From: Dimorphilus gyrociliatus
Lineage: Eukaryota; Animalia; Annelida
DNA length: 64,000 bases
NCBI GenBank assembly: GCA_904063045.1
Contig: CAJFCJ010000008.1
Coordinates: 992,001 to 1,056,000 of the forward strand
Direction of reading: 5' to 3'
In this document: one piece after another, positions 1-64,000 of the stretch
Numbering within the stretch: position 1 is the first letter of the stretch
How the letters are laid out: every line of letters begins with the position of its first letter
Translations under genes and position numbers: made by a program
Notes under the pieces: generated by a model
The model's database searches: none
The model's input: the letters and a program-made list of their open reading frames with translations, nothing else
What the model was told of the DNA's origin: nothing

Positions 1-330
1 GTTTTTTTAAGCTTTTTGTTGTCTTCGTTAAATGGCAGAAGATGAGTTTCTGGTACTACACGGTCCCAGCTAAATACAAATGTATCTTTCAGAATTATGA
101 ATATTCAAAATAAATTTTTACCTGTTATTCCAGCCTAGGAAGTGTACTTTATAACATTTTTTTTTCATAATGCTTCCAGCTGTGAAACATGAGAGAATCT
201 GAAGAAAGCTCGAAATTAAAGTTTCCATTAAAAATTGAATGATCGTTCTAACCCTGGCTTCATAGAGAACCCTTGCTTTTGTGGGGTCAGGCTCAAAACA
301 AAAAGCTTTTTGACCCTCAGCAAAGTCCAT
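1..330 (-). CDS. MSL3: Male-specific lethal 3 homolog, 5' part (chromo-barrel domain); gene continues beyond window start
   Basis: Spliced translation MDFAEGQKAFCFEPDPTKARVLYEAR|ILSC...YKVHFLGWNN|SWDRVVPETHLLPFNEDNKKL matches the MSL3 signature CFEPDPTKARVLY...HF.GWN.SWDR; GT-AG introns (e.g. 70-121) keep the frame. Confidence 0.9.
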
Positions 331-635
331 GACAAACTCATATATAGAGTAGATTATATATAAGCAGAAGTTTAGTAATTTCTTTTACAACTAAAAGAAA
401 TTATTTGTAAAAAAGAAAAAACGGTATAAATTCGTAACATTTAAGAACTTGATTTATTTTCGTATTATAGTCAATATTTTTAAGCTCATTAAAATGTTTA
501 ATATAGCAATTTACAGATTTATTTTTCATTAATATAAAAATATTTCTATATTTATACGAAAAGGCTAAAATGTCTGTCCTGTAGTTGAAGTCTATAAACT
601 TGGTAAAGCTGAACATTCGATTCTAATAAAATACA

Positions 636-2547
636 ATGGCTAGCTTAGGAAAAGCCGGAGGTTTAGTGAGAATCCTGACAGGTTAGCGCACTACTTCTAT
701 GCACGATATGATTACAAACTGTGACGCTAAAGTAATACTTTGAATACTGTTTTTGACCTTCGAAAACTACGTTTACAACATTGATTGTTTGAAATAATTT
801 TTTGATATAATAGTCTTGCTAAAATCACTTCACAACTGTTTTTCAGGAAGTCTACCAAAATCTTCACCTGTTTTGACTTCTGTTCGATTTAATCAAACCG
901 ATGCAAAGAAAGAAAAGGTAAATAATTTTAAATAAATCGGCTAAATAATAGATAATCATAATTGCTTACTATAGACCACCTTCGGCAACCTTAAAGATGA
1001 GGATAGAATTTTTACAAATCTTTATGGAAGACATGATTGGAGATTAAAAGGTGCAAAGTCCAGGGTAAGCAAACATTTTAATTAGAATTAACCTTTTTTA
1101 CTGATAATGATGTATTGTTTAATTTTTCAGGGCGACTGGTACAAAACAAGAGAAATTATGGACAAGGGAATTGAGTGGATCCAAAAAGAAATCACTACGT
1201 CTGGCCTAAGAGGAAGAGGAGGTGCCGGTTTCCCAACTGGAATGAAATGGAGTTTTATGAATCGTCCCGACGATGGAAGGTAATTCAGGATTTTCAATAA
1301 GAATTTAACTAGGCTTGCTATCAATAATTATTGAACGTGTTTTCTTAGGCCAAAATACTTAGTAGTGAATGCTGATGAAGGAGAACCAGGAACATGTAAA
1401 GATAGGGAAATAATGAGACATGATCCACATAAACTTATAGAAGGCTGTCTTATTGCTGGCAAAGCAATGGGAGCTAGAGCAGGTTGGTTAAGGAAATAAT
1501 GCTTTTACAATCCATAATTGTTTACGCATTCTAGCATATATTTATATTCGTGGCGAGTTCTATTATGAGGCATCGAACATGAATGCCGCAATTAAAGAGG
1601 CTTATGACGCTGGTCTCATCGGTAAAAATGCTTGTAATTCGGGCTATGACTTTGATGTTTACATGCATCGTGGAGCTGGAGCTTATATTTGTGGTGAAGA
1701 AACCGCCCTCATTGAGTCTTTAGAGGGAAAGCAAGGCAAGCCCCGTCTTAAGCCCCCCTTCCCTGCTGACGTCGGCGTTTTCGGTTGTCCTACCACTGTG
1801 AACAACGTTGAAACCATAGCTGTTGCTCCAACTATTTGCAGAAGAGGTGGAGAGTGGTTTGCTCAGTTTGGAAGGGATAGAAATAGGGGAACTAAGCTTT
1901 TTAATATATCTGGTCATGTGAATAATCCTTGTACCGTAGAAGAAGAAATGAGCGTACCTTTGAAAGACCTTATTGAAAGGCATGCTGGAGGAGTTAGAGG
2001 TGGTTGGGATAATTTGTTAGCTATTATTCCTGGTGGAAGTTCTGTTCCATTGCTTCCAAAGAGTATCTGTGACGATGTCCTTATGGACTTTGATGCTCTT
2101 GTTCAGGCTCAATCCGGTTTAGGAACAGCAGCTATAATCGTTATGAATAAGCAAGCGGACGTTGTCAGATGTATATCCCGTTTAATCGATTTCTATAAAC
2201 ATGAAAGTTGCGGCCAATGCACCCCCTGCAGAGAAGGAGTACACTGGATGAAGAAAATGATGACTAGATTCGTTACCGGAAACGCTAAAGTTGAAGAAAT
2301 CGATATGTTATGGGAAATAAGTAAACAAATTGAGGGACATTCAATCTGCGCTCTTGGAGACGGAGCAGCTTGGCCCGTACAGGTATAGAACTTTTCCTAA
2401 AAATTACTATATTTATAATCTGAAATAGTTAATAATCTTTTAAATCACTTGCAGGGACTTATTCGCCATTTCCGCCCCTTGTTAGAACAGCGATTCAAAG
2501 ACTATGAAAAATCGCAAGAATTACAGCAATCTGCCCAAACTATTTGA
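636..2547 (+). CDS. NDUFV1: NADH dehydrogenase (ubiquinone) flavoprotein 1, 51 kDa complex I subunit, multi-exon
   Basis: [46 protein letters not shown] and the 4Fe-4S motif [13 protein letters not shown]...ICALG; ATG at 636 with presequence-like exons; TGA at 2545-2547. Confidence 0.98.
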
Positions 2548-2625
2548 AATAAAACGTTTACAAACTGTTTATAGCTAACGAATGTTCTTTGTGAAAAATC
2601 TATTTAAATAGAAAACAATTAGTAA

Positions 2626-3092
2626 TTAGACAATTATCTCTTCACTCATTTCAACACCTGGATTAAACGTAATAGAACTTGAAAAATGTAAGCTTTCACT
2701 CTCTTCGTATAAATTCTCCACAGCAGCAGTTCTTCTAAAACTTTGAACACTTTCATTTAACGACGTATCCTCTAATAAATCTGGTAAAGAGTTGACATGT
2801 CTGACATTCCTGCTAGATACTATTGGTTCAGGCTTGACGAGATTCTCGCAACTATCATAAGACAATTGATTCTTAACAAAATGAGAGCACTCCCTTAATA
2901 ATTGCTTGCACTGCTGAAGAGTATTTAAAATTCGCTTATCTTGTACTTGCATTTGTTGCTGTAAAATAAGATGTTCCAGAATAACGTATTATTATCCACT
3001 TGAAAACTTACCAGTTCGCTTCGAATTTTCTGCATCATTACAGATATCTTTTTAGCGCTTTGGCATAATTTATCTTCGTTACATTCGGCCAT
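2626..3092 (-). CDS. Uncharacterised 137-aa protein with N-terminal helical/coiled-coil segment (2 exons)
   Basis: Exon 3092-3012 (MAECNEDKLCQSAKKISVMMQKIRSEL, donor GTAAGT) joins in phase 0 to exon 2958-2626 (acceptor TTTTACAG, QQMQVQDKRILNTL...). No family recognised with confidence. Confidence 0.6.
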
Positions 3093-3966
3093 AATATTAT
3101 GAGGCTGTATACACCTTAAAACTGTCCGTAACAAAGTGAGAATAAAACACAATTTTACGCCCGGCTGTTCCCTTATAATGATGGGTTATACACCATTACG
3201 TAATCAGTATGAAGACATGCTTTCATTCTTTCAATGTTTGCTATTGTATTGAACTGGTGTCTTAATGGAAAATAATTAATTAAAAAGTTTTAACTCAGAT
3301 TTGCCATTTAACAACTCTCCTGTCTGATTATATAGTACGAGTGTTCCTCACTATGAGCCACTCTCAAGTCGGACAATCATTCAAAAGGCGACATGTTGAA
3401 CTATACGAATTCCTTGAATATTTATAGCTGTTAAATATCAAACACCTGTCAGCACGAGCCTTTGTGCCTGGATTTTCTACCAAAATCCCAATAAAGGTTA
3501 TGAACTTAGACATGATTAGGGATTTAAAATCAACCTTTTCTAACCCTAATTCTTTTTCAAAGTTTAATGAAATAGATCTTAAAGTTTCATTCTTGAGCAT
3601 AGAAATTCCTGAAAAGTATTTGGTATACGTCAACATATTTTTTAAAGAAAGCTCACGATACCTTCGCCCCCTCCCATCCCTCCAGTCGATTACAGAGACA
3701 TCTTCAATTAAAAGCTATTGTATCAACTCGTTGGTCAGTCGTTCTAGTCAAAGGAATAAATTAAACGATTTTGTTAAATGACTATTATTCAGTCTTGATT
3801 TTTAATTGTTCTAAATTTGTAACTGTAAAATAAATAAATGCGGAACTAAGCAACGCGTGATCATACGAGATTTTGCGTGGCTTTGCTTATGATCAGTGAT
3901 CAGAGCTGTCTTGTAGCTGAAAGATAATTTTCGCTGCGATCGGACGGTTTTTCCTTAAATTTAAAA

Positions 3967-6501
3967 ATGACGATTTACACTTCAAAACGTGTGGATAAGA
4001 AAGCTGATAAAAATGAGCTGGAGGCTGAGGAGATTTTGGACGCTTTAGTAAGTATTATATAATTTAACATATTGCGTTTTAAGAAGTGACTGGTCTCTTG
4101 ACTTTTTAAGCGTCATTTACAATTGATATATCTTAAACTACATTCAATTCTATTTTATCTCAAAATATGTATGTAAATACAACCAACATACATCACTTAT
4201 TATTTATTATAGTAAATGAAAGTGTGATGTAACTATGGCAACGATTGTAATCTTTAAAAAATTCCATCCTCGAAAAAGAATAAAAGCTCTTACTTAATTT
4301 AAAAATTCATTAATTGAACAAACTTCCTATTGAGTCATGTTTTTTTTCACCATTGTGAATACTCCAGCTTATATATTAGTATATATATAATATGTATTTG
4401 TCATGTATTTCTTATTGACTTTAATTCAAATAGGCAGAAAAGCAATTATTGGCTAAACAGAATGAGGATGCTCCAAAAGTTCATGCCCATATTGTACGAA
4501 TCTCGGACGACCTGATTCGAAGAAGACGAATGGCTTTAAGATTGGTCGTAATTAGCGCGGCAATTGTGTGCTCTGTCGTTGCCGTTTTCGGAGGAGTTTA
4601 TTTGTATTGGCGCATGTCACACGGGGTAAGTAAACAATGTAATAGCACCTACTATCTCTAGACCATTCACACTTTTACTTTTATTCTTTCGCATCTTATA
4701 GACATTTAAAGGATACTACGGCGTGCAATACTATTCTGAAGAATTTAAAGAAAATCAACACATTTCTCATCAGTCGCAGAAAATGTTGTCAGCAAATCAG
4801 ATGAGAAATCCTCATCGTCTCGAGGAACATATTGAAATTGATAAGGCTACGGGAGCTTTCGAGAAAATTGAAATACCTCATTTTGAAGCTTTTCGACAGG
4901 CAACCATTTTACATGATTTTGAAAAGGTATGTATTGATACAATCTTGTTTGTGACACTTTCTCACCCCAAATTGGAAAAGCGTTAGATTTTAAGTACCTC
5001 TTCTTCTGTCGGGTCCCATAGCCCTATTCAATCAATTGTTTTCTTTGAATTCCGTTTAACGGAAAATGTCATTTGTGCTTTCACTTTCACTTAAATTTTA
5101 TAGAGGTTCCAATTAAAGAATAAAAAGGAAATTTTTGTTTTTTTCGACTGCCGTAATCTGTGAAAAGGTCATAGAGATAAATGGACTGTTATCTGTATAT
5201 ACCTCCGCCGAACAGTTCACTTTTATTACTTTTCAAGATAAGACCTCAAGAATCGAATGAGTAAGTGCAGTATATTGATTAAAGTTCTTTTGAAATTGAA
5301 TAAAAAAAAGGTAGAGCTTGGCCTATGCCAAAGCAAAGTAAGCCTGAGCCTTTTGAACCCTTTTCATTGACTCTCATTGTGGCGATTTTTCAAGATACAA
5401 AGTAAAGTGTGAAACTGAATGGCTCTTATGTCGATTAGATTAGTTGGCAGTATTTATTGTGAGACTTTTGAGGAATGTTTGTGTGTTTATTTAAACGATA
5501 AATTTATAGTGGAGACATCTGCTTCATATCAATCGATATAGATTGAATATCTGACCCTTTTTCCTCAAATCAACAAGTAATTTAACCGTTAGCCATTTTC
5601 CTGTAGAGTTCATTCTCCTCACTTATATTATATTTTTTCATCTGATTTAAGGGCACACAGTGTACTATTATGCGAAATTATGCTTGTTTAAGTTGAACAT
5701 AAGCCTTATTCAGCTTGCGAATTGTCTGTCGTGTATTGTAAAGGCTTTACTTCAGCATTAACTGGTTCATGCTATATTTATATATTTGAGCCCTTCTACT
5801 CTTTGGTCAACAATACTTATTTGATTTATTGCAGAATCTAACGGCGATCGTCGACAAGAAAGTGCACAGATGTTTTATAATGTCACTTGATAGACGAAGC
5901 GTGAAACCGCCTAAGGATTTCTGGGACCTACTTCGAAAAGCAAAGGTAATGTTTTCTAAAAGCAAGAGTGGTAATTCGACTAGACCATTGCCTAGAAGCG
6001 ACCAAAGCAATTTAGAAAAGCAATAAGTTAAAGCATTACAAATAACACCATGTAATCGATAACGTATAACAAGATCCGTTTTCAATTTGTATACACTCAT
6101 TATTCTTTAACACGAAATTCGATAAACGAACATGAATAAATTCATTTTTACAATACAACCTACTTTTTTCAGCAAGGGTATTACTTGCCCAAAGCCTCTA
6201 TGGTCAGGAGAAAATTTAGAGTTTCTCAACATCCAATAAAGGATGTTCACAAACTTGGATACTACATTTGGAGAGAATGTAAGGACAATTTTGCGACTTA
6301 TCGACTGAAACCTTATGGCTTACCCTACGGTAATTTATTTTTATAACCTTTTACAATATTGTACTTAAACATTCTAATAAAAACCTTATTTATTATTTTT
6401 CTTTTACAGCTTTGTCGAAGAGATCTGTTTCAAATCGCATGGAATATTTCTCTGGTTCTGCCGGAACAGACGTAGTTATAGCTTTTACTATATTACTTTA
6501 A
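3967..6501 (+). CDS. ITM2: Integral membrane protein 2 (ITM2/BRI family), type II membrane BRICHOS-domain protein
   Basis: Exons from 3967 (MTIYTSKR...), a TM segment (LVVISAAIVCSVVAVFGGVYLYW), ILHDFEK|NLTAIVD...RCFIM.L...PPKDFWDLL, a second BRICHOS Cys (WRECKD), a basic KR site near the C-terminus and TAA at 6499-6501. Confidence 0.87.
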
Positions 6502-6560
6502 TGAGATATATTGGAAACTACTAAGAAACCTACAGTTGACTTATGTGTATAAGTATGCAC

Positions 6561-6601
6561 ATATCTATATATATATATATATAATGTAGTACATATGTAT
6601 G

Positions 6602-6635
<34 letters not shown>

Positions 6636-6650
6636 AGTACATATGTATAT
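6561..6650. repeat. Imperfect (TA)n low-complexity tract downstream of ITM2
   Basis: Runs of TATATA visible at about 6566-6582 and 6602-6636. Confidence 0.8.
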
Positions 6651-6842
6651 TTTTAACCTTTAAACAGTGTATATAAAGTATATGGTACATGCCAATGTAC
6701 TTATACTGTACACAAAAACAGTGTAAAAAAATTTATTTAATATATACTTTATAAAACGCTTTACATTTTTAATTTTCAAAAAAATCAAATCTTAATACTC
6801 TGATTTAAGGAGAACAGTTGCTAAATAAGCATATTAAATAGC

Positions 6843-6873
<31 letters not shown>

Positions 6874-7542
6874 GCTTCATAAAAGAATTTGCTTTTTTCG
6901 TCGTTTTTATGGTAACAATTAAAAAACGATGTTAGTTAAAAGCAAGAAAAAAAAATTGCTAATTAAGTTGTATATATACATATACTGTATTCTATAGGAA
7001 TATGCATAAATATATAGTGTTATATTTAAATATTAAAAATGTATAATTTATATATTTTCGTATATATATATATATTACATATATATGTATATATAAATAG
7101 TTTATTGTCTGATATAGCCGTTTTTCATCTTTATTTTGTTTAAATTGACAAGTCGATTCAGAACGTTTTCCACCGCCTGTTATGCACATAAACGTAGTTT
7201 TGTCTCTGCGTAATGTAAATTTCAGATTTTGGTGTTATAAAAATAAAATAAAATTAAAAAAATGTGTTTCGCCTTCCTGACATTACCGATTCGGAAGTTT
7301 TTATAATGCTTTCAGCCTCATATTGGCATCCTATCCCTAATTAGAATATCTTATAGGTCGATTATACCGTCTGGATGCCTTATTGATTATTCAAATTATC
7401 ATCTTCTCTTTTTGTTTTCTTACGGTTTTATTTTACTATTTTGATTTTATATTTTAAAAATAAATAAATCGGAAGACAGTACTATATAACAATAAAAATG
7501 CGGCCTTATAAGTCTTATAGAAGTTTTAATCTCAATTTGTAA

Positions 7543-8712
7543 TTATTTCTCTTCAAAAATTAGATTCCAACCCATTTGACTCAATAATTTATAACTGAAC
7601 TTTGACTCTAATATTCTAACTAGTCTCTTCGCAGGAATTCTATTATGTATTATTTCACAGATGATGAAAGATGGTCGATATCCCAAGGTAAGAAATTTTA
7701 GTAATATTTTATCACTGGTTCCCTCTGTGTCTACTGAAAGGAGGGCAAATTTTTTGGGTATGTTGTGAGCTTTTACGAAATTTCCAACCGAAATTCCATT
7801 AACCACCACGACCTTTTCCCCTCCATGTCTTCTTATTCCAGTATTTATGCGAAAATTCTCCATTTGAACGCTATCTCTTCCCATAGCCATTTCAATATCA
7901 CCGTCAGTTTCTTCAGTCAAGGCGGCTGGCACATAAATTATTTTTTGACTTCCATCATTATAAGGATCAATTATATTTTCATGGTTAATCTTTGCAATAT
8001 TTAATTGAGAAGTTATTGGTTCAATTAAAGTTGCATTCCAGCCTAATTCTATGAAATTAAAAGAATTGCTTGACAATATGCCATCATTGGCCCCAACGTC
8101 TATAACAAGCTTATTAAAATCTCGCTTTTCCATCATGTTTTTTTGAAGTATTCCTGTTCATTGACAATATAATTCTTATTATTAAAAATACCATGGAAGA
8201 ACAGTTTAGCACGAAAAAACACTTTAGAATTTATTAATTACTTTAACTATTTTAAACATTTGCTCTCTTGAAACAAATTTGTACTTTAGGGTCTTGTTAG
8301 TGTTGTCTAAGATTAATATGACAGTATTTATTGTTTACAAAAAAAGAAATTCACTTTGAAGGTAACTGTAAATTTTTTGCTTACTTTTGTAAATAAATAA
8401 CATCTCGCCATTCTGTGACACGTCAACGTTAAAAGTTGATAATCCATTCCTTCCGATAGAGAATAATCTACCAACGGTTTCGGATTTTATGCGAACTAGA
8501 CCTCTATGTTTTAGCGATGATAGCAGCCTGGACACGGTGTGAGTCTCCGATAAAGCTTCAAGCAAGCTTTTACCTGGAGGTGGAGATAGTTGATGTATAA
8601 CTGAAGATATTTTCCAATAAGATGTGAGGCCAATAAAAGATATTATAGCTAAATTTAAAGCAAAAGTAGTCAATACAATGACTGATAGCTTAGATGCTCG
8701 AAATCGTGCCAT
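7543..8712 (-). CDS. Type II membrane protein with FkbM/Methyltransf_21 SAM-dependent methyltransferase domain (Star-like architecture)
   Basis: Exon 8712-8385 has an N-terminal hydrophobic anchor (VIVLTTFALNLAIISFIGL) and splices in phase 1 (GTAAGC...AACAG) to exon 8153-7543 carrying VIDVGANDG...SNS...GW...LIEP and LLSVDTEG, typical FkbM motifs. The exact donor is uncertain. Confidence 0.72.
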
Positions 8713-9047
8713 GGTACTATATTATCGCTCATTCATGGTGACCAATTACCGAAAATATAAATTGTTTCCTTGTTAAAAAGTGAAGTCCATCAAGTATTTG
8801 CGAACTAAATATTGTATTGATGGAACCTATATAAACTGTATTTTTAAAAAATCGGGACAAAACAAGTTATTGCTATATGAAATTCTCAGAATGCGCAAAT
8901 CAGAAGCAAAGGAAGAGTATAACTGAAATATCTAAGATGCAAATAAGAGTTGCACACGCGGATAATTAATTACAAACTTATTTAAAATGTTTTTTTTTTT
9001 TTCAAAAAGATTTTTTAAAACTATTTTTGAAAAAAAGCAGGGTTTAT

Positions 9048-12000
9048 TCACTCGGCAGCCTCCTCAGCTTGAGGTTCGGCGTGATTCTCTTCCTCTCCTT
9101 CTTTTTCAACGTATTGCGGAAGGCCAGCGTCATCCCAAACAACTGCCCGTTTAGGATTTATGCGTGGGGCGGGATATCCATAAACTGGCCCTGCAAATAC
9201 GACTTTTCGCGACACATAGTTTCGCTTATCCTTTTGTCTTTCGTATTTGCTGTACATTTCAATTTTGGCGGGACATCCTGCGAAAAGCTCCTGCATTTTA
9301 TCCGCTTCGTCAGATACTTGTACTTTCTTGCCCTTTCCACCCTTTGTCATTTGACGTGCTTTTTCGGCCAATTCCATCATCTGTTAAAGTTCAAATTATT
9401 TATTTAGAAATGAATATATGAATCAAAAACTAAATATACAAACGTCGTATTGTTGGCGTTTGAATCTGACTTCCAGATCATATTTTTCACTTTCTAGACG
9501 ATAGATCAAATTGTGCAATTCCTTAGCTTTTTCAGATAATTTAGAAGAATCAAAACCAGAAATTTCCAGTTTTTGAATTCTTTGGGCTAATGTATTTCTC
9601 TTCTCATTTTCAATTTGTTCCTTTGTCTTTTGTCCAGTTATAGCACCGTCCGTCTGTAGTTTTTATTAAGAATTTAGTATTTTTATTCTAATTACATGTA
9701 TAATAAGTCTCGTTAGCGTAGGCTAGCTGATCCGGAAAACTCAAATTATGCACAATTATTTCTCATGTATTTACTCTTTACTATATCAATTTATTAAATG
9801 AATTGGAAAAATTAGTAGCTATATTTTTCTTTCATTGAAAAAATTGACATAATATTCTAGAAGAGTTATAGTATCATTACCAAAAATGAACATATTTTTA
9901 TTGGTATTCCATAATAGGCCTATTTTTTTGTTCATTCTTTTTATTATTTTAGCTATTCTGGTTTTCTAGATTTCTTTTTTTTTTAGATAATAGACCTTGA
10001 CAGCTAGACTGCTCTAACTAGTGCTAATAGAATACGTGCAAGAAAAAACCCAATACTAAAAACTAGCCAGTAATCAACGTGCTCGAAGCTAGCAAATTAG
10101 AGAAACATAACGGAAAATAAAAATTAAATAAACAAATTCTCTTAAAATCAATTAATCGATCGCTTATTTAAATAGATAACCAATCGATTCGCGAAACAAG
10201 TCGTAGTTTAGTAGCAAAAGATTACTTTAGTGGTAGATATAATTTTTTTTTGCTTGAAAAGGAAAACAAATTATGGATAGAAACTTTTTCGAAGCTTCAC
10301 CGTTTGTTTTTTTCCCCCATCCGATTATTAATAGGTTAATGTAAAAAAAAAAAGACCTCTTTATCAGCTACCTCCGAAGATCCTCCTCCTTCGCCTGCTT
10401 TCTTTGTGATAACGAAATTTGGTTTAGGTGGGTTCTTCCATTTTTGCATCTCAGCCATTTTCTTTTCGCGGGCCTCCCTACGTTCAGCTTCCAAGCTATC
10501 CTTCTGTCTTCTCCTCTCCTCTTCCTCAGCTTTTCGTCTAGCTTCTTCCTCAGCTCTTCTCTCAGCCATTCTCCTTTCTTCCTCTTCACGTTCCTTCTTT
10601 CGTTGTTCCTATATGTTTGCAGGAAAAAGATTAGATGAGACTAGTTTTATTCTTATTTCATTTTTTATAATTATTATATGTTCAATATTTTGTATTTAAA
10701 TTTCTTATCCTACGTTTCTCTTCCGTAATTCTTGTATTTCTTCTTCCATTTGTTCTCTTTCTCTCTTATTATCTTCTAACATTGCCTCTGCATCTTCGTC
10801 CAATCCAACAGTTTGAATTTGTCTGCGTTTCTGCCGAAAAAAAAGAGAAATTACTTACCCTTCTCCTACGAAGGATTTCAATTTCCTCCTCCTCTTTCTC
10901 TCTTTCTAAACGGCTCTGCTCCAAAACTTCCCTGGTAAATTCATCCAAACCTTGACCTTCAAATTCTGATCGCCATTGTTGGCGCCGACGCTGAGATATT
11001 ATTTTTATTACTTTTAATGTTTATTTACTCTAATAATAAAGTGTGTTTTTTCAAACTTATTCATTATATTTAATAAAAAGAAGGGAACTTTCAATTTTTT
11101 CAATGATTTCCTTTTTTTTTTTAAAGAAAAAAAAGATCATTGAAAATAAAATTTATAAAACGAAAAAAAAAGAAAATATCAAGAGAAAAATGTCTAGTTT
11201 TCGTATCGTATTCTTTTTATAAAAAGAATCTTTTATCAAAATCTTTTTGTAACTTTGGTCAAACAAAATCATTATTGATATAATAGAATAATATTAGCTT
11301 AAGTATATCTTTAGTTAATGATTATTCTTGAATTTTACACAAAAAGTAGTGTAAATAGAATCATCTATCAGTGTAGAATAGAATATTCCATATATGGTAA
11401 AGAGAAAAGAACAGCTATATTCTTTTTTTAAGAACGCTACGTCGAAATTTCAATATGGCAACATTCTCGCTAATTGAAACCCGAAATATTACTTATGCTA
11501 CAATATAAACGAAAATAGTTTTCTAGGCAACAAATAGGTTCAAATTCTGACAGTAAATTGCAAGAAGAAGAATATATGTAAATATATATATTGCTTACGG
11601 ATTGAAATGAAAAAGGTTACTTTTTCTCTTCCTTAACGCCATCTATAGGCGAAAACAAGTTAAAAAACGTTTGCCGGTCTAATTTTACCTTGAGGGAAGC
11701 TGGAAGGTAATGTTGTGTGGGTTAGGTATTTAATGATTAAAGTGTAAAAAAAGATAAACTTTAATCATTAAAAAGACATAACTGTTTCTAGCCATTGAAT
11801 TATTGAAGCAAAGCCGTTTAGGAGAGTTGTTTTAATGATTAAAACTAAAGTTTTAATCATTTACTAAACTTTGAGAGAAAAGTTATAGATCAAAAACTCT
11901 TTGCGAAGAATCTGCATACCTGCATAGCCAATTCCGCCTCGGATGGTCCGCTGTCCTCTACTGGAGCCGATCTAATTTACATGAATTTATAAGTAATGAA

Positions 12001-12488
12001 AATACTATTTTTGATGTTAGGTTGTCTCTAAAAGAGGTACATACTTTCTAGTTGGACTGCTAGGTGCGCTTTCTTCCCTATTCACCAAACAAAACAATTA
12101 GATGGGGTAAGATAAGATACAAAGTAGAAATAGCTAGGTTGTGAGAGATAAATAGAAATGAAAAAATAAATATCACATAATTTTCAATATTGATAAAATT
12201 ATGTAATATCTGGATCACACAACTGAATTTATACTAATGAAACTAGGTTTATAAAGCTACGAAATTGAAATGAGAAAAGATGGAACGTCAATATCAACTT
12301 ACTCTTCTTCACTCCTGTTACAATATCAATAATTAAAAAGTTATTAAACAATGCATGAAATGTCATATTTAAACAAGCGTATTCTTTAATGATCATTTTG
12401 TATGAAGAGTATATCTTAATATGTTAAATGATGGGGATATATATACGTACATTTCTTCTTCACTTACAACTTCTTCTTCGTCAGACAT
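9048..12488 (-). CDS. TnT: Troponin T, lophotrochozoan type, with microexon and candidate mutually exclusive exons
   Basis: GCCGCC-ATG at 12488: MSDEEEVVSEEE|M-SEE|E-SAPVEDSGPSEAELAMQ|(exon A or B)|EQRKKEREEEERR...PKPNFVITKK|...LESEKYDLEVRFKRQQYD|MMELAEKARQM...KIEMYSKYERQKDKR; splice phases are consistent. Confidence 0.95.
10714..10990 (-). other. Tandem homologous troponin T exons A (10859-10990) and B (10714-10830) separated by a 28-nt spacer
   Basis: Both exons are phase 0/0 with canonical AG/GT ends; the peptides share GLDE...ERE..EEEI..LR.R. Confidence 0.88.
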
Positions 12489-13388
12489 GGCGGCTACTTT
12501 TTACTGTTAAAAAAAGGAGAGATTGTATTTCTCTACGAATTTTTCATTAAGTATTCAAGTTAACAATTAAGTAATATGCAGAAATCTTTTAAATATACTT
12601 AACTTATCTTACTTTTAATAAGTTTTAATAAAATATCTAGAGAAAAACTTACTTAAAAAAGAATAAAATGCAGAGAAAAGACGGAAAGAAGCGTTCGAAA
12701 GCTTGCGTACTGCGAAACTGCACAGATATTTCAACCGCTAAGCAGAAGCGCCCTTCTAAAAATAGAAAACTGCAAGTAAATATGCAGCTTTTGCTCCAAC
12801 CTTTCGCTGGTAGCCTATATATTTTTCGCTGTACTTGCGTTTCCCTCTCTATCTCTCTAGCTTTCTAAACCCTCCCCCCTCTCTTTATACGTTTTTCTTA
12901 TGCCTTATGAAAAAATTCCAAAGGTTTTTTTTTCGTTGCATTGGCCATTCTATAAATTTTTACGATTTATACATAGTTCTTTTTTCTTTCTACACCGCCC
13001 CCATTACACAATCTAAGTTTGTTCCCCTAGTTTTATTTTAATCCAATCTCTTATCTATTTATAACAATGAAAATTCAATACAATATAATATTGGTTATTT
13101 TAGCATTAAATAAATATATTCAAATATTTTTAAACGCCAATCGCATTCTTCTTTAATGATGTAGGGAAGTAATTAAGATAGGCCTATGAGTTTGAAGGAA
13201 TCCAGTTTCTTTATATTTTAAGAATTCATTTCACACTATTTATCCTTGAAATATCTTTTAACATTATTGTTTTTATTGTAAGAAAACGAGTTATTTTTCA
13301 TTTAAAATAAAAATTATATATATATGCAGCAAATACAGAGCATATACACTTTTGCAGTATATAAAAATACTGTATACTGTACAACGTA

Positions 13389-13390
<2 letters not shown>

Positions 13391-13433
<43 letters not shown>
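13391..13433. repeat. (TA)21 microsatellite
   Basis: Perfect TA dinucleotide run, downstream of the Pol lambda stop. Confidence 0.95.
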
Positions 13434-13436
<3 letters not shown>

Positions 13437-13509
13437 GGTAGATGTTATGCTACTTCGAATAATTATTTGTTGATATTTATTAATAATTTTAAAACAAAAT
13501 ATTCAGCAA

Positions 13510-16500
13510 TCAGTGGTCTCGTTCGTTCGGTGGTAGATATTTTAAACCCAGATGCTTAAACACTGATTCTTCGGTCGGAGTAGGCAAAGGTACGCCTGGA
13601 TTTAATTTTTCTCCTCTCTGTAGGTAAAAACTATTTGTAGTTTTTTCTATTTTTTTTTCTTATTGGCCTATAGGTAATTATATGTACCTTTCGAACAACA
13701 CCCTTATTTAGTGAATGTTCGGACAGAGACATACCCATTTTGCCCGCTAGATGCCTCATAGAACGATTGAAATGTGCAGAACCCGTAAAATACATTATGG
13801 CGCATGCGTATTCATCTCTGGGCACGGTTATTATATCAATTCGTCTGTGTTTTGCCCCCTCCTCATCTAGCTTGCAAACACCTAAGTACTTGCTCTGCCC
13901 TCCTTTCTGCTGCAGAGAAACAAGATGGTCTGTTAAAAAGCTACCTAGCCTCTTTATAATCTTTGGTAGGAGATCATGGTGAGACTTTCCGTCGGGATGA
14001 GTTATTAAAAAATCTACATCACCACATGTCTCTTTACCTCTTCTGTACGATCCACAGCAGAGTATCACTAAATCTGCATCAATTCCTAGACATTTCTCCC
14101 TGACAAAGTCATCAATTCTACCAGCTTCTTCTCGAGGCATTCTTTCTAGGAGATCGTCGTAATGTTTAAGGCCTATCTGTTGCGGTCTGGTCAATTTGGC
14201 TTTATTTCGAACATCTTCAAGAGTTTTAATGCCCTGAGATACCCACTGTCTAGCCGTTGTCTGCCCTACACCCCAGATTCCTGATAAAGTTGAAATTGCC
14301 TTTATATCTTCTTGATTTGAAAGTTCCTCAAGCTTCCTTAAACCGCCTGTCTCAACTATTTCCCATATCTTATTCGCTACCCGTTCACCAACCCCAGGTA
14401 TAGCAAGTGCTTCTTCAAAAGAGGTTATTGGTCTTGGATAGCGTTTGACGGCCGCAGCCGCCTTCCTATAAGAGAATGTGCGCCATCTATCACCAGTTGA
14501 TTCGTAGGTTGTAGCAAGAGCCTGAAATTAAATATGTAAACAAAGGAATCAAGGAGTTCATTCATTCATATTTTCCTTTAGCGTAAGAGAATAAAAGCAA
14601 AATTCATTTGATAAAAGATATTTTCAACAAAACCAAAAAAAATTCAGAACAAATATTCATTGCTAAATGTTTTTTCATTTGCTACTGAACTTTTGTCATA
14701 TGTGGTGAATATATATATATTAGTATATATGCACAGTAGAGATTATTTTTCTAGGCAATTACATATTTAAGATACATTTGTCAAGACTTTCGGTCAATTT
14801 TTTGATAGTGAGACATATGTAAAAGTATAATTAACTACGAAATAAAAATGTCTAAAGAATGTAAAACCAACAAAATAGTGTCTAGAAAAACAGTCCCTTA
14901 TTTATATACTGTATATACATTTTGTATATGCACACTTTGTGTAAAATGTTGAAATACTGTATCTTTTTCACAATTATTCTTCAGTTGAACATAGTCTAGC
15001 GTCCCTAAGTTGTAAAATTCCACCACAAATTTGGACTATACCACACAGGAGAAAGGCTAAAGAAGGATTCGCTGTTTTTTCATATATACTACCAAAAGCT
15101 GTTATTGACACCAACGTTGCTAATCCGTGGACCGTTAATATTATTGCCAAACCGTTTGCTATAAATTCTGGTTTTTTTACAATTTCTACAGCTACAGAGA
15201 GTGTAAGTGGTATATAAGTCGCTGTAATTGAAAGGAAAATATAAAATTCTCTTTGTGTTTGACTTTTAAATGACGAAAGGTTAAAACAAACCTGATATCA
15301 TGCCAAATAAACAAGCATAAATAATTAATAGATTATAAGTTCTCATATAAAAAGATGCTGATGTTAAAATTCCTCCTAGAATTGAAAAAATACCGAAAAC
15401 AAAATTCTTGTCAAACCAAGCTTTATCTCCTAAATAGCCTACAAGCGGGCGCACAGTCGTTGAACATGCGCCCATAATTGCAACTAGAACTGCAGCATTC
15501 ATTTTAGAAATACCATTGCTTTCAGCTTTAATTGGTAGCATCATAAACGGTACAACATGCCCATACAATAGGGTAAAATTTGAAAAGCAATAAATAATGA
15601 ATCTTTTATTTTTTAGGATTTCTTTATTGAAACGAGAAGACCTTTTCTTTTCAAGAAGGGATTTTGACAATAGGGGACCCGGTTTAAGTATGGCAGCTAT
15701 CAAGCAACCATGAAGTTGTAGACCACCAATTATCAAAACAGCTCCCCGCCAAGAATACTTATTGATTAGAAGTCTTGTAATAGGTCCCCAAAGCATAGAA
15801 CCTACGCTTATTCCAGTCATAATAACACTCAAGGAAAAGGCTTTTTTCTTCTGGAACCAATGAGAAACTGCAACTGGGGCTCCTAGTTGGTAACAGCTAT
15901 AACCAACCCCAGACACAATACCCATGCTAAAATAATAAACAATTACATTTCTGACGAGAAACGTTGTCAGGCAACATAAAGCTAGTATTAAACTACCACT
16001 AAAAACAACAACCCTGCATCCAAATCTGTGCACAATTGGACCCAGCAGCACTCCACTGAGACCTAAAAATGAAGATAACAAAGCTCCTATAAATGCTATG
16101 TTACTAGCTCTTTGTTCAGTAGAATCTATTATATCAACCATCATTATTCCAAACGAGGTTAAAGAACAACCTGTTAGCACCTCTAAAAAAAATGCTGAGA
16201 CCAATATCACCCAGGCATATCCGGAATCTGTTGAATCCTCTGACAAATTTATACATTTTGTATTTTTTTTAGAACCATGCTCTCCGTGCTCTTCGTCATC
16301 GCAATAAACACATTTAGTATCCGTTGATACCTGTTTAGTCTCTAATTCTAGATTTTTTATACAATCATTATTTTCTTCTGTCATTGAGTCTTTTGACATC
16401 CTTTGTAGTAAAATTAAGAGCTAATAAATTGCGTACAGATGTATTCATGGAACATTAAAATCCAGTTAATGTTGACGTGAAAAAAAATAGTCAATAGTGT

Positions 16501-18990
16501 TAGAACCGGTGCTTATGAGCAAAAATCGATTAGGAATATAGACTGTATACAGTTATGACGTACGTTTTGATTTGAAATGCTACTAAGAATACCAAGCTGT
16601 AGTAAATACCTCTAAAATTGCTTCCGGTTATTATTTACCATGCAATATGGAATCATTCAAACAAGGATTTAGAGATAAGCATTTAATATATCGCAAAACG
16701 TAGCTTATTCTTTCGATTTTGCAATTTTTAACAACAAGAATATGACCTTGTTCTGAATTTTTTTCTATAAGAGAGTGGAATATATTTTAATATATTCCTT
16801 ACAAATTGTGTCAATTGAAATTGTTAATATGACTATAATATATAGTAAAAATCGTTCGATAATACATATCATAATAATTGACAAACCTCTAATTTTTCGG
16901 TTATTATGCTGTTTAGATTTGAATGTTTTACTTTAGATGACTTTGCACATATCCATTTTTCAGGCTAAATTGGTTAATTATTATCTTTATTGTTAGAGAT
17001 CGAGATAAACATTTGATAAGGAAAAAGACAAACTCACCGAAATTTTCCATTTCTTTTCAGGTATATCGTTATCGCTTTCCGATAAGGAAAGGGAACCTTC
17101 TCCCGACGAAGCATTAAAATCAGGGGGTAAAAAAGCAGGTTCTACCTGCTTCGAAGTTGATGGCGTCTAAAAATAACGAAAGTTTTTGTTATTTTTAAAA
17201 AAGAAACTATCTAGGATGAACAAAGGCCTTTAACGGTAGCAAAACAGGTCGATATTGCGAACATAGGCGTCGCTTCAAGATATTAGCATAGGCCGGCTAA
17301 TAACCTCTGAATATAAATCAAGTGATCGTAACTATTGAGCACATATTCAATAACAAGTTGAATCAACCAAGAGTTTCATTTTTCATTCTGTGAACGAAAC
17401 ACCTAATAAAGTATTAAGATGTCAGATTTCATACTTCGCCAGGTAAAATTTTTTTTATTTGTATTGTGTATTACATAAGATTGGCAAATAATTAACAAAA
17501 ACTATTATTGTTGGAAATGACGTTGTATACACAAATCTAATAAAATCAATATCTTTTCAATTTACTCTTTTGTTTTCACGAATACAGCTTTTTGAACCTG
17601 AATCTAGCACGTATACGTATCTTTTGGCTGATCCTGAGACTAAGGAAGCCGTTTTAATTGACCCTGTCATCGAAAAAGTTGACAGGGACGTGATGCAAGT
17701 GACCGACCTAGGCCTAAAGTTGATATATGCTTTGAACACGCACGTTCATGCTGATCACGTAACCGGCACAGGTTTGCTTAAAAAGAGAATTACTACCTGC
17801 AAAAGTGTCATAGCTAGGGTCAGCAAGGCAAGGGCGGACGTATATCTGGACCACGGAGATACAATTAAATTTGGTCGCTTTGAATTGGAAGTAAGAAGTA
17901 CACCTGGACATACGGATGGATGTCTTACTTATGTTCTTCATGAGAAAAAATTAGCATTTACAGGTGATGCTCTCCTTATAAGAGGATGTGGAAGGACAGA
18001 TTTTCAACAAGGTAAACTGTTTACTTTGTTCTTTTTCTGAACAACTAAACTGAAATATTTTATTTCAAAATTCAGGAAATTCAGAGTCTCTTTACAATTC
18101 GGTTCATTCTCAGATATTATCATTACCAAAGGATTATCAATTATATCCTGCTCATGATTATACTGGACGAAGTGTTACAACAGTTGAGGAAGAAAGTCGT
18201 CTTAATCCAAGACTGACTAAATCTCTTGAAGAATTTATACAGATTATGAATAATCTTAATTTACCTTATCCTAAAAAAATTGGTAAGTGTTAAATGTTCT
18301 AAATTCTATGAAAAGTAATTAATTTTCAAATTAATAATTTATAGACCGAGCCTTGCCAGCTAATATGATTTGCGGACTACAAGATTGAAGAGGAAATATT
18401 GTAGCAACTTCTACTAGAACTTCCAAAGAGTGTTTTCTTTTACTGTTAATAGATTTCTCAAACTAACTATTTCCAAATAGTATGTCCAGAATGATTTATG
18501 TGAGTTTGTGAATTTTTGTTAATTGAATACAAATTCAGTCTTTGCACAATAAAAGTATTAAAAGAATATTTGCTTTACTTACATTTAACACTGTTGAAAT
18601 GTTTTCAACAGTTTTTACTTGGGATGAAGTCGTCACTTTAGTTGATTCCTTTTCGCTATCACTGTCATTATCAATCTCTTTATTTGTATCCTTTGAAAGT
18701 AAGTAGGAAAATGTAGGGATTTCAGCTTTCGCTTTAATACATTCAGATAGCCAAGAACTTTTAACTATTGGCTTATTAACTTGTTCTAATTTTGTTATTC
18801 TTTTAAATTTTTCAAAATCAAGGGTATCATCAACAATATAATGAGTAATATCTTTATCATTGTATTCATTAACAATCGATCCATCAAATTTAATGATATT
18901 CTTCTCGAAAAGGAGCTTTCTGTTTTTACCAATTTTTGTTTGTATTACACAAATAACAAATCCATTCAAAAATGATGCTTTGTCAGCCAT
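13510..18990 (-). CDS. POLL: DNA polymerase lambda (family X): BRCT, Ser/Pro-rich linker, lyase and polymerase domains; 5 exons
   Basis: Exons 18990-18583 (BRCT: [13 protein letters not shown]...THYIVDD...[10 protein letters not shown]), 17166-17038, 16964-16887 (KWICAKSS...NSIITEKLE), 14521-13688 ([33 protein letters not shown]...SLSEHSL) and 13617-13510; every exon length is a multiple of 3 with GT-AG ends. Confidence 0.95.
14974..16399 (-). CDS. Monocarboxylate transporter family (SLC16/MFS) protein, about 452 aa, nested in POLL intron 3 on the same strand
   Basis: [10 protein letters not shown]-terminal MCT motif, [30 protein letters not shown] and multiple TM helices; exon 16399-15292 joins exon 15221-14974 in phase 1. 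Confidence 0.9.
17419..18388 (+). CDS. ETHE1: Persulfide dioxygenase ETHE1 (metallo-beta-lactamase fold), nested antisense in POLL intron 1
   Basis: MSDFILRQ|[15 protein letters not shown]...LIDPV...[11 protein letters not shown]...TPGHTDGC...[19 protein letters not shown]|...YPAHDYTG...EESRLNPRL...|[11 protein letters not shown]; TGA at 18386-18388. Confidence 0.97.
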
Positions 18991-19299
18991 ATTTAATAAA
19001 TATATTAAATAATAATTTCACAAAGATAAAATGTCTTTTAAAATGTACCTTTAAAAACAGAGGAAAAATAGATAAAATCACATAGATTGGTTTATATTAC
19101 AGATTGTTTATAGATATATTTCAGCAGAGGACGGATGTAAACGTTAAAGAATAGTTTCGTATAAATTGATTTTTTTCTAAAACTTTTTATTGAATCTAAT
19201 AAAATTTTACAAACAGACAAATATTGGAATGTTATTATTGTATAATAATTTGTAACTGATCATTTGAGGCGTTTTCTATGTTTGTTTCATTTATTGTTC

Positions 19300-20118
19300 T
19301 TAAATCAATCCCTTGTCTCGCATTTCCTTGGAAAAAGTTTCAGAGAAATTCTCATAATCGCTCCCTTCGGACTTGAACCAATCAGTTTGTTTGATAAATT
19401 TAATAAATCTATCGATGCCTTCATATCTCGAATATTCAACTCCAAATGGTTCTAATGCAGTAAGACTTGCTGCAAATGCAATATCGGCCAATGTTGTCTT
19501 TGATCCAGTAAAATAGGTAGAATCCTTTAAATATATTCTTTCAATCTTTTCAAGACAATCGTACAAAGAATTGAATTCATCTTCGGTTGGTTTACGTTTC
19601 TTAAAAGCGATTGCTTCCTAAATAAATCATAACAAAGATAAGGTTTTTATTATAAACACTATCATTACTATAATTCTGATAATTTCTACATGCTTACGAT
19701 AATGGCTAGTACTGCAGGATAAAAAGTAGTAGCATCGAAATAGAGGAGCCTGTCAATAACAGCTCGCTTTTTCAAATCTTTCGGGTAAAAATGTTCAAAT
19801 TCGGGTCTTGCATATCTATCGAACAAGTAGGTTATTATTGCTCTAGATTCCCAGAGAGCAAAGCCATTATCAACAATTGTAGGAACAAGGCCATGCGGAT
19901 TTATCTGCAAACGTAAGAGTTTCCAAATAATTTTAACGAGATAACAAATTTCAATTACTTAAAAAATGACTTACCTTTCGAAACTCTTCAGATTTCGTCT
20001 CATTACCTAATAAGTCGATAGAATGAACCTCGAAAGGTATATCTAATGCTTTGAACGTAAAAAAGACATTTCTACTAGGTGGGCTTATAAAAGAATGATA
20101 AAATTTAATAACAGACAT
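19300..20118 (-). CDS. Cytosolic glutathione S-transferase, delta/epsilon/theta-like (3 exons)
   Basis: SPPSR active-site Ser region, [45 protein letters not shown] and the TLADIA N-capping box. Confidence 0.95.
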
Positions 20119-20803
20119 CTTTATAATATAATTATTGTCGAAACTTATAAGCCAAATTACAGTTTGTGCCGACACCGCAGTACAAAGTCAATCCTACTTA
20201 TTAGGCTTTATCTTATCAGATTTTATATATTTTGGGGCCTATTCGAAAGTAAGTTTGAAATTTTCACCTGATAGCAAAAAAGGCATATCATTTTATGTTG
20301 TTTTTTGATTATATTTAAAGACTTATCTCTCAAGAAAAATATACACAATTCTTTCCTTTCTCTTTCTTTAGTTTCACATTAAAGATATTAAATCTAATGA
20401 TTATAGTTTCTTGGTAATACATTTAATTACTAATATAATTAATTATGCATTTTCATTTATTAGCATTATAGTTAGAAATGTGGACTGATATGTTAGTAAA
20501 GTATTTTGTATGCCTAGTGAAAGCATTAAAAGACTAGACCATGGACATCGCACGCTTTCAGAATATATCTTCATAAATGTTTTACACGTTTTAGTATAAT
20601 ATGGCGCATTGATCAATAATATGCGAAATAAAAATTGAACACACAGCATTTATTACATGCACAAATAATAGTTTCTTGACTCCAAATGGGCAATTTCATA
20701 ATAATATCCAATTTTTGGCAAAAATTATTCTAGTTTTATATTATTTTAGCATAGAAAATGTAAAAATAAATAAACCGGCATCGCGACTATTTAAGTACTA
20801 GTC

Positions 20804-20825
20804 TGATGCAACTTAACGTCATTGG
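20804..20825. promoter_or_regulatory. Candidate C/EBP-ATF (AARE) site TGATGCAAC with adjacent CRE half-site and CCAAT, upstream of ASS1
   Basis: Sequence gtcTGATGCAACttaACGTCATTGGc about 175 nt 5' of the ASS1 ATG; motif match only. Confidence 0.35.
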
Positions 20826-20985
20826 CTTTCTCGGCAGCGTTCGGTTAAGAACTAACAGAGATCTTGCCTTAAGACTTTATTGTTCACTATAGTAAATAGA
20901 TTTATTTGTATGTAAAATAGAAAATTTACTATTCTTATTTAATTAAATTCATTCCAATTACAAAAATTTCAGAATAATTCTAAAA

Positions 20986-22987
20986 ATGGAAAAACGTGTT
21001 GTACTTGCTTATTCTGGAGGTTTGGATACATCTTGTATCTTGGTATGGCTACAGGAAAAAGGATTCGAAGTTATTGCTTATATGGTATAATTAAAATAAT
21101 CCATTCTTAAATATGTAAAAATTAATTAATTTTATTAAATGATAGGCCAATGTGGGCCAAGACGAAGACTTTGAAGCTGCTAGGGAAAAAGCATTGAAAC
21201 TAGGCGCTAAGAAGGTTTTATTTTTTATACAAATATCATATAAACCCAATTTAAATATAAATACGTAAAGATTAGAGAAGCATCGAGTCACATGTCATAT
21301 CAGAAAATCTCCTGACCCTTTAATACTGATAAGCTCTAAAACTTTTAAAACATATGAACATATTATAGTATTTATCTATTGTTATTTGTCTTATATTCTA
21401 AAATCATGGAACTCTTAAATTTTTAATGCGTAGATTTTATTAACTGTTAAGCAGAACCATGTGGTTCTCTTTAGGTTCAAGAGTGGTGAAAAAAATTCCT
21501 AAAATAGCTCTTAGATTCAATAATTGAAAAACTAAAATCCATAAAATTTTTTCTAAATAGACTGATATACAATTTAAGTAATATTAAAAAACTTAGCATA
21601 ATAGAAATACTAGTAGGAAAGGTAATGAACCTTAAACATATGGCTGGCACAACGACAGCTTTACTACCAACTTCTATCCATTCTTTCCGTTTCGTAGTGC
21701 ATTATTTTGGATCTGAAGAAAGAGTTCGTAGAAAATTACATATGGATGGCAGTGAAATCCAATGCTATCTATGAAGATCGTTATTTGATGGGAACAGCTT
21801 TCGCAAGACCATGCATTGCCAAAGGTTTAGTAAAGGTAGCTAAAGAAGAAAATGCTGGGTATATATCTCATGGAGCCACTGGAAAGGGAAACGACCAAAT
21901 CCGCTTCGAATTATCTAGCTATGCTCTTTACCCACAAGTAAAGGTAATGTGAAACTTTTCTTTATTGCTTGAATTATTTTCCATAGTCAATGCCATTTTT
22001 CAAACATTTATATAGATTATAGCACCGTGGCGAATGGAGGAATTTTACAATCGATTCAAGGGTCGTTCAGATTTGTTTGAATACGGAAAGGTGACTAATC
22101 CATATATCATAAAATATATTTGATATAAAATAAATTCTTTTAGCAACATGGTATCCCTTTTTCCATAACTCCAAAAGCGCCATGGAGTATTGATGCCAAC
22201 ATTATGCATATCAGCTACGAATCTGGCATTCTTGAAAATCCAGGTACGGAAGCCCCTACCGACTTATATCAGATGACAAAAGACCCAAAGGACTCTCCTA
22301 ATGTTCCCGATAAAATTGAAATCGAATTTGCGGCCGGCGTTCCAGTAAAAGTAACAAACTTAAACGATAAAACAGTTAAATCTGATGCTTTGGACTTGTT
22401 CCTCTATTTGAACGAACTTGGGTAAGCTGATAGAAATATTTTCCAATAGCAATTTCTATAAATCATTTATATTATAGAGGGAAACACGGAATAGGCAGGA
22501 TCGATATTGTTGAGAACCGTTTCATTGGTATGAAATCTAGAGGTATCTACGAAACTCCTGCTGGAAAGATCCTTTATGATGCCCACATCGACATTGAAAA
22601 CTTTTGTATTGATAGAGAGCTTAGGAAAATTAAGAGCATGCTTACGGTACAACTTTCTGAGCAAGTTTACAGAGGATTTTGGTTTAGTCCAGAATGCGAG
22701 TTCACCAGAAGTTGCATAGACCTGAGCCAAAAGAGTGTTAATGGAAAGGTTGTTTTGAACCTTTTCAAAGGAAACGTTTACGTTTTATCTAGAACTTCCC
22801 CCAGTTCATTGTACAACGAAGAGTTGGTAAGCATGGATGTTCAAGGAGACTACGATCCTAAGGATGCTGCAGGGTTCATAAAAGTTAATGCTCTAAGGTA
22901 ATAAATCACGTTCATTGTTAAGCGACATAAAGAATTTTACATCTTTTCAGATTGCAAGAATACAACCGTCTCGGCGGAAACAATTAG
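20986..22987 (+). CDS. ASS1: Argininosuccinate synthase, multi-exon
   Basis: [70 protein letters not shown]; TAG at 22985-22987. Confidence 0.98.
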
Positions 22988-23577
22988 CTGAAGACCTATG
23001 TTAATCAATCTGTACTTGTATGTTACCCTTATAGAAATGTTTATTAATACAAGAAAAGATTTATTGTGCCCAGAACAGGTGTCTAATTGACTTTCAGTGA
23101 TTAAAAATTGGCCGTTCTGATAATAAGTCCTGACATAGTTAAATTACACATGTTAACACTTAAGAATATTTTCAAACTTTCAACAGAATATTTAAAAAGA
23201 GAGTAAAGATAACATAAGTAGCCATAGATTTGAAATAATTATGCTATCTATCCTATCAAATCTTTGACCTGTTAAAAAAATTGAAATCTGTGAATTTCCT
23301 ATTGCTATAAAATTGCTCTCAAAAACGAAATGTGAAACCGGTATGTAGAAAACCGGTTCCACTTAACGGAACAAAATAGCATAGTAGTTTTCAAGCTATT
23401 GGGCTACGTGACACTTTAAATCACTACTTCTTCCATAGTAGTACGGATCAATTGGTAATATATTTTTTATTCTTATCTTTCTCAGTTTTTTAACATTTTT
23501 AAAATACTATTCAATTAAATAATGTATTAGAAATTAACTTACAATTTTGATTGAATTATAGAACAAAAGACTTCAAA

Positions 23578-24620
23578 ATGAGCCATACAGTTCTATTGTC
23601 TGTGGACAAGAGCCAAAATACTAAGGACGCTGTTGAATGTAAGAATTGAATACGGAATTAAATTCTCTTAAATTATCTAATATTATCGTTCAATAGACTA
23701 TTCGAAGAACTTGCACAAAACTGGATATAAAGTTTGTTTACTTCATGTCATAGAAATTCCAACTGATGCACAAGCTGCACGTACGTATTTTTCCTTCGAA
23801 TCAATTTGATATTCTCGCAATTAAAAATTCATTAAATAAGAAAAATATGTCTAAAGGAAAGAACAATTAATTTATTTTAGTTTATTTATCTTTATAAAAT
23901 CGTTCTATCACGTTACGTTCAAAGATCTTTCACCTCATTGAATGCACTTCTGTCTTTAATACATGTTTATGAAAAACTCGTGCGACTTTGAAATGACCTT
24001 TGCCTCCTGGTTGTTTTCCTTTGTATTAGTATTACGAAGATCTTTATCTATTATTCTCTATTTCTGTACAATTCTAAATATATAGGTTAATGAAGACTTA
24101 AATATTTAACATATAACTTTACACGTAATAACTTTGATTATGCAGTACAGATATTATAATGAGTTAGCGATTATCTAATTTATTAGAATTTTATTGTAAT
24201 ATATTAAGCCTATGTAGAATTTTTAAAATGGGCAGCAGCCAACTACTATCAGTTGACTGGCTAAATGTGAATCATTATTTAATGAATTATTTTATTATAG
24301 AGACCAGCCTAATGACTACTGAATCCATTGAGCAGCATTACCATAAGGAAAAGAAGAAGACTTTGGATATGGACACCGCTCTTAAAGACTTATTGGTCAG
24401 CTATGGAGTACCCGCAGATGATATATTCTTTAAAGATAAATTTGGACTTAAACCAGGAGAAGTTATTGTTCAGGCAGCCGAAGAATTAAAAGCTGTTATG
24501 GTCGTTATGGGAACAAGAGGAATGGGTACCATAAGACGTACAATTCTTGGTTCAGTAAGCGACTACGTTGTTCATCATGCCCACTGCCCCGTATTGGTTT
24601 GCAGACATGCAAAACATTAA
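23578..24620 (+). CDS. Universal stress protein (UspA domain), 3 exons
   Basis: MSHTVLLSVDKS...|...VCLLHVIE...|...GLKPGEVIVQAAEE...VVMGTRGMGTIRRTILGSVSDYVVHHAHCPVLV, with the G-x2-G-x9-G-S ATP-binding motif. Confidence 0.9.
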
Positions 24621-25348
24621 AGAATACTTATAATTTACAACTTAAACTTTAGTCGCTTCAATGTGGAAAGTTTTTGCACATATTCCTTTTTCATTTCTTT
24701 AGTCTACAAAGTTCAAAATACTAAGAATTAGTTTTTAGAAAAGTTGATATTATTTGATATTCTTCTTAAACTGCTCTATTTCTTCAAATATCATATTGTA
24801 ATACGTTTTTTATCAACTTTATAAAGATCTTATACATTTTCTTTGGTTTTTCTTTTTCGAATGAAATATTTTTTTTATACGATAATTAAAAAAAAAAGTT
24901 TCTATTTCTCTTTGTAAGCAATACTTTTAATTTCAATAAAATTTGAACTTGTGAAAATGAACTCTACGAATGTGTTTATAAAAATAGTTGAGATTAGATT
25001 TATCTTTTCTCTTGTTACTTCTTTCATTGAAGAATGATTATCACTATTTTAGATATTTGAATAAATTTAAAAAATAATTGAAAAGTAGATATAAGTTTGT
25101 AGATTATTCTGAAGAAAGAACTAGAAAATAGTACATTTTAAAAATTGTTTAAAATAAAGAACAATACTAATTTGAATGCTTTTTATTATGCTTAATATAT
25201 TCTTTAATTTGAATAGAACATAAAAGGCATTTTTCAATTAGCTAATGATAATTTCTGATTAGAGAAATATTTTTAAATTTCCATTTATTTTCTTGTACGA
25301 AAATAACAATTACTATTTACGGATTAGCTTCCGTTTGATTCAGCGAAA

Positions 25349-27018
25349 ATGGTCTTGGAAAGTACAATGTTATGGTTAGTTTTACAGTTTTTTTCATTAA
25401 TTACATGAAATTTGTAAGTTAGTTAACCTATTAGTATTCGTAACTAATAGCGACAAAAAATTATATATTCCAGTATTACCTGTAGAAAAATTCTGTAGTT
25501 AAAAATATGCTATGTCATCATTCAAGCAGTTCTTTATTTCCGTTGAGCTTTTTAAACAACGTTTCATTATTTTCGGGATCAAGTATAAGCTAAACAATTC
25601 TTATTTATGGCGTTAGATCGTATTAATCATAGCTAATGAAATGTAAAAAATACAGATAATATTACAAACTTTATTGTAGTTTTATTATTCATTACAAGCT
25701 TTTATTTGACCTATTCATTAAATCTAATAATCATCTTTCTAAGAATGAACTAAATGACTTTCAATCGCAGTGTCGACAACAGTGATTACATGAGAAATGG
25801 CGATTTTGTTCCAACCCGTCTTCAGTCACAAATTGATGCCGTGAACCTTGTATGTCATTCTAAGGCTCGATCTAACCCAGAGAATAATGTCGGACTTTTA
25901 ACAATGGCGAATTTGCAAGTTTTAGTAACACTCACTTCTGAAATTGGTCGAATTCATTCTAAACTCGTGCAAGTTCAACCATCTGGAACTATTAGTATTG
26001 TGAAAGCTGTTCTAACCGCTCGTGTAAGTTATGTATATATATCTATGTGTAGTTTTCGAATAACAAAAAAAAATCCTCTTATTTTATGCACATGAGTTAA
26101 AACGAGAAAGTGATTTTTTACGATATATTAACATCTGCAGCTGGCTCTTAAACATCGTCAAGGAAAAAATCATAGAATGAGAATTGTCGTTTTCGTTGGA
26201 AGTCCTGTTCTTGATGATGAAAAAGAATTAACAAAATTAGCAAAGCGTTTGAAAAAGGAAAACGTCTCAGCAGATATCGTCAATTTTGGAGAAGAAAAAG
26301 ATAATACAGAAAAGCTTAAAGTTTTTATTAATACCCTAAATGGTAAAGATGGTACTGGAAGCCATTTAGTCACAGTGCCAGCTGGAACAATGCTATCGGA
26401 TGCTTTGATGTCATCAGCAATAATTGGAGGTGAAGATGGATCAGGTGTTCAAAGTATGGCAGGCTTCGAATTCGGCATTGATCCAAATGAAGATCCTGAG
26501 CTTGCTTTGGCCCTTAGGGTGTCAATGGAAGAGCAAAGAGCTCGGCAAGAAGCTGAGGCAAAAAAGATACAGGCCGACAGTTCACCTGCTGATGCAGCTG
26601 CTGTGCCTGGTAAGCATATGCTGTTATAATTTGTTATTAAATATTACAACTTTCATCTTTCTTAGATGCAGACGATCAAATGCTACAAAAGGCCTTGGAA
26701 ATGTCAATGGAAACTGAAGCGGCTGAGAGACCGAAAGAAGAACCAAACGTTGACGCTATGACTGAAGAAGAACAATTAGCTTATGCTCAGCAATTATCTC
26801 TTCAACAGCCTGAGGAACCGATGGATGTTGGCGAAAGGAGTAACACTGATGCCACTGAAGCAGCGGGTGATGATTACACCGAGGTTATGAATGATCCGGA
26901 ATTTCTGCATTCTGTTCTTGGAAATTTACCCGGCGTAGATCCAGAGTCTGAAGCCATCCGTAACGCCATGGATAGCATGACAAAGGACAAGAAAGAAGAT
27001 AAAGAGAAGAAGAAGTAA
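25349..27018 (+). CDS. PSMD4: 26S proteasome ubiquitin receptor Rpn10/S5a (vWA domain + UIMs)
   Basis: MVLESTM|[46 protein letters not shown] and [20 protein letters not shown]. Confidence 0.98.
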
Positions 27019-27144
27019 CCATTTTACGGACAACTTGTAAATTAAAAATAAAATTCATATTTCTTGACTTTTTTATCAGAAATATTGAGAAATCATTAAA
27101 TGTTTATTAAATTTATTGCTTATGAACATTCAATTAACATTTAG

Positions 27145-30100
27145 TTATTTAACTACGAGCGTGGATTGACCAGTACTTGTGATAACTTTCACCCTGTTGC
27201 AAGTACTCTTGAAATAAATTTCTTCAGATCGAAGAGAGCGGTATCCATCTAAGATAAAAGATAACAAAGTTAATACTTTCTAAAATCATTCATTCAACTA
27301 CCTAAATCTGAAATCTTTAAACCAATATCTGGTAGTGGAATAAGTCCAGAACTCATTGGTAAACCTTTACAGAGTACGTCGTGATTAATTTTACTGTCGT
27401 GCACTTCAAAAATACCTTCAAATGAGGAAAGAATTAGAAAATAAAAGCATTTTTAGCAATGAAAATTCTTACCTGAGGTCTGCCCAGAAAGCATCCAATA
27501 TTGATTGTTATGTCGATTTAATTCGTAAATAACATTACCGTTGTAAGAAGACGATAAACAAGTTATAATAATAACTAGATCGCACTCCCTACCACAGACA
27601 ACTTGATGTTCTGTTGAAGCTGTTTTAACTTCCACCTTTTACGAAGAGTAAAAATCAAGAGAATAAAGAGAATTCCTTTCTAATTTATACTTTTACCTCG
27701 AAGAGTGCTTCAATAAATTCTAGATTCAAATTTTGTCTACAAATACCTTCGAACGGTTCGTTGGGTATTGAATATTTACACACAAATTCACAAGGTTGGC
27801 ATTCATATTTTCCGTCAGTTTTACTTACTTCCAGCATAAATTTACCAGTTTTTGCAGGGCAGATATAAACCTTAATAAAGTATAACGCCAAATTAATTAT
27901 ACACCAAATATAACTGAAAAAAAACTGCAATTGTTGAGATTTGATACCTCTGACAATGTTCCTAAATTGACGAATGTTAGATTGGTAGATATTAATTCAG
28001 GTGATGATACTAACAGTGCATTATCGTGATTATTTCTTATGGTAATTTGACAAAATGTTCTGTATGAATTGAAAGTGTTTTAAGATAAAGAGAAATTATT
28101 ATCTTACAATAGCAAGATGATCTCTCTAGTTTATACATAATTTTCTATTATATTTATACAGTATATATTGTACGCATTTGTATATAAATATCTTTAAGTT
28201 TTTTCCTTTCTCTGCGGTTTCTAATGATATTAAATGCCAAAAATTTGATTAATAACATTTCTCTCTCCCTTTTATTATATATGACAAGTTTGGAGCATAT
28301 AATCACGTTCTATTATTTATATACAGCTGCTTATTATTATTAAGTTATTGTCAAAGAATATTAAGAACAGATGCTCACATTCCCTCTACTTACTAATCAA
28401 CGACAAACACAAATAGAATAAATGAAACTTACTTGTGACCAGACACTTTGAGTCTATGCTCAATTGTTAGAAGTTTCTGCATTTCCACACGAAACTGATG
28501 AGAACCTAGACATTCGTTTTCGAATGAGATAGCTATTGTAAAAAATTCTGCTATTGATGGAATTAAATTTGCGAGTATGTCAACTGTTTTTGCAGAAACT
28601 TCTTCGCATTTAAAAGGTTGAAGTGTGCAAGAACACTGTGATGTAAGTAAATCAACGAATGAATTATCTCCTTGAAATTGAATTACAAATGGAGTTTGTT
28701 CATGTGATTCAACGCTACCAGTATAAATATTGAATTCTAATTGCATAGGTATACCAGCAAAAAACCCTAATAAAAGAAAAAAGTAGAGATAATACACAAA
28801 TAATAGACAAAATTTAAATAAATTTAAATATTGATTTGTTTTTTAATTACCCCTGGTTTTTGACAAACTTATAGTAGGCTGTTTGTAGTCAACGTTGAAA
28901 TGTGTAATCAGGTCGGGTATATTTGAATTATTTATTGTTTTTATAAACATTAGACCATCAGTTTCGATATGTAATTGGCTTGATTGATAAAATCCTACTT
29001 GATCCATCTAATATTAAATAGAAATTATTAATAGCCATTGTTTAATCATTTCATTAATAATTATATACTTACCAAGCCCGTTAGAGTCAGGATATTCTCT
29101 CCCGGATTAATAACGGTTACGTTTTTTATAACTAAACTTTTAATATCTTTTCCGTCTGTGTCCTTAAGATTTTTAGAATTTTGAGGACTTATTTGATCTC
29201 TACATGTCACAGATGCTTTTAATATTGTATCATTCTTCTTTTCAACATCCCAAGACATATTTCTCATAACGTCGCTAACCGAATCCTGACTTACAACACT
29301 CGGTAAACTACTTCGCCTAGTCAAAGTATTCTTGTATTCTTCACGACAAGTCATTATCTTAATACTTTTGACTGTAACTGGCTCCGATAAATTATTGATA
29401 ATTTTAATTGTCATTTCACAAACTTCGGTCAAGGAAAAACAATCTTTTTTAGGTATCATACTTGCCAAATCGAATATTGGTCTACATCTTACAATCATAG
29501 GTTCTATTTTTTATAATATTTAAATAAAATTAATAATAATAAGTTACTAATCTTAAATCTTAATTAATTACCTGATACTCTTTTGGCAACTTCGAAAAAT
29601 TCAGATTGATAGTGCTTTCTTTTCGCTATCGGAAGGGATTTACTTGCGGCAACATACATACAAGATCTTGCATATACTGTATCTGAATTTAACTTCTTTT
29701 GGCATTCAACTATTTGTAATCTTGTATCATCGGCTAACCAATCCCATTTATCGGCTTTGAATGATTTTAGAGCTTCAGTTAATAGATTTTCAGCTTTCGC
29801 ATATTCTTTTTTTTCTCTATAATACAGTATCATTTATATGAGAAAACAATTTAAATGAATATTAAATGCTCACATGTAGTATAACGCCATCTCTCTTCCA
29901 ATCATTCTGGCAGATCGTAATCGTCCAACAGCCTTAAATATACCCATAGATAATTCACATTCTTCCTAAAAAGAGAATAACCAATGTTAAATTACTATAA
30001 ACTTAAAGAGAATTTTTAATTAATAATAATATCCATACCAAATAGGCTTTCTCTATTTCTTGTCTCGAATCCAGAGCTTTCGCAAAATTACAAACAGCAA

Positions 30101-32101
30101 CCGAATCTATTGCATAACAATGTTTTTTTTATTATAAATATTAAGAGTATTGTTTGTTTTTTATTCTTTTACCGTTTTTTGTTCGGAAGCAAGATTTCAA
30201 TTTATTTGCAAGATCTACATTATAGCTTTCATTACTTTTATCTGGAGTGGCATTTAAAATTTCACATAAACTCTTCATCTAAACAAAACAGAAATACCGA
30301 GAATAAAAATGATTAAATAATGTAAATTAAGAAAGTTTACTAACTTTTCTTCTGCCGTAATCTCTTAATAGAGCTATACTGAGAGCGTAAGATCTTTCTG
30401 ATTTATCCGGTACATTTGTATTGCAAGTATTGATAATATTAAGGCAAGTTTGAACTGCCCAGCATTCCTCTGCTCCTGGATATTTACTTTGAAGATTTAA
30501 CATTTTTATCTGAAAAAAAAGATAATGATAAGAACTTTAATTATCAATTTATACTCATATACTTCTAATATAGTGTTATAGATGAATGGTAGTGCCCTTT
30601 CTACAACTTGATGAGCTCGATTTAAGACAATCAATAATGTACATTGTCTAGAAAATAAATATACGCGAAAGTCTAAGAGCGATACGCATCTATCCTGTAT
30701 CTTTTTCCGTCTAAAAGAGAAACAACATAGAAAAATTAAGTACATCTATTTCTATTTGAAGATATTTTCATTTTCCTTACTTTAAAACATCAAATCTTAT
30801 ATTTAGATCAGCTCCTTCATATCTATCAATATCAACGTTAGCCATCTCTGTAATTAACCAATCAGGAGTTTCACCTTGACTATGATTTTGAATAAATTGA
30901 GTAAATAATGCATCCAGTTCGTCGTATTGTAATAAAGCATCATCGTAGAGCTTTAACATTTCAAACATGAAAGCTAGTTCTTCCTATAAAAGCGTACTGT
31001 TTAGTAAATCCTTGAATAAAATATATATATAATTTATTAAAACCTGCAAAAGGAAATAGTTAAAGAAACTCCATCCCAATTGATTTCTTCCTTCTCTTTC
31101 GGCTCTCATATTGTCTTCAAATTTCATTAAACAATTAGTAATACCATCCAAAAGTAGTTGTCGGGTTCTTTTGAAAACTAAAGCCCAACTCTCAGTTGCT
31201 TTACCATAACTTTTTAAAGGATCTGTTAAGATGATGCACTTTTCGGGACTTTTATTACAAAAATCAGCTTTTATTTTATCATAGACGGAATTTCGAAGTA
31301 TTTTGGCTTTGACTCTAGCTTCCTCCGTCATAACGACAATAACTAAAAAGTCTAAGATATTTTTCTCTCTTAAGGAAGCCAGCCAATCAATTAAATCCTT
31401 TTTAACTCGGGACTTATACTCATCCATATCCTGGATATAAGCAATTAATATTCAATATTTTTTATATAGTTAATTAATTGATTTACTTACGCAATCAACC
31501 CAGAAAATGTGAAAGAATGTTCTACCTAATAGATACCATGCATTATCATTTGGCAAACTATCTGCAGAGTAAGGTATAAAAGTAGCACTTAGGAAGATTT
31601 CTCTTGTTGGCCTTCCATGAGGTCTTGATAAAAAATATATTAGATTAATTGTATTTAATATTCTATTTTAAAGTAATTCGTTACCGAATCCAGTCAATAG
31701 GTTCCTTCGGCAGGCATGCTGTCATAGTATCCCCTAATTTCCTAAAAATTTCAGGATCTCCGGCCCCTATAGCAAATAGAGGATATTACTAAATAATTCA
31801 ATTATTGTAATTTATTTATCAACGGCAAGAACAACAGTTTTATAGAGTCATCTTTCTTTACTCTCCCTTTCAATACAAAACACTTTCAAAAAGGTAGGCG
31901 TTTTTAATGTTTTATTCGAATTGGTGTATAATTGTATTGCAAGTTTTAGAATAGAAAAATGAGTACAAAATAATATTAGATGTTCCCTATCATTTTATAA
32001 GAGTGAAATCATTTATTGCCTATTTGATAGTTGCCGATTTTTAAATAAGTTTTAAAATGCTCAACATTGAACTTACACATGACCATTGGTTTGTTTTCCA
32101 T
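27145..32101 (-). CDS. TRAPPC10: Trafficking protein particle complex subunit 10 (TRS130 homolog), many exons
   Basis: MENKPMVM|WAGD...LPKEPIDWIR, SVYDKIKADFCNK...C..L.DP, GWSFFNYFLLQ|EELAFMFEML...ALLQYDELDALF; C-terminal EIYFKSTCNRVKV; TAA at 27145-27147. Internal exon boundaries were only partly traced. Confidence 0.92.
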
Positions 32102-32711
32102 GACTGATTCTTTTGGAAAGATCGTCTCTTACACGCTTGATTTGCTGTTGCAGAAAATATTTCACAACATATCTTCCTATATTGCAATCTTTGTTCTTGA
32201 ATTCATCTTCTCTCAATAATGAATATCCGTTACAGGAAATCTGTATTGCTAAATTCGTCTGTCAGAGTTTTTTAAGCGAATTCTTTTCGAATTGTTTGTA
32301 GTCCATGATTTAGCGCCATAATTCTAAACTGAGCTGTTCATCCTATAATTAATAAATCCTCTAATTTCGACATCTAGCTATGCCTGAATGCAAAAACACA
32401 TCTGCTTACTAAAACTAAACTCTATTTTGAGAAATTTTATCAACATAAATATGAAGCAAGTTTGTTTTGTAATATTTTATGTAAAACTGATAAAAAACAA
32501 AGTCAAAATTATTAATACTGGTGATTGGTCCTTAAGAGATTCTGACCGGTTGATGCTAATTATAATAGTGTTATAAAAGTGTTTTTGTTGAAATAATTTA
32601 GAAAAATAAACTTCCCTCTAATAGAGAACCATCCTAAAACATTGCCACGGAACCCGATATGTTTTCAAAATTCTTTAAACTCTTTAGTATTTGAGGAATG
32701 AAAGCAAGGAT

Positions 32712-33944
32712 ATGTACTTTAAATCAATTACTCTCCTACTCTTGACAATATGTGGTGAGTTGAAAAATAGGGTTGAGATAATTATTAAATTTTAAAGTAA
32801 CTATTAAAAGAAGATAAGACTTCGAGTTGTACTGGAAATCGAACAAATCTGAGGTCTTTTGCGTGAACTGAATGTATTATCGTCCACACAGGGTCAATCT
32901 CATTTTCTCTGGAATACTTGGATCCTTTCCTAGAATTCAACCCATTCTCCCCAGTAAGCCTTCCTGATAGCGAAGAAGAGGTTGTTACAACCGAACCTAA
33001 AACCGTCTCACAAACGTGCAAAAGAAAAATATTTCCTTGGGATTTCATAGAAAAGAAAATTGTTGATGATAAACTATATTCTCGTAGTTGCAAACGTGTA
33101 AAATGCAATCCAAAAAACATAACGGATTTTTTAAATGCTAGAACACAAGTTCTAAATAGCTCTCAATCTATAAATACCTTCTCCATGAACAATAGGTCCG
33201 GTGATGTATGTGTGGTGGTAATGTTTTATGCCAATTGGTGCAGATTTTCAGCCAAAGCAGCCCCACATTACAATGCCCTTGGACGACTATTCTACAACTT
33301 AGATGTAGTAGCAATCGATGGTGTTCATTTTAATAAGTAAGTTCTATAAATTACTTCAAATACTATAACTAATAATCTATTTTTCTTGCAGTTTAAATCA
33401 AAAGTTTGGCACAGTTTCTGTTCCTAATATTGTTATATTACATAATTCCAAACCAATAGCGAGGTTTAATGGGTCAACTAGGAATTTAGAAAGTATGATA
33501 TACTTTGTAAGAAATGTTACAGGTAATTATATTCTAATGTATTCTATCAGTACCTTTAGAATAAATACTACATTATTTCATAAATAAGTGGAAAAAGCGG
33601 TGTGTTACAATCAAGTAACAAGTTACTTAGTTAGAGACAAACGCTTAACAGATGGCTGTAGTTGTTACAATTGTAACTTTTTAAGTGTTTTACTGTATAT
33701 TTCAATTTAACACTGTAAACTGATTTCTGGTATTGAAATAGGTTTAACAACCAACTATACAAATTGGACGTTGCTACCGGAAGATTACTTAGGACCAGTA
33801 CCAACCGTGGCTTTGGAAAAAACAGACTATTGTCTCTGGGGATCTTGGGCTTTTATTGTTATTATTTGTTTAAAAAAAATAACTAGTTTTGTTAAAACAA
33901 GAGCATTTCAAGGTGAAGTTGAAGTTCACAGACTTGAAAACTGA
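32712..33944 (+). CDS. TXNDC15: Thioredoxin domain-containing protein 15
   Basis: Signal-peptide exon MYFKSITLLLLTICG, then MFYANWCRFSAKAAPHYNALGR, KFGTVSVPNI...PIARFN, GPVPT and a C-terminal TM segment. Confidence 0.9.
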
Positions 33945-34157
33945 TTACTAGTCTTTAATAATTTTAATTTCTAATTAAATACAACTAAATCTGTAAATAT
34001 ATTTTTCCATGTTTAAATGACATATATGCTAACTAGTTCAATATTTTACTGGATTATCAGTTAAAATCTAATTGTCTTCTTTTGGATTTTTTTGCAATTT
34101 GAATATATCTTCCAAATTACCGAAATATTGCAATTTCTTACCAGTTATTTATGCACA

Positions 34158-35275
34158 ATGAAGAGTCAACGTAATTTCGCTCAGCAAAAGAAAACAGCTT
34201 TATCTGACGTTGACTTGAGTAGAAAAGGAAATATTGATCAATATATATTAGAACTTTTACAGATAGTCAATGACAGTGAAGATCTTTTTTCAACGAGTTC
34301 TTGTTCAGGAAGAATTACTTTATTTGAAGAAGTAAGATCTTGCAACATGTATTTATTAGTATGAAACTAATTATATATCTTTGACAGATATCAGGAAAGA
34401 AAAAGGGTTGTTCCTGGTTACACATATCACACGAAAAAGTACAATTTGAAGATATAGTAGGAGATTTTTTAGTTCAATAAAATTACTAATAGTGCACTTT
34501 AGTAGTCTCATTAAACATATATTACAGGAAAATGCTTTAAAAGAAAGTGTTGGAAACTCTTATATTAAGTTCGAACCTTTTGTGGCTCATATACAATGCA
34601 TAGACTTGGATCACGCACGTCGTCTAGTTAGTATAAAATTTTTATATTAATTACACAAAACTCTTTAATACTTAAACAATAGTTATCTGCTGCAAATGCT
34701 GCTGGCTACAGAAATTCTGGATTGACCATAGGCAAAAAAGATAGGATTCTTCTCGTAAATCTAAAAATATTAATATTATATACTGTATAATCTATAATAG
34801 TTTCTTTTCAGGCTATCAGAAGTACTCATACACTCCAAGTTCCTCTATCTTTAGATGGAAAACTGATAGTATCAAACGACGTAAGCAATCGTTAATTTAA
34901 GTGCGTTGAGAAGTGAAAGAATAATATTTATAAGCGTATGTGTATGTTTTATTACTATAGTATATCAAGCACGTTATTCGCTTAGTTAATGAAAAGATGG
35001 ATGAAAATATGAATTCGATAGATAGGTTTAATATTTATGCATAAATTAAAGAATATATATTAATTGTTAATTAATTTATTAGGTTAACTGGTTTAATTAG
35101 AGAAGCCATTAACGAATTTAATATGGCCAAAAGCGAAATTAATAAAGATACTAAAAGGAAGAGAAGACAGAAGATAAATAATGAAAAATCAAATTCATAT
35201 AAAGAAAACAATATTGTTGACAATCAAGATTTTTCTGAAGAATTGGTAGCAGATTTTTTTACAAGTGATCCTTGA
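34158..35275 (+). CDS. TYW3: tRNA wybutosine-synthesizing protein 3 (methyltransferase)
   Basis: DLSRKGNID...VNDSEDLFSTSSCSGRI, IKFEPFVAHIQC, AGYRNSG, AIRSTHTLQVPL. Confidence 0.93.
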
Positions 35276-35813
35276 AAGTATTACTTTACTGTTATCGTTT
35301 AAACAAATACCTTGTTTAAGTCTTTGTTTTGATAAAATACACTCGTTATTTTTTAAAAGATAACATAACTAAAGTTATATGTTAACCATTAGAAAGTAAT
35401 TAAAATGTATTGTTTGTCTTCTATGTTTTATACTTATGACCAATAGTTATGACATCACTACTTATAGCCTTCAAAAGACCTTCAAGTGGCATTCTAGGCG
35501 GGTTATGACCTTGGGGTAAAAAAAAAGAATATCATAATTAATCAGTAAAAAATTTATTGATCGATATTAAAAAATAAAATCAGCTGGCAGATTCTGAAGA
35601 GCAAAAGAGCATTCGATTTGTAAATAAATATTTTCTTGTCAGTGTAGGTTGAAGAACTTTGATATCGTTTAATACTTAGGCTGAACAGTGAACAGTTGAA
35701 CTATTGGTATGTGGGTCATAGGGAATTTGACTAGTCACGTCGGTTTACGCATTCAATACGTTAAACGCGATATTTCCGTAATTTTTACAAGAATTTTTAA
35801 AAATCAGCTGAAA

Positions 35814-37204
35814 ATGGCGACATCTGGGCATTTTAAGCGCCACCTACAAAAAACTTATACTTCCAACTCAATGGCTCGAAATAAATCTAGGGTACTTTTA
35901 TTCGATGTTGACAATACTCTAACTCCATCGAGAAATGTGAGTTAATTACTTTATTGATTAATTTGAACATAGAACTAATTGTTATAGTAGCGAGATCCTG
36001 GTTTTTTACTTCATACTTATTCGTACTGTTCATTTTTTTCGTTTGCAGAAAATAGAACCACATATGGAACAGTTAATGTTAGAATTACGAGAAAAGTTCC
36101 TTCTAGGAGTTGTTAGTGGATCGGACTTGCATAAAATTGCCTATCAAATGACGTCTTGCCCAAATAAAAATTCCTTTGATGAATGTAATATTTTAAAATT
36201 TTATATTAATCTCTCCTATTTTGAATACTTGAATCAATGTTTATTTACTTAAAACTCAATGACAACAGTATTTAAAAGATACAACTACGTATTCCTTGAA
36301 AATGGTCTTGTTGCTTATAGGCAAGCCGAGCTTATTTCAAAGAAAGTACGTATGCTGTTATTAGTAAAAGATACTGCTTATTATTACAATTAAGTTATTA
36401 ATTTTCTATTTTTTGACTTATTCCTCATTAAAAAAGTGTATAAGAGAATTTTTGGGAGAAACAAAAGTGCAGGAATTTATTAATTTAGCTCTTTCCGAAT
36501 TAGCAAAAATCACATTACCAGTTAAACGGTAAGTAATTAATATTAATATTTTAAAACATTTAATTAACTAATGAAATTGCTATTTTGCTTTTTTTTTCCC
36601 AAGTGGACATTTTATTGAATGTCGAACTGGATTAATAAATGTTTCACCTATTGGTCGGAGCTGTTCACAAGCGGAAAGAGAAGCTTTTGTAGAATATGAC
36701 AGGGTAAAGTCTCTTATTAATTCAATACATTTAAACTTCTCTAAGCATTCTTTCTTTATCAAAGGAATATAAGATAAGGGAAAAATTAATGACGAAATTT
36801 GGTGAAAATTATCCTGATGGCGAACTTTCCTTTGCCATTGGTAGAGATATTTTTTACTCTAGGAACATGTCTCTTTTACTTTACGAAACTTATCTATGTT
36901 TTAAATTATTCCAGGTGGTCAAATAAGCATCGACGTTTTCCCTACTGGATGGGATAAGACAATTTGTTTGCAACATCTTGTTGACGATGGCATTGAAGAG
37001 ATTCATTTCTTTGGTGATAGAATTTATCCCGTAAGCTTTTTCTTATTTCCCTAATCGAAGAGAATAAGATAAATCATTGTTATTATATTATAGGGAGGAA
37101 ATGATTGGGGAATCTATCACGATCCCCGAACAATAGGTCATATTGTTAAGAATCCTGATGATACGATGAGACAACTATTAGAACTGTTAGAAATTCTAGA
37201 CTAG
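35814..37204 (+). CDS. PMM: Phosphomannomutase (HAD family IIB, PMM1/PMM2-like)
   Basis: [63 protein letters not shown]...GGND; the start codon could be 35814 or 35871. Confidence 0.93.
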
Positions 37205-37358
37205 GCCTGCAAAAATTAAACCGTCATTTACATAATCTTACAATATTAAAATAATCATATTAAATATAGTATAACTTTGACTTTGGGATTATTTGAAAAA
37301 TCGCACTGTTTTTCTCTGGATCGAGCTTGAATAAATTTTCAATAAACGTTTAAATTTA

Positions 37359-38279
37359 CTACAATTTTCCTAAGCTTAAAGATTCCTTATAGTATATAAC
37401 TGTCATTTCGAAAACTATTTGATTCGATGATATCCTTATTATTTGAAAATAGATAATTTCCGATTTTGTTTCGTCTTGCCATGTTATTATCCTTAGTTTG
37501 TCACCCATCAAACACTCTCCTAATTGCAGTTTAAATGTATCTTTTATGTGATAGTGGCAAATATCACTATGGAAGAATCTATAGAAATTTTTAGATACCG
37601 CTTTAGCAGCGCAATCAAAACATAGCTTGTTATATTCAGAATGATTCAGGTGAAAATACCAGTCTATCTGGGACGATAGTACCATTGACGTGTCTTCAAA
37701 GGTATTTTCAGGTGGTGTTATCCTAGGTATTTTAGTGGATTGCTCAGGAACTCTTTCGTTATCGAACCATTCAATCATGTTCTTTGTTAGAATAGCAGGT
37801 TTTCTTGTAGCTTTATCAATAAGTACATGATTTGAGTATCCAACAAAGAATGGCTTATTATAAGAGGGATGTGTTAATTCGTATCGAATTACAAATGATC
37901 TCTGTCCACGACTATATACGGCACTATTATAAATAAAAACATCACCACTGTACTTTCCATATTGAAACTTCTTGTAAAATGAAACATCAATGTGACATTT
38001 TACTGATTGAACAACAAGGATATGTTTGTCGGAGTTAATGTTCAGTGTTTTCTCTTCTTGATACTTTTTAGGTTCAAATATTTTTTTAGTACCACAAACA
38101 ATTGTTATATTGTCTACAAGCCACGAATGAAAATTACCTATATTTTTTAAATACATATTATATATAAACTAGTAGTTATAATCGCAAATTATTTACAAAC
38201 CTTTACTATTGAAACAACGTGAATCAAAATCAGGAATTGTAGTTGCAGAAAAGTCAAAAACAAGTCTTGGTGCCGCCAT
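37359..38279 (-). CDS. Acyl-ACP/acyl-CoA thioesterase-like (double HotDog fold) protein, paralog A, 285 aa
   Basis: Exon 38279-38201 plus exon 38137-37359; SQIDWYFHLNHSEY resembles the acyl-ACP thioesterase D-x-D-x-x-x-H-x-N-x-x-x-Y motif; an N-terminal VLIDKATRKP strand is also present. Family call is from motif memory only. Confidence 0.62.
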
Positions 38280-38771
38280 TTTGATAAAAATGTCGTAATT
38301 TAGGACATATACTCTTAATATACTGTGTTATAGAATTAAAATTTATTTTACATATATATACATATTATCTTAGCAATTTAATAATGTAGCATTCATTCTT
38401 TTATTAAATGTTCTTTAAAATTAATGATTGTTGATATGTAACATATAGCAATCATTTCAAAAAGTAACTTTCTATTAGTAATTTCTTCCATATTTGAAAG
38501 TTGAGTATTTACAATTGTATTTGTTCCAGTTGTAACTTTTGAATATTTACTATTTGATAGTTATAAACATGCTTTTGGTAGAATCTGAAGAAATTTTTAG
38601 ATACTACCATAGTCTATTTTTTATTCAAATTTGACAAATAATAATGTATAATGGCAAGAAAAAGATAGAAAGATGATAATCAATCACAATCAATTCCTAT
38701 GGATATGAAAATATATTATCTTTGATCTTATTGAAAAACTGTTAAAGACAAATTTTCCTTTTAAAATTAGT

Positions 38772-39766
38772 TCATAGCTTTGGCAAGGTCATTGAATGCT
38801 TATAAAAGATACAAGTAAACTCAAAGATGGCTTGTTTTTCATCATTTTTAAAGATTAAAAAATATATCATTTCAGGTCTTGTTTGCTCTTGCCATGTTAT
38901 AACTTTTAATAAATCACCCATTTTTGCTTCATCACTATGCAGTCTTAAAGTATCTCTTAGATGATAGTGATCGATATCGTGCTTGAAAAATTTATAAAAC
39001 CCTTTCTGAACTGCAAAAGAAGCACAATCGAAGCACAATCTGGAATATTCAACGTAATTCATATGCTGATAGATGTCTATAGATGATGATGGTACTTCAA
39101 CTTTCATTTCGAATACTTTAGATGGAGGTTGTAATCTATGAATTTTGTTGTTTGGAATGGATGGTACTCCAGCTTTATCAAATTTCTCTCTCAGGTGTGC
39201 AGGTAAAGGAATAGGTCTTTTATTGACGGTATCGACGACTACTAAGCATCTTTTAGTGTTTACTAGTTCCGTTTTTGTAATAGGGTGCACTAAAGTTAGT
39301 TGACTAACGTAAGACGAGTTTCCATAATTAATCGGTTTCAAATAGCAGTCAAAATGATCAAACTTGTATCTTTCATTTTTTGTCACATCGTAAAATTTCT
39401 CTTCTACATGTGTTTTAATCCAGAATGTAAAAGACAAATAATCTGGTTTCGTTCTATTTGTTGTTGTCTCAGTTTTTGATCTTTTCTTTAGATGACTATT
39501 TATATAACGAGCGATTGGTGCAATACCATCTAATTGCCATGGACAAAAATTTCCTGATGAATAGAGAACAATGCTTTAGATTTACTGCTTTCAGATAATT
39601 AAAGATTTATACAGAGAAACTTTGAGAAGACCAAGAGAAAATGCGAAATGATTTTTTTACTTTTTCTCTTGTGAAAAAGATATATAATTCTTTTCTTACC
39701 AAATTTATTATAATATCGGTAATCGAAAAAAGGATATTTAACAAAATCGCTTTGCATATCATTCAT
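38772..39766 (-). CDS. Acyl-ACP/acyl-CoA thioesterase-like (double HotDog fold) protein, paralog B, 282 aa
   Basis: Exon 39766-39700 plus exon 39553-38772; SSIDIYQHMNYVEY, LCFDCA, KGFYKFF and GDLLKVITWQ align with paralog A; same intron position (G|GNF). Confidence 0.62.
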
Positions 39767-39980
39767 TTTTAAAGGTTTAATCAATCGGTTAGTCTGACTT
39801 TATTACAGGCAAAGTCTACTAATTTTAAATAGAAGCTATGGCGTGACCTGTAAAATAGTGACACCTATTGCTTATTATCTCAATTATTTTTTTCTATTTT
39901 TTCGTTCTATTAAAATGTTTATTTTGTCATAAAACAAATTTATTATTATTTTTTTTAATTGTACATTTTCAATGAATTAT

Positions 39981-42193
39981 TTAAAACATAGTCTTTCGTC
40001 GTTTAAACGACATTGCAGATTTGATAAAGTCATCATCTGCCAAGTTGGAATATTTATTTAGCTTTTCAACAACTTTTAATTCAACTTTCTTGAACTGTGT
40101 GATAAAAGATTGTAAACATAATAAAATGTTTAATTTGTTTATCTATATAATATAAATAGTGCATACTTCTTTCAATTTAACTTTGTTTAATATGCGCTTT
40201 CTTAGCGCTTCTTCTCTTTTTAGGAGAGCATTCGCTCGTTTGTTTTTCTCTTCTATATTCCTCATCTTCTGTTCCAAATCTTTCTGCTTAGCTAATTTAA
40301 TTTGTAAAACTCTTTCTTCTTCTAATTCTCTTTCACGTTTTTCCAGCTCTTCGTGTTGCTTAATTTGCTGAAATTAGCTTTGTCAATTAATAATGAAATA
40401 TATATATTTATAGCTAAGGGGTAATAAAGTAAACGTATATCCTCTGGGAAAAGGCTCTTTTTTAATACCAGGTGTCGTTATAGTATACTGATGATTTAGA
40501 GAGCTTAATTTTTCAAATTTATCAATAGTTAAATATATCCACAAGTACAAATACTCCCCAAAGATTTGAAAGAGCCTCATTATTATCTTCTATTGAATAT
40601 TTTATTTTAAAGGAAATAGTAAGCTTTTCACTTCGGTTTTCTTTTCCTTTTTCATTTTTTTTAAAAAAAAAATACTTTTCTTTTTCATTTAAAGTAGAGA
40701 TTGTTTAATTAATTCTTGATGACAAGTTTACTAATTATAAAGGAAAGAATTTTGTTAATTATACCGTTTTTTTGTTGTTAATTGATAAAAAAAACGCTAT
40801 AGGTAAATGTCTCATTTATCATGTTACTTAATCATTAAATTACATAATCTAAAATGAAATTAACAAGTAATACAAAAAAAAGAGGATAACTAATCTGACC
40901 TTGACTCTGTCCAAAAGTTCACCTAAAAGTCGAATTGATTGTAGTTTACGATGAATAAGTAGGTTTCTACGATTTTCCATAGCTAAATTCTCTTCGCTTT
41001 GTGGTTGTATCTCGTCTCCCTCTTCTTTCTCTCCAATATCTTCATGAGTAATTGGGTATTCCTGATGAGAACTTATAGAAATGAAATAGAATCATTATTG
41101 TTCTCTTATAATTTTATTATTCTTTTTAGTTATCTTATTATTTACTTAAATGGATTAAAATTCTGTTTTTGATGGATTTCATCTTTTAATTGTAATCTCT
41201 TCCTTTCGATATTTCTTTTCCTTATATTCTTGTCAGATAAATGTTTTGTCTTGTCAAAATTGACCATGATTAAGGATGTTAATTTCCTTCCCGTGTGTCT
41301 GTCTAAATATAACAGTTTTTTTGCTTTTAAACAATTCATAGCTCTAACAAATCCGACGTATTCCTTAAATTGAATGAAAACCTCAAACAAAATAGGATTT
41401 TCAAGTAATCTTGCAGTCCTTTTAGCGGACGACGTTTGCATTTTACATCTAATAGAGTTGAATATCATTTGAATAGAATACGAATATGTTGATATTAGAT
41501 ATAAATTATCTACCTATACTTATCTAAAATTGGAATATCAATTACTCTAATTGAACCAAAGCTATTGAAGCATTCCATAACAATTTTTTCACAAGGTTTG
41601 CCATCATTTTCACTAATATCAGCAAACCATGATATTGGTAAATTTTTAATGTGTATTGTATCTGGGCGTTCACCAGCTTTCATTTCATTCATATTTTTAG
41701 AATCTTTAAAGTATGAATCCCATTCATTCTTTAACGGAAATGATATTTTTGCTTCTGTTACGCGGATAGTTACTGGTTCCATCAGGCTATTTAATTTTAA
41801 ACAACTTCCATCCATCCTACTAATCAGAATTCTAACAAGACTTTTGTTGTTTACTTCGCCTGCATAATTAAGGAGTTGCATGAAATTTTAATCGTCACGA
41901 ACAGTATGGAGGATAAGATTATATATATGAAAAAAGTGCATTTTACCTTCAAATTGAATATATTTGAAATCACTCTTGATAACCTTCAAAGCTATAAAAT
42001 AATCAGGTTTTATCACCTGTTTTAATTTTTCCATTATATCCCAATTGGAAATAGATCGATTTTTCTTTAAGTATGCTGGTAGAATTGCTATAATTGTAAT
42101 TTTGTTAATTGGTACTAGGAAGAGATTTTTAGGCGGATAAAGTTCAATTGCTTCTGTAATATCATGTACTTCGTTAATGATATTCTCTTCCAT
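39981..42193 (-). CDS. AKAP17A: A-kinase anchor protein 17A (XE7/SFRS17A splicing factor)
   Basis: VHDITEAIELYP...LFL.PI.K, SISNWDIMEKLK, GERPDTIHI..LP..WF, DIPILDKYR, FDKTKHLSD, KLQSIRLLGELL and a C-terminal coiled coil. The last exon boundary is approximate. Confidence 0.92.
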
Positions 42194-43101
42194 TCTTTCA
42201 ATGTTTCTGCTTTTCTGTAAAATTTTTATACTTCAACGTTAATAAGGTGTAGACTTATTATCTGTAATCTGGTTAGTGTTCAATTTTTTTCCTTTTTTTC
42301 TTTTTTTATAATTTCGCTCACCATGGAAACCATGTTGATAATTGAAAAATTGTTATAAAATTGTCATATAGGCTCGATCAAAAGTTGATTTGAATGCTTT
42401 AGCTGTTGCAACGATAAGTCCAAACATTTTCTATTCTATATTGCCAACTCTTTGAAGCAATCGAGTACATTTCCAGTTGCATTAGAAATTTTTTGCGTTG
42501 GCCTTTTATAAGCCTATTTAGATGTTTATTAAAGAAACTTGGTAACTAACTATACAAAAGACAATAAACAGTAATTATATTTATACATTAAGGGATCATT
42601 TAACTTATTATCATAAAATATTCAGATTATAGTAAAGATACTAATATATATTTTAGCTGATAAACAGAGTGATAGGAGCTATTTTTATATCATTTTACTA
42701 GTATTGACTCCTGAAAATAGAGTTAGCTTTGTATTCAACGTAATTTCCAACTGGCTGGCTCTCTTTCCAAGGTCTTTCCAGTCACATTTTCTATTATTAC
42801 AGGTTCCTTCATGTAGTATGATGTTCAATACATAAAATATATTTTTATCTATTTGTTATTGTTAGAAGTACGAAGATTATCCTAATAACTTATTACTCTT
42901 GTATCTTCAAAGAGAAATACTATGCTATATATTTCTTTGATTAATAAGTCAATTAGCATTATTACTTCAACATGTTTTATTAATAACCATTAAATATTTA
43001 CCAATTGTAGTGTACAAAAGAAAATATTTTCTAGGAAATAGTCTTTTAAAAATACTTATATACGATTTATAATAAGCGGGTACAACTACCAGACTGTTTC
43101 T

Positions 43102-43488
43102 CTATTCATTATTTAATATACGTTCGCATGCATTCAAGCATTTGTGTACAATAGTTCCGTCCAAATTTTCCATGTTAGAGTCAAGAGAAAATATCGTATC
43201 GTCGCTGTTTATCGTATAAAGCGACGTTGAATCATAGCATGACCTATTTTTATGTTTAATAGGTGTACTGGGAAGCGACCTTGCTCTTATTTGTCCGTTG
43301 ATTAAACGATGTAACTTACTCCAAAAAGTTGATTTTTTCTCCTGACGGCAATCCCAAATCAGAGTCAGACAAACTTTAGTTCGACGACCATTAACTGTCC
43401 ATTTTAGATCATTACTATGAGAGGTCAATTGTCTTAGAAGTTCAATAACCGGAGAAGGTAAGTTGATATCGTCCATGCTGCCTTTCAT
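43102..43488 (-). CDS. Uncharacterised single-exon 128-aa ORF
   Basis: Stop-free ORF with ATG and a globular-looking N-terminus (LPSPVIELL...KWTV...VCLTLIW) followed by a Ser-rich tail; no recognisable family. Confidence 0.45.
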   Translation of the reverse strand: MKGSMDDINLPSPVIELLRQLTSHSNDLKWTVNGRRTKVCLTLIWDCRQEKKSTFWSKLHRLINGQIRARSLPSTPIKHKNRSCYDSTSLYTINSDDTIFSLDSNMENLDGTIVHKCLNACERILNNE

Positions 43489-43982
43489 TCCATTTATAAA
43501 CAGGTAATAGCATTAGCTTCCTCTCCTTCCTAGGACACGAAACAAGATAGTAAATAAACTAAGGGCAGCACTCTAACTCTTGAGATATTTCTTGATATAT
43601 CCGTCTTTGCGACGCTAGATGACTCTTGCTCGCATTTATTTTAATCACGGACATTTTTTCCCCTAAAAATTCATTTAAATTCATCCTACGCCGTCGTTTT
43701 CTAAAACCCTTTAAACGAGCAATGACTCATAGGTTATCGTCTTGAAATCGAATATTATTGTTTGGAAAACAAACTTTATATTTATTATCAGCATATGTAT
43801 TATTACTGGCCAGAAACGTACATAATGGAAAATAGACATAGCGAAAATGGGAAATTAGTAAGCTGTAAGTCGTAACTCTATTTATGTTATTATGTTTGAA
43901 AGATGCTTTCACACAGAAGTTAACGAATAACAAAGTTTAAGGACTCACAAGCTAAATAAATCGCAATACCAAAAAAAGAACC

Positions 43983-44546
43983 TTATTCCTTAGGGACCGG
44001 ATCTTCCCATCTTTCATGGCTGACACCCTCAGCTAAATGGGTTATTCTTACGTTAACGGCGCAGTGTTTTTCGTTCTTGGGAGGAATGAGACACTTTTGA
44101 AAAGTCACATCATCACCAGGCTTTGGTACCCACTCGCCTTCGATGCTGGAAATAATTCTTGATTAGTTATATTTCGAAAGAGTTTGGCATTCTTACTCAG
44201 AAATATGCACAAAGATTAAATGCTTCGGATCATCATTTGGTACAACGAAACCATGCCCCTTGTTTCTACAAAATTCCTTTACTTTACCATTTAGGCGCGG
44301 AGTTTGTCTTACTCTCTCAGTTCTAAACGGTTAAAATTGAAAAGTGACACTGATAAATGACAACATGACGTTATTTGAATTTTAATCTTACTGTGAATAA
44401 GTTCTCGTTCTTCTAGTGGGGACAGGGCTTGGAACAAGAAAGAGATTGACTTTAGGCGAACCAGGCGACATACTTTTCGCGAGTTCGTCAAGCTCATCTC
44501 CGTGATTTCTTTCTCTACGAGTCGGTATTTCCTGCGGTTCACTCAT
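43983..44546 (-). CDS. CARHSP1: Calcium-regulated heat-stable protein 1 / CSDC2-like cold-shock-domain protein, 147 aa, 3 exons
   Basis: Exons 44546-44392, 44322-44197, 44145-43983 give VPSPVPTRRTRTYS...GKVKEFCRNKGHGFV...IFVHISDIEGEWVPKPGDDVTF...IPPKNEK..AV.V.ITHL...HERW. Not recovered by the ORF track. Confidence 0.95.
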
Positions 44547-44932
44547 CTAAAAAAGTTTTTAGTTTAGTATAAACCGGAATATTTAGAATAAAGTTTCAAT
44601 TTAAAAAATTACCACGTGCAATATTTGTGGGAATCAAGCAATCAGCAAAATGATTATTTTGTTTTCAAGTGAAAGCAAAACCGTGTTAAAATGGGTAAGG
44701 TCAGCGCAGTTTCGTATTCTTTTATTTTTCAATAAAATGTTAACTAGAATATTATAATTATTAATATTCAATATCATTTAATATTTATACATAGATAACA
44801 TATAGTAGCGTGGGATTTTATACGAAAATAACTTTTAGGATTGTTTTTATCGTAAAGCGGAAATACAAATGGGCCTATAGTATGCCATGTGCTGATCTAG
44901 TATTGAGTGGATAAATTTACAATCTAAGGAAA

Positions 44933-47900
44933 ATGCCGAAGAGACATTTTGCAAAAGGAAGAGTGAAGAAGGAGGTTATAATCGATAAGACGGAACAGAA
45001 AAAGGTATTATTTAATATATTGTTTCTCTTGTATTTAAAAGACTTGAAATAGATAAAGTTGGATCCAGAACTACTTGATGATCAAGATTCTGAAGAAAAT
45101 CCGTTAGTTTTACCTTCTCAGAAACGTAAAACAACAGTTGTTGAAACAGAAAAAGTTCCGAAGAAAAGATTAAGTAAAAAACAAGAGAGAAAATTGAAAA
45201 GTGTTTTACAGCGACGAGAGAAAAAATCTAAAAGAAAGCAATTAATTGAAGATTTAGCTAAAGTTCAACTTCCATCTGACAAACTAGACTTAATGACATC
45301 TACAACTGATTCTTTCAATCAGACAATAAAAAAGTAATTGTATAATTTTCTGTAGAATTTTGAAACTAATTGCTGATTTTTTAAGAGAAAATAAGAAAAT
45401 TGAAAAATTAAAAAAACCAAAGAAAGTTAAAGAAATAATTGAGGAGAGCGAAAGTGAAGAAGATAAAGTTGAAGAATTTACGCTAATGCAACCAGAAGAA
45501 AATGAAAAAGCCAAAGATGATGATGATAAAGAGGAAACGAACGAGAGCGAGAACGAAGAAGAAATAAAACAAGATGAAAGTGAAGAACTGAAAAAAGAAG
45601 AGAAACCTGTAGAGACATCTGAAAAACTAACAGCAGAAAATACTAAAGCGGTTTTTGTTCCTTGCCAAAGAAACGAGGAAATTCAAGTACATATATTTTT
45701 CTTTATACATAATCCTTATTTAATAATTTTTTCTAAGATGTTTATAACAATTTTTATGTCTATAGGAAGCTAGATTAAAACTTCCAATTCTTGGTGAAGA
45801 ACAAGTTGTAATGGAAACTATAAGGGAGAAAGATGTAGTTGTATTGTCCGGAGCAACAGGATCTGGTAAATCTACTCAACTTCCTCAATTTCTTTACGAA
45901 GCTGGCTATACTCAGTAAAACTATATAACATGTAAAACGTTTCACCAAGTTATTTTACTATATTTATAGAAATGGAAAAAAGATTGTTGTCACGGAACCT
46001 CGTAGAGTAGCAGCAATTAACGTTTCGAGACGTGTTGGAGAAGAAATGAACCTTCCGTCAAGGTGAAATAATTTTTATCCCGTAAGTTTATTAACTAAAT
46101 AACTTTTTTAACTTTTTCTCTGAGCAGCAAAGTGTCTTATCAGATAAGATACGAAGGGAATGTTACCGATGAAACTGAAATAAAATTTGTGACTGATGGT
46201 GTTCTTTTGAAAGAAATGCAAAACGTTGTAGACATAATTCGAATAAGACATCATTATTATTTATGTGTTATAAACAGGATTTAACTTTATCACGTTATAG
46301 TGTGGTTATTATTGATGAAGCTCACGAAAGAAGTGTAAATACTGACGTTCTTATTGGATTGCTGAGCAGAATAGTTCTGTTAAGACGCAAAGTACGTATT
46401 CTGTAGATGCTGTATATATATAAATAATTGGATAATTTGTTATTAAATATTAACTTTTTTTCTTTAAAGAAAGGAAATGTTTTGAAATTAATAATTATGT
46501 CTGCAACTCTAAGAACTGAGGATTTTACTGCAAATACAAGATTATTTAAAATTGAACCACCGTTAATATCTGTTGAATCACGGCAATATAACGTTAAAGT
46601 TACTTTTGCTAGGAAAACTCCCGAAGATTATTTAAAAGGAGCTTTGAAAGAAGTCTGTAAAATTCACAAACAACAGCCTCCAGGGGGAATTTTAGTATTT
46701 TTAACCGGGCAAAGAGAAGTTAACTGGCTTTGTCATAAATTGAAAACATCTTCAAATACAATGCTGCCATTAGAAGATAAGGAAACTCATCCAAAGAGGT
46801 TAGTGCAATATTGTCAAGAAATTTTATTTATATTACCAAATTTCTAAATATGTATTTAGATCAAGAAAGAGAAATAACAAGAAGAAAATGCCAACTATCA
46901 AACTAGAAAGTTATTCTGCCCTCCCGGAGGATGAGGAAGAAAGTGATTTGGAAGTTGATGAAATTGAAATGCTAGAATCAGATGATGGTGACGAAGAAAT
47001 CGATAATGATGGATTAGATCCGATGCATGTTCTACCGTTTTATTCTCTACTTCCACCAGAAAGACAGCAGCAAGTTTTTAATTCAGTTCCAGAGGGAAAA
47101 CGCCTTTGTGTTGTAGCCACGAACGTTGCTGAAACTTCAATTACTATTCCAAATATTAAGTATGTAGTGGACTCGGGAAAAGTTAAACGGAAAATATATG
47201 ATAAATCAGGTGGCTCTAGCAAATTTGAAATTGTTTGGACAAGTAAAGCCTCTGCTGATCAAAGATCCGGAAGAGCCGGCAGAATGAGTGACGGAAAGTG
47301 TTTTAGACTATTTTCTTCAGCAGTTTTCGAGCACGATATGCCAGAATTCGATGAGCCTGATATTATTGTAAAGCCAGCAGAAGATTTATATCTTCAAATG
47401 AAAGTCAGTAATTCTTATATTCATAAATATCATGATAATTTTTTTTGCCAATCAGTCAATGGGTATTGATAATGTTATGAATTTCCCATTTCCAACTCCT
47501 CCTAGTGCCTTAACTCTTCAGGTAATCACTTATACAGGCTAATTATAAACTAAGAAAGTTAAAATACTAAATTCATGTTCTTAAATACTAGGTTGCTGAG
47601 CGTCATCTTTTAGCATTAAATGCCTTAAAGAGAAAAGGTAAAACTACAAAGTTAACAGAATTAGGTAAAACAATGGCCACATTACCTGTTTCTCCTAAAT
47701 ATGCTAAAATGATAGCAATGGCATATGATACCGACGTATTGCATTATGTCATAATATTAGTAGCTTGTTTGTCGGTTAATCAACTATTTTCCGATTATTT
47801 ACTTTGTCGGAAGGAACTGACGAATGTTTGGACTGAAGGCGGCTATAAACTCCTTGGTGATTATATGTGCATCCTAACGGCTATTGGAGCTACTGAAGAA

Positions 47901-48923
47901 TTGAATTCAGAGAATGAATTTTGTATGAGATTAGGACTTCGATGGAAGGCGGTTTTGGAAGTGAGAAAATTAAGAAATTTGATTGTCAACACAATCAATT
48001 CAGTCTCTGGATCAGAATTTAGTATTTCGAAAGACTTAGAGCCGCCAAGTCTTGCTCAAGCAACAAAATTAAGAAAAATTATGCTTGGAGGATTTGTCGA
48101 TCAAATAGCCAAGTTTGTAACATTTTTATTAATATTTCAATAAATTTTATTTTTATTTGATGATAATTATTTGTTTTCACAGACTTGAATATAAAATAGA
48201 CGAAGAAACTAAGAAGAAAATTAGATTTTATCAACCACTATTAATCAACGAACCATCCCAAATCAATAGCAATTCTATAATGAACATAAAGAAAGAAGAT
48301 CATGAATTTATAATCTACAATGATATGTCAATAACAAATGACGTTCGTAAATTGTCATGTAAGTTCTTTAACAATTATATTTATTATTCCAACTTTTAAT
48401 GGTATATTTTATATTAGATATTGCGGTAATCGATAAAAGATGGCTACCGTCTTATTGTCCCTTCTACTGTAAGTTTCAACCAAAGTTAAAATACGAAAGA
48501 GAAGATCCGCATTCACCGTACTTCGATGAAGAGAGTGGAAAGATAAACTGTTTTAACGAAACATCGTTTGGGGTAAATGAAATTGAATGGAAATTACCTA
48601 TTCACGAAAAAGAGTTTACAGAGTTTACGGCTTTCTTCTATAAGTTATATGCAAAATTTTTGCTCGATGGGCTTATTCTGAAAGATTTGGCTCAATTTTC
48701 AAAAGATCTTTTACATAGCGCTAATATGATCATCATGAGTTTAAGTATTCCACCGTACAGTAAACCATTAGTTCAAAAGTTGATGAACGAAAAAATCACT
48801 GATAGACAAAAATTATTAGATTGTTTTGACAATAACGAACAGTTTCTATTAGAAGAATACTTGAAGTGGTTGCCAGAGAATATGCATTATACTGTAAAGA
48901 AAATTTGGCCTCCCAGAAAGTAA
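44933..48923 (+). CDS. DHX37: DEAH-box RNA helicase DHX37 (Dhr1; 18S rRNA processing)
   Basis: [52 protein letters not shown] and QRSGRAGR motifs plus an HA2 domain. Confidence 0.95.
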
Positions 48924-49148
48924 TTTATAGGAAAAATTTGTTATCATTTAGTTGGTATTTGTTCAAATAGTAATGTTGATATAAGTACCAACTGTGTATT
49001 GTACACGTATTTATACAAAAAATTAATAAAGAACTTATAAATATCACAAGAGAAATTGGACGGGTTTTGACTATCTATCACAGCAAAAAATAGACATTAA
49101 CAAAAAACAACCCATTACAAAATGCAATGATTAATACCTTCTGTGAGT

Positions 49149-52100
49149 TCATTTAGCTGATTTACGAGATTTTTTGGATTTAGGACGGGGTGGTTTTTCA
49201 TCAGCTTTCAATTGCTTTTCTTCCAAAGCACGTTGGCGTCGTAAAGCGGTGTTTACCTTTCCTAATTTATTCAAAGAGGTGAAGTTAATTGGATACTGTG
49301 TAAGAATATTGTATAAAAAAATTATAAAAAAAACAAACTTAAATTAGTTTTTGCTTTCTCCACTTGTTTATATTCGTCTTGCAACCAAACTTTTGGATGG
49401 CTTAATAACCTAAAGTAGTTCTCTTTTATTCTCTTTCTACAAAATAAATTAAATGACTCACCCTGCGGAAGATTGAAAAGGAGTGCGCTTCCTAGATCTA
49501 GGTCCGTCTACTAAAGTAGTACCATAGCCTCCGTATTCAGTTGGTGGTAAGAGTCCTCTATTAATGTAATTTATTAAAAAAAGAATGTGAAAAGATTTGC
49601 TCTAAGTAACCTCTTTAAAGTCTCAAATGATATGGGAACGTTGTTATCTATAAGTTTATCATGCATTTCTTGACACTCGGCAATAGCTTCGCTTTGAACC
49701 TCCTGTTATATTATTATCAATAATAATATTGAAATAATCTTATAAATCTTATTAATAAAATCCTTACAAAATCAAATTTTTTAGTCCAAATATCAATAAT
49801 CTCATCAGTTGAGTATTCAATTCTCTCTTTCTTTACTTTTGGTTTAGGAGGTTCGTATTTGACTCTTTCCTCTATAAACAAAAAAAAAGAATAAGAACTA
49901 ACAAGCTAAAGTTAAGGAAAAGCAAAATTTTTACTTTTTTTCTCTACCGGAGTTTCTTCTCTCATCTTTTTTGCAGCTTCTGTAGCTCGTTTTGCTTCTA
50001 TGGCACTATTTAAAGGACATGATATTATATTAATTATATTCTATGCAAATTATATTAAAATTTGTTCAGAAGCGTTTACTAAAATAAGCTAATCGTCTAT
50101 TAAACAAAAGAAAGAAAAGAGAAACTATGAAACAAAATAAGGAAAATTTTTTTTCTTATGAATTTTTGAAATACTTCTATTCATAAAGGCTTTTAGATTT
50201 GTATCTACATTTATATTATTATAAATAATAAGTCATATTTTCTTTTTCTTTCCATTATTTATATAGCATTGAAAAATTTAATTAATCTTTTTAGGAAATG
50301 ATTTTATATAGAAAGCTATTAAGAAATTAATATAAATAGATGAAATTACCTTAAATTAAATGGAATACTTTTCATACTCGCTGTACTAGCACATCTCATA
50401 CATGAACACGTCGACTTCTAAAGAATCAATTTCAATCAGATGAAAGCACAAAAAAAATAAAAAATAGAAATAAATAGGCCTACTTCAGCCGCAGCTGGAG
50501 ATTTAATCCTATCAGCACTCAACGATCTTCTTACCAACTGTTTCATTTTAGGTTTTATCTTTTTTTCGTCTGTAAGTTCACCCTTAAAATTCTGATTCTG
50601 CTTAGTTTCTTTCTTGACGTTAACTCTTTCCGGTTTCATTCTCACAGTTGTATCTTTTAAGTTTTCTGCTTGTGCCAGTTTATTAAACTCCATTTTTTGT
50701 ACATTTTCAACAACAGCACCTGTTTCATCGAATTCTAATGTTTTTACAGATTTTGTTGGATTTTCATTGACGCTCATTCTTGATATCATTGTTTCAATAT
50801 CATTATTATCAGTTTTTGATGTTCTACTAGATTTTCTACTTTTAAAGACTAGATTCTTTCGCTTTTCATCCTCCTTTACGGATGAATAAGCTACTTGAAC
50901 AGTGCTTAATTTATTAGACGCTGATTGTGGCCTATTCGATTTCAGCAGATTTTTCTTTTCAGAATTCATTGTATTAGGGTTTTTAGCTGATTGTACCCTT
51001 CTAACAGGAGTTTTTGTGTCAGCAAAGTGAACTTTTTTATCTCTAGAGAGCTTCTCCTCTATGTCTTCTTTGTCTTTATCTCCTTTAGACTCTAAGAGTT
51101 CTTCTTTAGTGTCTAATTCGTCTAAACCGATTAAACTTTCACCAGAATCAGAAATTAAACCCAAGTCAGACCTCTCCGAGTGCTTTTCCTCTTCCCAATG
51201 AGATAAATCGACAAATTCCGCTTCGTTCCAGTCCTCAATACTCCTGTGACCTTTGATAATTTTGTTAATTTCTTTTTCAATTCCAGTTGGTTTATTCTGA
51301 TTCTTTCTAGCTAAAAGTTTCTTTCTTTGTTGTTCTTTTGCAGCTTTGTAAGCCTCTTCAACAAGCCTACAAAAGAAGTATTTTTAAAGGTATAAGACAT
51401 AGATAAAAAGCTACCTTGCTGTTTCAATCTCCTCTTCAGAATCGTAATCAACACGAGGTAAAGTTAGACTTATTGGTTCAAAACGACGTTTTATTTGGCT
51501 ATCATCAACACCTTCAGAATATCTATAATAAAACAGTAGTAAAGTTAACAAAGAGGTGAGTATAAATTAATTTTTTAAATATTTTACTATAAATATATTA
51601 TATCTTAAATCCTTTTTATGTACAATATATGCTTTAGAGCATTCAGAAAGTATAAAAAGGATGGGCGAAAACTTAATGAATAAATAACTATTAAAACATC
51701 TTAAAAATTAACGTATTCTCATAGGTTTTCGAACTTTTACAAAGAAACCACTCTTGAAATATTAATTGACTTTTTTTAATAATGAAAAATGTATGAAATT
51801 ATACTAGGAAAATTAAAATCAATATTTTTTCAAGTCAGACAAACACTGTAAGAATAATTCTTATGCAATTATTATAATTATTTGATAATAAAATAGTTGA
51901 ATATACAGTGTATATGTAATGTAATAGTTTTTAGAGTATACCTAGTTTCATCGTTATTAGATATTTCATTTTTCAATTCACCAGTAAGATCGCAAGGTGG
52001 TGGGGCTGTTGTATTTATATAAGCTTGGGATAATATCTCTGCATTGGATAAAAATACAATTTTATTTGTCACTTTCATCAGTATTTTTTTTAAATAAATG

Positions 52101-53079
52101 TTGTACGTATCTATAAATATATACAATTAGATATTCAGTACACTGTTACCTATTTCTACGTTATTTAATTGATGTCCTTCTGATATTCTTTTTAGAATTG
52201 CATTTATTTCTTTCCTAGAAATTTCTTCAGCTGTAAAAGGAACTGCTACGTAACCGGTTGCCACATTATAGATCCTTGCACCTTCAGGTGGACGCTCAGC
52301 AAGTTCCCTAACTTGCCCCTTAACTAATAAGAAAAGAAAAGAAAAGAATATAAGGTGAAACATATTTAACTTTTTCGTTTTCTTTCTTTTAAATACTTTT
52401 TTCTGTCGTTAAAGATAAAGGATTAATAATGATTTGTTTTGTTTCGTATACCTCCCATTATCTTTTCTTTTGGAGGAGGTGCTGTGGAAGCGCTTTGCGG
52501 TCTTTTCTTACCACTAGGTGGACGAGATTTTAAAAAAGTTTTTGCACTAAAAGGTCTATCATTTTTCTGCTTCTTTAACAAATCGTTCAGAGTAGACGAA
52601 GTGCCCCTAAGATATTTATATAGTGAGTTAATAATCAGAATTAAAGGTATTATTCATTAAGCTCAACAAAAGAAGTGATTATTAATAATAGAATATTTCA
52701 GAGTAAAATAAAATAGATTGTTTTTTAAAAGCTTCAAACTGTTAAAAGATGTTTTGTCTTTACCATGCTAGCTTCTTTACTAAACTTTGTCTAGCTTTAT
52801 CTAGTTCGGAAGCACTTCCTCGTCTTACATTAGTTGCTTTGATTTGGCCAGGATCGACTAAATGAACATTATGAACTTTCATTTCTAGGTTGTCAAGCTT
52901 TTTCAAACATACATCAGAATGTTTAAACCAATTCTGTAAGGAACCAAATTAAAGATCAAATTAAAAATTAGAAAATTTCTGCCAAGTGATAGAGTAAGAA
53001 TAAGTACTCTGTTATGAATAATATCCTCCTCAATTTCATCATCCACATAATTATCGTCTTCGTTTAAGTTGTAAGCCAT
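49149..53079 (-). CDS. Uncharacterised multi-exon, low-complexity charged protein
   Basis: In-frame exons traced from ATG 53079 (MAYNLNEDD...) through RPFSA/RPQSA motifs, ERPPEGARIY, the 50436-51164 ORF, NVPISFETLKR|GLLPPTEY, to TGA at 49149-49151. Not all junctions were verified. Confidence 0.68.
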
Positions 53080-53880
53080 TTGATTGATACTTATAGAGTT
53101 TATCTACTTTATTGACATGTAGTAGTTTTCATAACATCCGAAATTGAAAAATTTGGTTATTGCTAAATACTGAGAGTAAAAGGGAATTCAAGTCTCTTAA
53201 CGACAGACTTTAGTAAAATCGATAATAATTTTCCAATGTATTTTGATATTTAATTCTTTCCTTTCTAAGATAGTAATTTAAGTAAATATGTTTTTTTTAT
53301 TCTACTTTTCTATCACTTCTTTTAAAGAAATCTGAGGATTAAAGTTAACTTTCATCCATAGTTAGAAATAGTTAGTTTAGAATTATAAGTAGTTCGATTT
53401 AATATGCGACTAAAATGACCATATTGTAAGACTAGTAAAATCATTTGTATAATTATAACGGCAAACTAGGTTTCTCTTATAATTCTCACGAAAGTATATG
53501 TTTTAAACCTTTTCATATTATAATGGATACGATATGCTAAAGGATCGACTGTTGTCGATATAGCACAACATATTTCTCAATAGCACTTCTGCTTTTGTAA
53601 TTTTTATTTTAATGCTAAAAAGTGTAATTTTTCACTGAATAAACATTGAAATTGTTTACTAAAGTTTAAAAAAATCTATAATTATAAAAATCGATCTTTA
53701 TTCGATTGAACTAATAATATCGATATACTCCAAACGCTTGCTATTCCAAAGGTTTACAGAAGTCGTGTTTATTTTTTGCTTCCGAATAATTTATCTAGAA
53801 AACTTATATCATGCATTATGTAGATGTCCTAGATAATATCTAGTAGAGCAATAAAGAAACTTATGCTTTAGATTTTTGAA

Positions 53881-56216
53881 ATGTCCAAGGAGGAAACATC
53901 AACTTGGAAGCCATCTTCAGGACTTTACGGTTGGTCGTTCGAATCAGACGTTCTTCGCAATTGCGTCAATATACAAGATTACAATTCAACTAATAGTGGA
54001 AAAGAAAATTTCTCTTCAAAACCTACTGGAAATTCTAGGTCATATTCAGAAACTTCAGGAAATTCAGCAGAAGGTGTAGATTCATCGAATTCTACAGGAA
54101 ATTCCGTTCACTCTGAAACAAAAACCCTGCAATCGGAATCTACAACAGTAAAGGAAAAGTGTAAATCTCAAACACCAGAAGTGGATAATTCTTTTTCACC
54201 AGATAAACATCTAACAGATTCAAGAAAAAAAAATAGAACAGGAAAACGTAGTTTAGACAAAAAAATTCACGGAATATCAGCAAATTCTAAAAGTGAAAAG
54301 CGTGCTCCTAAATCGTTTAGCAGCCGTGTATTAGACTCACAGATGCCTTTAAATAATTCCAAAATTCCAAAAACTTCTGGGTCTTCGAACCCAGCTGCAT
54401 TCATTGACAATTTACACACCAAAAGACAAGGTTTAGATTTTAGGACTCAGCAAGAGGAGAGATTTGAAAAAATTAGAGGTATGAATAACAACTAAATAAA
54501 TCTATTACGAAATTTTGTGAAATATACTTAATTAATTAATTTTAGCAAAAAGAGATTTCAAGAATAGAAATAATAGAAATATTTATGTTTTGGAAAAAGA
54601 AAATTATTGGTTTCGTTCCATCAAAATCGTACTGGACGAATTGTCATCAAGACTAAGTATTAAATTATAAATATCCCTTAAATAAAAATTAAAATATACT
54701 GACCTATATACATATTTTTTCCCACAGAAATATATTTATCTATTTTGTCTGATTTACTATATTGTGCTACAATTATATGTATATCCTATATATGGAAGGG
54801 ACTAAAATTATTATTTCGTTTGTTAAGTATTACGTAAGCAACATTTATTATTTATTTACTATGCCTTTATAAATATGAAATGTATTCTCATTTTGAACTT
54901 TGACTATCTCCTTACAGAGTAATGATTGGCCTTTACTTTTCACTCAGTTATATCCTTACTTTTATTTCCTTTGTCAAAAGTCGATTTGATAAGTCTAAGC
55001 CAGTTATAAATGATGAAATCAATTGGGGTGAAAAAGAGAATATAGAATTACCAACAACCGGTTAGTCACCAGCAACTTTGAATTTTTTTTGCTTAATAAT
55101 AGTAGTACGGTCGACTTACCGATTTCATTTTTTATTTTATAACTGTATCGGTTACAAAATAATGGAAATCAATGTTTTTGGTTTATTTTTTCGATTTTTT
55201 ATTCCTTTTTCTTGTCCTATAGGTGACGAAGCAATTGCAAGATTACTTTCGAGTGAGGGCAAAGACGCGTATAGTATTTTAGGATTGAAATGGAATGCGA
55301 GCGATGAAGATATTAAGAAATACTACAGGAAGCAAGCAGTCTTAGTTCACCCTGACAAAGTAAGATAGAAAATTTTTTTATGTTGATTAATTACTGTTTT
55401 CAATTTTCAGAACGCAAAACCAGGAGCTGAAACAGCTTTTAAGATACTTGGGCAAGCTTTTGAGATGATAGGATCTAGTGTAAATATTATTTTCTTTTAT
55501 TTTTTTTGAAATTTCAACTTAAAAAATGGATTAGGAGTATAGATTTTTCAATTACAGACGGCTAGAAGAGCTTACGATACTCAAATGAAAGATACAGAAC
55601 AGCGATTACACGCTCAGCACAATTTGGAAGATCTCCTAGATAAGTTGAAAACAAAACTAGGCGAGGCAGCTAATACAATGAGATGTTCGAATTGTTGTAA
55701 GGCTCATAAAAGAATTCCAACTACCAAATCTAAAGACGTAGCTCGCTATTGCTCGGGGTGTAGAGATTATCATTCGGCTACAGATGGTGATGTATGGGCG
55801 GAAACACGCTTGGTGTTTATTTGGCACTACTATTGGTGCGTGGATGGCTGTGTTTACGATATCACGGATTATGCTCAGTGTAACGTAAGTCAATTTTACT
55901 GGATCGTAAATAGACTTGATATAAAATAGGATTAGTAATTTGTTGTACGTCCTTCAAGCTTTGCCAATCTTTCTAATATACTTTTTATTTTTCATTCACA
56001 CAGTTTTCATCTATGAAAGCAATTCGACCGAATTCTCATATTGTCCAATTGAAAATGGGATTCAAGCAGAAACGGCCTAATAATAAATTTGATGATTTCT
56101 TACGAGATTTATATGAGAGAGCGGGTACTACAAATGATAACAATCAACCGCAACAACCACAGCAGCAGCAACACCAAGATAAGCAGAAGAAAAAGAAGAA
56201 AGGAAAACGTCGATAA
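53881..56216 (+). CDS. DNAJC14: DnaJ homolog subfamily C member 14 (J-domain + Jiv90 domain)
   Basis: Disordered N-terminus, hydrophobic middle exons, J-domain (AYSILGL...IKKYYRKQAVLVHPDK) and a Cys-rich Jiv region (MRCSNC...H.R...ARYCSGC..YH....GDVWAE...VYDITD...C). Confidence 0.93.
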
Positions 56217-56607
56217 CAAACTATTCTTATTAGTGAATTCATATTCTGTCAAAGTATATTCAAGGATTTGTAACGGATGGAAACCTATTTGAAAAGCTCT
56301 AATGATTAAAAATTTCAATAATTGTACACTCTTTGGAAGTAATTTCCTGCTGATATATAACGTAAAACGATTATACTCAAAATTACTCTTGAAAATTGGA
56401 AATGAAGGGGTCTAAAACTGTCATGAAAGTTATTTCAAATTGAGAAAGATTTTAAAACTTATGAAACAGTTTTTTCTCATTTTACTTTTTTGTGACTTTT
56501 CTTTTTTTTCTTGTGAAATGACTGAAAAAAGTATATGAAAGTAAAAATTATAAAAAGGTTTATATCTTTAAAACGAACAATTCAACAAGAAAACACACGC
56601 TTAGTTT

Positions 56608-57897
56608 TTAAGAGTTTCGTGCTTTAGCTGTTCTAGCAAATGAAACAACAATTGGTTTATCGAAAAGTAATACAGCGTTTGTTAATGACAGGGCTTCACT
56701 GGCTAAATTTTCGGAAGAGAAACTAATGAACGCCTGGCCTTTCATTCTTCCACTTTGCATTAATCGAATATCGAATGCATTCTTTTCTATTTCATTGTTC
56801 CAATCTACAAAACCTCCATATATCGATCTTAGATCGTCCTCCGTCACCCTTTTTGACAAATTTTTAACGTATAATCGACAAGATGCTTCCCCTTTACTAT
56901 ATTTTTTAAATACTTTTTCTTTAATTATTTCACTCTCTACCAGTTGCTTTTTCTTTAACTCGTCTCTCGTCAAAAATTTAACTTCTACATTTTCTGCAGG
57001 AACTTCTACCGGTTCTTCTTCTGGTATAGGGAGTGGTTCTATCTTACCAAAACCCGTTTTGACATTAACGTTACTTTCTGCGCTTCTCTTTTCTCTTGTA
57101 GCAATATTAGCAGGTAAGTTCAAAGGTTTAGAAATCTTTTTAAGAGTGACATCGAATAATTCTTCCACAGAATATTTCGCCCTTTTTGCAGAGCCATGCG
57201 AAATTTTTTGCAATTTATGCTTTGCTCGCTTTTTATCTTCTTTTATCTTCCTCTTTTTTGTTATGGTGATTAAATGGTCTTCAGAAGATTCGATTTCCGA
57301 TTCCGATTCTGTTTCCATTTTTACTGGTTCCAAATTTGTATTCTGTGGAAATGGTATAGGGGGACCAGGGTGAATTTCTTCGAAGGGAGGAGGTAAATTC
57401 ATTTTATTCATAAGATGAAGAACTTGAGTATAAAAGCGAGGAACACCCACTAAAGCCTTGGAGATATTTAATAATGTACAATAGTTTGGACGTGGATACT
57501 TGTAATATAACTTTGGATTCAAGGGATATTTGACTTTAAACAGGTCTGATAGACTATGCAAATCTAACCAAAAGTCATCCTTTCCTGTACTAGCATCTTC
57601 TTCACATGCAGCTTCTCTATAATTCATTCTGGATGGATGATGGGATCTGTAACATTCGTGTGATAATTCAGCCTTAAGTCTTCTACCCAAAATTTCTAAC
57701 TGATGTAATCTTTTCACAGCCGAAAGGGCAATTTCTTGTGAAGGGAAGCATCCAAAAGCACAGTGTTTCAATTTCCCAGCAGAACCCATACACTTGACAT
57801 TTGATGCTCCAAAATGTTCCAATAGGGCAGTTTTTTTATCATTTGATAATTCCGCAGGCAAATTACGGACAATTATTGTGCAATTTGGTTCTGTCAT
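56608..57897 (-). CDS. RNPC3: RNA-binding region-containing protein 3 (U11/U12 snRNP 65K), intronless
   Basis: Two RRMs; YKYPRPN...LNISKALVGVPRFYTQVLHLMNKMNLPPPF; C-terminal RLYVKNL...DIRLMQSGRMKGQAFI. Confidence 0.93.
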   Translation of the reverse strand: MTEPNCTIIVRNLPAELSNDKKTALLEHFGASNVKCMGSAGKLKHCAFGCFPSQEIALSAVKRLHQLEILGRRLKAELSHECYRSHHPSRMNYREAACEEDASTGKDDFWLDLHSLSDLFKVKYPLNPKLYYKYPRPNYCTLLNISKALVGVPRFYTQVLHLMNKMNLPPPFEEIHPGPPIPFPQNTNLEPVKMETESESEIESSEDHLITITKKRKIKEDKKRAKHKLQKISHGSAKRAKYSVEELFDVTLKKISKPLNLPANIATREKRSAESNVNVKTGFGKIEPLPIPEEEPVEVPAENVEVKFLTRDELKKKQLVESEIIKEKVFKKYSKGEASCRLYVKNLSKRVTEDDLRSIYGGFVDWNNEIEKNAFDIRLMQSGRMKGQAFISFSSENLASEALSLTNAVLLFDKPIVVSFARTAKARNS

Positions 57898-58662
57898 AGT
57901 TGCCTTTTTATGTTATTACCATACAGATGAAAATTTTATATTCACATAAGTCATCTGTGCAATAACAACCTTACAGAAACAACAGAGTTTGATGATGATT
58001 TACAAATCTTTCAGTATTGGCTTTCATATTCATGCAATTTCGCCCAACAAAAAACCTTGAACTTAAATTTTACGAAAACGTATTTTTGTCAAATTTTTTA
58101 CGAAATATTTTATTTTTGTTAAAGTACTCAAAATAAATATATTAATTACGAATTCGAAAAAAAATATGTAAAAAATTTCACTTCCGGTGTATAAAATGGA
58201 AAACATTTCGAAAATTTTGCCGGGGAAAAAAACTCAAAGCAAAGACTTCAAGGCTTAAATTTCCATAACAACAGTCGTATGTTATAAATTAACACGAAAG
58301 CCAAAATTTGACTATTAATATACCCATAACAAACAACAATATGCTGTTAAATCAGATAATATTATGACAGAGGCAAATCATAATCTTTAAGATATTACAC
58401 AAAATATATCTTTTAATATTTTAAAAAAATTAATGAAAAATTTTTAATTTAAATTATTATATCTAATTGCTTTCACTAGCTAACTTTATTAATTTGAGGT
58501 ATAAATAAGGTCATTTTTTCAAAAGGCGCGGTCTAAATACCTCAGCATAACATTAACCTAAAAACAGCTTCGACTACGACATCTAGAGGCTGTTTAAACA
58601 ACGTCACAGGCGGCATCAGATAGCAGTTTCAGAGCGATTCTGAAATCCAGTAACGAACTAGC

Positions 58663-60498
58663 ATGTCTCTTCTAACAATCTTTGAAAATCCTTGGCTGAC
58701 TGTTTTACTTCCTGTGGCACTATCCGCTACATGGTTAAGATACAAGGGCTTAGAGTACATTTTATATAATTATAGATGGGTATTTGTATGCACTTTCTTA
58801 ATGCCTGCTTCCTTAATATATAATGTAGTTTGGTATGTGAGAAGTTGGATCATCTTCAAAATGAATAGCGCTCCTCACAAACATGTAGAAAAGGTAAAAC
58901 ATGTTCAAAAACAAGTGAAATCATGGAATGAAAAAGGAAGACAAGGACAAATGTGTACAGCTCGACCAGGCTGGATGGCAGTTTGCTTAAGAGAAGGAAA
59001 GTATAAGAAAACTTTACAAAATATCGATGTTAACTTAATGGATGTTATTGAAGTAGATGCCGAAAAACAGGTACATGCCAAGTATGATTGTACTTTCTAA
59101 TCTAAATCTCATTTGAATTATCAACAGATCGTACGAGTTGAGCCATTGGCTACCATGGGTCAAGTATCAGCAACTTTAATACCTATGGGTTGGACTTTGC
59201 CTATAGTACCAGAATTAGACGATTTAACGGTTGGGGGTCTCATCATGGGCGTTGGTATCGAATCTTCTTCACACAAGCACGGGTTAATGCAACATGTTTG
59301 CGAGGCTTTAGAAGTTGTATTGGCTGACGGAAACGTTGTAAAGTGCAATAAAGTTAATATTTTTTATTGATATCTCATAAATAGCTATAATATTCACTTT
59401 TCTAAATATCTATCTTTCTCTATCACAACAGAAAGACAATCCCGATTTGTTCTATTCGCTATTTTGGTCACATGGTACACTTGGTTTTCTAGTTTCGGCC
59501 GATATTCGAATTGTTCCTGCAAAGAAATTTGTCAAATTATCCTACAAACCTGTACATACATTTTCTGAAGTTGTTACAGAATTCGAACAAAGTACATTAA
59601 AGAAAACTGGAAATGATTTCGTTGAAGGATTGATGTATTCAAAGAACGAAGCTGTAATTATGACTGGTATCATGACTGACGAAGCTGAACCTGATAAGGT
59701 GATAATTTGCATTCTATTAATTTCAAAGAGATTCTCAGTCTTTTCTTTCATTTGTAGGTAAATGTAATAAGTCGACACTACAAACCATGGTTCTTCAAGC
59801 ATGTAGAGACATTTTTACAACGTGGTGAAGATTACGAATATATACCATTAAGAGATTATTATCACAGACATACAAGAAGTATTTTCTGGCAACTGCAAGA
59901 TATAGTTCCTTTTGGGAATAACTTTGTTTTTAGGGTATTATTTGGTTGGTTGATGCCACCTAAAATTTCACTTTTAAAGCTCACACAAGGAGAAACTATA
60001 AAGAGAATGTATGAAAAACATCAAATAATTCAAGATTTATTGGTTCCACTTTCTAAATTGGATAGTGCATTGTTAAAATTCCACGATGAGATTGAGGTAT
60101 TAAGGAACAAAATATAATTAATCACTTTGATAAAAGTCTTCTTATAATGCCATGTATACTATTTTCAGCTTTATCCCTTATGGCTTTGCCCTTTAAAGTT
60201 GCCAAAGACTCCAGGTTTCTTAAGATGTTCGAAAGAAGATGAAATACTTGTTGACATTGGTGCCTACGGCAGCCCAAAGACAAAGCACTACCATGCATAC
60301 GATACAACTAGAAGACTTGAAAAGTTTCTTTTGGGTGCAAATGGAATTCAAATGCTTTATGCCGACTCCTATTTAACACGAGAAGAGTTTAGACAAATGT
60401 TTGACCACTCTCTCTATGATAAAATGAGAGCAAAACTCAATTGTTCTGACGCTTTTCCTGAAATCTATGACAAGGTTAATAGATCAGCAAGAGATTAG
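58663..60498 (+). CDS. DHCR24: Delta(24)-sterol reductase (FAD-linked), copy 1, 5 exons
   Basis: KGLEYIL...[85 protein letters not shown]. Confidence 0.97.
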
Positions 60499-61394
60499 CT
60501 TAATCTAGTAATAAATAACACTATAACACTCTAAGAGAAGAAAAGTAGGCAGAATTGCTCAGTTTTCTGCAATATAATAGATAGTTTTATTGATTGAGTC
60601 CGTTATTTGTCTATTTATTAAATACAAGTTTGCGTTTTTGCGTTTTTAATTCCATATATATCATTTCTAACTATTATTATTATTGTTGATATGTTCTGAA
60701 CTGTATACTTCAGTCTTTGGCCAAGTATCACACAGTGAATGATTAATTTATTAATTGATAATAATAAATAATTTAATTATCTTAATATGAGTTGTTCGTA
60801 ATAAAATAATGATTTATTAATAAGTCAATTTAGAGTAAAATATTTGTTGCCTCCATTGCAATCTCAACACTAGAGATAACTGAATAGAAAAAAAAATGTT
60901 TAGCTTAGAATATATACAATATATGACACCAATGAGTCAAGTCATACTTTTTAACTTCGAATATTACGAATACTAGGCAATCTTCGATTAAGATATTTAA
61001 GAACAAATAAATAGATCTGATATCGTTTCTGACAATTCTGTTATCAATATATTACTAAATAGATCACTTGAAAGGGCGACAATATCTTTAAATAGAAAAA
61101 TATCATCATCATTTTTCTACGCGTGGTTCAACTGTCCTCTAATAAATAAGAAAGTCATTTAATCCTACTTTCATTTATCAGTAAGGCTGCAAGTTGTTTT
61201 TCATTGATATTCAATAGTTTTCACCCTTTTATTTTAGTTATTGTTACCGTTGATATATTATTAGTTATAATTAGTTGACTAATAAATGAATATTCCTTAG
61301 AAAAAGGGCATAATTTTTAAACTGCACATCATTTCAGAAGTCAAATAACAAATCGATTGAAATGTTCTAGATATGTTTTTTTGCGCTAATGATG

Positions 61395-61892
61395 TAAATT
61401 GCTCTAGGTGAACTTCTACACGAAGAAATTGATATAAGAGCGAGAAATATTTGTCAAAAAGCTTTGGACATATTTAATAATGTATAATTAAATGGACATG
61501 GACACTTGTAATATAACTTTAGACTCAAGGGATATTTGACTTTAAGCAGATCTTATAGACTATGCAAACATAGCCAATAGTCATACTTTCCTCTATCCTC
61601 AATTTTCTTCACATATAACTTCTCTATAATTCATTCTAAATGGATGTTAGGAATTGTGATATTCGTATGATAGATCAGCCCTAAAATCTTCTAATCGAAA
61701 TTTTTAAATGTAGAAACTTTGGCACAGTTTTTCGTAAAAAGAAGCATTCCAAAGCATGTCATTATATTTTCCCAACACATCTCTTAAGTTTCGCCTTTTA
61801 TGCTCTAAACTGATTCACTAGAGCAAATTCTTGTCGTTAGTTAGTGAAGAAGGCAAATTATGGGCAATTATTGTGCAATTTGGTTTTGTCAT
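61395..61892 (-). pseudogene. RNPC3: Decayed, frameshifted duplicate of the RNPC3 5' region
   Basis: ATG at 61892 reads MTKPNCTIIAHNLPSSLTNDKNLL* versus MTEPNCTIIVRNLPAELSNDKKTALLEHF; DNA similarity to about 57380-57897 continues (e.g. cttgtaatataacttt.gat.caagggatatttgactttaa). Confidence 0.85.
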
Positions 61893-62576
61893 TGTTGGCT
61901 TTTATTTTTTGGTTGTATACAGAAAAAACTATAAATTTAATATAAACCGTCCATACAACAAAAAATTTAGAAAAATAATGGAATTTAAAAATTTTTTTAT
62001 AAACCTTTCAGCATTGCCTTTCAGATCTAGACAAGTTCCCCAATGTGATCGACCTTGACTTTCACTTTTACGAATTTATATAAATGTATTTTTTATACAG
62101 ATAAACGTTTATTTTCTAAGGAATTTAAAATGACTTTAATAATTACGAATTCGAAAATAATTATATAAAGTTTCCTGTTCCGTTTAAAGTTGGTTAACGA
62201 TTTCGAAAATTTTGCCGGGAAAAACATTCGAAACAGAGATTGAGTGCATGAATATCATTCTGAATACCATTATCTATCAAACCAATATAGAGGTAACTTT
62301 TCGACAATTTATCTTTACTTACAGCGGTTTTTTATCGAAAAGATTTCGTTAAACATATTTAAAAAAAGTGTAGCACGCACATTTCAGAGTGTAATTTTAA
62401 GATTAGATATAAATTATGTCAATTTTTTTTTGACAGATCGGAGCCTAAGTGCTCAAGCCTTACATTAATATAAAAAATAACTTCGACTACGACACCTAGG
62501 GGCGATATAAATAACGTCACTGGCATTGTCAGAATAACAGTTTCAGACTGATTCTGAAATCCAGTAACGAAATAAC

Positions 62577-64000
62577 ATGTCTCTTCTAACAATCTTTGAA
62601 AATCCTTGGCTGACTGTTTTACTTCCTGTGGCACTATCCGCTACATGGTTAAGATACAAGGGCTTAGATTACATTTTATATAATTATAGATGGGTATTTG
62701 TATGCACTTTCTTAATGCCTGCTTCCTTAATATATAATGTAGTTTGGTATGTGAGAAGTTGGATCATCTTCAAAATGAATAGCGCTCCTCACAAACATGT
62801 AGAAAAGGTAAAACATGTTCAAAAACAAGTGAAATCATGGAATGAAAAAGGAAGACAAGGACAAATGTGTACAGCTCGACCAGGCTGGATGGCAGTTTGC
62901 TTAAGAGAAGGAAAGTATAAGAAAACTTTACAAAATATCGATGTTAACTTAATGGATGTTATTGAAGTAGATGCCGAAAAACAGGTATGTTCCAAGATGA
63001 TTGTACTTTCTAATCTAAATCTCATTTGAATTATCAACAGATCGTACGAGTTGAGCCATTGGCTACCATGGGTCAAGTATCAGCAACTTTAATACCTATG
63101 GGTTGGACTTTGCCTATAGTACCAGAATTAGACGATTTAACGGTTGGGGGTCTCATCATGGGCGTTGGTATCGAATCTTCTTCACACAAGCACGGGTTAA
63201 TGCAACATGTTTGCGAGGCTTTAGAAGTTGTATTGGCTGACGGAAGCGTTGTAAAGTGCAATAAAGTTAATATTTTTTATTGATATCTCATAAATAGCTA
63301 TAATATTCACTTTTCTAAATATCTATCTTTCTCTATCACAACAGAAAGACAATCCCGATTTGTTCTATTCGCTATTTTGGTCACATGGTACACTTGGTTT
63401 TCTAGTTTCGGCCGATATTCGAATTGTTCCTGCAAAGAAATTTGTCAAATTATCCTACAAACCTGTACATACATTTTCTGAAGTTGTTACAGAATTCGAA
63501 CAAAGTACATTAAAGAAAACTGGAAATGATTTCGTTGAAGGATTGATGTATTCAAAGAACGAAGCTGTAATTATGACTGGTATCATGACTGACGAAGCTG
63601 AACCTGATAAGGTGATAATTTGCATTCTATTAATTTCAAAGAGATTCTCAGTCTTTTCTTTCATTTGTAGGTAAATGTAATAAGTCGACACTACAAACCA
63701 TGGTTCTTCAAGCATGTAGAGACATTTTTACAACGTGGTGAAGATTACGAATATATACCATTAAGAGATTATTATCACAGACATACAAGAAGTATTTTCT
63801 GGCAACTGCAAGATATAGTTCCTTTTGGGAATAACTTTGTTTTTAGGGTATTATTTGGTTGGTTGATGCCACCTAAAATTTCACTTTTAAAGCTCACACA
63901 AGGAGAAACTATAAAGAGAATGTATGAAAAACATCAAATAATTCAAGATTTTGTTGTTCCCCTTGATACACTGAGCAAATCATTATTGAAATTCCACGAT
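62577..64000 (+). CDS. DHCR24: Delta(24)-sterol reductase, copy 2 (runs off window end in exon 4)
   Basis: Near-identical to 58663-60038 including introns; the frame is open to the window end; the sequence diverges from 63952 onward. Confidence 0.94.

Follow-up and report, generated by a model that had tools for sequence, protein, structure and literature searches.

Two homologous exons 28 nucleotides apart in the troponin T gene of Dimorphilus gyrociliatus: a probable case of steric mutual exclusion in splicing

The troponin T gene of Dimorphilus gyrociliatus lies on the minus strand of the stretch of DNA that we analysed (64,000 nt, hereafter the window). It carries two adjacent exons, A and B, which are true paralogues and, as far as sequence comparison can tell, alternatives for one and the same position in the protein. 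We consider the two to be probably a mutually exclusive pair held apart by a steric block, which we infer from the shortness of the 28-nt spacer between them. A single message very probably holds A or B, not both. Both copies are old and under purifying selection, as comparison with related species shows.

The troponin T gene and its exons A and B

The assignment of this gene to troponin T (TnT), made in the sequence-only reading, held up. The Pfam Troponin domain PF00992 was detected in exon D (E 4.5e-11), the spliced exon-A isoform of 348 aa was 100% identical to the NCBI protein DgyrCDS7028 of D. gyrociliatus, and comparison with PDB entries placed the protein of this gene closer to cardiac and fast TnT chains than to troponin I (TnI) chains. 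In the public model DgyrCDS7028, exon A is used and exon B is skipped.

We fixed the exon chain with assembled RNA contigs (runs X1, X2 and X5); all coordinates below refer to the minus strand of the window. The contigs place a 5'UTR exon ending at 12653, followed by the exon with the start codon (12451-12503, MSDEEEVVSEEE..), a 12-nt microexon (12303-12314, GAGTGAAGAAGA) present in every contig that spans the region, and a 33-nt in-frame cassette exon of the acidic N-terminal region (12045-12077), which is present in X2 and X5 but missing from X1. The upstream constitutive exon, exon 3 (11920-11971, donor at 11919), ends in ...SEAELAMQ and is joined to B in the contigs. Then come exon A (10859-10990), taken from the public model DgyrCDS7028, and exon B (10714-10830), taken from the RNA contigs. 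Downstream of the pair lie the constitutive exon C (10372-10608, EQRKKER...), the used donor of which is GAG/GTAGCT at 10372/10371, exon D with the core of the Troponin domain (9444-9653; Pfam match and RNA contigs) and the last coding exon including the stop codon (9048-9380; RNA contigs).

Exon A, the upstream alternative, comprises 132 nt or 44 codons, and exon B, the downstream alternative, 117 nt or 39 codons; their coordinates, lengths and translations of 44 and 39 residues were as read earlier. A CAG stands before each of the two exons; the sequence after exon A is GTAAGT and that after exon B is GTAGGA. As had been proposed, the exons are adjacent, homologous and interchangeable in frame, with phase 0/0 and the same flanking exons for either. 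Since both are multiples of three in phase 0, messages with A only, B only, both or neither would all stay in frame. The spacer from A's GTAAGT donor to B's CAG acceptor is 28 nt long (10858-10831), and its retention breaks the reading frame, with a stop at residue 118.

Comparison of the A and B peptides revealed 17 identities in 37 residues (E 3e-7; BLASTP, composition-adjusted). The local alignment score of 80 was reached in none of 20,000 shuffles, and when matched with exon C, which is just as charged, either exon scored no more than 38-42, so that the paralogy suggested from the sequence goes beyond shared composition. No third copy of the exon was found in 8500-13500.

It is troponin T that ties the calcium switch to tropomyosin. 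The A/B segment was placed with a profile of 17 invertebrate TnTs, as the N-terminal halves alone gave PDB searches spoiled by composition bias. Profile positions 42-83 align with the stretch KRMEKDL...KDRIERRRAER of cardiac TnT (cTnT) in thin-filament structures (6KN7 and related), and by alignment of the full-length chain the segment corresponds approximately to residues 90-127 of human cardiac TnT. The aligned region of cardiac TnT has been reviewed as tropomyosin-binding site 1 (PMC5062619). This homology supports the earlier proposal of alternative versions of a tropomyosin-binding helix: A and B probably encode two variants of the opening ~40 residues of the conserved T1 helix, which form tropomyosin-binding site 1. 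By inference from position, the annelid A/B exon would be the counterpart of vertebrate exon 8. The corresponding stretch of human cardiac TnT (~92-124) holds known cardiomyopathy mutation sites and is not known to be varied by splicing in vertebrates. Two natural versions of the T1 helix from one gene would provide a simple comparative system for how the overlap contact between TnT and tropomyosin tunes the thin filament.

Transcripts and the length of the spacer

Contigs of X1 and X2 carry the joints 11920 to 10830 and 10714 to 10608, i.e. exon 3 to B and B to C. The X1 contigs were at least 99% identical in sequence, and X2 represents a slightly diverged strain. The X5 contig stops at 11920 with 8 loose letters, 7 of which match the start of B. 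Assembled RNA contigs from three studies showed the exon 3-B-C form only; this form is real and looks like the major one. Thus, among the junctions predicted in the sequence-only reading, those of exon 3 to B to C were seen, those of exon 3 to A to C were in no contig, and no junction of A to B, nor any contig with both exons, occurred among the assembled contigs, from which rare junctions can escape. Exon A was covered by no assembled RNA contig in four runs, and contigs drop minor isoforms; a contig with neither exon was likewise absent from the assembled contigs, where rare forms drop out. When exon A alone, or the part of DgyrCDS7028 that it encodes, was used for word searches, the annotated protein was the only one to come back, a result that carries little weight given the limits of word matching and length filters. 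Scans of JGI contigs with a 26-mer across the exon 3-A junction and a 23-mer from exon A gave 0 matches; since a dinophilid transcript of B type (P0279) is present in JGI, this counts as a weak negative.

What the public model of D. gyrociliatus represents is the A form, apparently the minor one; the B form present in RNA is missing from it. One explanation would be that exon A is unused in vivo, a relic duplicate mischosen by the gene predictor, and that only the B isoform is made, as the presence of B alone in RNA contigs from three studies and the lack of any exon-A-bearing sequence beyond the annotation would suggest. The annotation pipeline of this genome, however, gave transcript assemblies a weight of 10 over ab initio models (PMC7854359), and the age and conservation of exon A, described in the next section, leave this explanation very little probability.

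To place the spacer among the introns of the window, we searched the whole window blindly for intervals of the form GTRAG..YAG by which long ORFs are joined. Interval lengths peak at 50-64 nt, their lower edge lying at 45 nt, and the few shorter candidates, the 28-nt spacer included, were at background level. The intron floor in the window, as estimated by this sequence scan, is thus ~45-50 nt, and 28 nt is well below it. The two 52-nt intervals quoted earlier as short introns (70-121 and 1483-1534) are indeed bounded by GT and AG. In the genome as a whole, the median intron is 66 bp and splicing is adapted to short introns; no minimum was given (PMC7854359).

Most of the 28-nt spacer is taken up by the U-rich tract of B. 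The sole branch-site candidate within it, GUAAU at +5 to +9, lies ~20 nt from the AG and overlaps the donor of A. Since the 6-nt donor and the U-tract fill the 28 nt, there is no room for a separate branch site, and the branch point of B must therefore overlap the donor of A or sit inside exon A. With the spacer below the floor of ~45-50 nt, steric exclusion is the best reading. A genuine ultra-short intron of 28 nt, with A and B includable together as tandem cassettes, would agree with the in-frame double inclusion and with the efficient removal of short introns in this species (PMC7854359). We consider it highly improbable, as no credible intron shorter than 45 nt was found in the window, donor and U-tract leave the branch site no space of its own, and both exons together were found in no contig and in 0 of ~120 full-length proteins of relatives, a set of cluster representatives in which rare forms are dropped.

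Under steric exclusion, the 28 nt between the donor of A and the acceptor of B would be too short for spliceosome assembly, and the donor of A and the branch/acceptor complex of B would exclude one another. Use of the donor of A would force splicing on to exon C, whereas use of the strong acceptor of B would remove A with the upstream intron. Where A is defined, its consensus donor GTAAGT would outcompete the weak donor GTAGGA of B for exon C. The mature mRNA would take one exon, with B as the default and A as a minor or restricted form. The "hard-wired switch" put forward from the sequence would thus account for the lack of double inclusion, as far as can be judged from 28 nt here and 29 nt in a sibling species against the intron floor, but it does not account for the choice between the exons.

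Conservation of the pair and a conserved intronic module

The locus of a sibling species was obtained from the genomic Logan contigs L007, L008 and L009, reached via cluster members of a related transcript. Its DNA identity to D. gyrociliatus is ~80%, and in both species DNA polymerase lambda lies upstream and an FkbM-type methyltransferase downstream. Both A and B are intact and open in the sibling species (L007), and their splice sites are kept. Exon A differs by 16 nt changes between the two species, with a dN/dS of 0.094 at a dS of 0.57 (Fisher p 2e-5), and exon B also by 16 nt changes, with a dN/dS of 0.090 at a dS of 0.73 (Fisher p 2e-5). The protein constraint on exon A is as strong as that on exon B, the exon seen in RNA. 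The spacer of the sibling species is 29 nt long and keeps the GTAAGT donor and the AG acceptor, while ~1/3 of its positions differ; what is conserved is therefore its length and not its sequence.

An orthologous gene with an A-then-B pair was also found on a 40.7-kb contig (L002) of a distant annelid-like genome, so that the exon pair, which the sequence-only reading had proposed to look for in other annelids or molluscs, is present in the sibling species as well as in this more distant relative. Here, an exon ending in ..SEAQLAMQ is followed by A' (8150-8275), a 63-nt intron, B' (8339-8464) and the EERKKER exon. A' has the A signature LEQ..LE.E.E.EEI and B' the B signature MLE.NK.ER..ME.EI.ELRKR. 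The intron between A' and B' is by far the shortest of the gene, its neighbours being 1776 and 1367 nt long. At 63 nt it is spliceable in principle. It has a CTAAC 18-22 nt after the donor and also a TTGAT whose distance from the acceptor is normal. Shortness of the spacer is thus neither the ancestral nor a universal mechanism of exclusion across annelids.

Among the ~120 full-length relatives, B-type segments dominate and A-type segments were found in P0229 and P0245; the signature LEQ.RLERE..EEEI is shared by L002 and these two transcripts. Outside the segment, P0245 (A-type) shares 99% identity with P0226 (B-type). The corresponding mRNA contigs, L004 and L005, are 99.4% identical upstream and 96% identical downstream of it, and they diverge in one block, the limits of which are the exon borders at AELAMK and EQRKKER. 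Similarly, P0153 and P0002 are 100% identical downstream and differ in the segment. In two other species, then, one and the same gene yields some transcripts with the A-position exon and others with the B-position exon. In a tree of the exon segments, all B-type exons belong to one clade (support 92/78). The A exons of D. gyrociliatus, L007, L002 and P0229 branch outside it, and for P0245 and P0153 the exon in the A position groups within this B-like clade; with 42 columns, this tree is too short to separate old orthology with conversion from repeated duplication.

These comparisons bear directly on the possibility that exon A is a relic. With an intact frame and splice sites and a dN/dS of 0.094 at a dS of 0.57 in the sibling species, and with A-type exons in L002 and in the transcripts P0229 and P0245, exon A is most reasonably regarded as still a live coding exon, presumably used in D. 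gyrociliatus too. An unused exon as old as this one, now 46% identical to B, would by our estimate have had a chance of only ~4% of staying open.

The intron upstream of A, 929 nt long, resists alignment between the two dinophilid species over most of its length, bar a few blocks. The largest of these, a module at 11866-11716 located ~50-200 nt downstream of the exon-3 donor, is kept between the two species, has a fold z of -4.76 and is marked by inverted repeat I1. It is predicted to fold into two hairpins (11861-11834 and 11772-11729), between which lies a single-stranded element (11821-11792, core 11821-11803) complementary to exon A. The hairpin stems are identical in the sibling species, with one change of G-C to G-U, and the loops differ. 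No Rfam match for the module was obtained. It contains four TAAT(G/C)ATTA palindromes.

An unbroken run of 19 base pairs, including 2 G-U pairs, is possible between the core of the element and positions 10906-10924 of exon A, in the codons of ..LEQSRLE.. The best local duplex in D. gyrociliatus has an energy of -36.8 kcal/mol, as compared to -21.9 ± 1.8 kcal/mol for codon-order shuffles (n=31, z -8.5), and that at the same positions in the sibling species -31.8 kcal/mol, as compared to -21.0 ± 2.4 kcal/mol (n=24, z -4.5); with only 24-31 shuffles, these z-scores are rough. Windowed duplex energies were used throughout, since whole intron-exon duplexes gave giant loops and the longest helix was swamped by purine/pyrimidine runs, and both of these measures were discarded. 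Three substitutions separate the duplexes of the two species. Pairing survives a change of A-U to G-U as well as one of G-U to A-U, and the third substitution opens a terminal pair. In exon B, the best duplex with the intronic element reached -19.7 kcal/mol, inside the shuffle range, and no intron-exon duplex in L002 exceeded the shuffles.

The intronic module may steer the choice between A and B, either by masking A or by drawing the acceptor of A to the donor, although we rate this below an even chance. It could alternatively be a DNA-level enhancer, given its palindromes. More specifically, and tentatively, we can picture a dinophilid device in which two clamp hairpins would present a strand of 19-30 nt for pairing with exon A, and the steric overlap in the 28-nt spacer would make the choice a strict either-or. 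If this were true, it would amount to a variant of docking and selector pairing with a single selector, embedded in an exon, and coupled to a steric lock.

It may also be asked whether RNA structure and trans-acting factors set both exclusion and choice in the main, the 28-nt spacer being a by-product of tandem duplication and genome compaction. The pair is kept in L002 with a 63-nt spacer, and either-or transcripts occur in other annelids; the conserved module can pair with exon A over 19 bp, with a z of -8.5 in D. gyrociliatus and of -4.5 in the sibling species, and its stems are conserved while its loops vary. Yet a spacing of 28 or 29 nt has been kept across a dS of ~0.6 though ~1/3 of the spacer positions changed, 28 nt is below every credible intron in the window, and a pairing element that lacks a counterpart in exon B or in L002 cannot by itself forbid double inclusion. 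We therefore regard RNA structure and trans-acting factors as an unlikely main cause of exclusion in D. gyrociliatus and retain steric exclusion as the preferred reading.

Comparison with known systems

Exclusion of exons by an intron too short to excise is known from C. elegans, where the minimum intron is ~40 nt and five mutually exclusive clusters have intervening introns below the length that can be removed (PMC4165533). These are let-2 exons 9/10 (30 nt), egl-15 5B/5A (14 nt), bet-2, gly-5 and gly-6, the lengths being stated for two of them; all have exons that are multiples of three, and no excision of the short introns was ever observed (PMC4165533). The troponin T pair resembles these clusters in its homologous tandem exons of 3n length and in an intron below the species minimum; with such exons, reading frame and NMD cannot police double inclusion. 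It differs from them in gene and phylum, in having a conserved intronic element complementary to one exon, and in that exclusivity was demonstrated by RT-PCR in C. elegans and is deduced from the sequence here.

In the vertebrate alpha-tropomyosin gene, which also encodes a thin-filament protein, the donor of exon 2 interferes with the branch site and acceptor of exon 3, much as the donor of A would with those of B. There the length of the intron suffices, and it is just the branch point that sits too close to the upstream donor, whereas in D. gyrociliatus the whole intron is 28 nt. The CTAAC 18-22 nt after the donor in L002, if it is the branch site, would resemble the alpha-tropomyosin case. 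Donor-to-branch-point distances under 50 bp have been surveyed in human (PMC5740500).

Mutually exclusive exons are also known within troponin T genes, namely exons 16/17 of vertebrate TNNT3 (PMC8559874) and exons 10A/10B of Drosophila upheld (PMC13322953). As in D. gyrociliatus, one TnT gene swaps one of two homologous exons, giving muscle- or stage-specific isoforms in those cases. Those pairs, however, encode part of the C-terminal T2 region, which meets TnI and TnC, whereas the worm pair encodes the beginning of the T1 helix, at the position of the 39-residue exon 8 of TNNT1, which is constitutive in vertebrates. In the searchable literature, we found no report of a swapped T1-region TnT exon or of annelid TnT splicing.

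RNA pairing between docking sites and selectors has been described for Dscam exon 6, 14-3-3zeta and similar genes (PMC6071210). The module of D. gyrociliatus is like these in being a conserved intronic element downstream of a constitutive exon that can pair at an alternative exon. It is unlike them in having a single partner, exon A, in pairing inside the coding exon rather than in the preceding intron, and in lacking a second selector, for B, that would compete. Exclusion by an intron too short to be spliced belongs to a known class, to which a pairing site embedded in an exon would possibly add a new twist, and the locus offers a compact and testable case of probable steric exclusion across 28 nt together with a candidate RNA-pairing selector.

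Conserved intronic sequences upstream of exon A

The intron preceding exon A of the troponin T (TnT) gene carries a conserved module (window positions 11716-11866, minus strand), in which a sequence that can pair with exon A by complementarity lies between two hairpins. The hairpins are made of TAAT(G/C)ATTA-type palindromes, and comparison with the sibling species, a dinophilid relative, revealed that their stems are kept while the loops differ. The module could be an RNA switch; alternatively, it could be an enhancer of the homeodomain type. The 54 nt lying directly 5' of the exon A acceptor (10991-11044, minus strand) are also conserved, at about 90%, with the sibling species. This stretch is A-rich and not U-rich, in contrast to the acceptor of exon B, where the U-tract is unusually strong, and it may contain a regulatory site for exon A. 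We also observed an isolated 30-nt intronic block (11351-11380, minus strand) showing 93% identity over 28 nt with the sibling species.

Gene model and neighbourhood

The deposited D. gyrociliatus TnT model, DgyrCDS7028 (P0211), represents the exon-A form only. The exon-B form was present in all RNA contigs but is missing from the public protein set of this species. TnT is neighboured by a DNA polymerase lambda/beta-family gene (13634-14194) and an FkbM-type methyltransferase ORF (7546-8136), both on the minus strand, and the same order of neighbours was found in contig L007 of the sibling species.

Variable segments of TnT in relatives and in D. gyrociliatus

Six TnT isoforms in EukProt (P0268 and P0271-P0275) are labelled Ancora sagittata, a gregarine parasite; despite this label, their true source is almost certainly an animal host, presumably an annelid such as Capitella. 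These isoforms have two homologous alternative C-terminal ends, ..AKIEMYSRYERQKDKRTFSV.. and ..AKVEMYSIYERQKDKRTFGD.., which suggests a second, C-terminal swappable exon in the source annelid. Separately, P0002 and P0153, TnT transcripts of one species, differ not only in the alternative T1 segment but also in a few residues that follow ..ARSMNKVG. (G--LKRVQLAEDE versus ADSLKRVQMT-DE). The latter difference may be an additional small alternative splice or an allele.

The acidic N-terminal region of the D. gyrociliatus TnT is made up of a 12-nt microexon (12303-12314) and a 33-nt cassette exon (12045-12077), both on the minus strand. Among the RNA runs, the cassette was included in X2 and X5 and skipped in X1. 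This region is TnT's classic variable N-terminus, here in an annelid.

What the first reader, a model, noticed from the sequence alone, without database searches (positions are those of the whole stretch)
13510..18990. DNA polymerase lambda hosts two complete nested genes, one antisense and one on the same strand
Seen: the five POLL exons are all phase 0 and collinear with Pol lambda (BRCT, linker, NSIITEKLE|ALATTYES, catalytic core). Intron 1 (17167-18582) contains the whole ETHE1 gene on the opposite strand. Intron 3 (14522-16886) contains a whole 2-exon SLC16 transporter on the SAME strand. Established: nested genes are mostly antisense; same-strand nesting requires the host transcript to read through the guest's polyadenylation signal and skip its splice sites. 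Inference: full-length Pol lambda may be coupled to or compete with SLC16 expression, and truncated BRCT-only or chimeric transcripts are possible. Automatic annotation would probably split POLL into separate genes.
Basis: partly seen in the sequence, partly recalled or inferred. Interest (0 to 1): 0.76.

Follow-up and report, generated by a model that had tools for sequence, protein, structure and literature searches.

The report
Two genes nested in worm POLL
In the tiny marine worm Dimorphilus gyrociliatus, the DNA-repair polymerase lambda gene holds a complete ETHE1 gene (opposite strand) in one intron and a complete SLC16-type transporter gene (same strand) in another; the layout is real and old, but it is an ordinary example of nested genes.

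Summary
On the minus strand, five phase-0 GT..AG exons (18990-18583, 17166-17038, 16964-16887, 14521-13688, 13617-13510) line up in order with human Pol lambda. There is no gap across the exon 3/exon 4 junction. Introns 2 and 4 are 73 and 70 nt. Intron 1 (1416 nt) holds a four-exon ETHE1 gene on the plus strand. Intron 3 (2365 nt) holds a two-exon SLC16-like gene on the minus strand.

The genome is Dimorphilus gyrociliatus: ETHE1 equals DgyrCDS7030 at 100% identity, and the assembly size matches the published one.

Independent assemblies of a related worm (dS above 1.2) keep the same order and strands, all POLL splice sites, and open frames in the exons compared (dN/dS 0.02-0.26). That rules out misassembly and pseudogenes. 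Helobdella and Patella have the exon 3/4 intron at the same position but only about 60-240 nt long and empty, so the guests entered old introns.

Transcripts could not be examined, so coupling, competition and truncated isoforms remain untested. The two tested mis-splice products hit stop codons within about 10 codons.

Same-strand nesting is well documented (29% of nested genes in Drosophila). This scan has noted at least five other cases in this genome. Verdict: a new member of a known kind, of low interest.

The parts
18583..18990 (-). POLL exon 1 (136 aa): start codon, BRCT domain and the start of the linker
   Evidence: Pfam BRCT, E = 2e-10. The best PDB hit is the human Pol lambda BRCT domain 2jw5, E = 7e-11. 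The donor GT is at 18582. It is an open frame in the related species, dN/dS 0.26.
17167..18582 (-). POLL intron 1 (1416 nt), which hosts ETHE1
   Evidence: GT..AG ends read. The ETHE1 CDS lies entirely inside it.
17419..18388 (+). Nested ETHE1 (persulfide dioxygenase) CDS, 232 aa. Exons are 17419-17442, 17588-18011, 18076-18282 and 18345-18388. Introns are 145, 64 and 62 nt.
   Evidence: Exons and GT..AG sites. Human ETHE1 4chl matches at E = 7e-60. It is 100% identical over exon 2 to the 232-aa DgyrCDS7030 of Dimorphilus gyrociliatus. dN/dS against the related species is 0.07.
18548..18562 (+). AATAAA and ATTAAA hexamers downstream of the ETHE1 stop, 20-35 nt before the POLL exon 1 boundary
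   Evidence: The position suggests that the ETHE1 3' end abuts or overlaps POLL exon 1 in antisense. This is an inference.
17225..17345 (+). Conserved non-coding block upstream of the ETHE1 ATG (candidate promoter or 5'UTR)
   Evidence: About 85% identical to the related species, which is higher than the flanking sequence. Single copy in the genome. No Rfam match. Only a weak predicted fold.
17038..17166 (-). POLL exon 2 (43 aa, Ser-rich linker)
   Evidence: AG and GT sites are conserved in the related species. That species has an in-frame 9-nt indel. dN/dS is 0.11.
16887..16964 (-). POLL exon 3 (26 aa): end of the linker and first helix of the 8-kDa domain (..ITEKLE)
   Evidence: Its only PDB hits are Pol lambda, residues 237-261. 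It is 88% identical in amino acids to the related species, dN/dS 0.03. Helobdella and Patella have the same exon end.
14522..16886 (-). POLL intron 3 (2365 nt), which hosts the SLC16-like gene. The intron position is ancestral.
   Evidence: GT..AG ends read. The orthologous intron is about 60 nt in Helobdella and about 240 nt in Patella and contains no gene.
16475..16588 (-). Conserved block 76-190 nt upstream of the SLC16 ATG (candidate own promoter or 5'UTR)
   Evidence: 75-78% identical to the related species, while the rest of the spacer is 12-48% with many gaps.
15292..16399 (-). Nested SLC16-like (monocarboxylate-transporter family) exon 1, 369 codons plus 1 nt
   Evidence: Pfam MFS_1, E = 3e-27. 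PDB hits are MCT2, MCT1 and MCT8. 70% amino-acid identity to the related species, dN/dS 0.07.
14974..15221 (-). Nested SLC16-like exon 2 (last two predicted membrane helices plus the stop codon)
   Evidence: A 70-nt GT..AG intron joins it to exon 1 in phase 1. 70% amino-acid identity to the related species, dN/dS 0.13.
13688..14521 (-). POLL exon 4 (278 aa): 8-kDa/HHH domain, fingers, palm and first half of the thumb
   Evidence: Human Pol lambda matches at E = 2e-98 over residues 263-538. Pfam domains. An in-frame TAA lies 3 codons upstream of the acceptor. 91% amino-acid identity to the related species, dN/dS 0.04.
13510..13617 (-). POLL exon 5 (35 aa plus stop): second half of the thumb
   Evidence: Pfam thumb profile positions 34-63. 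Matches Pol lambda residues 542-574. An AATAAA starts at 13481, 29 nt after the stop.

Best explanation
This is a single DNA polymerase lambda (POLL) gene of the annelid Dimorphilus gyrociliatus. Two of its four introns each contain a complete, independent protein-coding gene. A four-exon ETHE1 persulfide dioxygenase gene lies on the opposite strand in intron 1. A two-exon SLC16-family (monocarboxylate-transporter-like) gene lies on the same strand in intron 3.

The guests were placed by DNA-level rearrangement into introns that already existed. This happened in the dinophilid lineage, long enough ago for synonymous sites to have saturated between the two worms compared. All three genes have since stayed under purifying selection.

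The likely mode of working is inferred, not shown. Each guest is transcribed from its own promoter; the conserved blocks at 17225-17345 and 16475-16588 are the candidates. To make full-length Pol lambda, Pol II must read through the SLC16 unit and the spliceosome must join 16887 to 14521 over 2.4 kb. The guest's first exon has no acceptor and its last exon has no donor, so its exons are not picked up as internal host exons. The two tested mis-splices (host donor to guest acceptor, guest donor to host acceptor) are out of frame and stop within about 10 codons, so they would be non-productive. Some transcriptional interference or premature termination of POLL at the guest's poly(A) site is plausible, as in other host/nested pairs.
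For: Direct reading of exon and intron boundaries and phases.

Pfam domain continuity across exons 3/4 and 4/5.

Gapless collinearity with human Pol lambda 40-127, 237-261, 263-538 and 542-574. Pol lambda scores well above Pol beta (2e-98 against 6.5e-63).

Exon 4 cannot stand alone. An in-frame stop lies 3 codons upstream of its acceptor, and the first Met is at about residue 128.

Guest identities come, and ETHE1 equals the public 232-aa DgyrCDS7030.

Logan contigs from at least three separate sequencing runs of a related species support the layout. L001 carries GST / BRCT / ETHE1 (antisense) / MFS / PolX core in order, and L003 and probably L002 independently link MFS to the core on one strand. 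They align collinearly at 68-81% nucleotide identity.

In that species all five POLL exons and their GT/AG sites are kept, while the spacers are only 34-49% identical.

dS is 1.2-3.7 and dN/dS is 0.02-0.26 for every exon compared, with no stops.

Helobdella and Patella share the exon 3/4 intron position but have no ETHE1 or SLC16 there. In Patella and Littorina, ETHE1 and POLL sit on different contigs.

Pol lambda is single-copy in the genome. The nearest SLC16 paralogue is 32% identical, so the guest is not a recent copy.

The tested chimeric junctions give premature stops.
Against: No transcript evidence could be examined, so the 18583->17166 and 16887->14521 junctions are inferred from homology and conservation only.

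The species' splicing is reported to be tuned to short introns (median 66 bp, PMC7854359), so a 2.4-kb intron may be removed inefficiently.

No canonical AATAAA or ATTAAA lies between the SLC16 stop and POLL exon 4 in this species. Where SLC16 transcripts end is therefore unknown.

No D. gyrociliatus protein model for SLC16 was found in the database. Independent expression of the guest is thus supported only by selection and by a conserved upstream block.
Confidence: 0.85

Rival explanations
1. The guest and host share a 3' end. Under this reading SLC16 transcripts do not terminate inside intron 3. They run on into POLL exons 4-5 and use the POLL poly(A) signal, so the output of the two genes is a choice made on one transcription unit.
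For: There is no canonical poly(A) hexamer in the 452 nt between the SLC16 stop and POLL exon 4; only TATAAA at +68.
Against: Ten percent of shuffles of that spacer also lack a canonical hexamer. The related species has AATAAA 16 nt after the stop, so the absence is not conserved. Such an mRNA would carry a spliced intron far downstream of its stop codon and would be expected to undergo nonsense-mediated decay (general knowledge).
Confidence: 0.1
2. POLL is functionally split. Under this reading exons 1-3 (BRCT plus linker) and exons 4-5 (catalytic core) are separate transcription units, and no full-length Pol lambda is made.
For: The large gene-filled intron 3 separates the two parts. Splicing in this species favours short introns (PMC7854359). 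Public models of Patella and Helobdella show BRCT-only and core-only genes.
Against: The exon 3/4 boundary cuts the first helix of the 8-kDa domain and is an ancestral intron position. Exon 4 has a stop 3 codons upstream of its acceptor and no Met before about residue 128. Exon 3 is under very strong constraint, dN/dS 0.03. No core-only D. gyrociliatus product of 153-486 aa is in the database. The Patella and Helobdella splits occur with no nested gene present and look like annotation errors.
Confidence: 0.04
3. Assembly artefact. Under this reading the ETHE1 and/or SLC16 blocks were wrongly inserted into POLL during assembly.
For: None found.
Against: Logan contigs from at least three separate sequencing runs of a different species link these genes in the same order and strands. 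The flanks run continuously into conserved splice sites.
Confidence: 0.01

Closest known systems
Host/nested (including/nested) gene pairs of metazoans, as surveyed in Drosophila (Lee & Chang 2013, PMC3814207) and in mouse and human (PMC11694760)
   Same: Each guest lies wholly inside a host intron and shares no exon with the host. The antisense guest has more introns (three). The same-strand guest has a single intron, matching the Drosophila pattern in which same-strand guests are intron-poor (median of one intron when multi-exon). The guests evolve faster than the host core (SLC16 70% and ETHE1 86% amino-acid identity, against 91% for POLL exon 4).
   Different: The genome here is a 78-Mb annelid genome with a median intron of 66 bp, so the two host introns are long only because of their guests. 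One host carries both orientations. No expression data are available here.
Other same-strand nested pairs already noted by this scan in D. gyrociliatus (TUG in IQCM, OATP in SMARCC, homeobox in huntingtin, GPCR in a Mn-CDF transporter, homeobox in FRMPD4-like)
   Same: Same genome, same layout, a guest on the host strand inside one unusually long intron, and conservation in related worms as reported there.
   Different: Several of those guests were described as intronless, whereas this one has an intron and so adds competing splice sites. This host also carries a second, antisense guest. I did not re-check those notes.
Human DNA polymerase lambda (POLL; PDB 9g9l, 2jw5, 1xsn)
   Same: BRCT, linker, 8-kDa, fingers, palm and thumb in the same order. 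The core matches at E = 2e-98. The DVD and D palm motifs, and the Lys aligned with human residue 312, are present in the alignment (residue numbering is from my memory).
   Different: The protein is shorter (518 aa predicted, against 575). The linker is not alignable. The core is encoded in one large exon after intron loss.

Membership tests
DNA polymerase lambda (family X) | N-terminal BRCT domain closest to that of Pol lambda | tested here: met
   Pfam BRCT, E = 2e-10. The top PDB hits are Pol lambda BRCT 2jw5 at 7e-11 and full-length Pol lambda at 1e-9. The next hits are LIG4 at 0.003 and TdT at 0.013.
DNA polymerase lambda (family X) | 8-kDa HHH domain, fingers, palm and thumb in order, with the palm Asp motif | tested here: met
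   HHH_8, DNA_pol_lambd_f, DNA_pol_B_palm and DNA_pol_B_thumb all score above their Pfam cut-offs. The alignment to human Pol lambda shows the CGDVD and RRIDII motifs conserved.
DNA polymerase lambda (family X) | Closer to lambda than to beta, mu or TdT | tested here: met
   Pol lambda scores 2e-98 and Pol beta 6.5e-63 for exon 4. For exon 5, lambda scores 5e-6 and mu 2e-3. All named top database hits are Pol lambda.
DNA polymerase lambda (family X) | All parts joined in one mRNA and one protein | not testable with these tools
   No transcript data were reachable.
Host/nested gene pair | The guest coding sequence lies entirely within one host intron | tested here: met
   ETHE1 CDS 17419-18388 lies inside intron 17167-18582. 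SLC16 CDS 14974-16399 lies inside intron 14522-16886.
Host/nested gene pair | The host exons on both sides belong to one gene | tested here: met
   Collinearity with human Pol lambda, and the ancestral position of intron 3 in Helobdella and Patella. All host exons are under purifying selection.
Host/nested gene pair | The guest is an independent transcription unit with its own promoter and 3' end | tested here: inconclusive
   Conserved upstream blocks are present. ETHE1 has AATAAA and ATTAAA hexamers downstream. SLC16 has only a TATAAA variant here but AATAAA in the relative. No CAGE or 3'-end data were available.
ETHE1 persulfide dioxygenase | Metallo-beta-lactamase fold with closest similarity to ETHE1 rather than to glyoxalase II | tested here: met
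   Human ETHE1 4chl scores 7e-60, against glyoxalase II 1qh3 at 9e-14. UniRef names the 232-aa product (100% identical over exon 2) persulfide dioxygenase ETHE1.
SLC16 / monocarboxylate transporter family (MFS) | MFS fold with closest similarity to MCT proteins | tested here: met
   MFS_1, E = 3e-27. The top PDB hits are MCT2, MCT1 and MCT8, then bacterial SfMCT. The best named relative is MCT13-like at only 24% identity. The substrate is unknown.

The most novel reading that the evidence does not exclude
Same-strand nesting may be a recurrent, selectively kept by-product of genome compaction in D. gyrociliatus. Under this reading the guest's weak poly(A) signal lets the host read through, or lets SLC16 mRNAs run into POLL's last exons. 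Full-length Pol lambda and the transporter would then be alternative outputs of one stretch of DNA, and Pol lambda dosage would be set by guest activity.
Probability: 0.1. Interest if true: 0.45.

Novelty: new member of a known kind. Interest (0 to 1): 0.2.

Why it matters
The main value is practical, for annotation. It gives an exact, homology-checked five-exon model for the only Pol lambda gene of D. gyrociliatus. It also gives a two-exon model for a nested SLC16-like gene that seems to be absent from the public protein set.

It adds one dated example (dS above 1, conserved in a second dinophilid) of guests entering ancestral introns in a compact genome whose splicing favours about 66-nt introns. 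Together with the other cases this scan has logged in the genome, it could feed a genome-wide test of whether compaction enriches same-strand nesting. It does not reveal a new mechanism.

Tried and rejected
1. Public annotation around the locus. The lookup with the D. gyrociliatus ETHE1 protein returned nothing, because records of the window's own genome are left out. I therefore could not see how POLL and SLC16 are modelled.

2. Transcript evidence. No protein at or near 100% identity from RNA assemblies appeared for POLL exon 4 or SLC16 exon 1. A full-length 518-aa POLL product lies outside the length filter for a 278-aa query. The only joins were local reading-frame checks of two hypothetical mis-splice junctions.

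3. The conserved block upstream of ETHE1 as a non-coding RNA. There is no Rfam hit at E <= 1, it is single copy, and the consensus fold is weak at -7 kcal/mol. I read it as a promoter or 5'UTR instead.

4. The missing canonical poly(A) hexamer after SLC16 as a designed read-through feature. It is not significant (10% of shuffles) and is not conserved in the relative.

5. Identity of the related species. The run accessions were not found in any relevant paper.

6. A Littorina locus lookup failed. The Nematostella locus is a compact 400-aa core-only model with no nested gene call. I did not screen it with tblastn, so it adds little.

7. The Rfam miRNA hits at 13379-13452 are a (TA)n repeat artefact.

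8. The large representative-protein search and structure prediction were not used, because the family scans and PDB searches had already settled all three proteins.


Full report
**What is in the sequence.** The window is AT-rich (about 31% G+C) and eukaryotic. I read the minus strand from 19100 to 13400. It gives a five-exon gene:

| Exon | Coordinates | Length |
|---|---|---|
| 1 | 18990-18583 | 408 nt |
| 2 | 17166-17038 | 129 nt |
| 3 | 16964-16887 | 78 nt |
| 4 | 14521-13688 | 834 nt |
| 5 | 13617-13510 | 108 nt, including TGA |

- Every intron begins with GT and ends with AG.
- The predicted product is 518 aa.
- The introns are 1416, 73, 2365 and 70 nt.

- Pfam finds BRCT in exon 1.
- In exon 4, Pfam finds HHH_8 starting at profile position 14, then the Pol lambda fingers, the palm, and thumb positions 1-33.
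- Thumb positions 34-63 are in exon 5.
- Against the PDB, exon 1 residues 7-93 match human Pol lambda 40-127. The best hit of all is the Pol lambda BRCT structure 2jw5, E = 7e-11.
- Exon 3 residues 2-26 match only Pol lambda, residues 237-261.
- Exon 4 residues 2-277 match residues 263-538 at E = 2e-98, against 6.5e-63 for Pol beta.
- Exon 5 residues 2-34 match residues 542-574.

The exon 3/exon 4 junction across the 2365-nt intron is therefore gapless in the protein, and it falls inside the first helix of the 8-kDa domain. Exon 4 cannot be a gene of its own. A TAA lies three codons upstream of its acceptor, and its first Met is at about residue 128. The palm motifs (CGDVD, RRIDII) and the Lys aligned with human position 312 are present in the alignment. 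The residue numbering is from my memory.

**The guests.**

- ETHE1 sits in intron 1 on the plus strand. It has four exons: 17419-17442, 17588-18011, 18076-18282 and 18345-18388. The introns are 145, 64 and 62 nt, and the product is 232 aa.
- Its main exon matches human ETHE1 (4chl) at E = 7e-60.
- The SLC16-like gene sits in intron 3 on the minus strand. It has two exons, 16399-15292 and 15221-14974, joined in phase 1 across a 70-nt intron, and gives 451 aa.
- Pfam calls it MFS_1. Its best solved relatives are MCT2, MCT1 and MCT8.
- Its best named relative is an MCT13-like protein at only 24% identity, so it is a divergent member of the family.

**The organism.** I checked this in two ways.

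- The ETHE1 exon is 100% identical to the 232-aa 'DgyrCDS7030 [Dimorphilus gyrociliatus]'.
- The window's assembly has 77.9 Mb in 349 contigs. This matches the published assembly of about 78 Mb in about 350 scaffolds (PMC7854359).

That paper reports a median intron of 66 bp, no operons or trans-splicing, and splicing tuned to short introns. So POLL introns 2 and 4 are typical, and introns 1 and 3 are long only because of their guests.

**Not an artefact and not decaying.**

- The best database hit to exon 4 (90% identity) comes from Logan assemblies of several sequencing runs of a related worm.
- The 25-kb contig L001 carries, in order and on matching strands, GST, the BRCT exon, ETHE1 (antisense), the MFS gene, the PolX core and then troponin-side genes. 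Two other runs independently link MFS to the core.
- The locus aligns collinearly at 68-81% nucleotide identity.
- All five POLL exons are present with their GT and AG sites. Exon 2 differs by an in-frame 9-nt indel. The spacers are only 34-49% identical.
- Per exon, dS is 1.2-3.7 (saturated), dN/dS is 0.02-0.26, and there are no stops. This holds for all POLL exons and for the guest exons compared (SLC16 exons 1-2 and ETHE1 exon 2).

The arrangement is therefore old, the assembly is sound, and all three genes are maintained by selection.

**Origin.**

- In Helobdella robusta and Patella caerulea, tblastn with the window's exons finds the same boundary: the ..ITEKLE exon, then the next exon starting at exon 4 residue 2. 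The intervening intron is only about 60 and about 240 nt.
- Nothing resembling ETHE1 or SLC16 occurs within 10 kb of POLL in either species.
- In Patella and Littorina, ETHE1 and POLL lie on different contigs.
- The guests therefore entered pre-existing introns in the dinophilid lineage.
- Both guests have introns, so a DNA-level move is more likely than retroposition. This is an inference.
- Pol lambda is single-copy in the genome.
- There is a second, 60%-identical ETHE1 locus on another contig.
- SLC16-like genes form a family of 20 or more loci, but the nearest paralogue is 32% identical. The guest is therefore not a recent copy.
- Exon 4 corresponds to five or more exons of Helobdella and Patella. 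This fits the intron loss reported for the species.

**How it probably works (inferred).**

- Two non-coding blocks stand out in the conservation profile. Block 17225-17345 lies upstream of the ETHE1 ATG and is about 85% identical. Block 16475-16588 lies upstream of the SLC16 ATG and is 75-78% identical, against 12-48% for the rest of that spacer.
- I read both blocks as the guests' own promoters or 5'UTRs. The first is single copy, has no Rfam match and folds weakly.
- ETHE1 has AATAAA and ATTAAA hexamers at 18548 and 18557. They lie only 20-35 nt before the POLL exon 1 boundary, so its 3' end may touch POLL exon 1 in antisense.
- After the SLC16 stop there is no canonical hexamer before POLL exon 4, only TATAAA at +68. 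However, 10% of shuffles give the same result, and the relative has AATAAA at +16. I give this little weight.
- A POLL exon 3 donor joined to the SLC16 exon 2 acceptor stops after 9 codons. The SLC16 donor joined to POLL exon 4 stops after about 10 codons. Fusion through either of these junctions would therefore be non-productive.
- POLL transcripts ending in intron 1 or intron 3 would encode BRCT-only products of about 150 or 210 aa. Whether these exist is unknown.

**Annotation.**

- ETHE1 is annotated correctly.
- No D. gyrociliatus product containing the POLL core exists in the 153-486 aa range. A full-length 518-aa model would fall outside that search's length filter.
- No D. gyrociliatus product was returned for SLC16 exon 1 in the 203-646 aa range. 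The nested same-strand gene may therefore be unannotated or mis-modelled.
- I could not inspect the public gene table.
- The public models of Patella and Helobdella do split POLL into BRCT-only and core-only genes, although nothing is nested there.

**Comparison with what is known.**

- Nested genes make up about 10% of Drosophila genes. Of these, 71% are antisense, same-strand guests are intron-poor, and nested genes evolve faster than their hosts (PMC3814207).
- In mouse and human, more than a tenth of genes are in host/nested pairs, with only a slight strand bias. Guest activity can cause premature host polyadenylation (PMC11694760).
- The present case fits these patterns. The antisense guest has three introns, the sense guest has one, and the guests are less conserved than the host core.
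- This scan has already recorded at least five other same-strand nested pairs in this genome, each judged to be a known layout (I did not re-check them).

**Verdict.** The functional speculation is untested. The arrangement is a new member of a well-known kind, useful mainly for annotation, and of low general interest.

Noticed in passing
window 17225-17345 (+): A block of about 120 nt upstream of the ETHE1 start is about 85% identical to the related worm, more conserved than the neighbouring coding DNA. It is single copy, has no Rfam match and folds weakly. It is probably a promoter or 5'UTR element.
   Followed up: partly
window 16475-16588 (-): A conserved block (75-78% identity) lies 76-190 nt upstream of the nested SLC16 start, inside an otherwise unalignable spacer. 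It is a candidate internal promoter within POLL intron 3.
   Followed up: partly
L007:9433-14912 (Patella caerulea) and L006:9131-12843 (Helobdella robusta): The public gene models split Pol lambda into a BRCT-only gene (156 and 159 aa) and a core-only gene (389 and 325 aa), although the pieces are adjacent, collinear and have nothing nested between them. These are likely annotation errors.
   Followed up: partly
window 13688-14521 (-): D. gyrociliatus POLL exon 4 corresponds to at least five separate exons in Helobdella and Patella. This is a local example of the intron loss reported for this genome.
   Followed up: partly
G000 C1:2340056-2344696, C2:3593345-3595849, C7:643040-650539: SLC16-like genes form a family of 20 or more loci with several tandem clusters. 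Most have one long exon of about 310-320 codons, like the nested copy.
   Followed up: no
G000 C24:1052444-1053336: A second ETHE1-like locus exists, 53-60% identical to the nested gene. One aligned piece contains stop codons, which could mean an intron or decay.
   Followed up: no
window 14974-16399 (-): The protein database returned the D. gyrociliatus ETHE1 model but no D. gyrociliatus product for the nested SLC16 gene. That gene may be missing or mis-modelled in the public annotation.
   Followed up: partly
window 13379-13452: A (TA)n microsatellite just downstream of POLL gives weak, spurious matches to several miRNA families in Rfam.
   Followed up: yes
window 19300-20175 (-): A multi-exon glutathione S-transferase gene lies directly upstream of POLL on the same strand. 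The same neighbour is present in the related worm (L001:4121-4723).
   Followed up: no
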